DNA from: Pelagomonas calceolata
Taxonomy: Eukaryota
Assembly (NCBI GenBank): GCA_918797485.1
Contig: CAKKNE010000004.1
Coordinates: 868,001 to 932,000 of the forward strand
DNA: 64,000 nucleotides
Direction of reading: 5' to 3'
In this document: piece by piece, positions 1-64,000 of the stretch
How positions within the stretch are numbered: position 1 is the first letter of the stretch
How the letters are laid out: the number at the start of each line of letters is the position of its first letter
Translations under genes and position numbers: made by a program
The notes under the pieces: model-generated
Told to the model about the DNA's origin: nothing
What the model saw: the letters and a program-made list of their open reading frames with translations, nothing else
The model's database searches: none

Positions 1-1
1 A

Positions 2-808
2 GGGCCCCAGACCTTCGCGCTCTGGTCGTTAGCGGTAGCGGGAGACGAAGACGCAGGATACGCCACGGAGGACGATGAATTAGCGGCGCCGCGGTTGTTT
101 GCCCGCTCCGCGACCTGGTCGGCCGAGGACGCTGGTAATGAATGTCCGTGGCTCTGGGACGCGGGCGCGCAATTTTGTCAGGAGCGAGGCGTGTCCACGG
201 CGGACCTTGGGGTGCTCTGCGCCAAGGATGACGACGCCTGTTACGCGCCGGGCGACGCGTTCTTTGGGCGGGGCGGCTCACCGCCGACGCCGAAGTTACC
301 AGAAGCGTCGGAGCGGCGCATTGTGCTCAAGCCGGGGGCCGTCGGTTGTGAAGCTTGCGGGGCAAGAGCGCCCGAGCCGGCCGTGCTGGCGGCGGTGCTC
401 CACGGCTGCCTCGGGCAGTCGGCGTGTGCCAAATGTGGTGCATCTGGAGATGGAGTGAAACCGACGCTCGTCGTCCTCGACAGTGTGATCGGGCCCCAGG
501 TCGTGGCCTACCTCGCGCCGCGGGCGATACGCCTGGACGTGGACGCGCGCATCCGGCGCCACGGCGAGGCGTCGCTCGCGGCGGCGCGCGTGGTTGCGGA
601 CGCGCCGGACGTCTTTTATAGTGCCTTGTGGTGGTCCGCGCGGCTCCGCCTGCCGCCGCCGTTCCGGGGCCGCGGCGACCACGCGCTGCACCTGGCGCTC
701 CAGTCGTCGTCCGGCGACGTTGGGAAGGACGACCGGCTGGCGGGGGCGCGCGATGCGTTCGGGACGCTGCCGCGGTCGGGGCTGGAGGTGTGGCTGCCGG
801 CGTTTTAG
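2..808 (+). CDS. 3' part of a hypothetical protein with CxxC pairs (runs off the window's left edge)
   Basis: Frame of ORF 95..808 is open back to position 2; CEACG and CAKCG motifs; no recognised family. Confidence 0.5.
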   Translation, partial: GPQTFALWSLAVAGDEDAGYATEDDELAAPRLFARSATWSAEDAGNECPWLWDAGAQFCQERGVSTADLGVLCAKDDDACYAPGDAFFGRGGSPPTPKLPEASERRIVLKPGAVGCEACGARAPEPAVLAAVLHGCLGQSACAKCGASGDGVKPTLVVLDSVIGPQVVAYLAPRAIRLDVDARIRRHGEASLAAARVVADAPDVFYSALWWSARLRLPPPFRGRGDHALHLALQSSSGDVGKDDRLAGARDAFGTLPRSGLEVWLPAF

Positions 809-885
809 TTGTTGTTGTGTAAGATTACTGTCTCTGATGGACGCCTAGCGCGGCGACGAGGCGGCGGCGTCTCGTGGGCGCCGAC

Positions 886-1704
886 TTAAGGATCCTGGTC
901 CCCGGCGTCGGCGCCCTCGCCCGAGAGCGCCGCCTGCATAAGCTCGGCGAAGGCCTCGGGGTCGCGCGCCTTCAGCTCCGACAGCTCCTCAATGGCAGCG
1001 TTGGCTTCCTGCGGGTCCATGCCCAGGTGGCCCGCGATGGCCGACGCGGCGGCGAACGGCGTCGCCGCGGCCGCGAGCTGCGGCTCGGGCGGTGCAAGTT
1101 CGCCTGGTACTGCTTGCCCGAGCAGTTCGCGCAGCGCGAAGCGGGCTCGCGCCTGTCGTAGACCGCCCTCAATATTACGGGTGGACGGGTGCGCTCCGCC
1201 GAACACGCGCCGCGCGGTCCGTGCCGTCTCCTCGAGTATCGTCAAGGCCTCGCGGAGATCGTCGAGCGTGGCGGCGGGGTCTGCGCAGAAGGCCATTGCG
1301 TAGTTTGTCCTCATCCCGAGCGTCATCTCATGACTCTCGCCGAGAACACGTCGCGCCACGGGCAGCGTTTTGCGATACAATGCCTTGGCTTCTTCGGAGC
1401 GCTGAAGTTGAATAAGGGACCCCATGTAGTTGATTGCTGCTCGGAGGGTGCTAAAATCTTCCTCGCCGTTCGTGTCGTCGGCGCACGCCTCGACCGCGAC
1501 CGCGACGGCCTCCTTGTATTTTTTGTCGGCGTGATATTGCTCCGCGTTGCCGCCGCGGTGTATTTTCTTACACATTTGCTTGTGGCCGCGGCGCCAGTGG
1601 TCATGTTGGCAAGTTTTGTTGCAGTATCTGGTATGGCATCTAACGCATCGCGGCGCGTCGTGGGCCAGTGGGGCGGCGCAGGCGGCGCAGGTTGTGAGGA
1701 TCAT
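886..1704 (-). CDS. MYND-type zinc finger protein with TPR/kinesin-light-chain-like repeats
   Basis: CAAC..RCVRCHTRYCNKTCQHDHWRRGHKQMC is a zf-MYND pattern; ARRVLGESHEMTL and ARRVFGGAHPST are TPR_12-like repeats. Confidence 0.8.
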   Translation of the reverse strand: MILTTCAACAAPLAHDAPRCVRCHTRYCNKTCQHDHWRRGHKQMCKKIHRGGNAEQYHADKKYKEAVAVAVEACADDTNGEEDFSTLRAAINYMGSLIQLQRSEEAKALYRKTLPVARRVLGESHEMTLGMRTNYAMAFCADPAATLDDLREALTILEETARTARRVFGGAHPSTRNIEGGLRQARARFALRELLGQAVPGELAPPEPQLAAAATPFAAASAIAGHLGMDPQEANAAIEELSELKARDPEAFAELMQAALSGEGADAGDQDP

Positions 1705-1869
1705 TTTTGCGTCGGCGGGGCGTCGAGAGGGTCGCGGGCGTCGATGTGAATGCGGTGAGGCTGGCTAGTATCCTTAGAGGCTAGCTCAAGAAAAGTTAAT
1801 CAACAGCGCAGCCAGCCAGTCCTACGAGTCGACGTAGCCGAGGTAGGCGTACGAATGCCCGCGATATAA

Positions 1870-2002
1870 CACACGTGTGCCTGGCGCACGCACGCTGCAT
1901 TTGTCGCATCGCTGCGAGAACCACAGCTCCAAGCCAGCTCCAAGCCACACACGTGCCTGGCGCACCACTGCATTGTCGCACGAGAACCACAGCTCCAAAA
2001 CC
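1870..2002. repeat. Imperfect two-copy direct repeat (about 60-70 bp) in a divergent promoter region
   Basis: cacacgt(gt)gcctggcgcac...ctgcatt(t)gtcgca...cgagaaccacagctccaa occurs at about 1870-1935 and 1947-2002. Confidence 0.8.
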
Positions 2003-2003
2003 A

Positions 2004-3287
2004 ATGCCTGCCACGAGCAAAGCCGTGGCCGTCGCGGCCGGCGCGGCCGCAGCGCTCGCCTACTACTTACGACGCAGACGTCGTGCGGCCCGTATGAAAC
2101 TCCTCGCCACGCACACCAAGATCGCCCTGCTGGCGAGCGAGCGCGGCGCGGTCGTCGCGATGAGCCCGGCGACGTCCACGGTCACGTTCTTCAAAGGATC
2201 ACCGAGAAGGGTGGCCAACAAGCTCCGAAACAAGGTCGCGGCAATTGTGGAAGCGAACCCCTGGCTCGCGGCGCGGTTAGATGATGATGAGAATGGGGAA
2301 CTGGCACTATTCGTGCCGCCTGAACTGCCGGAGCTCTTCGCCGAGCGCCGTGACATTGCCGTGGAGCGCACGCCGTATGCATCATTGGTGGCGGCCCTCG
2401 CACCCGTCCTCTGCGGGACAAGTGTCGAATGTAGAGGGACGGCGAAGCCGCTCTTCCAGGTGTCTCTAGTAAGTTGCGCGAACGACACGTACGCGCTGGT
2501 CGTGTCGGCGAACCATTCTTTGGTAGACGGCCACGGCTACTACCGCATCTACAACATGTTGAGTGAAGGTTCAAAGGTGGAGAGCCTGGACCCGGCGCGC
2601 AAGTTTGATGTACCATCAAGAATGGTCGCGGCGATGCATGACGAACATTCATTACTACAGCGGGCCCCGCCGGGTTTTCTGTTGCGTTTCATCACGGCGC
2701 AGATCAAAAACGCCGTCGCGCCGTCCACGCACGCCCACGCCTTTTATATCAACGAAGCTTGGGTCGCCGCACGGAAAGCCACGGCGGACGGCGTCGCCTT
2801 CCTGTCGACGAACGACTGCGTCACGTCGGAGTTCTGCTCTTTGCTGAACTGCGACGTCGCGCTCATGGCCGTGAATTTCCGCGGCAAAATTGATGGATGC
2901 GGCGACGACGACGTGGGCAACTACGAGGATTTGATCGCGTTCACGCCGCGCGACTACGCGTCGCCATCTCTCATAAGGCGCTCCGTTTCTGGACCACAAT
3001 ACTTCCGCGCGACCGGCGCGCCGCTGCCCACGAACCGCGAGCACCTCGCGGCAAGCTACGGCGCGGTGACGAACTGGGCGACGTTCGCGGAGCCCCTCGA
3101 GCTGGACGGCGTGCAACAACTACACCTGCCTTTACTAGACTGGAACGCGTCGACGCCGCCCTCGGTCTTCGGGGCGATGGTCGTCTTCCGGCCGCGCGCG
3201 GGGCGTTTGGCCGCCTTTGTTGGGGGTGGTTCTACTTTCGTCGAGCGTGTGAAGGCGTCCGGCATGGTCGGGGAGGCCGTTTTGTAA
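2004..3287 (+). CDS. CoA-dependent acyltransferase (HxxxD; BAHD/condensation-fold-like) with N-terminal membrane anchor
   Basis: HSLVDG motif after LVVSAN; NPWLAARL N-terminal motif; AVAVAAGAAAALAYYL followed by RRRRR; first ATG at 2004. Confidence 0.75.
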   Translation: MPATSKAVAVAAGAAAALAYYLRRRRRAARMKLLATHTKIALLASERGAVVAMSPATSTVTFFKGSPRRVANKLRNKVAAIVEANPWLAARLDDDENGELALFVPPELPELFAERRDIAVERTPYASLVAALAPVLCGTSVECRGTAKPLFQVSLVSCANDTYALVVSANHSLVDGHGYYRIYNMLSEGSKVESLDPARKFDVPSRMVAAMHDEHSLLQRAPPGFLLRFITAQIKNAVAPSTHAHAFYINEAWVAARKATADGVAFLSTNDCVTSEFCSLLNCDVALMAVNFRGKIDGCGDDDVGNYEDLIAFTPRDYASPSLIRRSVSGPQYFRATGAPLPTNREHLAASYGAVTNWATFAEPLELDGVQQLHLPLLDWNASTPPSVFGAMVVFRPRAGRLAAFVGGGSTFVERVKASGMVGEAVL

Positions 3288-3378
3288 ATAGAATCTTGTC
3301 TGTATATTTCTGGCTGCCAGGCTGCCGGCGTTTTAGTTTTTGGTTGTGTAAGGACTGTGGTTACTCCTCCTCGGACTA

Positions 3379-6300
3379 CTACTCCTCTTCCTCCTCCTCC
3401 TCGGGCTCCGGCTGGAAGTCCTCGCCGTCGCCCTCGCGCGGCGGCGCCTCGTCGTCGTCGTCGTCTTCGTCGATGATCGGGCGGGACTGGCTCGCAGCCG
3501 CCCGCCGCGGCCGCCCGCCCGGCTTCGACGCTGGCTTGGCCGCGGGCTTGGCCTTGGGCTTGGCCTTGGGCTTGGCCGCGGGCTTCTTGCCCGCCGGATT
3601 CGCCGAGGGCTTCTTCGCCTTGCCCTTCGAGGCGGGCTTCGCCTTGGGCTTCGCCTTGGGCTTCGACGCGGGCTTGGCCGCGGGCTTGGCCTTGGCGTTG
3701 AGGACGGGCTCTTCCTCGGGCTCCTCCTCGGGCTCCTCCGCATCCTCGCCGCGCTCCCGCGCGATGACGCGCTCGGCGCGCTCGCGGTGCCGCTTCACGT
3801 ACTTGTCCTCGAGCTCGCCGCCGGGCGGGTCGAGGGCGGGCAGCTCACCGCGCTCGTACAAGTCGAGGAGCGAGAGGACCGCTTCGTTCATCTCTATCGT
3901 GAGGTTCGCGTCGACGAGCTCCGCAACGCCTTCGGCGACCGTGCCGCGCCACTCGGCCAAGACCTTGCGGAAGCCGTCCGTCGAGAGCTCCAACGCGTGG
4001 TCGCGCGACATCGAGGTTGCCGCACGGAGCGCTGTACCCTCATTTACTCCTAACTCGTAGTACGACTTGTGCGTCTTGCGGTCGTGCATTCCGACCTCCA
4101 GCCAGCCGCGGATCGACGCCTCGAGCGTAACCCGGCGCGGGGGCGACTCGTCCGTCTCGTGCTCCGCGTCGAGGTCCAGACCCTCGATGCCCCCGGCGAG
4201 GGCGCGCTCGGCCGTGAGGTCGAGCAGCCTCTGCGTCACGTACTGGTTGAAGGCCGTGTTAATATCGCACTTGAACTGATGCCGCGTCCAATTAGCAAAG
4301 AGCACGTGCCGCTCCGCCGGCGGCAGCTCGAACTGCGAGCACACGACCTCGGCGTAGCAGCCGTTGTTGAACGTCGCCTTGCTGGCAGCGTCAAAAAAAC
4401 GCAAGTTGACGATGGGCTGGTTCGCCTCGAGGGTACTCCTGCGGATGCTCGTTTCCGTCACGTCTCCTTCGAACCTAACGTTAACAAAAGAGCTTCGGTA
4501 TACTGGCATCGAGATGACGTCGCACTGCCGGCCCGACGGGCGATGCAGAGCCGGCGCCCCCTCGCAGACGCCGAACGCCACGTTCTCCATCTGACCTTCG
4601 ACGTTGAGCTGGTACGGCCGCAACGCTTGCCGCACCACGAGGTCCGTAATCTGTCGCATGCAGTCCGGCGACGTCGGGTCGATAGCGAGGCAGTCCTTCC
4701 GGACAAGCGTCTTCCACGACCGCCAGCGGCCCTTGTCGTCAACTATCGAGAGCCTCCGAACCGAGCTAGTGAACTCCACGTGACCACCACCGCCGAACGC
4801 GTCGTACCAATCCCTAGCTAATGCGTGACGCAACTCCGCCGTCTCCCAAAACTCAGCGGCTCGTGTGTACGTCGCGTCCACGTCTTCACGAAGCAGCGCC
4901 TCGTCCTGAAGCCGCGCCACGCACTCGCCGATCGCCAACACGCGCGCGTTGACCGCAACCAACGAGTCCCCGCCCGCCGCCATGACGTCCACATCTAACG
5001 CCGCGTCGAGCAAGCAACCCGTAATGCACACCTCCGCCCGCCCGACCACGCCGCCCGCGTGTCTGATAAGAGCCGCCGCCCGCTGCGTAGCGTCCCTCAA
5101 CGCCACCGCGCGGCGACAAAAGTAAACCGCGCTGCCGACCGCCGCAGCGCCACCGACGACAGCGGGGCCGGAACCGCCGGCTAAAACAACGCGCTGCGTC
5201 GCGCGGAGAGCGGCGCGGCGACGGGCGGCGTCCAGAAGCCTCGTCGCGCCGACACCTATGCGCACGTCGTCGTGGGCCCCGGCGCCGCGCGCCTGTCCCA
5301 GCACGCCCGCGACACCGCGACCGAGAGCAGCGGCGCCGTACGCGACGCCGCCGAGCGCGCCTTGCGCCACACTCGCGACGCCGAGGCCGCGCCGCGCCGC
5401 GAACTGCGCGGCACGCACCGCGTGGCCCCGGGCCGCGGCCACGACCCGCCGAGCCGCCGGCCGCGCCGCGACGAGCGCGGCGCCGAAGGCCGGGTGCTGC
5501 CGCGCCGCCCGCCCCAGAGCGACGGCCGCGGCGCCCAGCACGAGGCCGCCGACGCCGACGAGCGCGAGCTGCTGCGCCGCGGCGGCGACCTGCGCCTGCG
5601 CCGCGGCCTGCGCCGCGGCCGCCGCGTTCGCCGCCGCCACGGCCGCCGCGGCCGCCTGCTGCGCGTTCGCCGCGGCCTGCGCCGCGGCGGCCGCCGCTTG
5701 CGCCTGGCCCGCCGCCGCGGCCTGCAGCGCCGCGTTTGCCGCGTTCGCCGCCGCCGCCGCCGCCGCGGCTGCAGGTTGTGCCGCGGCGCCCGGAGCAAGC
5801 GCCTGCGCCTGCGCCGCGGCGATCGCCGCCTGGGCCGCCGCCGCAGCCGCCGCCGCCGCGGCGTTCGCCGCCGCTGCTCCCAGCGCCGCGTTCGCCGCGT
5901 TCGCGGCGGCCGCGTTCGCCGCCGCGTACATCGCCGCGAGCGCCGCCGCCGCCTGAGCTGCCGCCGCCGCCGCCGCGGCGCCGCCGCCCGCGACGCCGAT
6001 GACCTGGCCGTTCTCTGTGTTGTAGAGGACGACGTGCTCCTGGGGCCCGGCGGCGGCCTCGGCGCCGTACAACGCCTTCTCAAACGCGCGGTGGTCGTCG
6101 TCGAAGACGTTCAGCTTCACGTTCGCCCGCGCCCTGAGGGGGCCGAACGACTCCTGGGCCTCGGCGAAGGCTCGGACTCGGACGGCGGCAACCTTGTTGG
6201 TGGTGACCTTCCGCGATGTCGCGTCCATGCGCCGCCGCGCCGCGACCAGGCCGCTCGACGGCACGACCAAGACGGCCTTATCGCGCGAGTAGGCGACGAG

Positions 6301-6795
6301 CTGCAGCGCGGCGCGGTCCCGCAGGACCTCCTCGGCCGCGGCGGCGTCCGCGACGCGGCCCTCGAGCTTCGCCTTCCAGTACTTCTTCAGCGGGATAATG
6401 AACTGGCCCCACCAGCCCTGCTCGCACGCGCAGCCGGTGAAGCGCAGGACGAGGCGGCCGAACTCGGGCACCTCGAGCATGCGAATGCAGGCCCGCTGTT
6501 CCGCCGGCGAGAGCCGGTCCCAGTGCTTCTCGAACGGCCGGCGCGCGGCGAAGGCAGCCGCGGCGGCCTCGTCCTCGCCCTCAATGCCGTCGTTCCGCGC
6601 CTCTTCGGGGAAGTTCACCCGGCTCTTCCCGTGGCGCACCCGCGCGTCGTCGACGGCGCGAGCGGCTGCCTCCTTGTCGTGGAACGTTTCGTTTAACACA
6701 CGTTTTTTGTTTACCACGAGCTGGGCGATCCACACCTGATCCCTTGAGGCCCACGACACGCCCGTGTAGCCGCTCTTGTTAGTAGCCATCCGCAT
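3379..6795 (-). CDS. AP2-domain protein with Ala-rich tract, unknown central domain, Lys/Pro/Ala-rich (H1-like) region and acidic tail
   Basis: SGYTGVSW..WIAQL..ETFHDKEAAARAVD..NF is an AP2 DNA-binding pattern; 1138-aa intronless ORF. Confidence 0.7.
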   Translation of the reverse strand: MRMATNKSGYTGVSWASRDQVWIAQLVVNKKRVLNETFHDKEAAARAVDDARVRHGKSRVNFPEEARNDGIEGEDEAAAAAFAARRPFEKHWDRLSPAEQRACIRMLEVPEFGRLVLRFTGCACEQGWWGQFIIPLKKYWKAKLEGRVADAAAAEEVLRDRAALQLVAYSRDKAVLVVPSSGLVAARRRMDATSRKVTTNKVAAVRVRAFAEAQESFGPLRARANVKLNVFDDDHRAFEKALYGAEAAAGPQEHVVLYNTENGQVIGVAGGGAAAAAAAAQAAAALAAMYAAANAAAANAANAALGAAAANAAAAAAAAAAQAAIAAAQAQALAPGAAAQPAAAAAAAAANAANAALQAAAAGQAQAAAAAAQAAANAQQAAAAAVAAANAAAAAQAAAQAQVAAAAQQLALVGVGGLVLGAAAVALGRAARQHPAFGAALVAARPAARRVVAAARGHAVRAAQFAARRGLGVASVAQGALGGVAYGAAALGRGVAGVLGQARGAGAHDDVRIGVGATRLLDAARRRAALRATQRVVLAGGSGPAVVGGAAAVGSAVYFCRRAVALRDATQRAAALIRHAGGVVGRAEVCITGCLLDAALDVDVMAAGGDSLVAVNARVLAIGECVARLQDEALLREDVDATYTRAAEFWETAELRHALARDWYDAFGGGGHVEFTSSVRRLSIVDDKGRWRSWKTLVRKDCLAIDPTSPDCMRQITDLVVRQALRPYQLNVEGQMENVAFGVCEGAPALHRPSGRQCDVISMPVYRSSFVNVRFEGDVTETSIRRSTLEANQPIVNLRFFDAASKATFNNGCYAEVVCSQFELPPAERHVLFANWTRHQFKCDINTAFNQYVTQRLLDLTAERALAGGIEGLDLDAEHETDESPPRRVTLEASIRGWLEVGMHDRKTHKSYYELGVNEGTALRAATSMSRDHALELSTDGFRKVLAEWRGTVAEGVAELVDANLTIEMNEAVLSLLDLYERGELPALDPPGGELEDKYVKRHRERAERVIARERGEDAEEPEEEPEEEPVLNAKAKPAAKPASKPKAKPKAKPASKGKAKKPSANPAGKKPAAKPKAKPKAKPAAKPASKPGGRPRRAAASQSRPIIDEDDDDDEAPPREGDGEDFQPEPEEEEEEE

Positions 6796-8176
6796 CGTCG
6801 CCGACGCCGGAGCTGTACGCTACGGTCCTTACGTTTCTTGCGTCAACGCTTCACGACGCTCGCCTACGGTTGCACACGGCCTCGTCCTCGACTCGTGTAG
6901 GCACGCCGCGTCGCTTCACGCTCTTGAGGGCTCTCTAAGCCTCTATGAGAAACTTTCAGCAGGGGCCAAATCAAGCAGTGATTGCAATTCCGGCGGTCCG
7001 TAATGCGAGAGTGGGTCCAACGCTTGCTTCCCGAGGGCTGAGTCTACGCAATACAATGAGCAACGCGTCAGCGATGCGCAATTGCTTTGTGAAACCCGTT
7101 TTTATATATATAGGGTGGCAAACCCTCACCTCATTTAGGTAATTAAACCGTCCTTTGGGTGATTAAATACTGCCTTTTATCCGTATGCACTTCAATAAAT
7201 CGTCGCAATTTGTTGTTCCCGCGCAGTCGACTGCAGCGCGTCGCGACCGCGAACTCGTACCAATACAAGTGATTGGACCTCCAGCACGTGTACGAGTCGT
7301 GGGCCCAGCGTGCGTTGCAGGACTGCTTCGCCTTGGCAAGGACCTGTACGAACATTAGTCTCCGAGCGGCTTCGAGGCGCGTCGAGCGGTTGATAGAGCG
7401 AGAAGGAGATGGATCGCGTAAGTTCGCCGAGTATTCGAGTACTGAGGCGACTAGTCTACATCTCCTGGGAATGGTCTTTTGGAATGTGAAGTCAGGAAAG
7501 CATGTAATCGGACGCTGCCGCGTAGGCCGCGGTTGTGCACGCCTGCGCGCGCTGCCCGGTCGATTCGCCGCGCGAAGCATCGCCTGCCTTCGCGTGTGTC
7601 CGCGCATTCTTGGACCCGCCTGCAGTTTGCATGCTTTGCACACAAGCCGCGAGCCGCTGCAGCGCCGGCTTCGCGGTGTGAAGTGAAAGGGTCCGCCCGC
7701 GCTGCCCAAATGCGGCGGCGGCGCGGGCGCGTGAAAACGGCGCGCTCGTCGTCAAGACGACGCGCCGCGCGTGCGCTGTGCGCCGTAAGCACGCTGCTGC
7801 TCAGACAGCAGCTCCTCGACGAATTTTGCGCGCGGGCGATGCTGCCGCGGCCGCGCGCCGCGTGCTGCGGCACGTAATCGAAGCGATGAGTGCGTCCCTC
7901 CATTTGGGCAGCGTCGTCGCGTCGCGGCCGTTGCGCGCAACGCCTGGAGCCGTTTCCCCAAACGGATAGGTAATCTATGGGTATACCGGATGAAAATTGA
8001 AATGCGTCCGCGGACGCGGCTTCGGCGTCCTGGGACTCTTAAGGATGGAAAAATTGCCAATGCACCACCGCGCGTCGCTCCGCTCCCCACTATCACTCAA
8101 CTTAACAGTACGTTACTACAGTAAGTCACACCAACGGAAGAGAGCGAGTCGCACGTACGCCGCCGGCCGAGGAGGC

Positions 8177-9628
8177 TCAGCCCAGGAGGCTGTTGGCGAA
8201 GTACGCGCCGACGCCTACAGCAGCCGCTCCGACGAGCAATTTCGACAACGCCAGCGCCGGCGGGCTGGTCGGTATGAACGACTCGAGGCGCCGGCGTTTC
8301 GCGGGCCGCTGCACAACGGCATCCGGAGCAGGCGCCGCGGGCGCGGGCGGCGCTGCGGGCGGCGCCGCTGGCGGGAGAGCGGGAAAGCGCGGCGGCGCGA
8401 GCGGCGGCGGCGGCGCTGCGGGCGCGGGTGCCGGTGCAGGCGCCGGCGGAGGTGGAGACGGGAGAGCGGCTGGCGGAGGCGGCGACGGTGGAGGCGTCGA
8501 CCGCGGCGGCGGCGGCGGCGCTGGTGGCGAAGGCGGCGGCACGACCGGCGGCGGCGGCGGCGGCACGTAGCCGAACGGATAATGTGGGGGGCTCGGGTTG
8601 AGCCGCCCTTCAGCGACGCCCGGCGCGTCGTCCGGCGCCAACGGCGCACCGAGAAACGGCGGCGCGGCGCCATACCGTTCGACGACCGCCTCCGGCAGCG
8701 GCCTCAGCGGCCTCGTCGTGCGCGTCCCGCGATCGTACACCGTCTGGTATCGGAACGTGAGGTAGGCCTGATGGAGCTTCTCCTCGTAGTCGGCGGGCAC
8801 GGCACCCAATCCAGGATCATCTTCAATCGCTTGGAGGATGGCCGCCACGTCGCCGTCGTGCTCGTCGACGAGCCGCAGCGCCGTCATGAGGCCGACGCCG
8901 TCCACGCTTTCCACGTAGTCGCAACCGGCGATGCAGCACGCGAGCTGCCACTTGTCGTAACTCCAACTGCTTAGATCCACCGGTGGCGACGCGCCTAGGG
9001 TCGCGTCGAGCAAGTCTCCCACTCTCTGCTCGTCCACCTCGCCCTCGGCCGTCAAATCAAACAGCACGACCGCGGGGGGCAGGAGGTACGCCAGGAAGTC
9101 GCCGTCCCGCGTGACGACCGCGTCGACCTCGCCGCTCCGCGCGAGAGCCGCCAGCTGCGCGTCGGCCTCGTAGGGCGCGACGAGGCAGTCGACGCTGGCG
9201 CCCCAGCGCGACTGCACCTCCTCGCGGAGCTGGAGCGCGAGCTCGTGCGTCACCGGAAGCGCTTCGGTGAGCTTCTTATTCATCGCGGCCAGGTCTCCCG
9301 CGGCACGCAGGTCATCCGCGGCTTGCCGCGCTTCCTCGCGCTGCGCGCGCCGCCTCGCGTCGGTCTCGGCCTTCGCCGGGACGGCCGCGCCATCGAACAC
9401 GAGGACCGGAGTCGCCCGGTGCTCGAGCAGCAATTTGACGCGGCTGCAGCAGGCCTCGATAATGTCGGCATCCGTCGGCACGCGCCCGGTTCCTTTCAGC
9501 ACTTTATACTTAGCCCAGTGCAGCCAACCGGAGACATCGACGCCGAGCCTCTTGTTGGCGTAGCTGTCGCAGATGCGCACGGGAGTTCTCAAGTGGCGGG
9601 TCGCGTCGTGCAAGCCTTCGATGCCCAT
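8177..9628 (-). CDS. EXO1: Exonuclease 1-like XPG/Rad2 family 5' nuclease with Pro-rich linker and hydrophobic C-terminus
   Basis: MGIEGL, GVDVSGWLH, VLVFDG, APYEADAQLA, TRDGD, GCDY..GVG (H3TH) and FRYQTVYD motifs. Confidence 0.85.
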   Translation of the reverse strand: MGIEGLHDATRHLRTPVRICDSYANKRLGVDVSGWLHWAKYKVLKGTGRVPTDADIIEACCSRVKLLLEHRATPVLVFDGAAVPAKAETDARRRAQREEARQAADDLRAAGDLAAMNKKLTEALPVTHELALQLREEVQSRWGASVDCLVAPYEADAQLAALARSGEVDAVVTRDGDFLAYLLPPAVVLFDLTAEGEVDEQRVGDLLDATLGASPPVDLSSWSYDKWQLACCIAGCDYVESVDGVGLMTALRLVDEHDGDVAAILQAIEDDPGLGAVPADYEEKLHQAYLTFRYQTVYDRGTRTTRPLRPLPEAVVERYGAAPPFLGAPLAPDDAPGVAEGRLNPSPPHYPFGYVPPPPPPVVPPPSPPAPPPPPRSTPPPSPPPPAALPSPPPPAPAPAPAPAAPPPPLAPPRFPALPPAAPPAAPPAPAAPAPDAVVQRPAKRRRLESFIPTSPPALALSKLLVGAAAVGVGAYFANSLLG

Positions 9629-9910
9629 CGCAGTCGCTTTTGTGCTGGAGTGCAGCTAGCGGCCTGTAAGGCACTAGCAATCAAACTCGCAAGCAGCGCC
9701 CGGCTTTGGCCACGGCCCGGCAGCCTTTCGCCCGTCCGCAGTTCTTCGGCGCGTGCTGCGGGAGACCCGTAGGCATCACAGCGGCCAGCGCCCGGCCGGG
9801 GTACTCCGGAGCGCTACTCAGGGGCTGCCCTTGCCTGGGCAGCCCCAGCGGCTCGCGCGGCCGCGCGCCACGCTACGCAACCGTAGGAGGCGGCCCCATC
9901 GCCAGCAATC

Positions 9911-12900
9911 ATGGGCAAAGGCATGGGCGCCGTCGACAAGAACATGCGCAAGGAGCTCAGCCTCGAGATCGACGGCCACGCGTCCGCGGCAGCGCACGAA
10001 TCAAATGTCGCGGCGCGTCGCATGGCCCCCACGCCATCGAGGCGACGCCAGCTTGATCGACGCGACGCCGGCTCGATACTCACCCACGCAGGTGTCCGGA
10101 TCAATACGTCAACGATTTTACCCCGTTAGAGTTCGAGGAGATCGTCGACCTCTTCAAGGAATTTGATAAAGATAAAAGCGGCTACATCGACGAGGAGGAG
10201 CTGTGCGAAATGATGCGGGCCCTCGAGATGGACCATTCGCTGGCCAAGGCCAAAGAAATGATGCTCGAGATCGATGAAGATGGTTCCGGCGAGCTGGAAT
10301 TCGGGGAATTTTGTGCATTATTAGCGAAGGTCAAGCGCGGCGATGTTGGGAACCTACATGGCTTTGCCAAGCTTACCGAGGACATCAAGGCAACACCCGT
10401 ATCAGTACTGAACATCGAGGTTCTCAAAAGAGGCCTCAAATCAAAGTATAGATTTGTAGAAACAAGGGAAGCGACGGCCATGTACGACAAGTATGAAGTG
10501 ATGGAGGTTACTTTGTCAGGGCACTGGTACGAGATCGTCAAAGGTCCGCGACGCAGCGTCGATGGCGTCAACGCGACGCGTCATGATCATGCGCCCCGCA
10601 GGCCAGCCCAAGGAGAGTTATGGGGACCGCAGTTTCCAAGGTATAGGAAAAACCACGAGGGAAGCGAAGCAGGCCGCCGCGAAGGCGGCGCTCACGAAGC
10701 TACGCGCGACCATGCCGGGAATTAAGTTCCCACAAGGCGTCATCCCCTTCGCGTGGAGCGACTGGTGCCGCAAGAACCTGAAGCGGGGAGCTTTGTTGGA
10801 AGATCTACTCAAAACACTGACCACGAAAGGTTTTCATCCAGCCAAAAATCCCGGCTTCATGGAAAAGTTTCTTTTGATTCGTGCTGACTCAGTGTGGTGA
10901 ATGAACTTGAACTTGTCGTGGTCGCCGCGACGACGTCGACGCGATGCCGCGTCGCCTCGACGCCGTCGACGTGGCCGCGAGAGAGTCTGCGCGTCTCGCG
11001 AGGGAGCCGCGGAGCTTCACGACGGCGTCGTTCTGCACAGGATCCTGGGCCTACGCCTTCGGCGAGCCCTTCCCGCCGCAGGAGAAGGTCAAGCCCGAGC
11101 CCGTCTACCCCGAGATCGTGTCTCGGGTCCAATTCGACGATGGCGTCGTCGATCGTGTCAGGAAGGACTTCGACCAGAGCAAGAAATTGAGTGGGACGCC
11201 GTGTGGAAATCAAACTTCAAGCGCCCTTCAATTGGTGGTATCTCGGAGTCGGAGTGAGGTGCTGCTCGTTCCACGCGGTCGCGTGTATCTCTCGGAGATA
11301 GTGTCCAAGTTTGGGCCGAAAACATGGCCGCGGTGCCGAGATAGCGAGACGCGACCGCTCTCACTCGGCGAGAAGCGAGGAACGCGTCGCGTCGATGGCG
11401 TGGAGGCCTCGACGACGCTCTCAGACGCCGTCGACGCGAAGACTAACTCACTGGTTGATTCCACACAGGTACCGTGCCGGAGCACGTCGAGGAGTGGGTC
11501 GACCTGCGACTCGCCGAGGGCTATGATGGTAGTATCATCCTCGAGGCGCTGGCCTGGGTCGAGCACTCCCTCGACAGTCTACCGCACGTCCAGCGTCGAT
11601 TGCGGAGGAACGAGTCTGCCTTATGTTCTGATGTAGTACGACCAGAGAGCATCGACTTCCAGTTTCTCTGTAGAAATGATAGACGGTGGGAGGCCGAGCT
11701 CTACATCTGCGCGGGGGAAGATGAAAATAGACCAGTAGAGCAACGGCACAGTGGTGTGGCGCGGACTCCACTACAATTAGCTGCTGAGTCCGGTTGTCTC
11801 AACGTCGTCTATCTACTCTTAGAAAGGCACGCGGACGTCGAGGCCGAGGACCGGCTCGGGAGGAGACCTTTGCATTTGGCCGCGCAACGGGGCCACACGG
11901 ACGTGTGCATCGCCTTGGTCGATAGCGGCGAGGCCGATGTACATGCAGTGGACCACGACGGGAACACGCCCTTGCATCTCGCAGCTAAAGCTAATAAAGC
12001 TCGAACCGTGCACCAATTAGCTAATATCGAAGAGCACCAGATCCGGGAGGTGCTGTCGGGCCGACTGCATCCAGGGATGGACCGCGAGGTGCCGCTCATG
12101 TTCTCGGGTGCCGAGTCAGCGTCTGTTACTTCAATTCGATGCCACGTCGCCGCGACGCCGTCGAGGCGGCCGTCCGAGAGTAGTACGCGTCTCGCGAGAG
12201 CCTCGGGACCGCGGAACGCCTCGAAACGGCTCAAACTCAACGAAGCGACCACCCACTTCATCAGAAGATGGAGACGACGCGCGTCGACGGCGTGCCATCA
12301 CGTTATGTCCCGCGCAGACCGCTTCGCGTCGATGCAAAAACAGAAGCTCTACGACAACGAGCGGCGCCACTTCCGCAAGGACTGGTTGTACGAATGCGCT
12401 TTACAATGCTACGACGACCATTTACCGCCCGAGACGCAGAAACTCCTCACGCGACCGGTCCTAAGCGCCGTGGAGGGCGTCCTGCGATCCTTAGACCCCG
12501 ATCCGGACGGGGGTTATCTCAAGACGGAAAAATGCGACGGTATAGCTGTCGAGACGTGGGTGCCCTGCGTGACGCTGCCGATGCACCTCGTGGAGCTGCT
12601 GAAGTACGCCTTCAAGTATGCCGGTTTGCAGTCGAAGAATCAGCTCGGGAGGACGGCCTTGCATGAAGCTTGTTTCGCGAATCGGGCCGATAGCCACTTC
12701 GAGGTCATACGGATTTTAGTGGATGAGCACGTGCAGAACCTCCACGCGGTCGACGACCACGGCAGCGACGCGCGGCACTTGGTGCTGGATCCGCGGGGCC
12801 GGCCGGACTCGCCGACCGGACATAGATTCAGGGAAGATATAATTGACGACACGTGCGTGACGCGGCGTCTTCGTGAGACCGCGTCGCCTCGACGTCTTCA

Positions 12901-15900
12901 TTGAGACCGCGTGAGAGTCCACGCGTTCGCCGCGCAGGCGCGACGACCTCCTCGACGACTACGCGAACGCTGTTCGTGCGATCGAAGCGGCCAAGTCGGC
13001 GGAGCGGCAGCGGGAAGCGCTCGAGGACGCGTGTCGGCGCGGGACGGAGTTGTCCCACGAGCACTGGGGTTTGTTAAAAGACATGTCGCTGGTCAAGAGA
13101 TCGCTGGCTGGCGTCGACGAGTTCGAGGATAGCGATACCAAAAATCGGTTCTATCGGTGGCGGGACATAAAGGCCGAGGCGGAGCGACTGGACAACGAGG
13201 AGGACCAGGAGATCACGCGCGGCGCGGCGTCCTTGCGCCATCTTGAGCCGTATGGCGTCGACGCGATGATGTGGTCGCGGCGATGGCGTCGATGCGATGC
13301 CAAGTCGCCGCGACGCCGTCGACGCGGCCGTCAGAGACTCTACGCGCCTCGCGAGAGAGCCGCTGCAGTTTCTCGACGGTGTCCGTTCCACGCAGGTACA
13401 CGCAGGAGGACGCCTTTAGGGTCCAGGAACTCACGCTCAGGTACTCCTTCGCGCCGCCGCCGCCCTTTGTCTTCGAGGAGCAAGTTTTGGAGGCTATTGC
13501 CTACGTGCGAAAACGCACGGACCTCGTGAGAGAGGTCGGCGACTGGCAGACGCTGATCGACATGCGCCACGCCGACGAGTGTTTACTCTATGTCTCGGAT
13601 TTCATTGCCGACGGCGGGGGCATCGGCGTCACGACACAACTACCGCCTGCACTCACGTGGGACGCGCTCCAAGCGAGGTCAGCGAGAACAGGACTGTTAG
13701 GAGCCGCCGAGGAGTGGCAGACCTGGCAGCTCCAGGATGGAAGGGAATTTTACGTGAAGCCGTCGACCAATGATAAGCGGTGGATAAGACCCGTGGACGC
13801 GGTCGAGGAGAACGAAGCGGTCAAAAATTGCACGAACATCACCTTCGACTTCAAGGTCGCTGAGTCAGCGTCCGTTTCCGAACGTTTCCGAACTTCAACT
13901 TTGGGAAGATGGCGTCTCCACGATATCACGTCACCGTGACGCCGTCTTCATGATCATCAGAGCGTCGACGCGTCTCGCGAGGGAGTCGCGGCGGCGTCGC
14001 GACGGTGTCGTTCCCACACAGGTCACGAGCCAGCCCTGGTTCACGTGCGAGCAGTGCAACGCCGAGCTGCAGGGCGAGGGCAGGAAGGTTCGACTCATGT
14101 TGTGCGTGCACTGCGCCAAGAGATGCCACGACGGCCACCGCGGCATCAAGTACCTGCGCACTTCAAAAGTGGCCTGCATGTGTTTTGAATGTTGCGACTG
14201 CGTCCTGATGCAGGAGGTCGAGCAGAAGGCGCGCGAGGAGGGCATCGTTCCGTTGAATAAACTCGCTCGGTATGAAGCGGAAGAGGTCCGGAGACGCGTG
14301 AACCTCGGCAAAGACGTGCCTGCCGTGCTCGCTTTGCTGCCGGAACGACCGGAGAAGGAAAGGAAGAAGGGCTACTTCGGTAGTCAAGTAGAGGGCTGGT
14401 GCCTCGCGCGGCGGGCCGAGTTTACGGATCCCGTGGACGGGTGGCAGATTTTAGTAGATCCGCAGCAGCCGAAGGAAGTCACGGCGCGTCGCCGGCGTCC
14501 CGTGCGCGCGTCCCCGCCACGCCGTCGCCGTGACACGTCGTCCCGCGCCGCCTCGCGTCGTCGCGACGCCATCGACGCGGCTACTACTGGAGAGTGACGA
14601 GCGAACTCCCGCGCAGGTCGGCAAGACCGTGTTAGTGGATCGAATTGATCTGGTGGGCTGCAAGGTCCCGGCGAAGGTCGTGGACCGCTGGGTACATAAA
14701 GATCGCTCTCACAGATTCACGGTCATGTTTTCCGATGGTGAAAGAAGGTTCAAGGTGCCGCGCGACGAGCTGATCGTGCAGGAACATAAATATTTCTACT
14801 GGAACTGTCTCACGGCGCAGACGTGCTGGGAGCCGCCGGACGAGAACCGGAAAGTGTTGTGGAACATGTTCCGCGGTCGCAAGGCGCGCCGGTGCTGACT
14901 CAGCGTCTTGACGTGGTCGCGGCGATGGCGTCGATGCGGTCGTGTCGCGACGGCGTCGGTCCCACGCAGGAAGCTCCACGAGGCCGAGCAGAAAAGACTA
15001 GCGGAGTTGGAGGAGGAGCGACGGCATCGGCTGGGCCAGGGGAAGGACGTTTCCGATTTGGAGCTCATCATCGCGGATCGAAGTTTGGACACGGGGGGCG
15101 ACGTCAAGACGTTGGCTCTCGAGGGGCAGCCCTTACTGACGCAGCATGGTGAGGTCGCGGAAGGTGCGATCGTGCCCCACGACCAGAAAGTGGAAGAGGT
15201 AAATGAGGACCCCGTGCGGCCCGTGTGGACATCAAACACGCCGTCGACGCGACGTGCTTTCCGTAGCCGCGTCTGCGCGATGGCGTGGAAGCTCACACAA
15301 CGTAACTCACCGCATGCTCGCCACGCAGGTCAAGGCCTTCCACGAGCACTTCCGGTAGCGTATCAGCGTCCCGTACCATGAGTGACGAACACACACACGC
15401 ATGTGGGGTCGTCCACTCACGCCCTTCGCGGCGACGGCGTGCTGGGGGGTGTCCACACCGCTCGACGCCATCGACGCTGTCCGCGTAACGCAACTCCACG
15501 CAGGCCGCACTACAACGAGACCAGTACGAATCACATGGTCTGGCCGCCGCTGACGGGAGAGGACTGGTCTAGACTAGTAGAGGACGATAGTAGACTACTA
15601 CGCTACTTAGGAGACTGGGAAGAATTTGAACACAGAAAAACGCAGTGCCGCTTCTGGCGCGACACGATTTTAGTAGAACAGGAGACCGCGGTCCGCAAGC
15701 TCCAACTACTGTTTCGACAGTTCTGGTTCATAAAAATACCCCCCCCTGGCGAGTGGCGGTCGAAGGCCTACACTTTTACGATGCCTGAACCCGTAAAAGA
15801 GCAGGAGCGCCAGAGAACAGGATGGGCCCTATTACGGAGGCGAGGCAAGCTGCTCCGAGAGGTCACGGACGTCGACCGACGCGTCTGGGAGGAGTACATG

Positions 15901-18894
15901 GACCCCGTCTGTGACTCAGTGTTGAAGTTGAAGATGGAGTCCTCGCGTCGCCGCGACGCCGTCGACGTGGCCGTCGGAGAGTCGTTCCGCGCAGGTCTGC
16001 GGCGAGATGTTCTACTACCTGGCGCATTCCGGCTTTTCGCAGTGGTCTCGTCCACGTATACCACATCAATCAATTGAGCGGGTCCTGGAGCCCTTCCACC
16101 TCGAAGATGAAGTCGTGTTCCGGTTCCCGGGCCGCGTCAAGCCGGAGCACGCCAAAGTTATTAGGGTGCGCAAGGACCAGGACACGGGCGAGAGGATGTA
16201 CGACGTCGAGCCCGAGGACGAGAAGCAACGGCGCCGACTCGGCGTGATTTCCTTCAATTTCTCAACTTGAACTTGCGGCGACGGCGTCTTGATGAGACCG
16301 CGTCGCGTCGACGGCGTCGTCGCGATCACACGAGAGTCTCCGCGTCGGCGTCGCGGCGATGGCGTCAGCGCGACGTCACGCCACCGTGACGCCATCGACG
16401 CGTCGATGGCGTCTTCACGAGACCACAGTGACGCCATCGACGAGGTTTCGCGACGGTATCAATCAACACAGGATGAAGACGCCCGTCGCCAAGTGGGTCC
16501 CCCGCAAGTCGCTGTCGCGAAAGCCGAAGTCCGCCGCGGCCATGGAGCTCGACAAGGAGGAGAAGGCCTGGCAGCACCAGCTGTATCGCGCGCGCCAGGC
16601 CAAGGAGCGCGCGGAAGTGCGCCAGGCGCTCAAGGACCGCCAGCGAGAGATCGAGCGGGCGAACGAACTCGAGGAACGTTCCGGAGAACGGAAGCGCAAG
16701 TTCGACGTCGACGCGTGTCGGGAAAAAAGGGCCCAGGCCGAGGCCCAGGTGTTGATCGACGAGAAGAAGGCGGCGCAGGACGAGATACTCCGGTTGACCC
16801 TGGTGGCGTCGGCGGACGCGGCGGGCATGGACGCCGTCGCGTTCAAGGTGCGATCTCGGCGTCCCGCGTCGATGCCTTCACTTCAATACGACTCGTGTCC
16901 ATCTCACGAGGTCGTGGGTCGTTTCTTTCTCGAGTTTGAGGCCATTCGCACCGAGTCGAGCGACCGCGATGCTCCGCGCAGGCCCAGCAGGAGGGCATCT
17001 CGCTCTTGGAGGCCGAGAAGGCCATCGAGGAGGAGAACAAGTCGCGGCCGGCAACTTCTGAAGGTGCTATCGTTACTGTGGAGGAGGAGTTCGAGGCGTC
17101 GATCCAGGAGGCGAAACGGCGCGTCGAGCTCGAGAAGCAGCAGCGCCGCGACGCCATCGAGGCGAAAGGGAAGGACGAAGCGGCTAGGGAAGCGTGGCTC
17201 TCGAAGCGCGAGGACGCCGTCACGAGTCCGCGCACGAAGGCCCGCCGAAAGTTGCTGCGACTCCTCTACAAGGCGACGCGGCGCCAGAACCAGGGCTACG
17301 TGATCTGCGAGTGGGGGTGTGGGCAGTGGTGCGTGATTGGCCGCGAGAAGACCTTCCACGAGAAGGAAAGCTGCGCGAAGCGCATCATGCCCTGCTTATT
17401 GGGCTGCGGCTGCCGCATGCGCGAGGAGCAGTGGCTCGAAATTCCCGACGAGGAGATGGCCTTCGAGGAGCCGCGGAACCGGCAGCAGATCCACGAGCAG
17501 GACGAGTGCCCGAAGCGGCTCATTCCCTGTGAAAGGAGATGTGGCGAGTTCGTGGCCGCCGACAAGCTAGACCATCATATGCAGTGCCTGTGCATCAAGC
17601 GGCCGTTCCCGCCCATTCGCTGTCGGCTCGGGTGTGGCGAGTTGTTTGCCGGCGGGGCCCACGAGATCCTCAAGTGCGAGGAGGACCGCCTGGAGCACGA
17701 GCAGGAGATGTGTCCGAGGAGGATGGTTAGATGTCATGTGAAGGGCTGCGCGGCGACGGTGCGCGCCATGGATCGACCGCGCCATCGAAGATTGCATATG
17801 TTAAGAGGTGGCATCGCCTTGCACTGCGTGCCCGGTGCTTATGAGTATAAAGTCGCGATGGGCCTCCGACAGCTCAAGGTGCAGCTCTGGGGCGGCGGCG
17901 GTGCAAGTGGTCATTTGAAAGGGCAACAAGCTGGGGGAGGAGGTGGTGGAGCGTTTGTCGAGGCTTTATTAAATGTGATACCGGGCGAAACGCTGGAGAT
18001 CGTCGTCGGGGCCGGCGGCGCGAAGGGTCAATATGGAGGGACCGTGCAGATCGTGCGTTACTGCGTGGAAATCAACCAAACTCGGCCACGACCGCCGAGG
18101 GATACCCTCGACCGCGTTCAGACCGCGAGAGACCCCGAGTTGAAGCACAACTTGAACTTTCCACACAGGTGCGGGAGGACGATCCGACAAAATTCGAGAC
18201 GGAGGAGGTCTGCGGCGTGGCCAAAGGTGGGCAACCGGGAGGTGGGGACGGCCACGGGGGCAACGAGTGCTGGGCCTGCGGTGGTGGGGGCGGTTATACC
18301 ATGATCAGTCGCAATGGCAAAGGCGGCCGGCAAGTTTTGTTTGTCGCGGGTGGCGGTGGGGGTGGCGGTGCTCGCGATGGGCAACCGGGCTCAGGACTGG
18401 ACGGGGAGTTGCCTGGCACTCGTATTGATAAGAGAAACGGCCGAGCCGGGACGCAGAGCGAGGGTGGCGCCGCAGGTGATAGTGGAGAGGCTGCATTATG
18501 CGCCTTTCCGTCGCGACCGGGTGCGCGGTGGCAGGGCGGCGCGGGGGCCCAATTTGGGGGAGGCGGCGGCGGCGGCGTGTTTGGCGGTGGAGGTGGCGGG
18601 ACCTCGCCGGGCATCGCGGGCGGGGGCGGCGGTGGAAGTTCATTTGCCGATACCACCGTGTGCAGAGATGTGGTGATACTACAGGGCGTGGAGAACTTTC
18701 CCGGCGGCATGAAACATGCTCCCCCAAAAGCTTGCGGCGTGGGAGACTGGGACTTCGTGGGCGGCGTGGCCGGGCAGGGCGGCGGCGCGGACATCGTCGA
18801 GTGCCAGGCGGGCAAGAACGGCGCGGTCAAGATCATGAAGCCCGGGTTTTATTCGGAGGACGCGTCTTTACTACAAGCGCGGGGGCAGGTGTAA
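9911..18894 (+). CDS. Large 17-exon multidomain protein: EF-hands, dsRBD-like, ankyrins, WW-like, UBR-like zinc finger, Tudor-like, coiled coil, TRAF-like zinc fingers, Gly-rich C-terminal domain
   Basis: Frame-preserving introns inferred at 9982-10091, 10544-10601, 10881-11040, 11191-11468, 12108-12317, 12853-12937, ~13217-13395, 13856-14021, ~14484-14616, 14892-14969, 15214-15328, 15355-15503, 15907-15994, 16231-16471, 16848-16981, 18053-18168. Motifs: DKDKSGYID, DEDGSGELE, GIGKTTREAKQAAA, TPLHLAA, WFTCEQC..CVHCAKRCHDGH, CERRCG..HHMQCLC, LWGGGG. Confidence 0.75.
11191..11468 (+). mobile_element. Introner-like (MITE-derived) intron with terminal inverted repeats
   Basis: GT donor, 8 nt, then ccgtgtggaaatcaa; ends ttgattccacacAG, which is its inverted repeat. 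Confidence 0.7.
18053..18168 (+). mobile_element. Introner-like intron with TIR and target-site duplication
   Basis: GTGCGtta-ctgcgtggaaa ... tttccacacAG-GTGCGgga: 11-bp TIR with 1 mismatch, 8-bp TSD with 6/8 identity. Confidence 0.75.
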
Positions 18895-18907
18895 TTTATG
18901 TGATTGA

Positions 18908-19993
18908 TTAATCGGCGGGCAGCTCGAAGACCTCCTTGAGGGAGTAGGTCAGGACGCCGGCCGGTTCGATGCGCTCCGTGGACTCGCGCAGCACGTCGGT
19001 CCACCGCCGTTGCTCGTCGCGGCGCACGGCCAATTGCGCCCAGTCCCGCAAGTGCCGGGCGCGCTCCCGCTCCTTTTCTTTGGATGCGACGCGCTCGGCC
19101 CGCTTGAACTCAGCAGTCCAGGCCGCGTCGAGGACGGCGTCCGACGTCCAGGGTTCAGAGGCGGGCTTTTCTGGCGCCGGCGTCGGCACGGGAATTTCGG
19201 GAGACGGCTCCGGCGACGGCGTCCGCGGCCGCCGTCGCAAGGCCACCTCGGCCTCGAGCTCCGCGACCCTTTCCAAGAGCGCCGCGCGCTCGGCGTCGCG
19301 CGCGACGCAGCGGCGCACTTCCGCAGCACATCGATTCGCGTCGTCCACGACTCTGGAAGCGCGCCTTCTCGCCGTCTGCGCGGCGGCGTCGGCGGCGTTC
19401 GCTCTACAAATCTGGAAGCGCCGGTCTCTTGCTAATTCTATGAGCCGGTCGCGGAGCTCAACAATTTGCCGCTCGAGACTTGCCTTCGTCGTCTCGGCGA
19501 GGGCGAGGGCTCTCGCGTCGGCGGCAGCTTCGGCGGCCGCGTCGGCCGCCGCCGTCGCCGCATTCATAGCCGCGCCGCCTTCGCTTTGCGCTGTTGCCAT
19601 CGCGTCGCGCTGCAGGCTCGCGAGGCGGGCCTCGAGCGCCGCGCCCGCGACGCGGCTCTCGGCGCTTTCCGACCGCGACGTTGCCGCGGCGGCGCGGTCC
19701 TCGGCCGCGCGCCGCGCGTCCGCCGCCGCGGCTAGTTCCGCGGCGACCGCGTCGCGCTCGGCAACTTCCGCAGCAGCTTCGAGCGCCGCCGCCGCGCCGT
19801 CGTCGTCCTCGCCCACCGGTAAACGGCATGCTCTTTCCAACGCCGCGATGCGGCCGGCCCGCTCCGCGAGCGCGTCCTGCAACGCCGTGGCGCGGCGGTC
19901 CGCTACCTCTTGGGCGGCATGTGCGGCCTCGGTCTTGGCGTCGAGGTCGGCGATCTTGCGCAGGTCGCGGAGGGAGCGCTCGGAGAGCGCCAT
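18908..19993 (-). CDS. Hypothetical coiled-coil protein
   Basis: 361-aa ATG-started ORF rich in A/E/R heptads; convergent with the upstream gene. Confidence 0.65.
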   Translation of the reverse strand: MALSERSLRDLRKIADLDAKTEAAHAAQEVADRRATALQDALAERAGRIAALERACRLPVGEDDDGAAAALEAAAEVAERDAVAAELAAAADARRAAEDRAAAATSRSESAESRVAGAALEARLASLQRDAMATAQSEGGAAMNAATAAADAAAEAAADARALALAETTKASLERQIVELRDRLIELARDRRFQICRANAADAAAQTARRRASRVVDDANRCAAEVRRCVARDAERAALLERVAELEAEVALRRRPRTPSPEPSPEIPVPTPAPEKPASEPWTSDAVLDAAWTAEFKRAERVASKEKERERARHLRDWAQLAVRRDEQRRWTDVLRESTERIEPAGVLTYSLKEVFELPAD

Positions 19994-20446
19994 TGTTGGG
20001 AGCGCTGCGCCTTGCTCTCGCGCGCTGTCGGCGCTGGGTCTCTGGCGCTGTTACAGCTTGTGGCGACTCCTGGCCCGTCGAACACGATTTTTTTTGCTGG
20101 TGCCCAACAAGGCGTTCGCTGGCGCTATTTGAAACGATGATACGCGTCAGTGCCGCGTCAGGTGCCTCGTTTAGCGCTTTGCTCTCACAAAAGCGCTGAG
20201 GGCACGGGTTTTGCGTGACTGGTCCGTACACCTCACAAACATGCGGCAGCCACTCCAAGACGACACCTCCGCGGCCGCGCTCGCAAATCCCTAGGAGCTT
20301 GCGCGCCCTGCGACTCGAAGCGGTTGCTGGGCACAGGCGTCCGGCACAGGCTGCCCGGCGCCCGTGTCGGCGGCCCGAGGGCGAGCGACGCAGCGCAGCG
20401 CGGTCGTCGGTGGGAGTCGACCCGGCAGCGGCACCGGGGCAGCGTC

Positions 20447-23400
20447 ATGCGGCTCCCGGCGCTCGTACTGCTGGCAGGGGCAGCAGCCGCTGCCACCGAT
20501 GAGTCCTGCGCCGTCCTCGAAACGCAGGGCGCCACCGGCATAGAGGTACGAAGCCTCGACGGCACTTTGATGGGCAACGGCACCGAAGTGTGTCTACCGG
20601 ACGCGCACTACCGCATCACACTGGAGGCCGAGACGTGTCCGCAGCTGACGTGCTTGGTCCCGACTGCGGTGCCTACCCCGATGCCGTCGCCGAGACCGAC
20701 GCCGGCGCCCACGCCGTCGCCGACGCCAGAGCCGACGCTCGGACCGACGACCGAGACGCCCGCGCCCACACCACAACCGTCCGTGGAACCGACGCCCGCG
20801 CCCTCGTCACAACCGACGACCGCAGCGCCCTCCTCAAAACCGACGCAGTCGCCCTGCTCCTCGGACCTCTGCTGGAGCGACAAGACTACGGGTGCTATCG
20901 ACTGCGGTGATTTGGGAGGAGCGCCTTTGGTACTGGAGGCGCCCTGGGACCCGTCGCTGAATGAATACGCATCTCCTCAATTGTCGAAACTTTCGACAGA
21001 TGGAGCGTGGGACGCTTCCTCAACGCTCGCTGCCGTCTTGAACGACAACGGTGGCGTGGCGCTCAAAGTAGCCACGTCTGCCGTGTTCTCTGCCGGTAGT
21101 GATTCGTACGTACTAGGCGCGATCGAGAAGCAGCTCTGCCGGCTAGGTGACGACGTAGTGTGCTTCGCCGGCGAATTGATGGCAGAACCTTCCGCAGCGA
21201 CGGTCTACGAGACGTCCTTCTACTACCTATCGACAGATACCATATACAGAGTTACCTCACTAGCCAATGAAGAACCAATATTTGGGAGCGCCGGTCTATC
21301 AATAAACGCCGCTTTGCTGGACGGGACGCTCGATGCCATCGCCGCCATCGAGGTCGACGACGCCGCTTACCTCGTGGGACTGTCGTCGAGCTTCAAGGTA
21401 CTACTCATAAGACTGCATCCCGACACGCACGCCCCGGCCACATACTCAATACTAGATAGCACGGTGGACTGGGGCTCTTCCACTGAACACAGTGTGACCT
21501 TTGGGGGAGCTTACGGCTTCGACGGGAGAGCTTTATTTGCGGCAAAAGAAGGTGGTCTGTTCGAGGCAACTCTCGGTAGTATACCGGACGCCTGCTGGCA
21601 CGCCGACGCATCAGCGTCCTTGTGCTCGGCTACGGTCGACGTCACGCGCCTCGCGGATACGGACACGTACGACGGTCTCGGGCTGAATTGTCCTGGACCC
21701 TTTACGTTACTCGACTCGGAGGCACCTACAATGTCACCGACGTATCCGGAATGCCTCTCTCAAATCTGTTGGGACACCGATATAACACCCTGGGACTGCA
21801 ATTCTGATGATGGGCCCGCCGCGCTCGCAAAAACGACGAGCGGCGACTACGAGCACTGGAGCATCGCGAGACATGATGGTGAATGGGAGCACGCCGAGGA
21901 CCTTCCGAATGCTGTCGGGTATGATGCTGCTGGTTTGTTGGAAGGCGACGACGGCTACTACGCTGTCGCGGCGCTCAACCGGAGTCTTTGTAGATTCGAC
22001 GAGGACCACGTCGAGTGCTTCTCGGGTTCGTTGCGCACGAAGCCGACGGCGGGCACCGTCCTCGGTTCAACATACTACTACTCCTCGGCCACGACACTGT
22101 ACCGCGTGTCACATGTAAACACGGACACACCTACTATTGTTGATACTGGCTTCTCCTTGCCGTTCGGTGTCGGCGACTGGGTGGCGGTGGACGAAGCGTT
22201 ACACGGCGAGACGATCGTCGGGGACGGCCAGGGGTCCACGGCCTACCTGATTGGTGTTTCAGAGACGCTGGAGATTGTGGCGGTGACCCTGTCCAACGGT
22301 TTACCGACATCCTACGCCACCGTAACAGCAACAGGAGCGACGGGCCCCTTCAACGCGGGCTGGGCCATCTACGACGAGGAGGAGGAGGCGACGCGTATCG
22401 TCTTCGCGGGAAGTGATGGCGTCTACGAGGTCCCCGCATTTTCTACGTCTTCATCATCAGTAGCTTTGATACGAGTGGGCGACGCCATCGCCTTCGATGT
22501 CTACGACGGGTTGAGCTGCCCCCAAATGTCTCATCTGAGCGATGTTTTTGAGTCGCGAGCACCGACCGAGGCGCCCACGACTCGACCTTCGTTGACTCCT
22601 TCCTCCGTACCTTCCTCAAAACCCACGAACCCCACCGTGGCACCTTCCCTAGGCTGCGTCGCGCGAGGCACGTCGTCGTGCTCTGGACCCTCTACGTCAA
22701 TCAGTTCAATTGACTGCCAGAACGGAAATGCCTTCCAGTCGCACTCGTCCGACGGCACTAATGCGATCTACGGCTACAACCTAGCTCTATCGTCCGGTGG
22801 TTATGATTTCGTCTTCGGTCCCGGTACGTCGATCGACGCCCTCGGGGTGTTGGAGCTGAGCGACGGAGCTTGGTTGTTTGGCGCTTCACAGGACAAACTC
22901 TGCGCCCTGAATGCTGGTGAAAGTGAATGCTTTTCCACATCATTGATCAATGAGCCGGACGCTGGTACAGTAACGGGTACGTCGTATTACTACGCTTCAT
23001 CACTGGGCGATGGAGATCAATCCATACATTTCGTGCAAGACATCCACTCGGACGCTCCAACCTTCATCACCGACGCTAGTTCACGTTTAGTCATCGCCGA
23101 AGAGGCGTCGAACGGCGTCAAGCTCTTCGCTGGTGTTATTGGTGATATCGCTTCGACTGTGTTAATAGACGACGGTAAAGAGGATAGGACCTATTTGATC
23201 GGTCTCGGGCAGCGCTTCGAGGTCCTCGTGATTCGTCTTGGGACTGATGGGTACCCGGAAGCCTACGCCGTGCTTGATAGTACGCATACGATCGATCCCG
23301 AGAGCTATGGCTTGGACGACGAGGAGCACGAATTTGGCAGTGCCTTTTCTTATAATGATGGGGTCTTCTTCGGCGGGGACGATGACATAGGCGTCTTCCA

Positions 23401-24751
23401 ACTAAGTCTGCCGCTGACCGTTCCTACGAATTGTTGGAATACTGGTACCAGTACGAGCACGCATGCGGCCTGCGACGGCGCCACGGCGTCTCTCGCAAAA
23501 GTGCGCGACCTGGCCTTGACCGGGAGTGGTGTGGACGGCTTCAACTGCCCTTCATTTGATGCATTGTCAAGGGCGCCGACTCCGGCGCCCGTCGCGGCAC
23601 GACGGCTGACGTCGACGTGCGCCTATTATGTTGATTGGGGTACCTGTAGCGTGTCGAGCGGTTCTTTATCCGTTTCTGGCTCGTTGCGCCTTGCCGGCTT
23701 CTCGGCAGCCGAGTGCTCGACGCAGTGGCTCAGTGTCTTGACGCGGACGATCGCCAATGCCTTGAGTGTTGGTGATGATGCCGTGACGAACGTGGCCTGC
23801 GGCTCGCGACGGAGACGGCTGGCGGCGTCCGATTCCTCTGTAGTCACTTATGACGCGGCGCTGGACGCGTCAACCGCGCCGGCGGACGTAAACGTCGCGT
23901 CCGCGCTCATCGGAGGCAACGCCACGGCGCTCCGAATGGTGCTCGCCGACGCGCTCGAAACGGCGTTCACGCCGGCCGGAGCTCTAGATGCTGCTCTGGA
24001 TTCGGCCGCCTCGTCACTGAGTGACGAGGGCGTCGACCTTGCCAGTGTCCAAACGCTCCTGAATCGGACCGTGACTGCAAACTGCTTCGAGGACTGCTCC
24101 ATTACGAGTAGTGGCGGTGGCTCATCGAGGAACAAGAAGAAGGACCGGCTCTGGTGGCTGACGGACCTCAGAATTATTTTACCGGTCTGTGCCGGTTTGC
24201 TCTTGATCTTGGTTGCTGTACTATACAGGAAGCGCCAGACGTCGCAGAAAGATAGTGAAGAGGCGAAGCACGACGAGGGCGTCGCGGAACGACGGTTGAG
24301 GTTCGACGAGGAGGATTTGGTTGAAGAGGAGCGGAAGGAGGCGCCGTCGTCAGATGATGATGTGGAGGCGCCGCCGCCGCCGCTACCACCTCGCTCTCGA
24401 GATCATACCACTCCGAGACGTCGGGTCGAAGAGGTCGATGATCCTAGATCACCTCGGCCCAATAGAAGCCCGGTGCCCATGACCTGGGGCGACGCTGATA
24501 GGGAAGCGCGGTCGCCGGCGGCGCCGACGCCCGTGCTCTATCTCGGCGACGAGGAAGACGCGGATGATGGCTCGGCCTTCGGCGACGACGACGTCGTGCC
24601 GCCGCCGCCGCCGCCGCTGCCGTCCGAGCTGTCGACGGGGCGCCCCGAGCCGTCCGTGCCGCGGCCTCCTCGCACAGAAGAATACTTCGGCGCGAACGTT
24701 TATGATCGGTCGCCGCGGCCGGACGAGCCGGGGGGGAGGCTGTTCATCTAA
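20447..24751 (+). CDS. Type I membrane/cell-surface protein with three homologous Cys-bounded beta-rich domains and PT linkers
   Basis: Signal peptide MRLPALVLLAGAAAAA; three repeats LC..CF..P.AGTV....YY..DG(L/F)(N/S)CP; PTPAPT linkers; RRL motifs; TM segment IILPVCAGLLLILVAVLY; Pro/acidic cytoplasmic tail. Confidence 0.85.
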   Translation: MRLPALVLLAGAAAAATDESCAVLETQGATGIEVRSLDGTLMGNGTEVCLPDAHYRITLEAETCPQLTCLVPTAVPTPMPSPRPTPAPTPSPTPEPTLGPTTETPAPTPQPSVEPTPAPSSQPTTAAPSSKPTQSPCSSDLCWSDKTTGAIDCGDLGGAPLVLEAPWDPSLNEYASPQLSKLSTDGAWDASSTLAAVLNDNGGVALKVATSAVFSAGSDSYVLGAIEKQLCRLGDDVVCFAGELMAEPSAATVYETSFYYLSTDTIYRVTSLANEEPIFGSAGLSINAALLDGTLDAIAAIEVDDAAYLVGLSSSFKVLLIRLHPDTHAPATYSILDSTVDWGSSTEHSVTFGGAYGFDGRALFAAKEGGLFEATLGSIPDACWHADASASLCSATVDVTRLADTDTYDGLGLNCPGPFTLLDSEAPTMSPTYPECLSQICWDTDITPWDCNSDDGPAALAKTTSGDYEHWSIARHDGEWEHAEDLPNAVGYDAAGLLEGDDGYYAVAALNRSLCRFDEDHVECFSGSLRTKPTAGTVLGSTYYYSSATTLYRVSHVNTDTPTIVDTGFSLPFGVGDWVAVDEALHGETIVGDGQGSTAYLIGVSETLEIVAVTLSNGLPTSYATVTATGATGPFNAGWAIYDEEEEATRIVFAGSDGVYEVPAFSTSSSSVALIRVGDAIAFDVYDGLSCPQMSHLSDVFESRAPTEAPTTRPSLTPSSVPSSKPTNPTVAPSLGCVARGTSSCSGPSTSISSIDCQNGNAFQSHSSDGTNAIYGYNLALSSGGYDFVFGPGTSIDALGVLELSDGAWLFGASQDKLCALNAGESECFSTSLINEPDAGTVTGTSYYYASSLGDGDQSIHFVQDIHSDAPTFITDASSRLVIAEEASNGVKLFAGVIGDIASTVLIDDGKEDRTYLIGLGQRFEVLVIRLGTDGYPEAYAVLDSTHTIDPESYGLDDEEHEFGSAFSYNDGVFFGGDDDIGVFQLSLPLTVPTNCWNTGTSTSTHAACDGATASLAKVRDLALTGSGVDGFNCPSFDALSRAPTPAPVAARRLTSTCAYYVDWGTCSVSSGSLSVSGSLRLAGFSAAECSTQWLSVLTRTIANALSVGDDAVTNVACGSRRRRLAASDSSVVTYDAALDASTAPADVNVASALIGGNATALRMVLADALETAFTPAGALDAALDSAASSLSDEGVDLASVQTLLNRTVTANCFEDCSITSSGGGSSRNKKKDRLWWLTDLRIILPVCAGLLLILVAVLYRKRQTSQKDSEEAKHDEGVAERRLRFDEEDLVEEERKEAPSSDDDVEAPPPPLPPRSRDHTTPRRRVEEVDDPRSPRPNRSPVPMTWGDADREARSPAAPTPVLYLGDEEDADDGSAFGDDDVVPPPPPPLPSELSTGRPEPSVPRPPRTEEYFGANVYDRSPRPDEPGGRLFI

Positions 24752-25025
24752 GGCATGAGCTGTCCAACTACCGTTCACTTGCGCCGGTAGTCGATGTTAC
24801 GGTGCTAGTACTAGTGGGCGCCGGTTGCGCGCGTGAGCTAGCGGAGTAAGACACTAGCAAGCCAAGCTTAAACCGCGGCAGCGCGAACGAGCGCTGCAGT
24901 GGTACCCTGCGTGTTTTGTTTGATTATCTTGCAGCGCATCGCTAGATCACAGCCGCGAGAGCGCCGCAGCATTTCTGCCTGTGCCGGCATTTTGACGCCA
25001 CTGCCGCGCGCGACGCGCAGAAGCC

Positions 25026-25985
25026 ATGGCCGTCAAGGACGACGACGACGACGACGCGCCAGCCGTGAAGGACGAGCCCGTCAAGCTCGAGCACGACAAG
25101 CCGGCCAAGGCGCCCTCGATGGCCAAGCCCGCGAAAGCACCAGCTTTGGGACCGAAGAGCGCGCCGAAGCCGCCCAAGCCCCCACCACCCAAGGCGGATG
25201 GCCTCTTCGCCAAGGCCGCGGCGGCGAAGAAGGCCGCCGAGGCGTTCCGGCAGCGGCGCCAACGCGTGAATCCCGCGAGGCCCGGCGATAAACCCGTACC
25301 AAAGAGGAATCTTGGAGATCGCATCAAGTACCTCAAGCCCAAGCGCCTGAAGTCCCTCCAGCACAAGTTGCTGGACGAAGGGCTGTCGCTCGGCGCGGTA
25401 GGCATCGCGTGCGCCCTACTCGTCTTCCTCTTGGCGTGGTGTCGGAGGCGCTACCGGAGAAAGAGGCGGGGCCTGCCCCTCCACACCGGCGGTGGGAAGG
25501 GCCACAAGCAGCGGGGCCTCTTCGGCCCTTCGGAGGTCGTTCCCAACGACGTCCAACAAGCCTGCCGGACCAACCGGTCGACCGTCGTCGAGGCCTGGCT
25601 GCGGCGGTGCGGGTCGCCGGACGCGCGGGCCTCGGACGCGCCGCGACGGAGCGTGCTGCACATCGCCGCGGCGCATGGCGCGGCGAACGTCTGCCGAGCC
25701 GCGTTGCTCGCGGGAGCGGACCCCAATCTGTGTGATGACGCGGGCGACCGGCCGTTACATTTAGCGGCGGCGAGCGGTAGTGGAGCGTGCGTCAAGGTTC
25801 TGTTGGACCACGGCGCCGACGCGTCTTTGCCCGATGCCCTTGGTCAAGATGCGAAGACGCGCGCAAGGAACGCGGGGAACACGGGCTGCGGTTTATTAAT
25901 CTCGAAGCGGCTGGCGGCGCAGTCGCGCGCGGACACGCGGATCGCCTTTCGAGGTCCGCGGTCGGACGACCGGCACCAGGCGTAA
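25026..25985 (+). CDS. Single-pass membrane protein with ankyrin repeats
   Basis: TM segment LGAVGIACALLVFLLAWC; SVLHIAAAHG..GADPN and RPLHLAAASG..HGAD repeats. Confidence 0.8.
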   Translation: MAVKDDDDDDAPAVKDEPVKLEHDKPAKAPSMAKPAKAPALGPKSAPKPPKPPPPKADGLFAKAAAAKKAAEAFRQRRQRVNPARPGDKPVPKRNLGDRIKYLKPKRLKSLQHKLLDEGLSLGAVGIACALLVFLLAWCRRRYRRKRRGLPLHTGGGKGHKQRGLFGPSEVVPNDVQQACRTNRSTVVEAWLRRCGSPDARASDAPRRSVLHIAAAHGAANVCRAALLAGADPNLCDDAGDRPLHLAAASGSGACVKVLLDHGADASLPDALGQDAKTRARNAGNTGCGLLISKRLAAQSRADTRIAFRGPRSDDRHQA

Positions 25986-26000
25986 TACAGTATCACAATA

Positions 26001-27063
26001 TTAATGCTCCATGCGGTGGTGCCGCCGCCGCTTCTTCGCCGGGGCGGCGTCGCGCCACGGCGTCCGCGCCTCGTCGTCGCCGTACTTGTTCGGACCGCGC
26101 GGGCTCCACCAGCCGTCCGGCGCGGCGGACGCGTCGATACGGGAAACTTCGCTCGGCGTCAATTGTTCGAGTGTCTGGAGGTTCTCGGCGATGTGCGCCG
26201 GCGTCGAGGAACCGGGGATCACGGCGCAGCCCTTGGCACGCGCCCACGCCAATAGCACGGAATTGACTGAAACACCACGCTCGCGCGCGATGCGTGCGAC
26301 GGCGCTCCCGGCGAGGTCGTTGGTGGAAAAGCGGGCGCCGCCGAGCGAGTTGTATGCAGTGACGACAACACCCTGGCCCGCCCAGGCCGCGACGGCGGCG
26401 TGCCACGCTGCCGAGCTCCACGGGTGGTATTGAATTTGGTTCACCTCGGGCAGCTCGCCCGTGGCCTCCACGAGATCATTGATCTCGCCGGCGTTGAAAT
26501 TGCTGACGCCGATGGCGCGCACCTTGCCTGTGCGCACATCAACCAGTCACGACGACGCGTCGATGGCGTCAAGGTCACTGCGCCTTACCTGCCTTCCTCG
26601 CGTCGATGAGCGCCTTCCAGACCGCTATGGCCTTTTCTTTACCCATTTTGGGGCTGTGGATGAGGACGAGGTCCAGGTAGGTTGTACCGATCTCCTGCAG
26701 GATGTTGTCGACGGCCGCGAGGCCCTTGGCGTAGCTGTTCACGGTGCCGCTTGCGAGCTTGGACGTGATCCAGACGTCCTCCCGCTTGACGCCCGACGCG
26801 CGCAGGGCCTCGCCGATCTCCTCGTGGTTGCGGTACGCCATCGCCGTGTCGATGAGGCGACCGCCCACTCGGAGGTACTCCTTCGTCGCATCGATGATGG
26901 GCTGGCCGCGGGCCGTTTTTCGACAGCACGTGCCGAGGCCGTTCGCGGGCATGCGCAGACCGCTTCGGAGTCGTATGGTGTCCTCGTTCGCATGCGCGAC
27001 GAGCAATGCGGCCCAGCCGATGAGCCGCGCGAGCGCCGCGCGTCGACTTGTGGGCACGGCCAT
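26001..27063 (-). CDS. Aldo-keto reductase (2 exons, intron 26528-26588) with N-terminal hydrophobic signal
   Basis: GLGT, IDTAMAYRNHEEIG, REDVWITSK, YLDLVLIH, GKVRAIGVSNF, NQIQYHP and VIPGSS..HIAEN motifs. Confidence 0.9.
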
Positions 27064-27485
27064 AGACGTCGTGCGCCAGCCAAGGGATCCACTGATCGTG
27101 AATATAGATTGCAATCGCAACCCTAAACGCGCAAGAGAGGCAGCCTGTAGATCGTGAATAGTTATAGATGCCCAATGTCACTCGACTGCGACACGCGCAA
27201 GAATTGCAGTGCAAAACGACGACAACGGTCCAGATCACGGTGCGGCCTGGCCCCAAAGCTAGCCAGCCAAAAACGGTGCTAGCGTGCTGTAAGACACACT
27301 AGCCACGCCGGCGCCCGGCCATTTTCATGCCGTAGTTTAAATCGAGGCCCCACAATCGTTCGAATAACCTCCGCCAGTGGATCTCGACAGCGCCGGCCGG
27401 CCGCACCCGAAGCCGCGACGCCGCGCGAGGACACCCACTGACAGCCAGGCGACCGCTGCGCGCGCGCGAGCGCCACCAGCAAAAT

Positions 27486-28373
27486 ATGGCCGACCAGCAA
27501 GAGCCGCCGATATGGGTCGACGAGCTCGTCGCGCGCAACGAAGAACTGCTGAAAGCCGTCGCCGAGAACCAAGCTTTAGGGCGACTCGCGGACGCCGTCG
27601 CGTACCAGGAGCTCTTCCAACAAAACGTCTTGAAATTGGCGACGTTCTGCGACCTGTCCAATGAAGTTTTGGACAGTGGTGACGCGACGCTGGGCGGTGT
27701 GGTCAATCGGCAGGATGCCACGGTCCAGCAGCGCGTCAGTCAAATTACGGATGAGAAGGAGCTCGAGAATCTCGTCGAGCAGATCCCCTGCGCGCAATGT
27801 AAAAGATTGCGAATCGGAGGGAACATCTGCCGCGGGTTACCTCCCGATGGCAAAGGTCATTTGGCGCCGAATTGGGACTACCGCGAAGGCCCCGAAGTTG
27901 CTGCTGCTGCTCCTTTGGGGAACGCGCGCGACGAGGCGGCCCGGTTGCGGGAGTTCTCGCGGCGGATGGAGGCGACGTCCGCTCCGCCTCGCGTCGCCAT
28001 CCCGGAGGCGCCGTCGGTGCGCCGCCAGGAGACGACGTCCCAGTCGCACCGGCGGCGCTGGTCCGAGGCCGAGAAAGCATTATGTGCGCAGGGCATGGAG
28101 CGCTTCGGCGAGAAGGCCCACAAGAAAATCGCCGAATTGATCAAGACGCGGACCGCCGCGCAAGTCCGGACCTACATCGCCAAACAAAGGAAGGCCGTGG
28201 CGAAGCCCCGCGCGCCGGCGCCCGCGGCCCGGGCGCCGGCGCCGGCGGCCCGCGCGCCGGCGCCGGCTGCTCGGGCGCCGGCGTCGCCACCTAGGGCGCG
28301 GCCGCCGCCCGGCGCCGCGCCGCTCGGGCCCGCGACGCTGACGCCCGGTGGCTCCGTCGTGCCGGGTAAATGA
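27486..28373 (+). CDS. SSXT (SS18/GIF-like) N-terminal domain plus Myb/SANT domain protein
   Basis: NEELLKAVAENQALGRLADAVAYQELFQQNVLKLATFCD is SSXT-like; RWSEAEKALCAQGMERFG..KIAELIKTRTAAQVRTY is Myb-like. Confidence 0.75.
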   Translation: MADQQEPPIWVDELVARNEELLKAVAENQALGRLADAVAYQELFQQNVLKLATFCDLSNEVLDSGDATLGGVVNRQDATVQQRVSQITDEKELENLVEQIPCAQCKRLRIGGNICRGLPPDGKGHLAPNWDYREGPEVAAAAPLGNARDEAARLREFSRRMEATSAPPRVAIPEAPSVRRQETTSQSHRRRWSEAEKALCAQGMERFGEKAHKKIAELIKTRTAAQVRTYIAKQRKAVAKPRAPAPAARAPAPAARAPAPAARAPASPPRARPPPGAAPLGPATLTPGGSVVPGK

Positions 28374-28669
28374 GTTGTGTGTGTAGTCCTCTGTGCGACG
28401 GCGTCTCGATCGCTAGCGGCCTGTGGGCCGGGAGCCGGGGCGCGGCGTGGTAATGTTTTCGTTCGTACTTGTCGCGCTCAAGTTGATGGCGTTTTTTGCA
28501 AACAAACCAGGCACTGCCGTGTAGAAGGTCCTCAACGCTGCCGGACGAATGGTAAGATGCAACTTTTTGCTTGTCAACGGGGGGCTTCTCTCTTTCTGTA
28601 TCTTGTAGAGGAGAGCAGATCCGACCGCAATAGCCTGCCGCCGGCACTCGAAGGGAGCAGCAGCTAGCA

Positions 28670-30363
28670 ATGGATATGGACGACGAGCAGCCCCTCATGG
28701 CACCGACGGAGCAGCAGCCGCTCGTCGGGAAGCAAACTACATGGTCCCGCCGGACGCTTGCCCTGGGCGCCCTCTTCGGCGCGTCCCTGCTCCTGGGCGC
28801 CGCGGTCTCGGCGCGGACGGCGCCGGCCGCGGCCGCGCCGGCCGGCAAGCGCGCGGCGTTCAACACGAGGACGGGCGAGCTGGTCCCCAAGGACTACGAG
28901 ACTGCCGCTCCGATCGAGAACAATTACCTGCGCCAGCGCACCAGGCTCGAGGCCGCCATCCGCGTGGCGTTCGAGAAGGTGCACGGCCGCGCGCCCACGG
29001 CCGGCGAGCTCCGGGCCCTGGTGGAGGACCCGGGCGGCGGCGTGCGCGTGAGCCACCCCGAGCTCGTGGCGGCCAACCCGGACCTTGTGAGCCCGGACAT
29101 CAGCTCCGGGTGCCTCACGCTGCGCGGCGACTTCGTCTGCACGCAGGAGCTCCTAGCAAACCCCGAGCTGTATTTGTGGTTCGGCCTCGACTTCGACCAC
29201 GACGCAGGCTTCTGCTATGGGCCCGATGGCGTGAACCTAGACTTTAGTTTTGATATCACGGCGGGGGTCTGCCTGTCGGGCGCCCCAGGGGACCCAGTAG
29301 AATTTGCCAAAGAAAGCGTTGTATACGCAGAACCCGTATTCGGCACATATGCATTATTGGAGGTCGGCGTCGGCGCACAGATCATCAATTTTGATCTCGA
29401 GGAGTCGCTCCGCCAGAAGGCGGTGCGGGACCGGGCGGCGCTCGACGCCGCCATGGCGAGACTCACGGCGGACGGCCACGACGCCGCCAAATTCGGACAA
29501 CTCGCCGACGCGTTCTTTCAGCGAGAGAAGGGCCGGGCCCTCACGGAGGCGGAGCGGCCCGGGGCCTACAAGGAGTTCGCCGCGAAGCTCGGCGCCGCGC
29601 GGGCGAAGAAGGCGGCGGCCGGCGCTACGAAGGCGGACAAGCCCGAGTTCTTCTGGGGCGACGACGTCATCGGGCTTTGGGACGACGGCGGGTGTTTTGC
29701 AGCGTCCTTTGTTCTTTGCTCGTCCTCGCGTCCGCCCGTGGCTTTGCGAGCCGGAGTCGCGTGATGGCGTATTTCTACACAGGAGCTGGTTCTGGGACGA
29801 TTGGGAGATCTCCATCGACGATTGGTTCGACACCACACTCAAGTGCGAGCAGTACCCGTACTGCGGCGCCCCGCCGGGGCAGGACCCCGAGGACTACTGC
29901 CCGAACGGCCTGGCCAAGGTCGAGGTGCGCATCCCCGTCATCGCCCAGGTCGGTTCCTCCGGGCCTGGCGAGCTCAGTGCCGGTACGCCCACGCTCGAAA
30001 CGGGCTTCGGCTCCATCGACGTCGAGTTCGCGGCCGTGCGAAAGTAAAAATTTCGGGCGCCCGGTGCCATCGACGCGACTTTCCCGCCGAGAACCGACTG
30101 GTCGATCTCCACGCAGGTTCTATGGCAAGGCAGGCGTGACGGCGGGTGCCCTCTTTCTCATGGCCGCCGGCGTCGAGGGCAAGATCTCGACGGAGTGCAA
30201 CCTGAGCGGCTGCGGGTCGCCGGGGCTGGGGATCTGCGCGTTCGCCGAGCTCGCCTTCCCCGACATCGACCTGCCGAGCTGGGACCTCTGCGGCAACGAG
30301 ATCGGGTTCGACGACCTCGAACTCCCGAGCCTCGGCGCCGAGGTGTGCTACGACGTTATCTGA
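28670..30363 (+). CDS. Type II membrane protein of unknown function with Cys-containing beta-rich ectodomain (3 exons)
   Basis: TM segment LALGALFGASLLLGAAV; frame-preserving GT-AG introns at 29692-29782 and 30044-30116. Confidence 0.7.
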
Positions 30364-30739
30364 CCGACTCCCCACCCGGGCGGCCAGGCCACGAAAGAGA
30401 CAACCGCTACCCCCCCCCCTTCTGGATGCCACCTCGCTTGTGTACGCAAACAACGTCGCTGGGAGTTTTCTAACCCCATATTTTTCCAGGGACCCCTGAA
30501 GAGGTGTGGTAGGTAGTGTCATGCCACCGGGGGTAGTCCCGCCCGGCCGCCTCCTAGGATCCTGGCTGAGAAGCAGCGATCTCGGCCGCAGCCCCACGCC
30601 GGTTTTTTGCTGCGCGCCGGTTCGAGCGCCGTCTCGGGCACGGCCGATTGCCATCCCGTCGCGCTGCTGCTGGCCGGCGCTGCTGCTGCCGACGCTGCTG
30701 CCGACGCTGTGAGGTCCCAAGGGTTTGTCCTGCAACCCC

Positions 30740-31054
30740 ATGGCGGGCTTCTACTTCTTCATGGCGCCACCACTCCTCGGCGGGACTGCGCTTGCGCCGG
30801 TGCTCCAATTTGGTATGCGAGCCTTTGGTATGACCCTCGGCCAGCGGCTCTGCGTCCAGCTCGGCTTGGTCGGCTATCCCATCTACTATAGTTACTATGG
30901 CAGCGAAGATCTCTTGAAAGGGCATGCGGGAAATGGGTTCGAGGGCACGAAGTGGAATAAATACTTCGCGCTGGCGACGATGTTTACCACTGGCGTCTTC
31001 GGGCTGGGGTGGGGCGTCCTGATCAACGGGTTCGCTCTCCTCTCTCGCACGTAA
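30740..31054 (+). CDS. Small multi-pass membrane protein
   Basis: 104-aa ATG ORF with 2-3 hydrophobic segments and coding-like composition. Confidence 0.55.
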   Translation: MAGFYFFMAPPLLGGTALAPVLQFGMRAFGMTLGQRLCVQLGLVGYPIYYSYYGSEDLLKGHAGNGFEGTKWNKYFALATMFTTGVFGLGWGVLINGFALLSRT

Positions 31055-31527
31055 CCACATGCATCCCCCTCTCGACGGCCTCCTCGTCGGCCTCGGCCGC
31101 CGCGCCGCCGTCCCAGCTGCCTCGGACGTCGCGCCGCCCAGTTCATCATCCTGACCCATGCTCACTCTGTGCGCTGCGCGAGCGCGCGCACACGTCCCAG
31201 ACCCGCGCCCGCCGTCCGCCGGTGCCTTTGCCCTTCCTTAACCTTAGTTAACGTCCGACCGATGACCCGCGCGAGGGTACTTGTAGGACTAGTGGGACTA
31301 GTTGGGGAGACACCGCGCGTCGCCGATTCATCGGCGGCGGGCGCGTGCCGCGTCTTTTAACACCGAGACGTCTGTCTGCTAGTGTACTCACACACTAGGT
31401 TTTACAGCATGTCTTGTGCCCGGCAACGGGACGGCACGCACTGGTGCAGAGGTTCTACGCTGACGGCATACGCTGCAACGAGTCATAAGCAGTGCGCCGC
31501 TGCGCGGTGCAGCAATTACCCCACCCC

Positions 31528-32955
31528 ATGCTCCGCAAAGCCCTCCTCGCCGCGCTCGTCGCCGCGGCCCAAGCTGCCTCGCTCACGTCCCTCAAGACCA
31601 CGGACGCCGACTTACTGAAGGAGGCGTTTTTTGGCGGCGACTGCTGGACCATCGCGTGCACTGATGTGCATGATAAGAAGACCGGCGCGAATCTGCTCGA
31701 GAAGGCCCTCGACGACGCGAAGGCAGCGAGTAGCTGTCGCGGGGCCTCGCTCCAGTGCGGGAAGAAACTGCCCTCCGGGAAGACGCCGCTCCAACGACTG
31801 GGCATCGAGCCGCCGAAGCAGAAGGGCCATCCCTTACTGATTTTATGCGTCAACGGCGAAGCAAGACCCCTGAACATGGACGAGTACGCGCGCGTCAAAG
31901 AGCAGAGCGCGACGCCCGACGCGCGCGTCCTCTCCAAAACGCTCGTCCAGGCGGGCCTCGCGCCGAAGCCGATCGTCGTGAACGACGATGCAGCGTTCAA
32001 CAGGCAGTGCGCCAACAAGCGCCACTGCCTCGTGGTAAGCTTCAATTCAACGACGAGCGACGTCAAGGCCTTCACGCGGGCGGCAGCTGCTGTTGCCGCT
32101 AAAAGACGCTTGCTGCGCGTCGTGCTGGTGGACGGGAAGCACGGCCACTTATCGCTGCAAAAGGCGCTGCCGGCAAACCCGGCGACCGCGCTCTACGCGC
32201 GGCGCCTCAACGCGAACGAGCAGGCCGCCCTCCAGGCCATCAGCGCCAAGGTCCCGAAGGCGAAAGGGGTTTCGAACGAGCTCCAGGCGTCGGCCTGCGG
32301 CGCGTCCGCGATCGCGGGGCGGGACGCGGAGTCTGCTCATCTCAATTTTGAGAGCAAGCTTATTGGGCCGCGCGATTGGCGGTCCCGTCAGGACGCGGCG
32401 GGGTTGGTCTTCCGGCGGGGCGACGCGTACCTGTCCTACGCGGCCGTGGCGCGGGGCCTCGCGGAGCGCGAACTCTTCGGCTCGGACGCGTCGTACGCGG
32501 CGGCGCATCCGTTGGTGCGGCTCGGCGACACGACCTACACGCACGGCGCCAAGGCGTTCCGCGGTGACGGGTTTGACAGTGCTGCCTTGGACGCGTGGCT
32601 CGGCCCGTTCCTCTCGACAGCGGCGGACGACCGCGCCTTCCTCCAGCTCGGCCTCACGGGCCTCGCGAAGCGCGTCAAGTTCAAGGCGACCTCCTCAAAA
32701 CGACCGACGCCGCGGCCGCGGCCGGCGCGCCGGCCCGCGCCGAAACCGAAGCGCCGCGGCGCCGTCGAGGAGCGCGACCGCCAAAAAGAACGCGCCGAGC
32801 GCGAGCGCGAGCGGCGGGAGCAGATGGACGCGGCGGGCGCGGACCTCTTCGAGACGGTCGAGGTCGGCGCGGACGGCGAGGCGACCGCGGTGGAGGAGGA
32901 GGACGACGACGACGAGGACGACGACGAGGAGGACGAGGACGTGGAGATGATCTAG
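31528..32955 (+). CDS. Secretory-pathway protein, possibly thioredoxin-like fold, with charged/acidic C-terminus
   Basis: Signal peptide MLRKALLAALVAAAQA; CANKRHC; acidic tail ending EDVEMI. Confidence 0.7.
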   Translation: MLRKALLAALVAAAQAASLTSLKTTDADLLKEAFFGGDCWTIACTDVHDKKTGANLLEKALDDAKAASSCRGASLQCGKKLPSGKTPLQRLGIEPPKQKGHPLLILCVNGEARPLNMDEYARVKEQSATPDARVLSKTLVQAGLAPKPIVVNDDAAFNRQCANKRHCLVVSFNSTTSDVKAFTRAAAAVAAKRRLLRVVLVDGKHGHLSLQKALPANPATALYARRLNANEQAALQAISAKVPKAKGVSNELQASACGASAIAGRDAESAHLNFESKLIGPRDWRSRQDAAGLVFRRGDAYLSYAAVARGLAERELFGSDASYAAAHPLVRLGDTTYTHGAKAFRGDGFDSAALDAWLGPFLSTAADDRAFLQLGLTGLAKRVKFKATSSKRPTPRPRPARRPAPKPKRRGAVEERDRQKERAERERERREQMDAAGADLFETVEVGADGEATAVEEEDDDDEDDDEEDEDVEMI

Positions 32956-33304
32956 TTGTGTGGTGTAATTAAACTTAGGAAGTGTCTCTCGCCGGCATTC
33001 TTGGCCCAATCTTGGGAGTGAGTCGCCGCCGCGTCCGCTCTCGTGCGGGTCCATTGTATGAGTTCCGGTGCGCTGCCGGGCCCGGACCTCCTGCGCGCGA
33101 TTCCTGGCGTGCTTTGAAGGGGGGGCTAGGGGGGCCTAGGGTAAGAGCTTGGAGGGGGGGGTCCGTCGATCCACAGCGCCCGAGCACTGCGATCTCGAGT
33201 ACAATCTGAGCTCAGGAGCGTTGCTCTGGTAGCGCTAATCCAGGAGGCAGCTTAAATTTCGCGAACAAGGCAGCCCCGGGAACGCGCAAGAAGGTTGGCA
33301 TACA

Positions 33305-36300
33305 ATGGGCGGCGGTGTCTCATCTCTCCCGGATGAGGTCTCGCTTGCCGAGGCAAAAGAGCTGGCGGGCGCCAGGTGGCAGCCCGCGTGGGAGGAGAAG
33401 TTCGCGGAAGCCAAGATCTCCAGGGACGAGGCGCTGCGATGCTGGACGGAGGCCAGCAGGGGCGCGGACGGCCCGGCGAGCAAGGGCGCGGGGCCGCCGG
33501 ACGAGAGGAAGAAGAAGAAGTCCGCCACCGCGAAAGCGCTATGGCAGAAAGGCGTCGCGAAGGTGGGCTGGATCGCGCACGCGAAGGCGCGGGCGGCGGC
33601 GATCGAGCGCGCCCAAAGGGCAGGCATTTCGGAGCAGCTCTACGAGAAGCTGCACGGCGTCGACCGCTCCGGTGTGGCGGAGGCGCTAGACTTTTCGGCC
33701 ATCATTGCGGAGAAGCGCGGGCAGCACCTGCCCGGCACGCGCGAGTGGGTCTTCGAGGCGGTCATGCGCTGGCGCACGGATCCGGAAGCTGCGAAGCTCT
33801 TCTGGCTCGTCGGTGGCGGCGGCACGGGCAAGAGCGTCGCCGCGGCCGAGTTGCTGGCACGGCTGCTCGACAAAGAAAACGTCGCGGCGTGGCATTTTTG
33901 CAAGCACACCGAGCCGGCGCGGTCCGCTCCAGCGGCGCTGTTGCGCTCCTTAGCCGGCATGCTTTGCGCAACGGTCGAGGGCTTCGAAGACGCCCTGCGC
34001 GAGGGCGGCGGCAGCGACAACGCGACGGACAAGGTCGACGAGCTCTTCCAGGCGCTGATCGCCGAGCCGCTGCAAAACGTCGGGGCGCCCCGCGGCGCGG
34101 ACGACGCCCTCGTATTGATTGTTGATGCGCTCGACGAGCTACCGCGCGACGCGCTGCAACCAGTGTTATCGCTGCTTGCGAACGAGCTCAAGACATTGCC
34201 GCCATGGATTAAACTCGTCGTGACGAGTCGTGATGAAGCTCAAATTAAAGCCAGGCTCTCATGCTTCACGCCGTCGGAGCTGCGCGTCGACGAGGCGCGG
34301 AACCGGCAGGACGTTCGCGCGTACCTGACGGTGCTCGCGAAGGAGCACGTGGAGCTCGAGGTAACGATGGAGTCGCTGCGGCACGAAGTCGAGGTTAAGT
34401 TTCCGGGCCTGAAGAATCTCGACACGTTCGCCGACCTCGAGGACCCGCTGCGCCGGTCGAAGGGCGCGTACGACGAGGCGGTCCGCGGCGTCGCCGGGAT
34501 CCACGAGCTCGAGAAGTATAAGGAGCGACGTCTTGACTTGATACAAGACGAGACTGAATTCGAGAAGCTGTACGCTGACGCAGCTCTGGCGCAGACGATC
34601 TTGATCGACGCACTGAAGACGCTCCCTGGCGACATCTCGGATCCGGGTGTGAAAGGGCGTGGATCCGCGGAGCGCAAGCTCGCGGACAAGTACACCGACA
34701 AGAATGGGGTGCCACATCCCGAGAAGTTTCGGGATCTAGCCCGCGCGACAGTCCTGTTCGAGAACGCCGCCGACCTTCTGAAGGTGCTGACTGAATTGGA
34801 CGGCGGCGGCCTCGGGCTGGAGATCGCTCAATTGAAAAACAAGTTTGCCAGCCCGACGCCGCTAGGCTACCGCGACATGAATTTGAACGTCAGCGTGCGC
34901 CTCGAGGACGGCCGAAAACATCTCGCCGAGGTTCAGCTGAATTTAAGGAGTGTCGCGGACGCGAAACATATCGCCCACGAGCAATACGAAGTTATTCGGC
35001 TCGCGTTGCCGAAGATGTGCGAGGGAACGAGCGTCAAGGCGACCGAGCTTGAGACGTTCATCGCCGAGCGCCTCAACTCGTCGGCGCTCGACGCGGCTGT
35101 CACTTCGCTCGAGCGGAAAGCTGGCGGGCTCATGCTCTACGCGCGCCTCATCGCGGACCAGCTCGCGTCCACGACGGGCAAGATCGACTTTGCGAGCGTC
35201 GGCGCGCTGCCGGCGGGCCTCGACGAGATCTACGCGGAGAACTTTCGGCGCGTGTTCAGTGATGATGGCACGTGGGGCGATGCGCTGCCGCTGGTGGAGC
35301 TCGTGTGTGCAGCGGCAGAGCCGCTCACCGTCGACGCGGCGAGTGGTGCGCTGGGCTGGGATCGAGCGCGGTGCAAGAAGGTCTGTGATAGCGTGTCGCT
35401 GCTGTTCCCGCTGCGCGAGGGCGAGGTGATCGGTGTGCTACATAAGACCGTGACGGACTGGCTGACCGGCGAGAAGCCGTTCGACAAGCGCTCTTCGAAG
35501 GACGCGTTCTTCGTCGCGCGGGACGCGGCGCACCGGCGGCTGGCGCGGGCGTGTGCGAGGGCAATTCGTACTGGGGTTCCGGATACGAAGTCGCACTCGA
35601 GCGACGCTGCCGCAGATGAGGTGCTCGCATCGTTTGTCGAGGGCGAGGGTGGCGTGGCATCAGATGCTTATGCGTTGCGTTGGAGCTTGTTTCATATGAA
35701 GCGATCGGGAAACGAGGGCGAGGCCGTCGCGGTCGCCTGCAGTCTGTCGTATGTGCTGAAGCGGAGTGACGGCGACATTGCTTCCTTTGTGGCGGACTTG
35801 CGTGCTCTGAAGGGTCAAGACACGCTGCTGCTGTCCGACACTTTGGTGTTGTCGCGGAACGCGCTCTCGCAGGGCACGGTGCTTGTCGAGCAGTTCTGGC
35901 AACGTCTGACGCCACGCGCCGATGCGGAATCGTCTCCTGCAGCGCGCCGCATGGCCGACGACGCGAAGCGAGTTGCGAGCAAGCTTCCGCTCTCGGCCGT
36001 GCGTCCGATGGGTCTGACGGCGGCAGGTGGGGCGGAGCGGTGTCGGATCGAGGCTCCGAGAGAAGTGAAGTGCTTGGCGACGTTCGTGGATCCGGCGACG
36101 GGCGAGCCGCGGGTTGCTTGTGGGACGGGCGATCACATGCGTGGCGACGTGCGCGTCTTCGACCCGATCACTGGTGGCGCTGCCTTGGTCGTGATTGATG
36201 TGGGCTCAGAGGTGAAAGCACTGGCGGTCTTCAAAGACGCGGCGACGGGCGAGCCGCGTTTGGCTTGTGGATTATTTTGGGATGGGAAGGTGCTCATCTT

Positions 36301-38815
36301 CGACCCGGTCGCCGGCGGCGAGGAGCTGGTCGTGATCGACATTGGCTCGGAGGTGTTTGCGCTGACGGTATTCACGGACAAGACAGGAGCACAGCGGCTC
36401 GCTTGTGGTGATGCGGACGGAAAGGTGCGCGTCTTCGATCTGGTCGCGGGAGGCGAGGCGCTGGTTGTGCTCGACTTGGACGACTCGGCGAGCGCATTGG
36501 CAGTCTTCACGGACCCGGCGACGGGCGCGCCGCGGCTCGCGTGCGCGTGGACGTCGGGAGAGAAGGTGCTTGTCTTCGACCCGGTCGCGGGCGGCAATGC
36601 GCTGTTCGTGCTAGATATTTGCTCTGATGGGCGGGCGATGGCGGTCGTCCGGGCGATGGCGGTCTTCAAGGAACCAGCGACGAGTGCGCTGAGGCTCGCG
36701 TGTGGCTCTGACGATGGGAAGGTGCGCATCTTCGATGCTGTCTCTGGCGGGGACGCGCTGCTCGTGCTCGACTTGGGGTTCCTAAGAGAAGAAGCGGTGT
36801 ACGCACTGGTCGTATTTAAAGACCTGGCGACGGGTGCGCCGCGGCTCACGAGCGGATCATACAGCGGAAAGGTGCGCGTCTTCGACCCGGTCGCGGGAGG
36901 CGAGGCGCTGGTCGTCCTCGTGGGGCACACAGACCAAGTATACGCTTTAACGGCCTTCGAGGACCCCGCGACGGGCGAACCGCGGCTCGTGAGCGGATCG
37001 GAAGACAATACCGCGCGAGTCTGGAACCCGGCGGCGAACGGCGCGGCGATCGAGGCGGAGCCCGAGGGGCACTCTGACGACGTGGGCGCCCTGGTGACCT
37101 TTGTGGAGCCGGCGACGGGTGTGCTGCGGGTCGCGACCGGGTCCAATGATGAGACGATTCGCGTGTGGAACGCGGAGACTGGCGGTGCACTGCTCGTGCT
37201 CGACGTTGGCTCGAACGTGAGTGCGCTGGCGCTTTTCGTGGACCCGGCGACGGGCGGGCCGCGGCTCGCTTGTGGTTGTGACGATAGGAAAGTGCGTGTC
37301 ATCGACCCGGTCGCTGGCGGCGAGGCGCTGCTCGTGATCGACGTGGGCGAGGAGGTGAACGCGCTGGCATTCTTCGCGGACCCGGCGACGGGCGCGCCGC
37401 GGCTCGCTTGTGGTTGTGACGATAGGAAAGTGCGTGTCATCGACCCGGTTGCTGGTGGTGAAGCGCTGCTCGTGATTGACGTTGACTCAAACGTGTACGC
37501 GCTGCTGGTCTTCGCGGACCCGGCGACAGGTGAATTTCGAATCGCTTGTGTAACCAGCTATTATGGGAAGGCTTGGGTGCGCATCTACAACCCGGTCTCG
37601 GGCGGCGAGGCACTAATCGTGATCGAGGTAGGCTCGATTGTGTGGGCGTTGACTGTTTTCGAAGCCCCGGCGACGGGCGCGCTTCGCCTCGCGAGCGGAT
37701 CGGACGAAAGGGACGGTTCCGTGCGCGTCTGGGACTTGGTCGCGGGCGGCGAGGTGCTGTTCGTGCTCAAGGGACACACATCCCGAATTGAAGCGCTGAC
37801 GACCTTCGCGGACCCGGCGACGGGCGAGACGCGGCTCGTGAGCGGGTCGAAGGACAAGACTTTGCGCGTGTGGGACGCAAACAAGGGTGGTGCGGCGCTG
37901 CGGGTGGTTGCTTTTGATGATTATGTGCGAGCTTTGGCGGTCAGGAGCGACACGAGCGGGCTCTTCGTAGCTTCCGGGAAGCGGTGGGGGGAGTTGCGCG
38001 TCAAGACCACCACCACGCCACTCACGCTAGCATGCTATCAGGGTGATGTCGCCGCAATAAGCGATCTTCTTCAGGAGGGCGCTGGCGTCGACCAGCAAGA
38101 TGATGACGGCTATACGCCACTGTTCGTCGCGAGTTTGAAAGGGCATGTCGACGCCGCGCGCTTGCTGCTTGATGCGGGTGCTACGGTCGATAAGAGGCGT
38201 GAGGGTGATTGGTCGCCGTTTGGTATTGCGTGCGTTCGTGGACATCTCGACGTCGCGACGCTGTTGGTGGAGCGAGGTGCAGCTGTCAATTTGTGCTTGG
38301 ATGGGGAGACGCCGCTTCTTGTTGCTTACCGGAAGGGGGGGCTCGATCTAATGCAGTTATGTCTCGAGCACGGCGCTGATGTGAATTTGGCCGACAAAGA
38401 GGGTACTACGGTTCTGTACGACGCATGCAAAAACGGTCACGTCGGCGCGGCGCGGTTGTTGCTGGACAAAGGAGCGGAGGTCGACCGTGCGGACGAGGAC
38501 GGCTTTACGCAGCTATGGAGAGCATGCAGGGGGGGTCACGTCGACGTGGCGCGGCTGTTGTTAGATAAAGGCGCGGATGTCGATCGGGCGGAGGAGGACG
38601 GATGGACGCCGCTGTTCACCGCCTGCTCGAACGGCCACGTCGAGGTGGCGCGGCTGTTGCTGGACAACGGTGCCGAAGCCGACCGCGTGCGCAACGACGG
38701 CGCGACACCACTCGGCGTGGCTTGCAAGAATGGGCATGGCGACGTCGAGCAATTGTTGCGGGCAAATGGGGCCCAAATCAACGAAGCTGGAGAAGACTCT
38801 GATTGTGATTACTAG
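33305..38815 (+). CDS. NLR-like STAND protein copy A: NACHT/NPHP3-type NTPase with inserted RelA/SpoT-like domain, 14 WD40-like blades, about 7-8 ankyrin repeats
   Basis: MGGGVSS start; GTREWV; Walker A GGGGTGKS (33812); Walker B LIVDALDE (34115); VTSR; RelA/SpoT motifs KGRGSAERK, DLAR, GYRD, EVQL; KAGGLMLYA; LPAGLDEIY; LHKTVTDWL; DPATG repeats; TPL..AC repeats. Confidence 0.9.
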   Translation: MGGGVSSLPDEVSLAEAKELAGARWQPAWEEKFAEAKISRDEALRCWTEASRGADGPASKGAGPPDERKKKKSATAKALWQKGVAKVGWIAHAKARAAAIERAQRAGISEQLYEKLHGVDRSGVAEALDFSAIIAEKRGQHLPGTREWVFEAVMRWRTDPEAAKLFWLVGGGGTGKSVAAAELLARLLDKENVAAWHFCKHTEPARSAPAALLRSLAGMLCATVEGFEDALREGGGSDNATDKVDELFQALIAEPLQNVGAPRGADDALVLIVDALDELPRDALQPVLSLLANELKTLPPWIKLVVTSRDEAQIKARLSCFTPSELRVDEARNRQDVRAYLTVLAKEHVELEVTMESLRHEVEVKFPGLKNLDTFADLEDPLRRSKGAYDEAVRGVAGIHELEKYKERRLDLIQDETEFEKLYADAALAQTILIDALKTLPGDISDPGVKGRGSAERKLADKYTDKNGVPHPEKFRDLARATVLFENAADLLKVLTELDGGGLGLEIAQLKNKFASPTPLGYRDMNLNVSVRLEDGRKHLAEVQLNLRSVADAKHIAHEQYEVIRLALPKMCEGTSVKATELETFIAERLNSSALDAAVTSLERKAGGLMLYARLIADQLASTTGKIDFASVGALPAGLDEIYAENFRRVFSDDGTWGDALPLVELVCAAAEPLTVDAASGALGWDRARCKKVCDSVSLLFPLREGEVIGVLHKTVTDWLTGEKPFDKRSSKDAFFVARDAAHRRLARACARAIRTGVPDTKSHSSDAAADEVLASFVEGEGGVASDAYALRWSLFHMKRSGNEGEAVAVACSLSYVLKRSDGDIASFVADLRALKGQDTLLLSDTLVLSRNALSQGTVLVEQFWQRLTPRADAESSPAARRMADDAKRVASKLPLSAVRPMGLTAAGGAERCRIEAPREVKCLATFVDPATGEPRVACGTGDHMRGDVRVFDPITGGAALVVIDVGSEVKALAVFKDAATGEPRLACGLFWDGKVLIFDPVAGGEELVVIDIGSEVFALTVFTDKTGAQRLACGDADGKVRVFDLVAGGEALVVLDLDDSASALAVFTDPATGAPRLACAWTSGEKVLVFDPVAGGNALFVLDICSDGRAMAVVRAMAVFKEPATSALRLACGSDDGKVRIFDAVSGGDALLVLDLGFLREEAVYALVVFKDLATGAPRLTSGSYSGKVRVFDPVAGGEALVVLVGHTDQVYALTAFEDPATGEPRLVSGSEDNTARVWNPAANGAAIEAEPEGHSDDVGALVTFVEPATGVLRVATGSNDETIRVWNAETGGALLVLDVGSNVSALALFVDPATGGPRLACGCDDRKVRVIDPVAGGEALLVIDVGEEVNALAFFADPATGAPRLACGCDDRKVRVIDPVAGGEALLVIDVDSNVYALLVFADPATGEFRIACVTSYYGKAWVRIYNPVSGGEALIVIEVGSIVWALTVFEAPATGALRLASGSDERDGSVRVWDLVAGGEVLFVLKGHTSRIEALTTFADPATGETRLVSGSKDKTLRVWDANKGGAALRVVAFDDYVRALAVRSDTSGLFVASGKRWGELRVKTTTTPLTLACYQGDVAAISDLLQEGAGVDQQDDDGYTPLFVASLKGHVDAARLLLDAGATVDKRREGDWSPFGIACVRGHLDVATLLVERGAAVNLCLDGETPLLVAYRKGGLDLMQLCLEHGADVNLADKEGTTVLYDACKNGHVGAARLLLDKGAEVDRADEDGFTQLWRACRGGHVDVARLLLDKGADVDRAEEDGWTPLFTACSNGHVEVARLLLDNGAEADRVRNDGATPLGVACKNGHGDVEQLLRANGAQINEAGEDSDCDY

Positions 38816-39007
38816 CTTCGTGCCTTTTAGGTGAGCCTGGTTTGGCTAAGTGTCATTTAAACCAGGGCGAGTCCGTGGCGGCGGCCCGATGGATAGAGTA
38901 GTAGCTAGTTACTCGGGTTTTGGGGACGCTAACCTAGCCCCTTGGGGATGTATGCGCTAGAACCAGGCCACTAAAGGTCCGGATCCGGCGTCTAGAGAGA
39001 AATCCGG

Positions 39008-39195
39008 CAAAAAGAACGCGCCGAGCGGGAGCGCGAGCGGCGGGAGCGGATGGACGCGGCGGGCGCGGACCTCTTCGAGACGGTCGAGGTCGGCGCGGAC
39101 GGCGAGGCGTCCATGGTGGAGGACGACGACGAGGAGGACGAGGACGAGGAGGACGAGGACGTGGAGATGATCTAGTGTGTGGTGTAATTAAACTT
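39008..39195 (+). pseudogene. Orphan duplicated 3' end of the 31528-32955 gene (duplication junction)
   Basis: Near-identical to 32782-32978, including gtggagatgatctag and the 3' flank, with indels; no 5' part present. Confidence 0.85.
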
Positions 39196-39416
39196 AGGGA
39201 GTGTTCTTTTGTCGGCACTCTTGGGAGTGAGTCGTCGCCGCCGGCCGCTCGGAACCATGTCGTGCGGGTCCGTCAATGCTGAAACCACCAGAAGAGCTAG
39301 CGCGCAGTGCCTGCGATCTGAGCTCAGGAGCGTTGCTCTGGTAGCGATAATCCAGTAGGCAGCTTAAATCTCGCGAACAAGGCAGCCCCGGGAACGCCCA
39401 AGAAGGTTGGCACACA

Positions 39417-42400
39417 ATGGGCGGCGGTGTATCATCTCTCCCGGCGGAGGTCTCACTTGCCGAGGCAAAAGAGCTGGCGGGCGCCAAGTGGCAGCCCGCC
39501 TGGGAGGAGAAGTTCGCGGAAGCCAAGATCTCTAAGGACGAGGCGCTGCGATGCTGGACGGAGGCCAGCAGGGGCGCGGACGGCCCGGCGAGCAAGGGCG
39601 CGGGGCCGCCGGACGAGAGGAAGAAGAAGAAGTCCGCCACCGCGAAAGCGCTATGGAAGAAGGGCGTCGCGAAGGTGGGCTGGATCGCGCACGCGAAGGC
39701 GCGGGCGGCGGCCGTCGAGCGCGCCCAAAGGGCAGGCATTTCGGAGCAGCTCTACGAGAAGCTCCACGGCGTCGACCGCTCTGGCGTGGCGGAAGCGCTG
39801 GACTTTTCGGCCATAATAGCCGAGAAACGCGGGCAGCACCTGCCCGGCACGCGCGAGTGGGTCTTCGAGGCGGTCATGCGCTGGCGCACGGATCCGGAAG
39901 CGGCGAAGCTCTTCTGGCTCGTCGGCGGCGGCGGCACGGGCAAGAGCGTCGCCGCGGCCGAGTTGCTGGCACGACTGCTCGACAAAGAAAACGTCGCGGC
40001 GTGGCACTTCTGCAAGCACACCGAGCCGGCGCGGTCCGCTCCAGCGGCGCTGTTGCGCTCCTTAGCCGGCATGCTTTGCGCAACGGTCGAGGGCTTCGAA
40101 GACGCCCTGCGCGAGGGCGGCGGCGGCGACAACGCGACGGACAAGGTCGACGAGCTCTTCCAGGCGCTGATCGCCGAGCCGCTGCAAAACGTCGAGGCAC
40201 CCCGCGACGCGGACGATGCTCTGGTGTTGATAGTCGACGCGCTCGATGAGCTACCGCGCGACGCTTTGCAGCCCGTGCTCTCTCTGCTCGCGAACGAGCT
40301 CAAGACGCTGCCGCCGTGGATCAAACTTGTCGTGACAAGCCGCGACGAAGCTCAAATTAAAGCGAGGCTCTCGTGTTTTACGCCGTCAGAGCTGCGAGTC
40401 GACGAGGCGCGGAACCGGCAGGACGTGAGGGCGTACCTGACGGTACTCGCGAAGGAGCACGTCGAGCTCGAGGTAACGATGGAGTCGCTACGGCACGAGG
40501 TCGAGGCGAAGTTCCCAGGCCTGAAGAATCTCGACACGTTCACGGATCTAGAGGACCCGCTGCGCCGGTCGAAGGGCGCGTACGACGAGGCGGTCCGCGG
40601 CGTCGCCGGGATCCGCGAGCTCGAGAAGTATGAAGAGCGACGTCTCGACTTGATACAAGACGAGACTGACTTCGACAAGCTCTACGCCGACGCATCGCTG
40701 GCGCAGACAATTTTAGTCGATGCGCTGAAGACGCTGCCGGGCGACGTTTCGGATCCGGGCGTGAAAGGGCGTGGATCCGCAGAAAGGAAGCTCGCGGACA
40801 AGTACACCGACAAGAATGGGGTGCCACATCCCGAGAAGTTTCGGGATCTAGCCCGCGCGACAGTCCTGTTCGAGAATGCAGCCGACCTACTGAAGGTGCT
40901 GACTGAATTGGACGGCGGCGGCCTTGGGCTGGAGATCGCGCAATTGAAAAACAAGTTTGCCAGCCCGACGCCGCTAGGCTACCGCGACATGAATTTGAAC
41001 GTCAGCGTGCGCCTCGAGGACGGCCGAAAACATCTCGCCGAGGTTCAGCTGAATTTAAGGAGTGTCGCGGACGCGAAACATATCGCCCACGAGCAATACG
41101 AAGTTATTCGGCTCGCGTTGCCGAAGATGTGCGAGGGAACGAGCGTCAAGGCGACCGAGCTTGAGACGTTCATCGCCGAGCGCCTCAACTCGTCGGCGCT
41201 CGACGCGGCTGTCACTTCGCTCGAGCGGAAAGCTGGCGGGCTCATGCTCTACGCGCGCCTCATCGCGGACCAGCTCGCGTCCACGACGGGCAAGATCGAC
41301 TTTGCGAGCGTCGGCGCGCTGCCGGCGGGCCTCGACGAGATCTACGCGGAGAACTTTCGACGCGTGTTTGTCGGTGATGATGCCTGGCGCGACGCGCTGC
41401 CGCTCATAGAATTAATCTGCGCTGCTGCAGAGCCGTTGACAATTGACGCTGCGAGTGGGGCACTCGGCTGGGATCGGGCTCGATGCGAGCGTCTCTGTGC
41501 TGAGGTATCGCTGCTGTTCCCGCTCCGCGAGGGCGAGGTGATTGGTGTGTTACATAAGACCGTGACGGACTGGCTGACGGGCGAGGCGCCCTTCGATAAG
41601 CGCTGTTCTGAGGACGCGTTCTTCGTCGCGCGGGACGCGGCGCACCGGCGACTGGCGCGGGCGTGTGCTCGGGCGGTTCGTGCTGGGGTTCTGGATACGG
41701 AGTCGCACTCGAGCGACGCGGCTGCTGATGCAACGCTCGTTTCATTCGTCGATGGCGAGAGCGGCGTGGCGGCGGATGCATATGCGTTGCGCTGGTGTTT
41801 GTTTCACATGAAACGGTCTTGTTCTGAGGGCGAGGCCGTCGCGGTCGCATGCAGCCTGTCGTACGTGCGGAAGCGGAGCGACTGCGACATTGTTTCCTTC
41901 GTGGCGGACTTGCGTGCTCTGAAGGGCCAGGATACACTGCTGCTGTCCGATGGATTGGTGTTGTCGCGGAACTTGCTATCACGGGGAGTGCCTCTCATAG
42001 AGCAGCTGTGGCAGCGGCTGGTACCTCGGGCGGATGCCGAGTCGGCCGCGGGTCGCCTGGCCGAGGATTTGCGGCGAGTCGCGAGCAAGCTGCCGCTCTC
42101 GGCCGTGAGGCCGATGGGCTTGACGGTGGCGGGTGGGGCGGAGCGGTGTCGGATCGAGGCTTCGGCTGAATGCTTGGCGACGTTCGTGGATCCGGCGACG
42201 GGAGAGCCGCGGGTTGCTTGCGCGTCTGGAAACGAGGTGAAAATCTATGATCCGGTCGCGGGTGGCGCGGCGTTGGTCGTGATTGATGTGGGCTCTTCTT
42301 TGGTGGTGAACCGCGAGTCCATGGCGGTCTTCAACGACCCGGCGACGGGTGAGCCGCGTTTGGCTTGTGGATGCTCATACAGCGGCAGCGGAAATATATA

Positions 42401-50591: not shown

Positions 50592-53500
50592 TTACAAAGG
50601 CCGCGCCGCCCCGCTCACGCCCGCGACGGGCTTCAGGCGCCGCGGCGACTTCTTCGCGGGCGACGGCCGCGGTCGGGCGGAAGACGCCGGCGTCGCCACG
50701 TTGCCCGCGAAGCGCGCCAACTGCGCGTAGCGGTCGCGGCCCGAGACGCCCGTAGAAAGCTTGGGCGCGAGAGGATCGCTCTTGGGCAGGAGCTGCCGCG
50801 CCGGCGCGGCGGCCTTGGCGATGCTCTGCTTCAAGCGCAGGGCCCCCTCGGCGTCGTCGACATTCCCTTCTTCCTTGTCCGCCGCCCACACCAGCAACTC
50901 GCGGTAGCTCTGGCCCGAGAAGACGTACTGCGTCGCCCGTTCCACACGCTCGTAGAGCGCAAGCATCGCGTCTTCCACAGCCCTTACTTCGTTGAACACC
51001 AAGAGTAGGCGCCTCTCCAGTAGGTCGCGCGCCGCGACTTTCTCCTGCGTATCCTTCAGGGAAGTGGCCCTTTGTATAGCCTCGGCGGCTTGCAAATCCG
51101 CTTCATGATAGCGCGGCAGCAGAGCACCGTGCACCTCCGCCGCGTCCCGGTGCACACAGATCGTCGCCTCCAACTGCTCGAGCGCCCCGATGCCCTGCTT
51201 CATACTGGCACGGACGGCGTCGGCCTCGGCCTTATACCTGTCTGCATCGCTCTGGGCCGCCTGGAGCCGCTGGTACAGTACTGCCGTATCGTCATGCGCT
51301 TTTTCTATGAAGTGCATGCGTCGTAGCCGTTCGACCTCCGTGGAGGCCGTGATGTTGAGCTCCCGTTGCAAAAGCTCGATCTGGGCCCGCTGGTCGTCGT
51401 GCCGCTTCTGCACCAACGCAAACACACGTAATAAAGTCCTCAGGTCGCCCTCGTCATTAACAAGGCAGGCCTTGACCTCCTGCGTCAGTGCGTCCGACTG
51501 GGCGTCGCTTCCCGAATAGCCGCCTAAACCGCGCATACCTCTTCTCACTTTCTCCAGCAAACGCCTTGCCGCTTCGACCCTTGATGATTTGTACGTGATG
51601 TCAACCTTCGGCGGTGTTTGTGGAGCCAGGGCGGCCGCGTCGGCGCCGGTGGAAGATGCCGGCCGCGACGCGATCTCGGGAAACAGGGGCGCCTTGCCCC
51701 GATGGCTCTTTGCGACCTCGTGTCGCGACGACGACACGGCCGCGCTCGGCGGCACGGAGCGCACGGCGTCGCCCGTCAATTCGAGGCCCATCGCGGGTTC
51801 CTCCACTTCCACAGGTGCGTCTTCCTCCACTTCCATAGAACGAAAAGCCTCATTTCGAGCATCGGTCAACACACTAATATCAATGGCAGGTAGTTTGGAC
51901 TGCACCGCCTCGGCGAGTGGCGACGCCATAACTGCTGCACACACCTTCGCCACCTCGACGCGCTGCGTCACGCAGGAGATGCGCTCCTCCTGCCAGGCTT
52001 TCAACACGGGCGCGGCGTCGATGTGTGCAGCGGCCGTTCTAGGTCCACCCAACCCGAGGTAGGCATCTAAATCAAATTTTTCCGAGTGCACGTCGTCGGC
52101 CGACAGGATCTGTTGTCTGGGCGGCCGTCTTTGAGATAAAGCGCCGCGCAGCTGCCTCTCTAGGACTTCTCTCCGATGATTCGAGGTCTCCAGGCGCTGT
52201 TCAATTAACTTCAACCGCTTCGCCAAGGACTCGTTTTCATCGGCGAGCTCCAACCGCAACGCCTCGGCGGCGTTATACTTAACCTGAAAATGGTCCTTCA
52301 GCAAACTACACATGCTAAGAGCGTCGCGGTCCGGCCACGGGATTATGTCAACGGCCTCATTGAGACCGCCTCCCGCCAGCGTGCAGGCCGCCCGCCAGCC
52401 GCCGCGAGCTTCGATCTCCTTCGCTAAGGCCGAAGCGGCCTCCTCGTAGACGATCATTTTTTCGTCAGACGACGAGCCATTTACAGCACTGAGCCACCCG
52501 GCCATGGCTCTAGCTTTCTTGGCAAGTAACGAATTCTCGTGGCGACACACGGCCAACGACTCGACGGACCAGCTGCTCGTGTTCTCGAGGATCTCGTCCG
52601 CAAACGCGTCGATGGCCTCCAAGCGCGCTGCTACTCGTGGGTCGTCGACCCTGTCCCGCAAGTCGACGTACGTCCTCCGCTCGACGCCCAACCTTCCTAG
52701 ATCGCCGGCGGCGTCCGCCAGCGTCGGGCAGGCGTCGTCTAAAAATGAAGCGAGGCGCGTCTCGAAGGCGGCGTCGCTCTCCACCGTTACTGGTTCGTCC
52801 GCGTCCTCCTCGTCTGTCTCTTCTGATATGGTGAGTGGCCTTAATAATTCAAGCGCCTTCGAAGCCGCTTGCTCGTGCGACACGTTGGCGGCCGTCGCTA
52901 CCGTATCAGCAATACTGGACGCGTCTGGTGCTCCGAGTAATTCAGCGATCGACAGCGTAATGGCCCGCGCGACGTCCGGCGCTCGGACGGCCGCCTCCAC
53001 ATATCGCACAGGCGAGTCGGTAGGCGGCGCCTCGTAGCCGTGCGCGTCGAAGTAGCCCTCGGACTTTGTTGGCGAGGCGGCCTCGGGTTCCGGTGATGGG
53101 GCGCGCGGGGCCTCGACGACCGGCGGCGCGGGCCGCTCCTCCTCGGGCGGCGCCGCCGGCGCGGGCTGTATTGCTGCGGGCGCCGCCGCCTCCTTGCGCG
53201 CGGCGTCTAGCGCCGCGGCCTTCCCCCTGTGCGTCGCGGCGAGCGCTCTCCAGGCCTCCTCGCGGGCGGCGTCCAACGCTCCCGTCGCTTCGTTGCGCGC
53301 TGCGGCGAGCGCCGCGGCCGCGCGCGCGTCCTGGCTGGCAAGCTCGTCGCGGTGGGCGGCTTCCAGGGCGGCGAACTTATCTTGAGCCGCTTGGCGCGCC
53401 GCGGCCGCGTCGGCTTCGAGCGCCGCACGCAACGCCTCGAGCGCTTGTGACGCCTCGGCTTGCGCCGCCTCGAGGGCGGCGCGGTGCGCTCTCCGTTCGG

Positions 53501-56500
53501 CGTCGAGCGCCTCGCCGTGGCGTTTCTCCGCGTCCTGCAGCATCACGTCACTAGACTCCCGCGCCGCCGCGAGCTCCGCCGCCGCGGCTTCTCGCAACGA
53601 AGCCAGCTCGGCCTCGTGCGCCGCGAGGGCGATCGTGTCCGGCGAGCCGCTCGCGACGGCGGCGGAGAGGCGCTCGCACGTCGCCGCCGACTGCCTGAGG
53701 GCGGCGTCGCAGGCGCGGAAGGCCGCGCAGCTGGCGGCTCCACCGCTCTCGAGATGCGTAGAGGCGGCCGCCGCGCGCGCGAGGTCCGCGGCGCAGGCGT
53801 CGAACGCCGCCTGGCCTGCGGCCTCGCGCGCGGCCTGGGAGGTTACGGCGCCGTCGAGCGCCGCGGAACGCGCGCCGAACGCGGCCTCGCCGGCGTCGAT
53901 CGTGTCGGTCAGCGCCGCGACGCGCGCCTCGGCCGCGGCGGCGCGGTCGTCGGCCGCCGACGCGGCGTCGCGGGCGGCCGCCAGCTCGGCCGCGTCGGTG
54001 GCTGGTGCTTCGGGCGTTTTGGGGGCTTCGGGCGCCGGGACCACCTCTGCGGCTTCGGCGGCGAGGCGTTCCGCCTCGCGGCGCGCGGCCTCCGCTTCCG
54101 CCTCGCGGCGTGCGGCTTCTTCGGCCTCGGCGGCCGCGCGCTCCGCCTCCGCCTGCGCGGCGGCGGCGCGCTCTGCCTCCGCCTGCGCCGCGGCGGCGCG
54201 CTCCGCCTCCAGACGCGCGGCCTCCGCCTCGGCGGCCAGGCGCTCCGCTTCCAGGCGCGCCGCCTCCTCCGCGGCGGCACGCTCGAGTCCCGCGATGCGT
54301 TCGGCCTCGAGCCGCGCCGCCTCGACCTCCGCCGCGGCGACGCGGTCCGCCTCGATACGCGCGGCCTCCTCGGCCGCCGCGGCGCCGGCCTTCGCCGACG
54401 CGCTCTTCTTCAATTTCGCGAGCAAGCCGGTGGCCCGCGCCGCGCGCTTCATCCAAGGCTTGGCAGCGGGCGCCTCCGGGACGCTCTTCGACGCCAGGGC
54501 CTTGGCCTTCGTCCGTAGGAGAGCGCAGGCGCCGACGAACGTCGCCTCCAATCCTGTTCGCGTCGCCTCGACTTCGGTTTTGTCGACCGAGTTCCGTTCC
54601 TCTTCTAAAGCAGCATGGGCCTGCTTCAGGAACGCTGTCAATTCTTCCACGTTCCGGGAAAGTTCCGCCTTCGCCGTGGCCAGCTCCAGTTTCTGGCGCC
54701 GCTCTTCTTCAAGCTCGGCTTCGGTTTTCTGGTGCTTCTCTCTTAATGCGTCGGCGTCGTTCCTGAGTTTCGCGGCGTAGTGGTCGTCGAGTACCAAATG
54801 GACGTGGGCGTCGTCGCCACCGGTCAAATGCTCTTCTATGGTCTCCAGGATTCGCGCGTCCTGGTCGCAGGCCTCCGCCAACGCATCTTCACCATGGTGC
54901 TCCTCCTCGGTGGCGAGCGCCTCCAGTAGCCGTCGCGACGACCGCCCTTTGCAAGCTATCGACTTCGTCTGCTCTCGTAACTGCCTCTGCGCGGCGTCGA
55001 CGCGCTTCCTATGAGCCTCGAGCACCGCTCGACGCGCGACGTCGGGCAGCACACTACCAACACTTTGTAAGGCTTCCTTCAAGATGATGTGGTCGCCGTC
55101 GTCGACTGACGGAGGCACTGCGGAGAGGCGCCGCTCGAGCTCGGCGCACTCATTTGACTTCGCCGCGAGCTGGGCTCGCAGTCCATCAATCTGCTTCAAT
55201 AGAGCGTCGTCTTTGATCGGCGACGGCGGGCCGTCGGGCTCCTCCTCTTTCATCGGTGAGTTTCCACCATCCTCCACGGCGATCGGCGTCCGCGCGCGCG
55301 ACCCGCGGTCCTCCATCTGGACAGGCTTCACGAGGGGCGAGCTGGCCCCGTCCCGGACCGTCGCGACCGCGGTGTTGCTCCCGACGTCCTCAGTGGTCGC
55401 ATGTGGCATTGGCGACGCCCCGCCGTCGGCCACCTCCACAACGGCGTTCGACCCTTGATGACACACCTCGAGTTTTAACGGAGACGCGCTGCCGTCGCGG
55501 GTCTCCCTTCGTAACTCGTCGGCCTCGCGCAACAACTTGTCTTTCATCTGCTCGAGCTTGTCAATAGTAGACTGGCTAGCACTCAACTCGTCCTGGGACG
55601 CGCGGAGCGCCCTTTGTAGCTTGGAGACCTCTTCCTGCGACGCCCGGAGCGCCTCACTATGGTCGTCGCCGGAGGCTTGAGGTGCCTGAGGCGCGGGCGC
55701 TGCCTGAGGCTCAGGCGCCGGCGCCGCGGCGGCCCGGGCCTCGGCGGCCCGGCAGCGCTCCTCGAAGGCCTCGGCGGCCTTGCGCGCCGCCGCCGAGACC
55801 TCCCTCTCATTCATTAGTTCTTGGGCGAGTCGCTCCGTCTTCCTCTGCTCTTCAGCTAGTTCGGTTTTGACGGCGTCGAGCTCACTATTGTCCGTACCGC
55901 CGTCGTCCTCCAGGGCGTCGAGGGCCAGGTGCGCCCGCCGCAAGTCGTCCAGCGCTGCATCGCGCGCGCCCGTCATGGCCGTCAAGTCCTTCCTCGTCTC
56001 CTCCAACTGCCCGCTCAGCTCCGCCGCCCGTCTCCGCGCCTCATCGGCCTCCTCCTCGGCCCGCACCGTCGCTCGTCTCGCTTGATTTACGGCCTCCACA
56101 AGTTCCGCGTCACCCTCCGACGCCTTCGCCAAAGCGTCATCTGCTTTCTGCCTCCTATAAGCCGCGACCAGCTCGTCCACGGTCTCGGCCATGGCCGGGT
56201 CGCGCCATTTCAAGTTGGCGAGCCGATCCTGCTCCTGGACGGCGGCGACGAGGGCTTCCATTCTTTCCAACTCACGAGCGGACTCCTCCCGGACGGTGTC
56301 CGCGACTTGCCGCGACGCCCTGGCCTTTGTACTCATATCAATAGCGTGGGCCTCCATCAGTTTGCGCTCGTCGACGGCTTTCTGCGCTTCGAGGCGCATC
56401 TGCTCTACCACTGTGGACATCGCCTCGATTTCCCGCGCTGTTCTCTCTAGTAGTTCCCTCTTGAGACTCTGGAACTCGGCGTGCTTCTGCACGTTCATTT

Positions 56501-57110
56501 CATGGTCCTTCTCCGCTTCGGCGCGTACCCTTTCTGAAATTACTTGAATGTGCTCGCGCGTCGCCTCCGCGCATCTCAGAGCTCTTTCTAAACCTTCGTC
56601 CGATCGTTTGATGCGCTCCACCAACGATTCCGTGTCCTTGGCCGCGGCCTCCGTCTCGGCCAACCGATGCTGCGAGATACTCGTGGCCCAGGCCTCCGCC
56701 GACGCCAACGCGTTCGACACATCTGCACGCTTCCATTCTGATGTTCTAAAGACGTCGTCGACGACTAACCGGCCGAGGTCCGGGTCCTCCCTTGGTATGC
56801 TCCGATCCTTCTCATCAAAGGCGTCGAGGATGGTCGTAATTCGTTGCGACGTCCCCCTTAGTTCATTCATGGCCTCCAAGCGCTGTTCTAGGGCCGTGGG
56901 CTCGTCCAACAGCGGCGGGCGGGCCCTTACAACTTTCTTGCGCTTAACCGGCTCCGGGGCGCGCGGGATGGGTTGCAAGTGGGCTTTGGCGTCCTGTCTA
57001 GGTCGTCTCCGACGATGGGCCGTGGCCACGCGCGTCCGCGCGACGTCCGCCAGGATCGAGGCGGCGTCGCCCAGGCGCGGCGGCGCCGCCGCCTCGTGTA
57101 CTGTTTCCAT
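50592..57110 (-). CDS. Very large coiled-coil protein with EAARLEAER repeats
   Basis: Long uninterrupted ORF; likely start METVHE at 57110; E/A/R heptads. Confidence 0.75.
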   Translation of the reverse strand: METVHEAAAPPRLGDAASILADVARTRVATAHRRRRPRQDAKAHLQPIPRAPEPVKRKKVVRARPPLLDEPTALEQRLEAMNELRGTSQRITTILDAFDEKDRSIPREDPDLGRLVVDDVFRTSEWKRADVSNALASAEAWATSISQHRLAETEAAAKDTESLVERIKRSDEGLERALRCAEATREHIQVISERVRAEAEKDHEMNVQKHAEFQSLKRELLERTAREIEAMSTVVEQMRLEAQKAVDERKLMEAHAIDMSTKARASRQVADTVREESARELERMEALVAAVQEQDRLANLKWRDPAMAETVDELVAAYRRQKADDALAKASEGDAELVEAVNQARRATVRAEEEADEARRRAAELSGQLEETRKDLTAMTGARDAALDDLRRAHLALDALEDDGGTDNSELDAVKTELAEEQRKTERLAQELMNEREVSAAARKAAEAFEERCRAAEARAAAAPAPEPQAAPAPQAPQASGDDHSEALRASQEEVSKLQRALRASQDELSASQSTIDKLEQMKDKLLREADELRRETRDGSASPLKLEVCHQGSNAVVEVADGGASPMPHATTEDVGSNTAVATVRDGASSPLVKPVQMEDRGSRARTPIAVEDGGNSPMKEEEPDGPPSPIKDDALLKQIDGLRAQLAAKSNECAELERRLSAVPPSVDDGDHIILKEALQSVGSVLPDVARRAVLEAHRKRVDAAQRQLREQTKSIACKGRSSRRLLEALATEEEHHGEDALAEACDQDARILETIEEHLTGGDDAHVHLVLDDHYAAKLRNDADALREKHQKTEAELEEERRQKLELATAKAELSRNVEELTAFLKQAHAALEEERNSVDKTEVEATRTGLEATFVGACALLRTKAKALASKSVPEAPAAKPWMKRAARATGLLAKLKKSASAKAGAAAAEEAARIEADRVAAAEVEAARLEAERIAGLERAAAEEAARLEAERLAAEAEAARLEAERAAAAQAEAERAAAAQAEAERAAAEAEEAARREAEAEAARREAERLAAEAAEVVPAPEAPKTPEAPATDAAELAAARDAASAADDRAAAAEARVAALTDTIDAGEAAFGARSAALDGAVTSQAAREAAGQAAFDACAADLARAAAASTHLESGGAASCAAFRACDAALRQSAATCERLSAAVASGSPDTIALAAHEAELASLREAAAAELAAARESSDVMLQDAEKRHGEALDAERRAHRAALEAAQAEASQALEALRAALEADAAAARQAAQDKFAALEAAHRDELASQDARAAAALAAARNEATGALDAAREEAWRALAATHRGKAAALDAARKEAAAPAAIQPAPAAPPEEERPAPPVVEAPRAPSPEPEAASPTKSEGYFDAHGYEAPPTDSPVRYVEAAVRAPDVARAITLSIAELLGAPDASSIADTVATAANVSHEQAASKALELLRPLTISEETDEEDADEPVTVESDAAFETRLASFLDDACPTLADAAGDLGRLGVERRTYVDLRDRVDDPRVAARLEAIDAFADEILENTSSWSVESLAVCRHENSLLAKKARAMAGWLSAVNGSSSDEKMIVYEEAASALAKEIEARGGWRAACTLAGGGLNEAVDIIPWPDRDALSMCSLLKDHFQVKYNAAEALRLELADENESLAKRLKLIEQRLETSNHRREVLERQLRGALSQRRPPRQQILSADDVHSEKFDLDAYLGLGGPRTAAAHIDAAPVLKAWQEERISCVTQRVEVAKVCAAVMASPLAEAVQSKLPAIDISVLTDARNEAFRSMEVEEDAPVEVEEPAMGLELTGDAVRSVPPSAAVSSSRHEVAKSHRGKAPLFPEIASRPASSTGADAAALAPQTPPKVDITYKSSRVEAARRLLEKVRRGMRGLGGYSGSDAQSDALTQEVKACLVNDEGDLRTLLRVFALVQKRHDDQRAQIELLQRELNITASTEVERLRRMHFIEKAHDDTAVLYQRLQAAQSDADRYKAEADAVRASMKQGIGALEQLEATICVHRDAAEVHGALLPRYHEADLQAAEAIQRATSLKDTQEKVAARDLLERRLLLVFNEVRAVEDAMLALYERVERATQYVFSGQSYRELLVWAADKEEGNVDDAEGALRLKQSIAKAAAPARQLLPKSDPLAPKLSTGVSGRDRYAQLARFAGNVATPASSARPRPSPAKKSPRRLKPVAGVSGAARPL

Positions 57111-57650
57111 GGCGCTGTTCGTCCGAGGCTTCGACGAGGCGGCGGCGGCGCCCTCCGGAGGGCTGCCCCTAAGAGCTGCCTCCAAGCGCCCCGGCGCCCG
57201 CCGGCGCAATGAGGGCCGCTCCGGCGCTGCGCCAGGGACCCAGCGTAAGCGCGTGGCCAGCTCAAACCCACCGCTGGGGCAGCGCTTTATAGCGGCTGCG
57301 CCCACAGACAGGAGAGCGTTTTGGGCTTTGGGCCTGGAAACGCGGCCGCCGCAGGAGTGCTCCCGCCGGCATGGATACCCCTCGAGGACCCCCACGAGGA
57401 CCGCACGGCGGCCCAGAGAGGGGGGAACCCGCGCGCCTCTCTCATGTGCCTTGTGTGAGCCACGGCGTGCCCCACAAATCGCGCCGCGACGAAGGTGTCA
57501 GCGCGCAAGCGCTGCGACGCGGTCGCTGTCGAGCCGCCAGGACCGCCCACGCGTTTTCAAGGCTGCCCCCCAGCGCTTCTACCCTCCAAAGGGCTGCCTT
57601 ACAAACATCGCAGCGACCGCTTCAAAGCCGCCCAACACCACAAAACACCC

Positions 57651-58592
57651 ATGCCCCTCAAAGTACAAGCCCACGACCTCGTCCACGAGACCGGTCCAAG
57701 AAAAAACACGGCCATTCCGGTGAGGGGCGAGGCGCGGACGCTCGGCCTCAAGGGTGACTACAGAAACTTCGAGAAGGACTGCGGCGTGTCGCGCGAGCAT
57801 TGTACCATAAGAAGTCCGGACAAGCACCGGTCGCTCTGGGTCGAGGATCGGTTGTCGCGGAAGGGCACCTACGTGTGCATCGGCGGAGCGGGTAAAGCGT
57901 GCGAGACCTTTCCGGTGTTTCCTGATGTTTGTTTGCGGTTGTCGAAGTCGAATTTTTATTTTGCGGCGCCGCCCGAACGAGGTAGGGAGGAGTCCTCGTC
58001 GGAGGAGGAAGACGAGGACGAGGACGACGACGCAGAGTCTGACGTTTCGTTGTCAGATGACGATGATACTATCAATGAAGACGTTGATCATAGACTGCTT
58101 GTTAAATTTAGAGGGCCTCATACTAAAAGACAGAGACGCGTCGTGTTGACTGGTTCCACCACAATCGGTGCTTCTGATGACTGTGACATCGTCCTCAAGG
58201 ATGATGATGAAATGGCGCCCGTGCACTGTTCGGTAGAGCTCGACAAGGACAAGGGCGTCTTCTTCGTCAAGCCCCATGATACGTCGTCAGGTACGTACGT
58301 CAAGCTCTCCGAAAAAACTTCTTTCGAGCTCAACGAAGGCGACGTTTTGCGGTTGGGCGACGCGCGACTCGGTGTGCGGAAGACGGAGGCCTGGGCGTTT
58401 AGTGGGTGGCTGGATTCCATGCTGCTGAAGCTCGCTCTTTGCTTATTTAAGGTCGAAGAGAATCATCGGGAGCGGCTCAAGCCGCTCGGGGAGACATATG
58501 TGTGGAACCGGTTCCGGGCGTATCGCAAAAGAAGCGGCAAGCGCCACGACCCGCCGGTGGGCGAGCGGGGGTGGCGGGCGGGGGCTTGTTGA
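57651..58592 (+). CDS. Tandem FHA-domain protein
   Basis: GVSREHC..DRLSRKGTYV and TIGASDDCDIVL..HC..SSGTYV..LNEGDVLRLG. Confidence 0.75.
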   Translation: MPLKVQAHDLVHETGPRKNTAIPVRGEARTLGLKGDYRNFEKDCGVSREHCTIRSPDKHRSLWVEDRLSRKGTYVCIGGAGKACETFPVFPDVCLRLSKSNFYFAAPPERGREESSSEEEDEDEDDDAESDVSLSDDDDTINEDVDHRLLVKFRGPHTKRQRRVVLTGSTTIGASDDCDIVLKDDDEMAPVHCSVELDKDKGVFFVKPHDTSSGTYVKLSEKTSFELNEGDVLRLGDARLGVRKTEAWAFSGWLDSMLLKLALCLFKVEENHRERLKPLGETYVWNRFRAYRKRSGKRHDPPVGERGWRAGAC

Positions 58593-58770
58593 GGAGTGTT
58601 CCCTGGGGAGTAAGTGTTGGTCTGGTTGCCCGCGGGCGCTGTCCGGGGGTCGCGATAGTCCCGCAGATTGAATCTACTTGCCTCCGATACATGTGCTGGA
58701 TGTTCTTAAGAGTGCTTCCACTTTTCGAAAGTGGAGAGAATCCGCCGTGACCCTGGCCAACGCGCGTTTA

Positions 58771-58793
58771 GCTAGCGGCTGTAAGACACTAGC
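58771..58793 (+). promoter_or_regulatory. Recurrent upstream motif GCTAGC-N3-5-GTAAGACACTAG (representative copy)
   Basis: Also at 9655, 24837, 27278 and 47978; each lies about 140-230 bp before an ATG. Confidence 0.6.
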
Positions 58794-58986
58794 AGGCAAG
58801 CAAGCCGGGCCTGCGAGGGAAATTGCTGCTGCTGCTGCGCCAGAGCTGGTGGCGAGTGCAGAAATAGCCACATACGTCACCGCTGCGACCCCTCGCTCCG
58901 CAGCGACGTCGCAGAACCGCGCCAAAGAAGCGCCAGCCACACCTGGTCTCCCAGCACCACGCTGTCGCCGCGCGGTACGAGCAACG

Positions 58987-61431
58987 ATGCAGTACGGCGG
59001 CGGCGCGGGCTACAATGAATACGGTCAAAATACGAGCCGCGTCGGCGACCATGATATGAGAGTTGTGGACCGGGCGCAGCACGGCGACGGCGTCGATTAT
59101 ACCTACCAGGCGCGACACTATAGTGGAGGCGGCACGTACAGTCAACCGGCGGGCCCGGCCATGCCCCCGATGCCGCCGCCGGCGCCGGCGCCTCCGGTGC
59201 CGCCGCAGTACCAGGCCCCACAGGCCCCACAAGCACCGCACGACCCCCACGCCGTCGGCGATTGGCAGTGCACCTACTGCGACAACGTCAACTGGGCCAA
59301 AAGGACGCAGTGCCACAAGTGCCAGCGGCCGCGGCCTGCGGTGATGCCGACGATCCCCATGGGCGGCCGCGGCTCGGGACGTTTAGGCCAGAATCCCGTC
59401 TCAGCAGCATCGTCTACTTATTTAGATCCGAGGCACGAAGGTTTAGCTCGTAGAACGTCGGAGATCGACTGGAGGTGTCCGACCTGTGATTTCATCAACT
59501 TGAGTGGAAGATTGACCTGCAACCAATGTAGGGTCGCGATCCCGGGCGACGGCTACGCGGCGATGCACGGCGGGTCGCTGGCGGGCTACGAGCGACTACG
59601 ACCGCCGGTTGGTGCTGGGATTGTCTGTCGCGATAGTGCGTTCGACTGGAGATGTCCCCAGTGCCGGCAGCAGAACTGCGCCGGGAGGTGGTTTTGTGAA
59701 TGGTGCGACGCCAAGTGCCCGCCCATCGGCTACGTCGAGCTGCTTTCACCTAGACAATTAGCACCGCCGCCCGTGCGCGTGATTGATTACGCGGAACCGC
59801 CGGCCGCGATGGCGCCAGTACCAGCCAAGGAAGAAACGCCCTTACCAGAACTCTTCCGGAAGACGGGCACGTGGCAGGAGACGCTGGAGTTAGTACAAAC
59901 AAAGGGCTGCCCCGACGCCGACGCGTGTGCGTCTCTATTTGCGAGATTGGGGAGGACAAGGCCCGACTCGCGAGCTTTAGTACGAGGCGACGCACGATTC
60001 GCCCGGGCACTGGACGCGTTGACGACGCAGGCGTCGTCACTGAGTTCGGATCAATTGGGAGACGTCGTGACGGGTCTAGGAAAATTGGGCTGTGGAAAAA
60101 AGGACTACGGCGCGTCAAAGACGCAATATCAAACCCAAAGGTTGCGCGAGGAGGCCTGTTTGTTGAAAGTTTCCCAAGCTTGTGTTGATAAGTGTCCGTC
60201 GGCATCTTCAGGGGATGTGGTCAACGTCATCTTCGGCTTTGCGATCGTGGGACATGCGTCTTCGGAATTGATCAAAGCCGTCGTCGCAGCCGCGACGCAG
60301 GATGACGACTTCCTCGGCGTGCGCGAGACGGCCAATGTGTTGTGGGCGCTGGAGGCGTTGGGCCATGGTCCTTCTTCTGAGTGTGCTGGTTCGTTGTTCC
60401 GGAGGGCGCTACCGGTACTGTCGGATGCCCCGTCGAAGCTCACGGAGCGCTACGCGGGACGAGCCTTGTGGGCCTACCGCGCGGCGAAGGTGCCGGCGTT
60501 ATTTGATAAAGTGTGTGGGAAATGTGAATCGTCAATAGCGCACTGGACGCCGTCGGCCGTGGCTCTGCTGATCCGCGCCGTCGCCGACGCCGGTGTTGCC
60601 CAGGACAAAGTGGCCGACGTGTGCTCGAAACATGTCACGGACCGCCGCGAGGCGTACGGCGCGTCGTCGCTCGTCGACGCGGCGTGGGGGCTCGCTTGTT
60701 ATGGTGGGAGGGAGGACGCCGTTACGGCTGCTTTAGAATCGTTAGACTACGCTTGCGTAGGACGGCGCGACGCCGAGGGCGACGGGTTGGCGCGCGGGGG
60801 CCTGGCGACCTTAGGACGGACCTTTGCGGCGTGTTTACAACCACCGTTGAATGGCGCGGACGCCTTCGCGCGTTGTGTCGCGCAGGAGTGTCATACGTTG
60901 TCGCCCGACGACCTGGTTGTGGTCGCGGAATCGTTCGCGGCGCTCCTAGCAAGAAAGGTATCGAACGGTCCTACAGGCATGGTGTTAGTCTCCGGTGACG
61001 GGAAACCTTGGAGTGGCGGCGGCGCGGACGTTTCATTAGCTTTGACGAACGCCGCCGTCTCCCTTAAAGGCGACTGCGACGGCGCGACTCTATTGCGGCT
61101 GCGCGGCGCCTTGGAGTCCGCGGGCTGCGCTTCGTTACTGCCGCAGGACTTCGTCTCTGGTGCGCCGACGGCGCCGGCGCTGGACGAAGCGCTCGCGCTG
61201 TTCAACGAAGCTCGAGCGTCGAAGCTCGCCGCGGTGCCTTCCGCGTCGCCCGCGGTGCCTTCCGACGAACCCGCCGCGAAGCGCGCGCGCGTCGACGACG
61301 ATCTCGACGCCGACGCGGTCAAGAAACTTACCGTGCCGAAATTGCGCGCGGCGCTGACATCGCGCGGCCTCGACGCGTCGGGCCTCAAGGCGGCGCTGCA
61401 GGCGAGGTTGTTGGGGGCTATTGTTGGGTAA
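58987..61431 (+). CDS. Nucleic-acid-binding protein: three RanBP2-type zinc fingers, FAST/OPR-like helical repeats, C-terminal SAP domain
   Basis: DWQCTYCDNVNWAKRTQCHKC, DWRCPTC..N..CNQC, DWRCPQC..N..CEWC; ANVLWALEALG-type repeats; KKLTVPKLRAALTSRGLDASGLKAALQARL. Confidence 0.85.
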   Translation: MQYGGGAGYNEYGQNTSRVGDHDMRVVDRAQHGDGVDYTYQARHYSGGGTYSQPAGPAMPPMPPPAPAPPVPPQYQAPQAPQAPHDPHAVGDWQCTYCDNVNWAKRTQCHKCQRPRPAVMPTIPMGGRGSGRLGQNPVSAASSTYLDPRHEGLARRTSEIDWRCPTCDFINLSGRLTCNQCRVAIPGDGYAAMHGGSLAGYERLRPPVGAGIVCRDSAFDWRCPQCRQQNCAGRWFCEWCDAKCPPIGYVELLSPRQLAPPPVRVIDYAEPPAAMAPVPAKEETPLPELFRKTGTWQETLELVQTKGCPDADACASLFARLGRTRPDSRALVRGDARFARALDALTTQASSLSSDQLGDVVTGLGKLGCGKKDYGASKTQYQTQRLREEACLLKVSQACVDKCPSASSGDVVNVIFGFAIVGHASSELIKAVVAAATQDDDFLGVRETANVLWALEALGHGPSSECAGSLFRRALPVLSDAPSKLTERYAGRALWAYRAAKVPALFDKVCGKCESSIAHWTPSAVALLIRAVADAGVAQDKVADVCSKHVTDRREAYGASSLVDAAWGLACYGGREDAVTAALESLDYACVGRRDAEGDGLARGGLATLGRTFAACLQPPLNGADAFARCVAQECHTLSPDDLVVVAESFAALLARKVSNGPTGMVLVSGDGKPWSGGGADVSLALTNAAVSLKGDCDGATLLRLRGALESAGCASLLPQDFVSGAPTAPALDEALALFNEARASKLAAVPSASPAVPSDEPAAKRARVDDDLDADAVKKLTVPKLRAALTSRGLDASGLKAALQARLLGAIVG

Positions 61432-61487
61432 CTTATTGAATTATGAACCTGTCCTTTGTGGCTCTGAGACACCTTACGTGTACTTTT

Positions 61488-61583
61488 GGTGCTAGGACTA
61501 GTGGGCGGAGCCCCTGCCCAGGGCTGGGGGGGAGACACCGCGCGTCGCCGATTCATCGGCGGCGGGCGCGAGCCGCTTCTTTC
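61488..61583. repeat. Dispersed intergenic repeat with hairpin and CTAG motifs
   Basis: About 42 bp identical to 31304-31345; ggtgctaggactagtgggcggagcccctg shared with ~47908; shorter copy at ~24797. Confidence 0.8.
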
Positions 61584-62008
61584 ATAACAGCTTACCTCCT
61601 TCTAAGCAGAACGCCTCGGCAAACAATGCCACGTTCGCCCGTGCTACTAGCCAGCCAGCCAGTGGTGCCAGAGCCGCCCACATTGACCAATTTGAGCGCC
61701 TTCGTGAAGGGTTTGATACCGTTCGAGCTAACAGGCTCGACCTACGGGTAACACTTTTGGTGTGAACCGCGAAAACGAGCGCAAACGCGGTCGTCCGTGA
61801 GCAGATATTGCCGGTCTTGCGCAGTGTGATATTTTATAGACCGCGTCTTCGCTAATGGATGACCGTCGACGTTAGCGCGGCACCCGTTTGGAGAACTCTA
61901 CGTGCCGACGGGTGGTCGCCAGCAAAGTGGCCGCCGCGTTTGGTACGCGTCGATGACTGGTCGCGCGGACAGCGGTTTTCTCAAACACAGGTAGAGAAGT
62001 GCTGCAAT

Positions 62009-62754
62009 ATGAAGTCCAGCGTGCTTGCGCTGGCTCTTGCCGCCACGGCCGCGCTCCCCGAGGTCGCGTTCCGTGCGATACAAATTTCACGGCGCTTCGC
62101 GCTGAATCATCATCGCGTCCTGAGTCCACACACCATCGTACGCAGGTCGAGCCGCGACTTCGCGGCACGAAGGACGACGAGCACCGCGTCGGCGGGCGCA
62201 AGCCTAGCTTCGGCCACCACGACGGCTTCCCGGGGCTTCAGATCCAGGACGGCGATGCGTACTCACTGAACTTTCAAGGTCCGGGAAAGGTCCTACATGA
62301 AAGAGGATTGCTGGGGAAGGATTGCTGGGGCGAACCCACCATGTGCCCGAATGGCTTTGTGTGCATCCAACGTTGTACCAGTGAATACTACCAATATTGG
62401 TGGTCACGCACAACCACAACGCGCTGGTATCATTGCGGGTGACCTGCGTCCTCGACCCATCAGACTCATTTGATGATATGTGTCCCCCACTCCGCAGGCT
62501 GCGCCAAAGATGACGGGATTTCGTGGATCCGGAGAAGAGACAAGAGTAACGAGAGAGTAATTTGGCGAGACCGTGAAATGGGTGCTTGCATTGACAAAAA
62601 CAATCCATATTATCCCTGCTCTTATTGTCAATGGCCGGGCAATTGCCCGGGAGCAGGAGTTCCAGCATACATGATGGAATGGGAGGACATTTGTAAAAAA
62701 AGGGAGGAGATAGCCGATAAGTGTTTTGCTGCGAGAGGTCAATTTAATGGATAG
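62009..62754 (+). CDS. Small secreted Cys-rich protein (3 exons; introns 62063-62145 GT-AG and 62435-62497 GC-AG)
   Basis: Signal peptide MKSSVLALALAATAA; splicing joins ORFs 61999-62442 and 62470-62754 in frame; about 11 Cys. Confidence 0.55.
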
Positions 62755-63126
62755 CGTGCCTCACTCGTCCATTCTGCGGTTAGTGCCCGCCCTGCCGCCG
62801 GCCCCGTTCGAGCGCTACCAACGGAACCCCCCCTCCGGGCGCTAGGATTCTGCTTCCGGCATGTCTGACTAAAACTCGTTTACTTAGTAGGCGCGGGCGG
62901 CCGTGCGTTGTGGCGGTGACTACTTTTGAGCGTCGGGCTTCGGACCGCTTCGTCTCTGAGATTACTGCGGCCGCAGGCGCGACCAGACTTATCGTCCTTC
63001 AGGAAAAGCAGAGCTAGCGTCTTCGACCCACTAGCTGGTTGGTCTTAGTCAAATGCGCCAGCGCGCCCGGCTTTACTCCGCATAGGTGCACGCAAACAGC
63101 CGTCATCGATGCGCAAACTCTCAACC

Positions 63127-64000
63127 ATGCTGCTCTTGGCGCGCTGCGGCCGCGCCCTCGTCACGCCCGCCGCCGCGGCGGCGCGGAGAGGCCGCGCGCT
63201 CTCGGCAGCGCCCACCTCCTTCCCGCTCAGCAGCAGCAAGACCGTCAAGGTCGAGTACGGCGGCGCGGCCTCGGACTACGCCGGCGATTTACTTTTGTTA
63301 CCGTTCTGGTCCGACAAGGATATTGATGTGGGCGCGGCGACCATCGCGCAGGGCTGGGACGCGGCCTTTGGGGGAGCGCTCACGGAGCTCGCGGAATCCC
63401 AAGAATTCAAGGGGAAGAAGGGCGAGTCCCACGTCTTGACCGTCCCTGGAAGGTTACAAGGTGTCCGGAAAGTAGCGTTAGTTGGACTGGGCCCCAAAGA
63501 TAAAGCTATGGAGGGCTACGCCGCCCTAGGCAAAGCCGTAGCAGAAATAGCGTCAAAAGAAAAGGCGTCGTCCGTCGGCGTCGCGGCGCCTTCGCGAAGC
63601 AGGGACGCCTGGACCTTCGGCGAGCACGTCGAGGCCGTCGCACTGGCGACGTTCGAGGGCTGTTATGTGGACGATAGATTTAGGACGGGCGACAACGTCA
63701 AGAATCCCCCGAAATTATCGTCGTTGGAGTTGGTCGACGAGCCCATGTCGGTCGATGACGTTTCTCCGGACGACGCCTACGCCGCGTCCCTCGAGGAAGG
63801 TCCCCAAGAAAGTGTCGTGTCTGAAGCTGCTGAGAGGGCTCGAGCCTACGCCCAGGGGTCGGCCTTCGCCAAGGACTTGGTCAATGCCCCGCCCAACGTG
63901 TTAACACCTAGAACGTTAGCCATAGCGGCTGTGGAATTGGCCAAAGAACATCAAACGCTGGACTGCACGATCAAGGGGCCCGTGGAGTGCGCTGCGCTGG
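63127..64000 (+). CDS. M17 leucyl aminopeptidase, 5' part, with organellar presequence
   Basis: Own translation: EFKGKKGES, VALVGLG, YVDDRFRT, AKDLVNAPPNVLTP; runs off the right edge of the window. Confidence 0.85.
   Translation, partial: MLLLARCGRALVTPAAAAARRGRALSAAPTSFPLSSSKTVKVEYGGAASDYAGDLLLLPFWSDKDIDVGAATIAQGWDAAFGGALTELAESQEFKGKKGESHVLTVPGRLQGVRKVALVGLGPKDKAMEGYAALGKAVAEIASKEKASSVGVAAPSRSRDAWTFGEHVEAVALATFEGCYVDDRFRTGDNVKNPPKLSSLELVDEPMSVDDVSPDDAYAASLEEGPQESVVSEAAERARAYAQGSAFAKDLVNAPPNVLTPRTLAIAAVELAKEHQTLDCTIKGPVECAAL

What the first reader, a model, noticed from the sequence alone, without database searches (positions are those of the whole stretch)
33305..47690. Eukaryotic NLR-like receptors with a RelA/SpoT alarmone-synthetase-like domain inserted inside the NACHT NTPase
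Seen in the sequence: both paralogues carry a NACHT/NPHP3-type STAND core (Walker A GGGGTGKS, Walker B LIVDALDE, VTSR, RQDVRAYL). About 250 aa then intervene (34330-35090; 40440-41200) before the core resumes with KAGGLMLYARL, LPAGLDEIY and LHKTVTDWL. The insert shows, in the right order, motifs matching RelA/SpoT (small alarmone synthetase) nucleotidyltransferases: VKGRGSAERK, DLARATV, LKNKF, GYRDMN, EVQL and HEQYE. Established knowledge: STAND plus WD40/ankyrin proteins are innate-immune or allorecognition sensors (fungal HET-E/NWD, bacterial Avs), with effectors usually at the N-terminus. Bacterial toxic SAS enzymes (toxSAS, CapRel) arrest growth during phage defence by making (pp)pApp/(p)ppGpp or pyrophosphorylating tRNA. 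Inference: a ligand-gated algal immune switch, perhaps against giant viruses, in which NTPase conformational change unleashes an embedded alarmone or toxin enzyme. I know of no description of this architecture, but could not search.
Basis: partly seen in the sequence, partly recalled or inferred. Interest (0 to 1): 0.95.

Follow-up and report, generated by a model that had tools for sequence, protein, structure and literature searches.

The report
Alarmone enzyme nested inside algal NLRs
Two neighbouring, transcribed genes of a marine microalga encode immune-receptor-like switch proteins with a bacterial-toxin-type alarmone enzyme domain, its catalytic residues kept, sitting inside the switch itself; the same layout recurs in diatoms, bolidophytes and haptophytes, and it likely lets ligand binding turn on stress-nucleotide synthesis that would stop or kill the cell.

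Summary
Two intact, single-frame, transcribed tandem paralogues (1836 and 2757 aa) have the layout MGxxxS N-terminus, NACHT (NPHP3_N type), about 14 WD40 blades, ankyrins. About 245 aa sit between the first and second helices of the STAND lid (HD1). The insert models confidently (pLDDT 93) as a RelA/SpoT synthetase fold (Z 12–14). The flanks reassemble into one STAND module like ZAR1, NRC2, Apaf-1 and Avs3. PolyA reads run through the insert with no splice joint. Catalytic residues are kept in 34–37 of 34–37 covered rows. The layout recurs in pelagophytes, Prymnesium, Triparma and Proboscia. The enzyme is nearest to the exported/toxic clade (RelV-type, then Tas1/Apk1), not to CapRel or RelA/SpoT. 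The product is unresolved; (p)ppGpp is slightly favoured. RelA_SpoT is already known as an N-terminal effector of fungal NLRs and is listed for bacterial NACHTs, so this is a new variant of a known kind. The internal position, algal range and two insert classes within one gene family were not found in ten literature searches. Activity, gating and an antiviral role are untested.

The parts
33305..38815 (+). Gene 1 (P0001, 1836 aa): MGxxxS N-terminus, NACHT with nested alarmone-synthetase-like domain, WD40, ankyrins
   Evidence: polyA reads on the + strand over 33214-36200
33305..33694 (+). N-terminal 130 aa: MGGGVS (fits the N-myristoylation consensus, recalled), small helical region, basic patch; no known effector domain
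   Evidence: no Pfam hit; MGxxxS in 13 of 27 N-termini printed
33695..34348 (+). NACHT/NPHP3_N nucleotide-binding domain (Walker A K176, Walker B D277/E278, sensor R309) and first lid (HD1) helix, aa330-348
34349..34537 (+). Insert, helical stalk (aa349-411), specific to this family
   Evidence: helices in both models; lies before the range aligned to most RSH structures
34538..35020 (+). Insert, RelA/SpoT-type synthetase core (aa412-572): K450, K458, D477, R480, K511, Y522, N526, E542, Q544, H558
35084..36049 (+). Remainder of the STAND module: lid helices 2-3 (KAGGLMLYARL), winged helix (H713), helical domain 2
36050..37999 (+). About 13-14 self-similar WD40 blades with variable loops (probable sensor)
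   Evidence: 12 anchored by pattern, one double spacing; 69% identity between paralogues, dN/dS 0.47
38012..38812 (+). Ankyrin repeats (up to 8 Pfam stretches)
39004..39271 (+). Duplicated 3' fragment of the upstream gene (copy of 32778-33052, 85%), marking the tandem duplication
39417..47690 (+). Gene 2 (P0002, 2757 aa): same layout with a much longer ankyrin array (up to 29 Pfam stretches)
   Evidence: polyA reads on the + strand over 39314-42300 at 97% or more identity
40461..41195 (+). Insert of gene 2 (core 40650-41132), 96.5% identical in protein to that of gene 1

Best explanation
These genes encode NLR-like NACHT-WD40-ankyrin proteins with a RelA/SpoT-fold domain of the exported-toxin (RelV/Tas1) clade inserted in the lid subdomain of the STAND module, and this domain is likely an active pyrophosphokinase that the resting receptor would hold shut. 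Shown: the architecture, transcription through the insert, the predicted fold, the conserved catalytic and ATPase residues, and the range across ochrophytes and haptophytes. Inferred: (1) the protein is cytosolic and probably membrane-anchored by N-myristoylation; (2) a non-self or damage ligand binds the variable WD40/ankyrin sensor; (3) the ADP-to-ATP switch, and probably oligomerisation, moves the lid and frees or clusters the attached enzyme; (4) the enzyme transfers pyrophosphate from ATP to a nucleotide 3'-OH, draining ATP/GTP and arresting or killing the cell as an immune response. My odds on the product: (p)ppGpp about 40%, both alarmones 25%, (p)ppApp only 15%, an RNA 3' end 10%, inactive 10%.
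For: Fold and residues. D477/R480/N526/E542/Q544 align to Apk1 D327/R330/N370/E382/Q384; R330, N370 and E382 are named as active-site residues in PMC12691689 section 5, and mutating the equivalent SaEAS Asp (D121A) inactivates that enzyme. Eighteen positions were mapped; the catalytic ones are kept in 34-37 of the 34-37 rows that cover them among 37 STAND-embedded rows. dN/dS between the paralogues is 0.08 in the core and 0.03 in the NBD. Reassembly of the STAND module: model pTM 0.79; ZAR1 153-383 and NRC2 152-378 align about 220 residues over model range 1-501, skipping the insert; Avs3 and Apaf-1 align over 1-697. No N-terminal effector domain is present in the window's proteins, which leaves the insert as the only recognised enzyme besides the ATPase. 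Related enzymes are toxic in the cytoplasm whichever alarmone they make (PMC12691689 abstract and section 5). A phage relative (36% identity) is followed by an HD_4 alarmone-hydrolase-like gene. The sensor is the most variable part (WD40 60-73% identity).
Against: No activity, ligand, oligomer or infection data exist here. The window's insert has no Pfam RelA_SpoT hit, and family members stay under the cut-off (22-24 bits against 27). The canonical Syn1 arginine is replaced by G448, although Apk1 has Pro there. The same domain family occurs in many non-STAND eukaryotic proteins (EF-hand, ion channel, E2, TPR fusions; 36 of 150 hits have room for a flank but show none), so it may be a general signalling module and not an immune effector. 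The genes are transcribed in ordinary culture samples, which says nothing on defence. WD40 dN/dS of 0.47 is relaxed, not above 1. No hydrolase gene was found among 18 long ORFs of the window. Prymnesium members carry an additional N-terminal EEP enzyme that could be their effector.
Confidence: 0.55

Rival explanations
1. The receptor makes an alarmone as a second messenger (stress, nutrient or calcium-linked signalling), not as a killing effector.
For: The same eukaryotic domain clade is fused to EF-hands, an ion-channel domain, an E2 and transporters in dinoflagellate-type proteins. ppGpp is a regulator in algal plastids (PMC10107265 passages). The genes are transcribed without known challenge.
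Against: The enzyme comes from a clade of unregulated, toxic synthetases. The gene family shows tandem duplication, variable repeats and two insert classes, typical of conflict genes. No cytosolic alarmone receptor was looked for or is known to me.
Confidence: 0.22
2. The insert is an integrated decoy or nucleotide sensor, as with integrated domains of plant NLRs: it binds a pathogen protein or nucleotide and triggers the switch, and signalling leaves by another route.
For: It sits on the lid, where binding could move the switch. The insert is far more divergent between pelagophyte classes (58-64%) than its flanks.
Against: Catalytic residues are almost invariant across lineages, the core is under purifying selection between the paralogues, and the window's proteins have no other recognised output domain.
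Confidence: 0.1
3. The enzyme modifies an RNA 3' end (tRNA pyrophosphokinase, as CapRel and FaRel2 do) and shuts down translation.
For: CapRel aligns at Z 11.3. A translation block is a plausible antiviral output.
Against: Identity is 14% to CapRel and 17% to the FaRel2-type entry 8pu1 (Z 5.9), against 29% to Tas1. Neither appears in the profile search of the PDB. A close phage relative is paired with an alarmone-hydrolase-like gene.
Confidence: 0.08
4. The apparent insert is an assembly, annotation or splicing artefact, or a dead passenger.
For: No whole genome was available to check the assembly. A stretch of about 450 bp is 99-100% identical between the paralogues, which could be collapse or gene conversion.
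Against: Reads cross the insert with no joint. Transcriptome-derived proteins from other organisms contain it (P0006, P0205, P0105). The layout is kept at 28-55% identity across lineages.
Confidence: 0.03

Closest known systems
Fungal NLRs with an N-terminal RelA_SpoT effector (RelA_SpoT-NACHT-WD40; Dyrka et al. 2014, PMC4986451; 17 cases in Sordariales, bioRxiv 10.1101/2024.11.26.625400)
   Same: A NACHT switch with WD40 sensor joined to a RelA/SpoT-type synthetase in a eukaryote; proposed, untested effector.
   Different: There the domain is N-terminal and detected by Pfam. Here it is inserted within the lid, falls under the Pfam cut-off, and occurs in algae. Whether the fungal domain belongs to the same enzyme clade was not tested.
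Exported alarmone synthetases: RelV/VpEAS ((p)ppGpp), SaEAS (both), Tas1/Apk1 and Apk2 ((p)ppApp) (PMC12691689, PMC10083569; PDB 6OX6, 8VX3)
   Same: Same fold, the DLAR arginine, and catalytic D/N/E/Q. RelV-type proteins score 93-130 bits against profiles built from the algal family, Tas1/Apk1 46-54 bits, RelA/SpoT under 8. KN and GYRD-N motifs are shared with the RelV type.
   Different: No signal peptide, secretion domain or adjacent immunity gene. The enzyme is embedded in a eukaryotic receptor behind a helical stalk.
Bacterial NACHT/Avs antiphage receptors (Kibby et al., bioRxiv 10.1101/2022.07.19.500537; Avs3 PDB 8DGC)
   Same: STAND switch with enzymatic effector; alarmone synthetases are listed among bacterial NACHT effector classes. 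Avs3 is the best STAND structural match (Z 13.7, 364 aligned, rmsd 13).
   Different: In the passages read, only transmembrane segments are described as inserted in the NACHT module. No STAND-plus-insert protein was found in 401 Pseudomonadota genomes sampled.
CapRel / FaRel2 toxSAS (PDB 7ZTB, 8PU1)
   Same: A synthetase-fold toxin held off until a viral trigger; conceptual parallel.
   Different: Distant in sequence (14-17%); the sensor there is a fused or separate antitoxin, not a STAND ATPase; substrate is tRNA.
HET-E/NWD-type and Apaf-1-type NACHT/STAND-WD40 receptors
   Same: STAND module followed by about 14 self-similar WD40 blades; Apaf-1 aligns over the whole model; nearest Atlas clusters are fungal NPHP3_N/NACHT proteins (score 0.90).
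   Different: These signal through an N-terminal domain and have an uninterrupted lid.

Membership tests
STAND/NACHT NLR-like receptor | NACHT NBD with Walker A, Walker B and sensor arginine | tested here: met
   NPHP3_N 85-88 bits (cut-off 24.8), NACHT above cut-off; K176 18/18, D277 and E278 23/23, R309 25/25
STAND/NACHT NLR-like receptor | Helical lid (HD1) and winged helix with conserved His after the NBD | tested here: met
   Flanks align to NBD+HD1 of ZAR1 and NRC2 and to the whole modules of Avs3 and Apaf-1; H713 25/26; the lid is split by the insert
STAND/NACHT NLR-like receptor | C-terminal superstructure-forming repeats | tested here: met
   WD40 and ankyrin
STAND/NACHT NLR-like receptor | N-terminal effector or adaptor domain | tested here: not met
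   aa1-132 has no Pfam hit; the candidate effector is internal. The N-terminus was not folded separately.
STAND/NACHT NLR-like receptor | Ligand-triggered nucleotide exchange and oligomerisation | not testable with these tools
   needs biochemistry
RelA/SpoT homologue synthetase (SYNTH) | SYNTH nucleotidyltransferase fold | tested here: met
   Z 14.2, rmsd 2.1, 129 aligned to SAS2; top 11 entries all RSH; Foldseek probability 1.0
RelA/SpoT homologue synthetase (SYNTH) | Catalytic Asp and Glu and ATP-binding K/R/N/Q | tested here: met
   against residues named in PMC12691689
RelA/SpoT homologue synthetase (SYNTH) | Canonical Syn1 arginine (SAS1 R46) and Pfam PF04607 gathering score | tested here: not met
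   G448 at that position, Pro in the Apk1 homologue; no Pfam hit for the window's insert, 22-24 bits in Prymnesium members. RelV-type proteins also fall under the cut-off.
RelA/SpoT homologue synthetase (SYNTH) | Pyrophosphokinase activity | not testable with these tools
   needs an assay
Exported alarmone synthetases (RelV/Apk1/SaEAS clade) | Sequence affinity to the clade above long RSH and RelP/RelQ | tested here: met
   tree (deep nodes weak, 80-86)
Exported alarmone synthetases (RelV/Apk1/SaEAS clade) | Signal peptide or secretion-system domain | tested here: not met
   the domain is internal to a NACHT protein; none seen
Fungal RelA_SpoT-NACHT NLRs | RelA_SpoT domain N-terminal to the NACHT | tested here: not met
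   order NBD, insert, lid/WHD with no violation among 41 hits that carry a flank
Fungal RelA_SpoT-NACHT NLRs | Same enzyme subfamily | not tested
   no fungal RelA_SpoT-NACHT sequence was fetched
CapRel/FaRel2 tRNA pyrophosphokinases | Close sequence or structural affinity and tRNA substrate | tested here: inconclusive
   Z 11.3 at 14% (CapRel) is within about 1-3 of the best matches; substrate not testable
Plastid long RSH (RSH1-4) | HD plus SYNTH domains with a plastid transit peptide | tested here: not met
   no HD domain; bacterial long RSH score under 8 bits; algal RSH sequences themselves were not compared

The most novel reading that the evidence does not exclude
A widespread, undescribed class of algal immune receptor in which a bacterial toxin-type alarmone synthetase was captured once, grafted into the moving lid of the STAND switch, and is now swapped between paralogues as a cassette: ligand binding directly fires cytosolic (p)ppGpp or (p)ppApp synthesis and aborts infection in bloom-forming and open-ocean phytoplankton. 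It would be the first regulated cytosolic alarmone synthetase in a eukaryote.
Probability: 0.4. Interest if true: 0.92.

Novelty: new variant of a known kind. Interest (0 to 1): 0.76.

Why it matters
Alarmone signalling in eukaryotes is established only inside plastids. Reviews read here state that no cognate eukaryotic cytosolic synthetase is identified (PMC8118318) and that (p)ppApp has not been reported in plants or algae (PMC10107265). These proteins give a concrete, expressed candidate with a built-in switch. They would also show a different way to wire an NLR, with the effector riding on the lid instead of the N-terminus. Intracellular immunity in pelagophytes, diatoms and haptophytes is poorly known, and this family offers a simple biochemical readout.

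Tried and rejected
No whole genome is held for the window, so copy number and a genome-wide hydrolase search were not possible. The window's insert alone gives no hit in Pfam, NCBIfam or PADLOC; single-sequence PDB search gave only YwaC at E 0.015. Alignments A2 and A4 were too divergent for pattern scans of viral contigs; a single-protein scan found 1 phage contig among 28 candidate stretches and no giant-virus contig. Foldseek against viral models gave mostly phage proteins; giant-virus rows had E 4e-3 or worse, so no viral link is shown. The phage collection gave one weak match (E 3e-3); plasmids gave one Photobacterium record. No insert-free close relative of this NACHT was retrieved, because all three protein searches were driven by the insert; the insertion site rests on structural alignment and the split lid profile. 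A binding prediction was not obtained; no binding claim is made. Run X13 (metatranscriptome contigs, share 0.23) was laid but is not used as evidence. One 83-base skip in gene 2 (42159-42243, 3 reads, CT..AA) is outside the insert and non-canonical; I read it as a paralogue's reads. The first tree lacked an outgroup and its scoring profile contained bacterial rows; it was replaced. P0017 was left out of the NBD identity range (66-69%, probably a broken prediction). Ten literature searches found no description of a RelA/SpoT domain inside a NACHT module or in algal NLRs; subscription journals are mostly not covered, and supplements were not read (those of bioRxiv are closed), so supplementary architecture tables, for example of Kibby et al., could list it.
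Full report
Observation. The stretch holds two uninterrupted ORFs on the + strand, 33305-38815 (1836 aa) and 39417-47690 (2757 aa). Pfam finds NPHP3_N at aa144-309, NACHT, WD40 and ankyrin repeats; after the insert it finds, weakly, only the last part of an AAA lid profile (positions 39-92 of 96, aa591-644, E 0.048). The two genes are a tandem duplication that also copied the 3' end of the upstream gene (32778-33052 to 39004-39271, 85%). Named relatives at 62-95% identity over the insert are from Pelagomonas calceolata, so the host is probably a pelagophyte. No whole genome was held.

The insert is in the mRNA. Raw polyA reads from four runs of one sample (6-12% of each run read) lie on both genes in the sense expected for + strand transcripts. 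In the deepest run the insert bins of gene 1 have depth 9.5-22.5 against 3.5-27.9 in the flanks, and no joint is reported. Gene 2 gives the same picture at 97% identity, with no joint in the insert (three raw-read runs). The core is nearly identical between paralogues, so reads there cross-map; the region just upstream, 85-89% identical, is covered in both genes. Transcriptome-derived proteins from other organisms also contain the insert (P0006, P0205, P0105).

The insert is a RelA/SpoT synthetase fold. Alone it has no Pfam, NCBIfam or PADLOC hit. A 32-row profile of the core matches Tas1 (E 6e-12), YwaC/SAS2 (3e-8) and SaEAS (2e-4) and nothing else under E 0.5. The model of the insert (pLDDT 93.3, pTM 0.88) returns RelA/SpoT-family entries in all of the first 11 places among 48,161 chains: SAS2 Z 14.2 (rmsd 2.1, 129 aligned), RelP 13.2, SAS1 12.9, Tas1 12.3 (29% identity, the highest), CapRel 11.3 (14%); the next entry is Z 6.2. 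The core is aa412-572, preceded by a helical stalk.

The flanks form one STAND module. A 697-aa model of NBD, insert, lid and winged helix has pLDDT 88.4 and pTM 0.79. ZAR1 (153-383) and NRC2 (152-378) align about 220 residues across model positions 1-501, which is what the two flanks add up to without the insert; Avs3, Apaf-1 and an archaeal STAND align across 1-697, with high rmsd (13-14) as expected for mobile domains. The break lies between the first lid helix (aa330-348) and the second (aa594-606). I retrieved no insert-free close relative, so the site rests on these alignments.

Catalytic residues are intact. Aligned with a 460-aa PAAR-fused Apk1 homologue whose numbering matches the literature, D477, R480, N526, E542 and Q544 correspond to D327, R330, N370, E382 and Q384 (PMC12691689 section 5). 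Among 37 STAND-embedded rows these and K450, K458, K511, Y522, D524 and H558 are kept in 34-37 of the 34-37 rows that cover them; Walker A/B, sensor and winged-helix residues are likewise kept. dN/dS between the paralogues is 0.08 for the core, 0.03 for the NBD and 0.47 for the WD40 region. Against this, the canonical Syn1 arginine is replaced by glycine; Apk1 has proline there.

Which enzyme clade. Profiles built from the algal family score small bacterial synthetases of about 260 aa, most with a hydrophobic N-terminus, at 93-130 bits, Tas1/Apk1 at 46-54 and RelA/SpoT under 8. One of these small proteins is from Photobacterium damselae. I call them RelV-type from the description in PMC12691689 (Sec-signal synthetases of Vibrio and Shewanella) and from recall; the named V. 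cholerae or V. parahaemolyticus sequences were not in hand. Bacterial toxins with eCIS or deaminase domains score as high. In a 58-row tree the 19 STAND-embedded domains fall on one side of a 96/92 branch together with 10 other eukaryote-type domains; deeper nodes are weak. In this clade VpEAS and RelV make (p)ppGpp, SaEAS both alarmones and Apk1/Apk2 (p)ppApp, and those tested are toxic in the cytoplasm. The algal insert shares the KN and GYRD-N motifs with the RelV type, not with Apk1, which tilts the odds to (p)ppGpp but does not settle them.

Range. The insert matches 992 clusters at 50% identity (E up to 0.001). Of the best 150, 13 show both STAND flanks 249-284 aa apart, 28 show one flank, 36 have room for a flank but show none, and 73 are short pieces; the order is never violated. 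Named carriers are Pelagomonas calceolata, Prymnesium parvum, Triparma laevis, Proboscia alata and, with the C-terminal flank only, Proboscia inermis. In 401 Pseudomonadota genomes sampled, 15 had a match, all to the core or the WD40 part and none to a STAND-plus-insert protein. Within pelagophytes the insert comes in two classes 58-64% identical, while the flanks are 77-98% identical and do not sort cleanly by class.

Mechanism. I read these as ligand-gated receptors whose output is the nested enzyme. The N-terminus fits the myristoylation consensus (recalled; 13 of 27 N-termini printed) and has no known effector domain. The WD40 and ankyrin arrays are the variable part. The lid moves with the nucleotide switch in STAND proteins (established knowledge), so a domain hung on it could be occluded at rest and freed or clustered on activation. 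The product would drain ATP and GTP. Architecture, expression, fold and conservation are shown; activity, gating, toxicity and a defence role are inferred. I put the whole chain at 0.55. The main rival is second-messenger signalling (0.22), supported by fusions of the same domain to EF-hands and channels. Nothing here links the genes to giant viruses.

What is known. [quoted passage not shown] Alarmone synthetases are listed among effectors of bacterial NACHT proteins, and transmembrane segments as occasional inserts (bioRxiv 10.1101/2022.07.19.500537, passages). Divergent synthetases were noted in diatoms without this layout (PMC3153485, passages); a diatom RSH survey has no mention of NACHT, WD40 or RelV (PMC6881373, term search and passages). 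Also read as passages: PMC8118318, PMC10083569, PMC7591505, PMC10107265, PMC8195603 (nothing relevant); PMC12691689 abstract, sections 5 and 9 and passages. Ten searches found no synthetase inside a NACHT module and no algal case; supplements were not read. Earlier scan notes record a bacterial NACHT with a separate synthetase gene and other eukaryotic or viral synthetases; these were not checked and are leads only.

Verdict. The feature is real and well supported. It is a new variant of a known kind: an NLR-like receptor with an alarmone-synthetase-type effector, unusual in carrying it inside the switch, in its toxin-clade origin and in its spread across major phytoplankton groups. Interest 0.76.

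Noticed in passing
P0001-P0010, P0017, P0021 (relatives of window 34349-35083): Pelagophyte family members carry two insert classes: cores are 88-98% identical within class A, 78-88% within class B and 58-64% between them, while NBD (81-98%) and lid/winged helix (77-95%) do not sort cleanly by class. This suggests cassette exchange or homogenised flanks. Some rows are metagenome predictions and could be chimeric, but the gap holds among isolate-derived rows.
   Followed up: partly
P0012, P0013, P0087, P0260-P0262 (Prymnesium parvum): Members add an N-terminal ubiquitin-like domain and an EEP phosphoesterase ahead of the split NACHT: two enzymes on one receptor.
   Followed up: no
P0121, P0127, P0159, P0173: These group inside the eukaryotic clade and keep stalk and core; some keep a lid-like helix, with no recognisable STAND; two end in LRR or ankyrin repeats. 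They may be derived receptors that lost the ATPase.
   Followed up: partly
P0188, P0210, P0207, P0122, P0186, P0165: The same synthetase family is fused to EF-hands, an ion-channel domain, a ubiquitin-conjugating domain or a BCCT transporter; two are named as dinoflagellate-lineage proteins.
   Followed up: no
L022:10-4002: Phage contig: portal gene, then a 510-aa protein with the same synthetase subfamily, then an HD_4 hydrolase gene, a layout like Apk2-Aph1.
   Followed up: partly
L005:2501-4411: Photobacterium damselae has two tandem 263-aa RelV-type synthetases; database entries of the first are named phosphoribosylglycinamide formyltransferase, apparently wrongly.
   Followed up: partly
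window 34805-35254 versus 40917-41366: About 450 bp are 99-100% identical between the paralogues, with no change at all over aa573-640, while neighbouring DNA is 72-89% identical: recent gene conversion or local assembly collapse.
   Followed up: no
window 33710 and 39821: RNA reads with loose ends here point to further expressed paralogues with different N-termini. A NCBI Pelagomonas calceolata copy appears split in two models on one contig (P0018, P0014).
   Followed up: no
window 43610-43700: Gene 2 has a long acidic (D/E) run inside a WD40 loop, and further acidic runs among the ankyrins.
   Followed up: no
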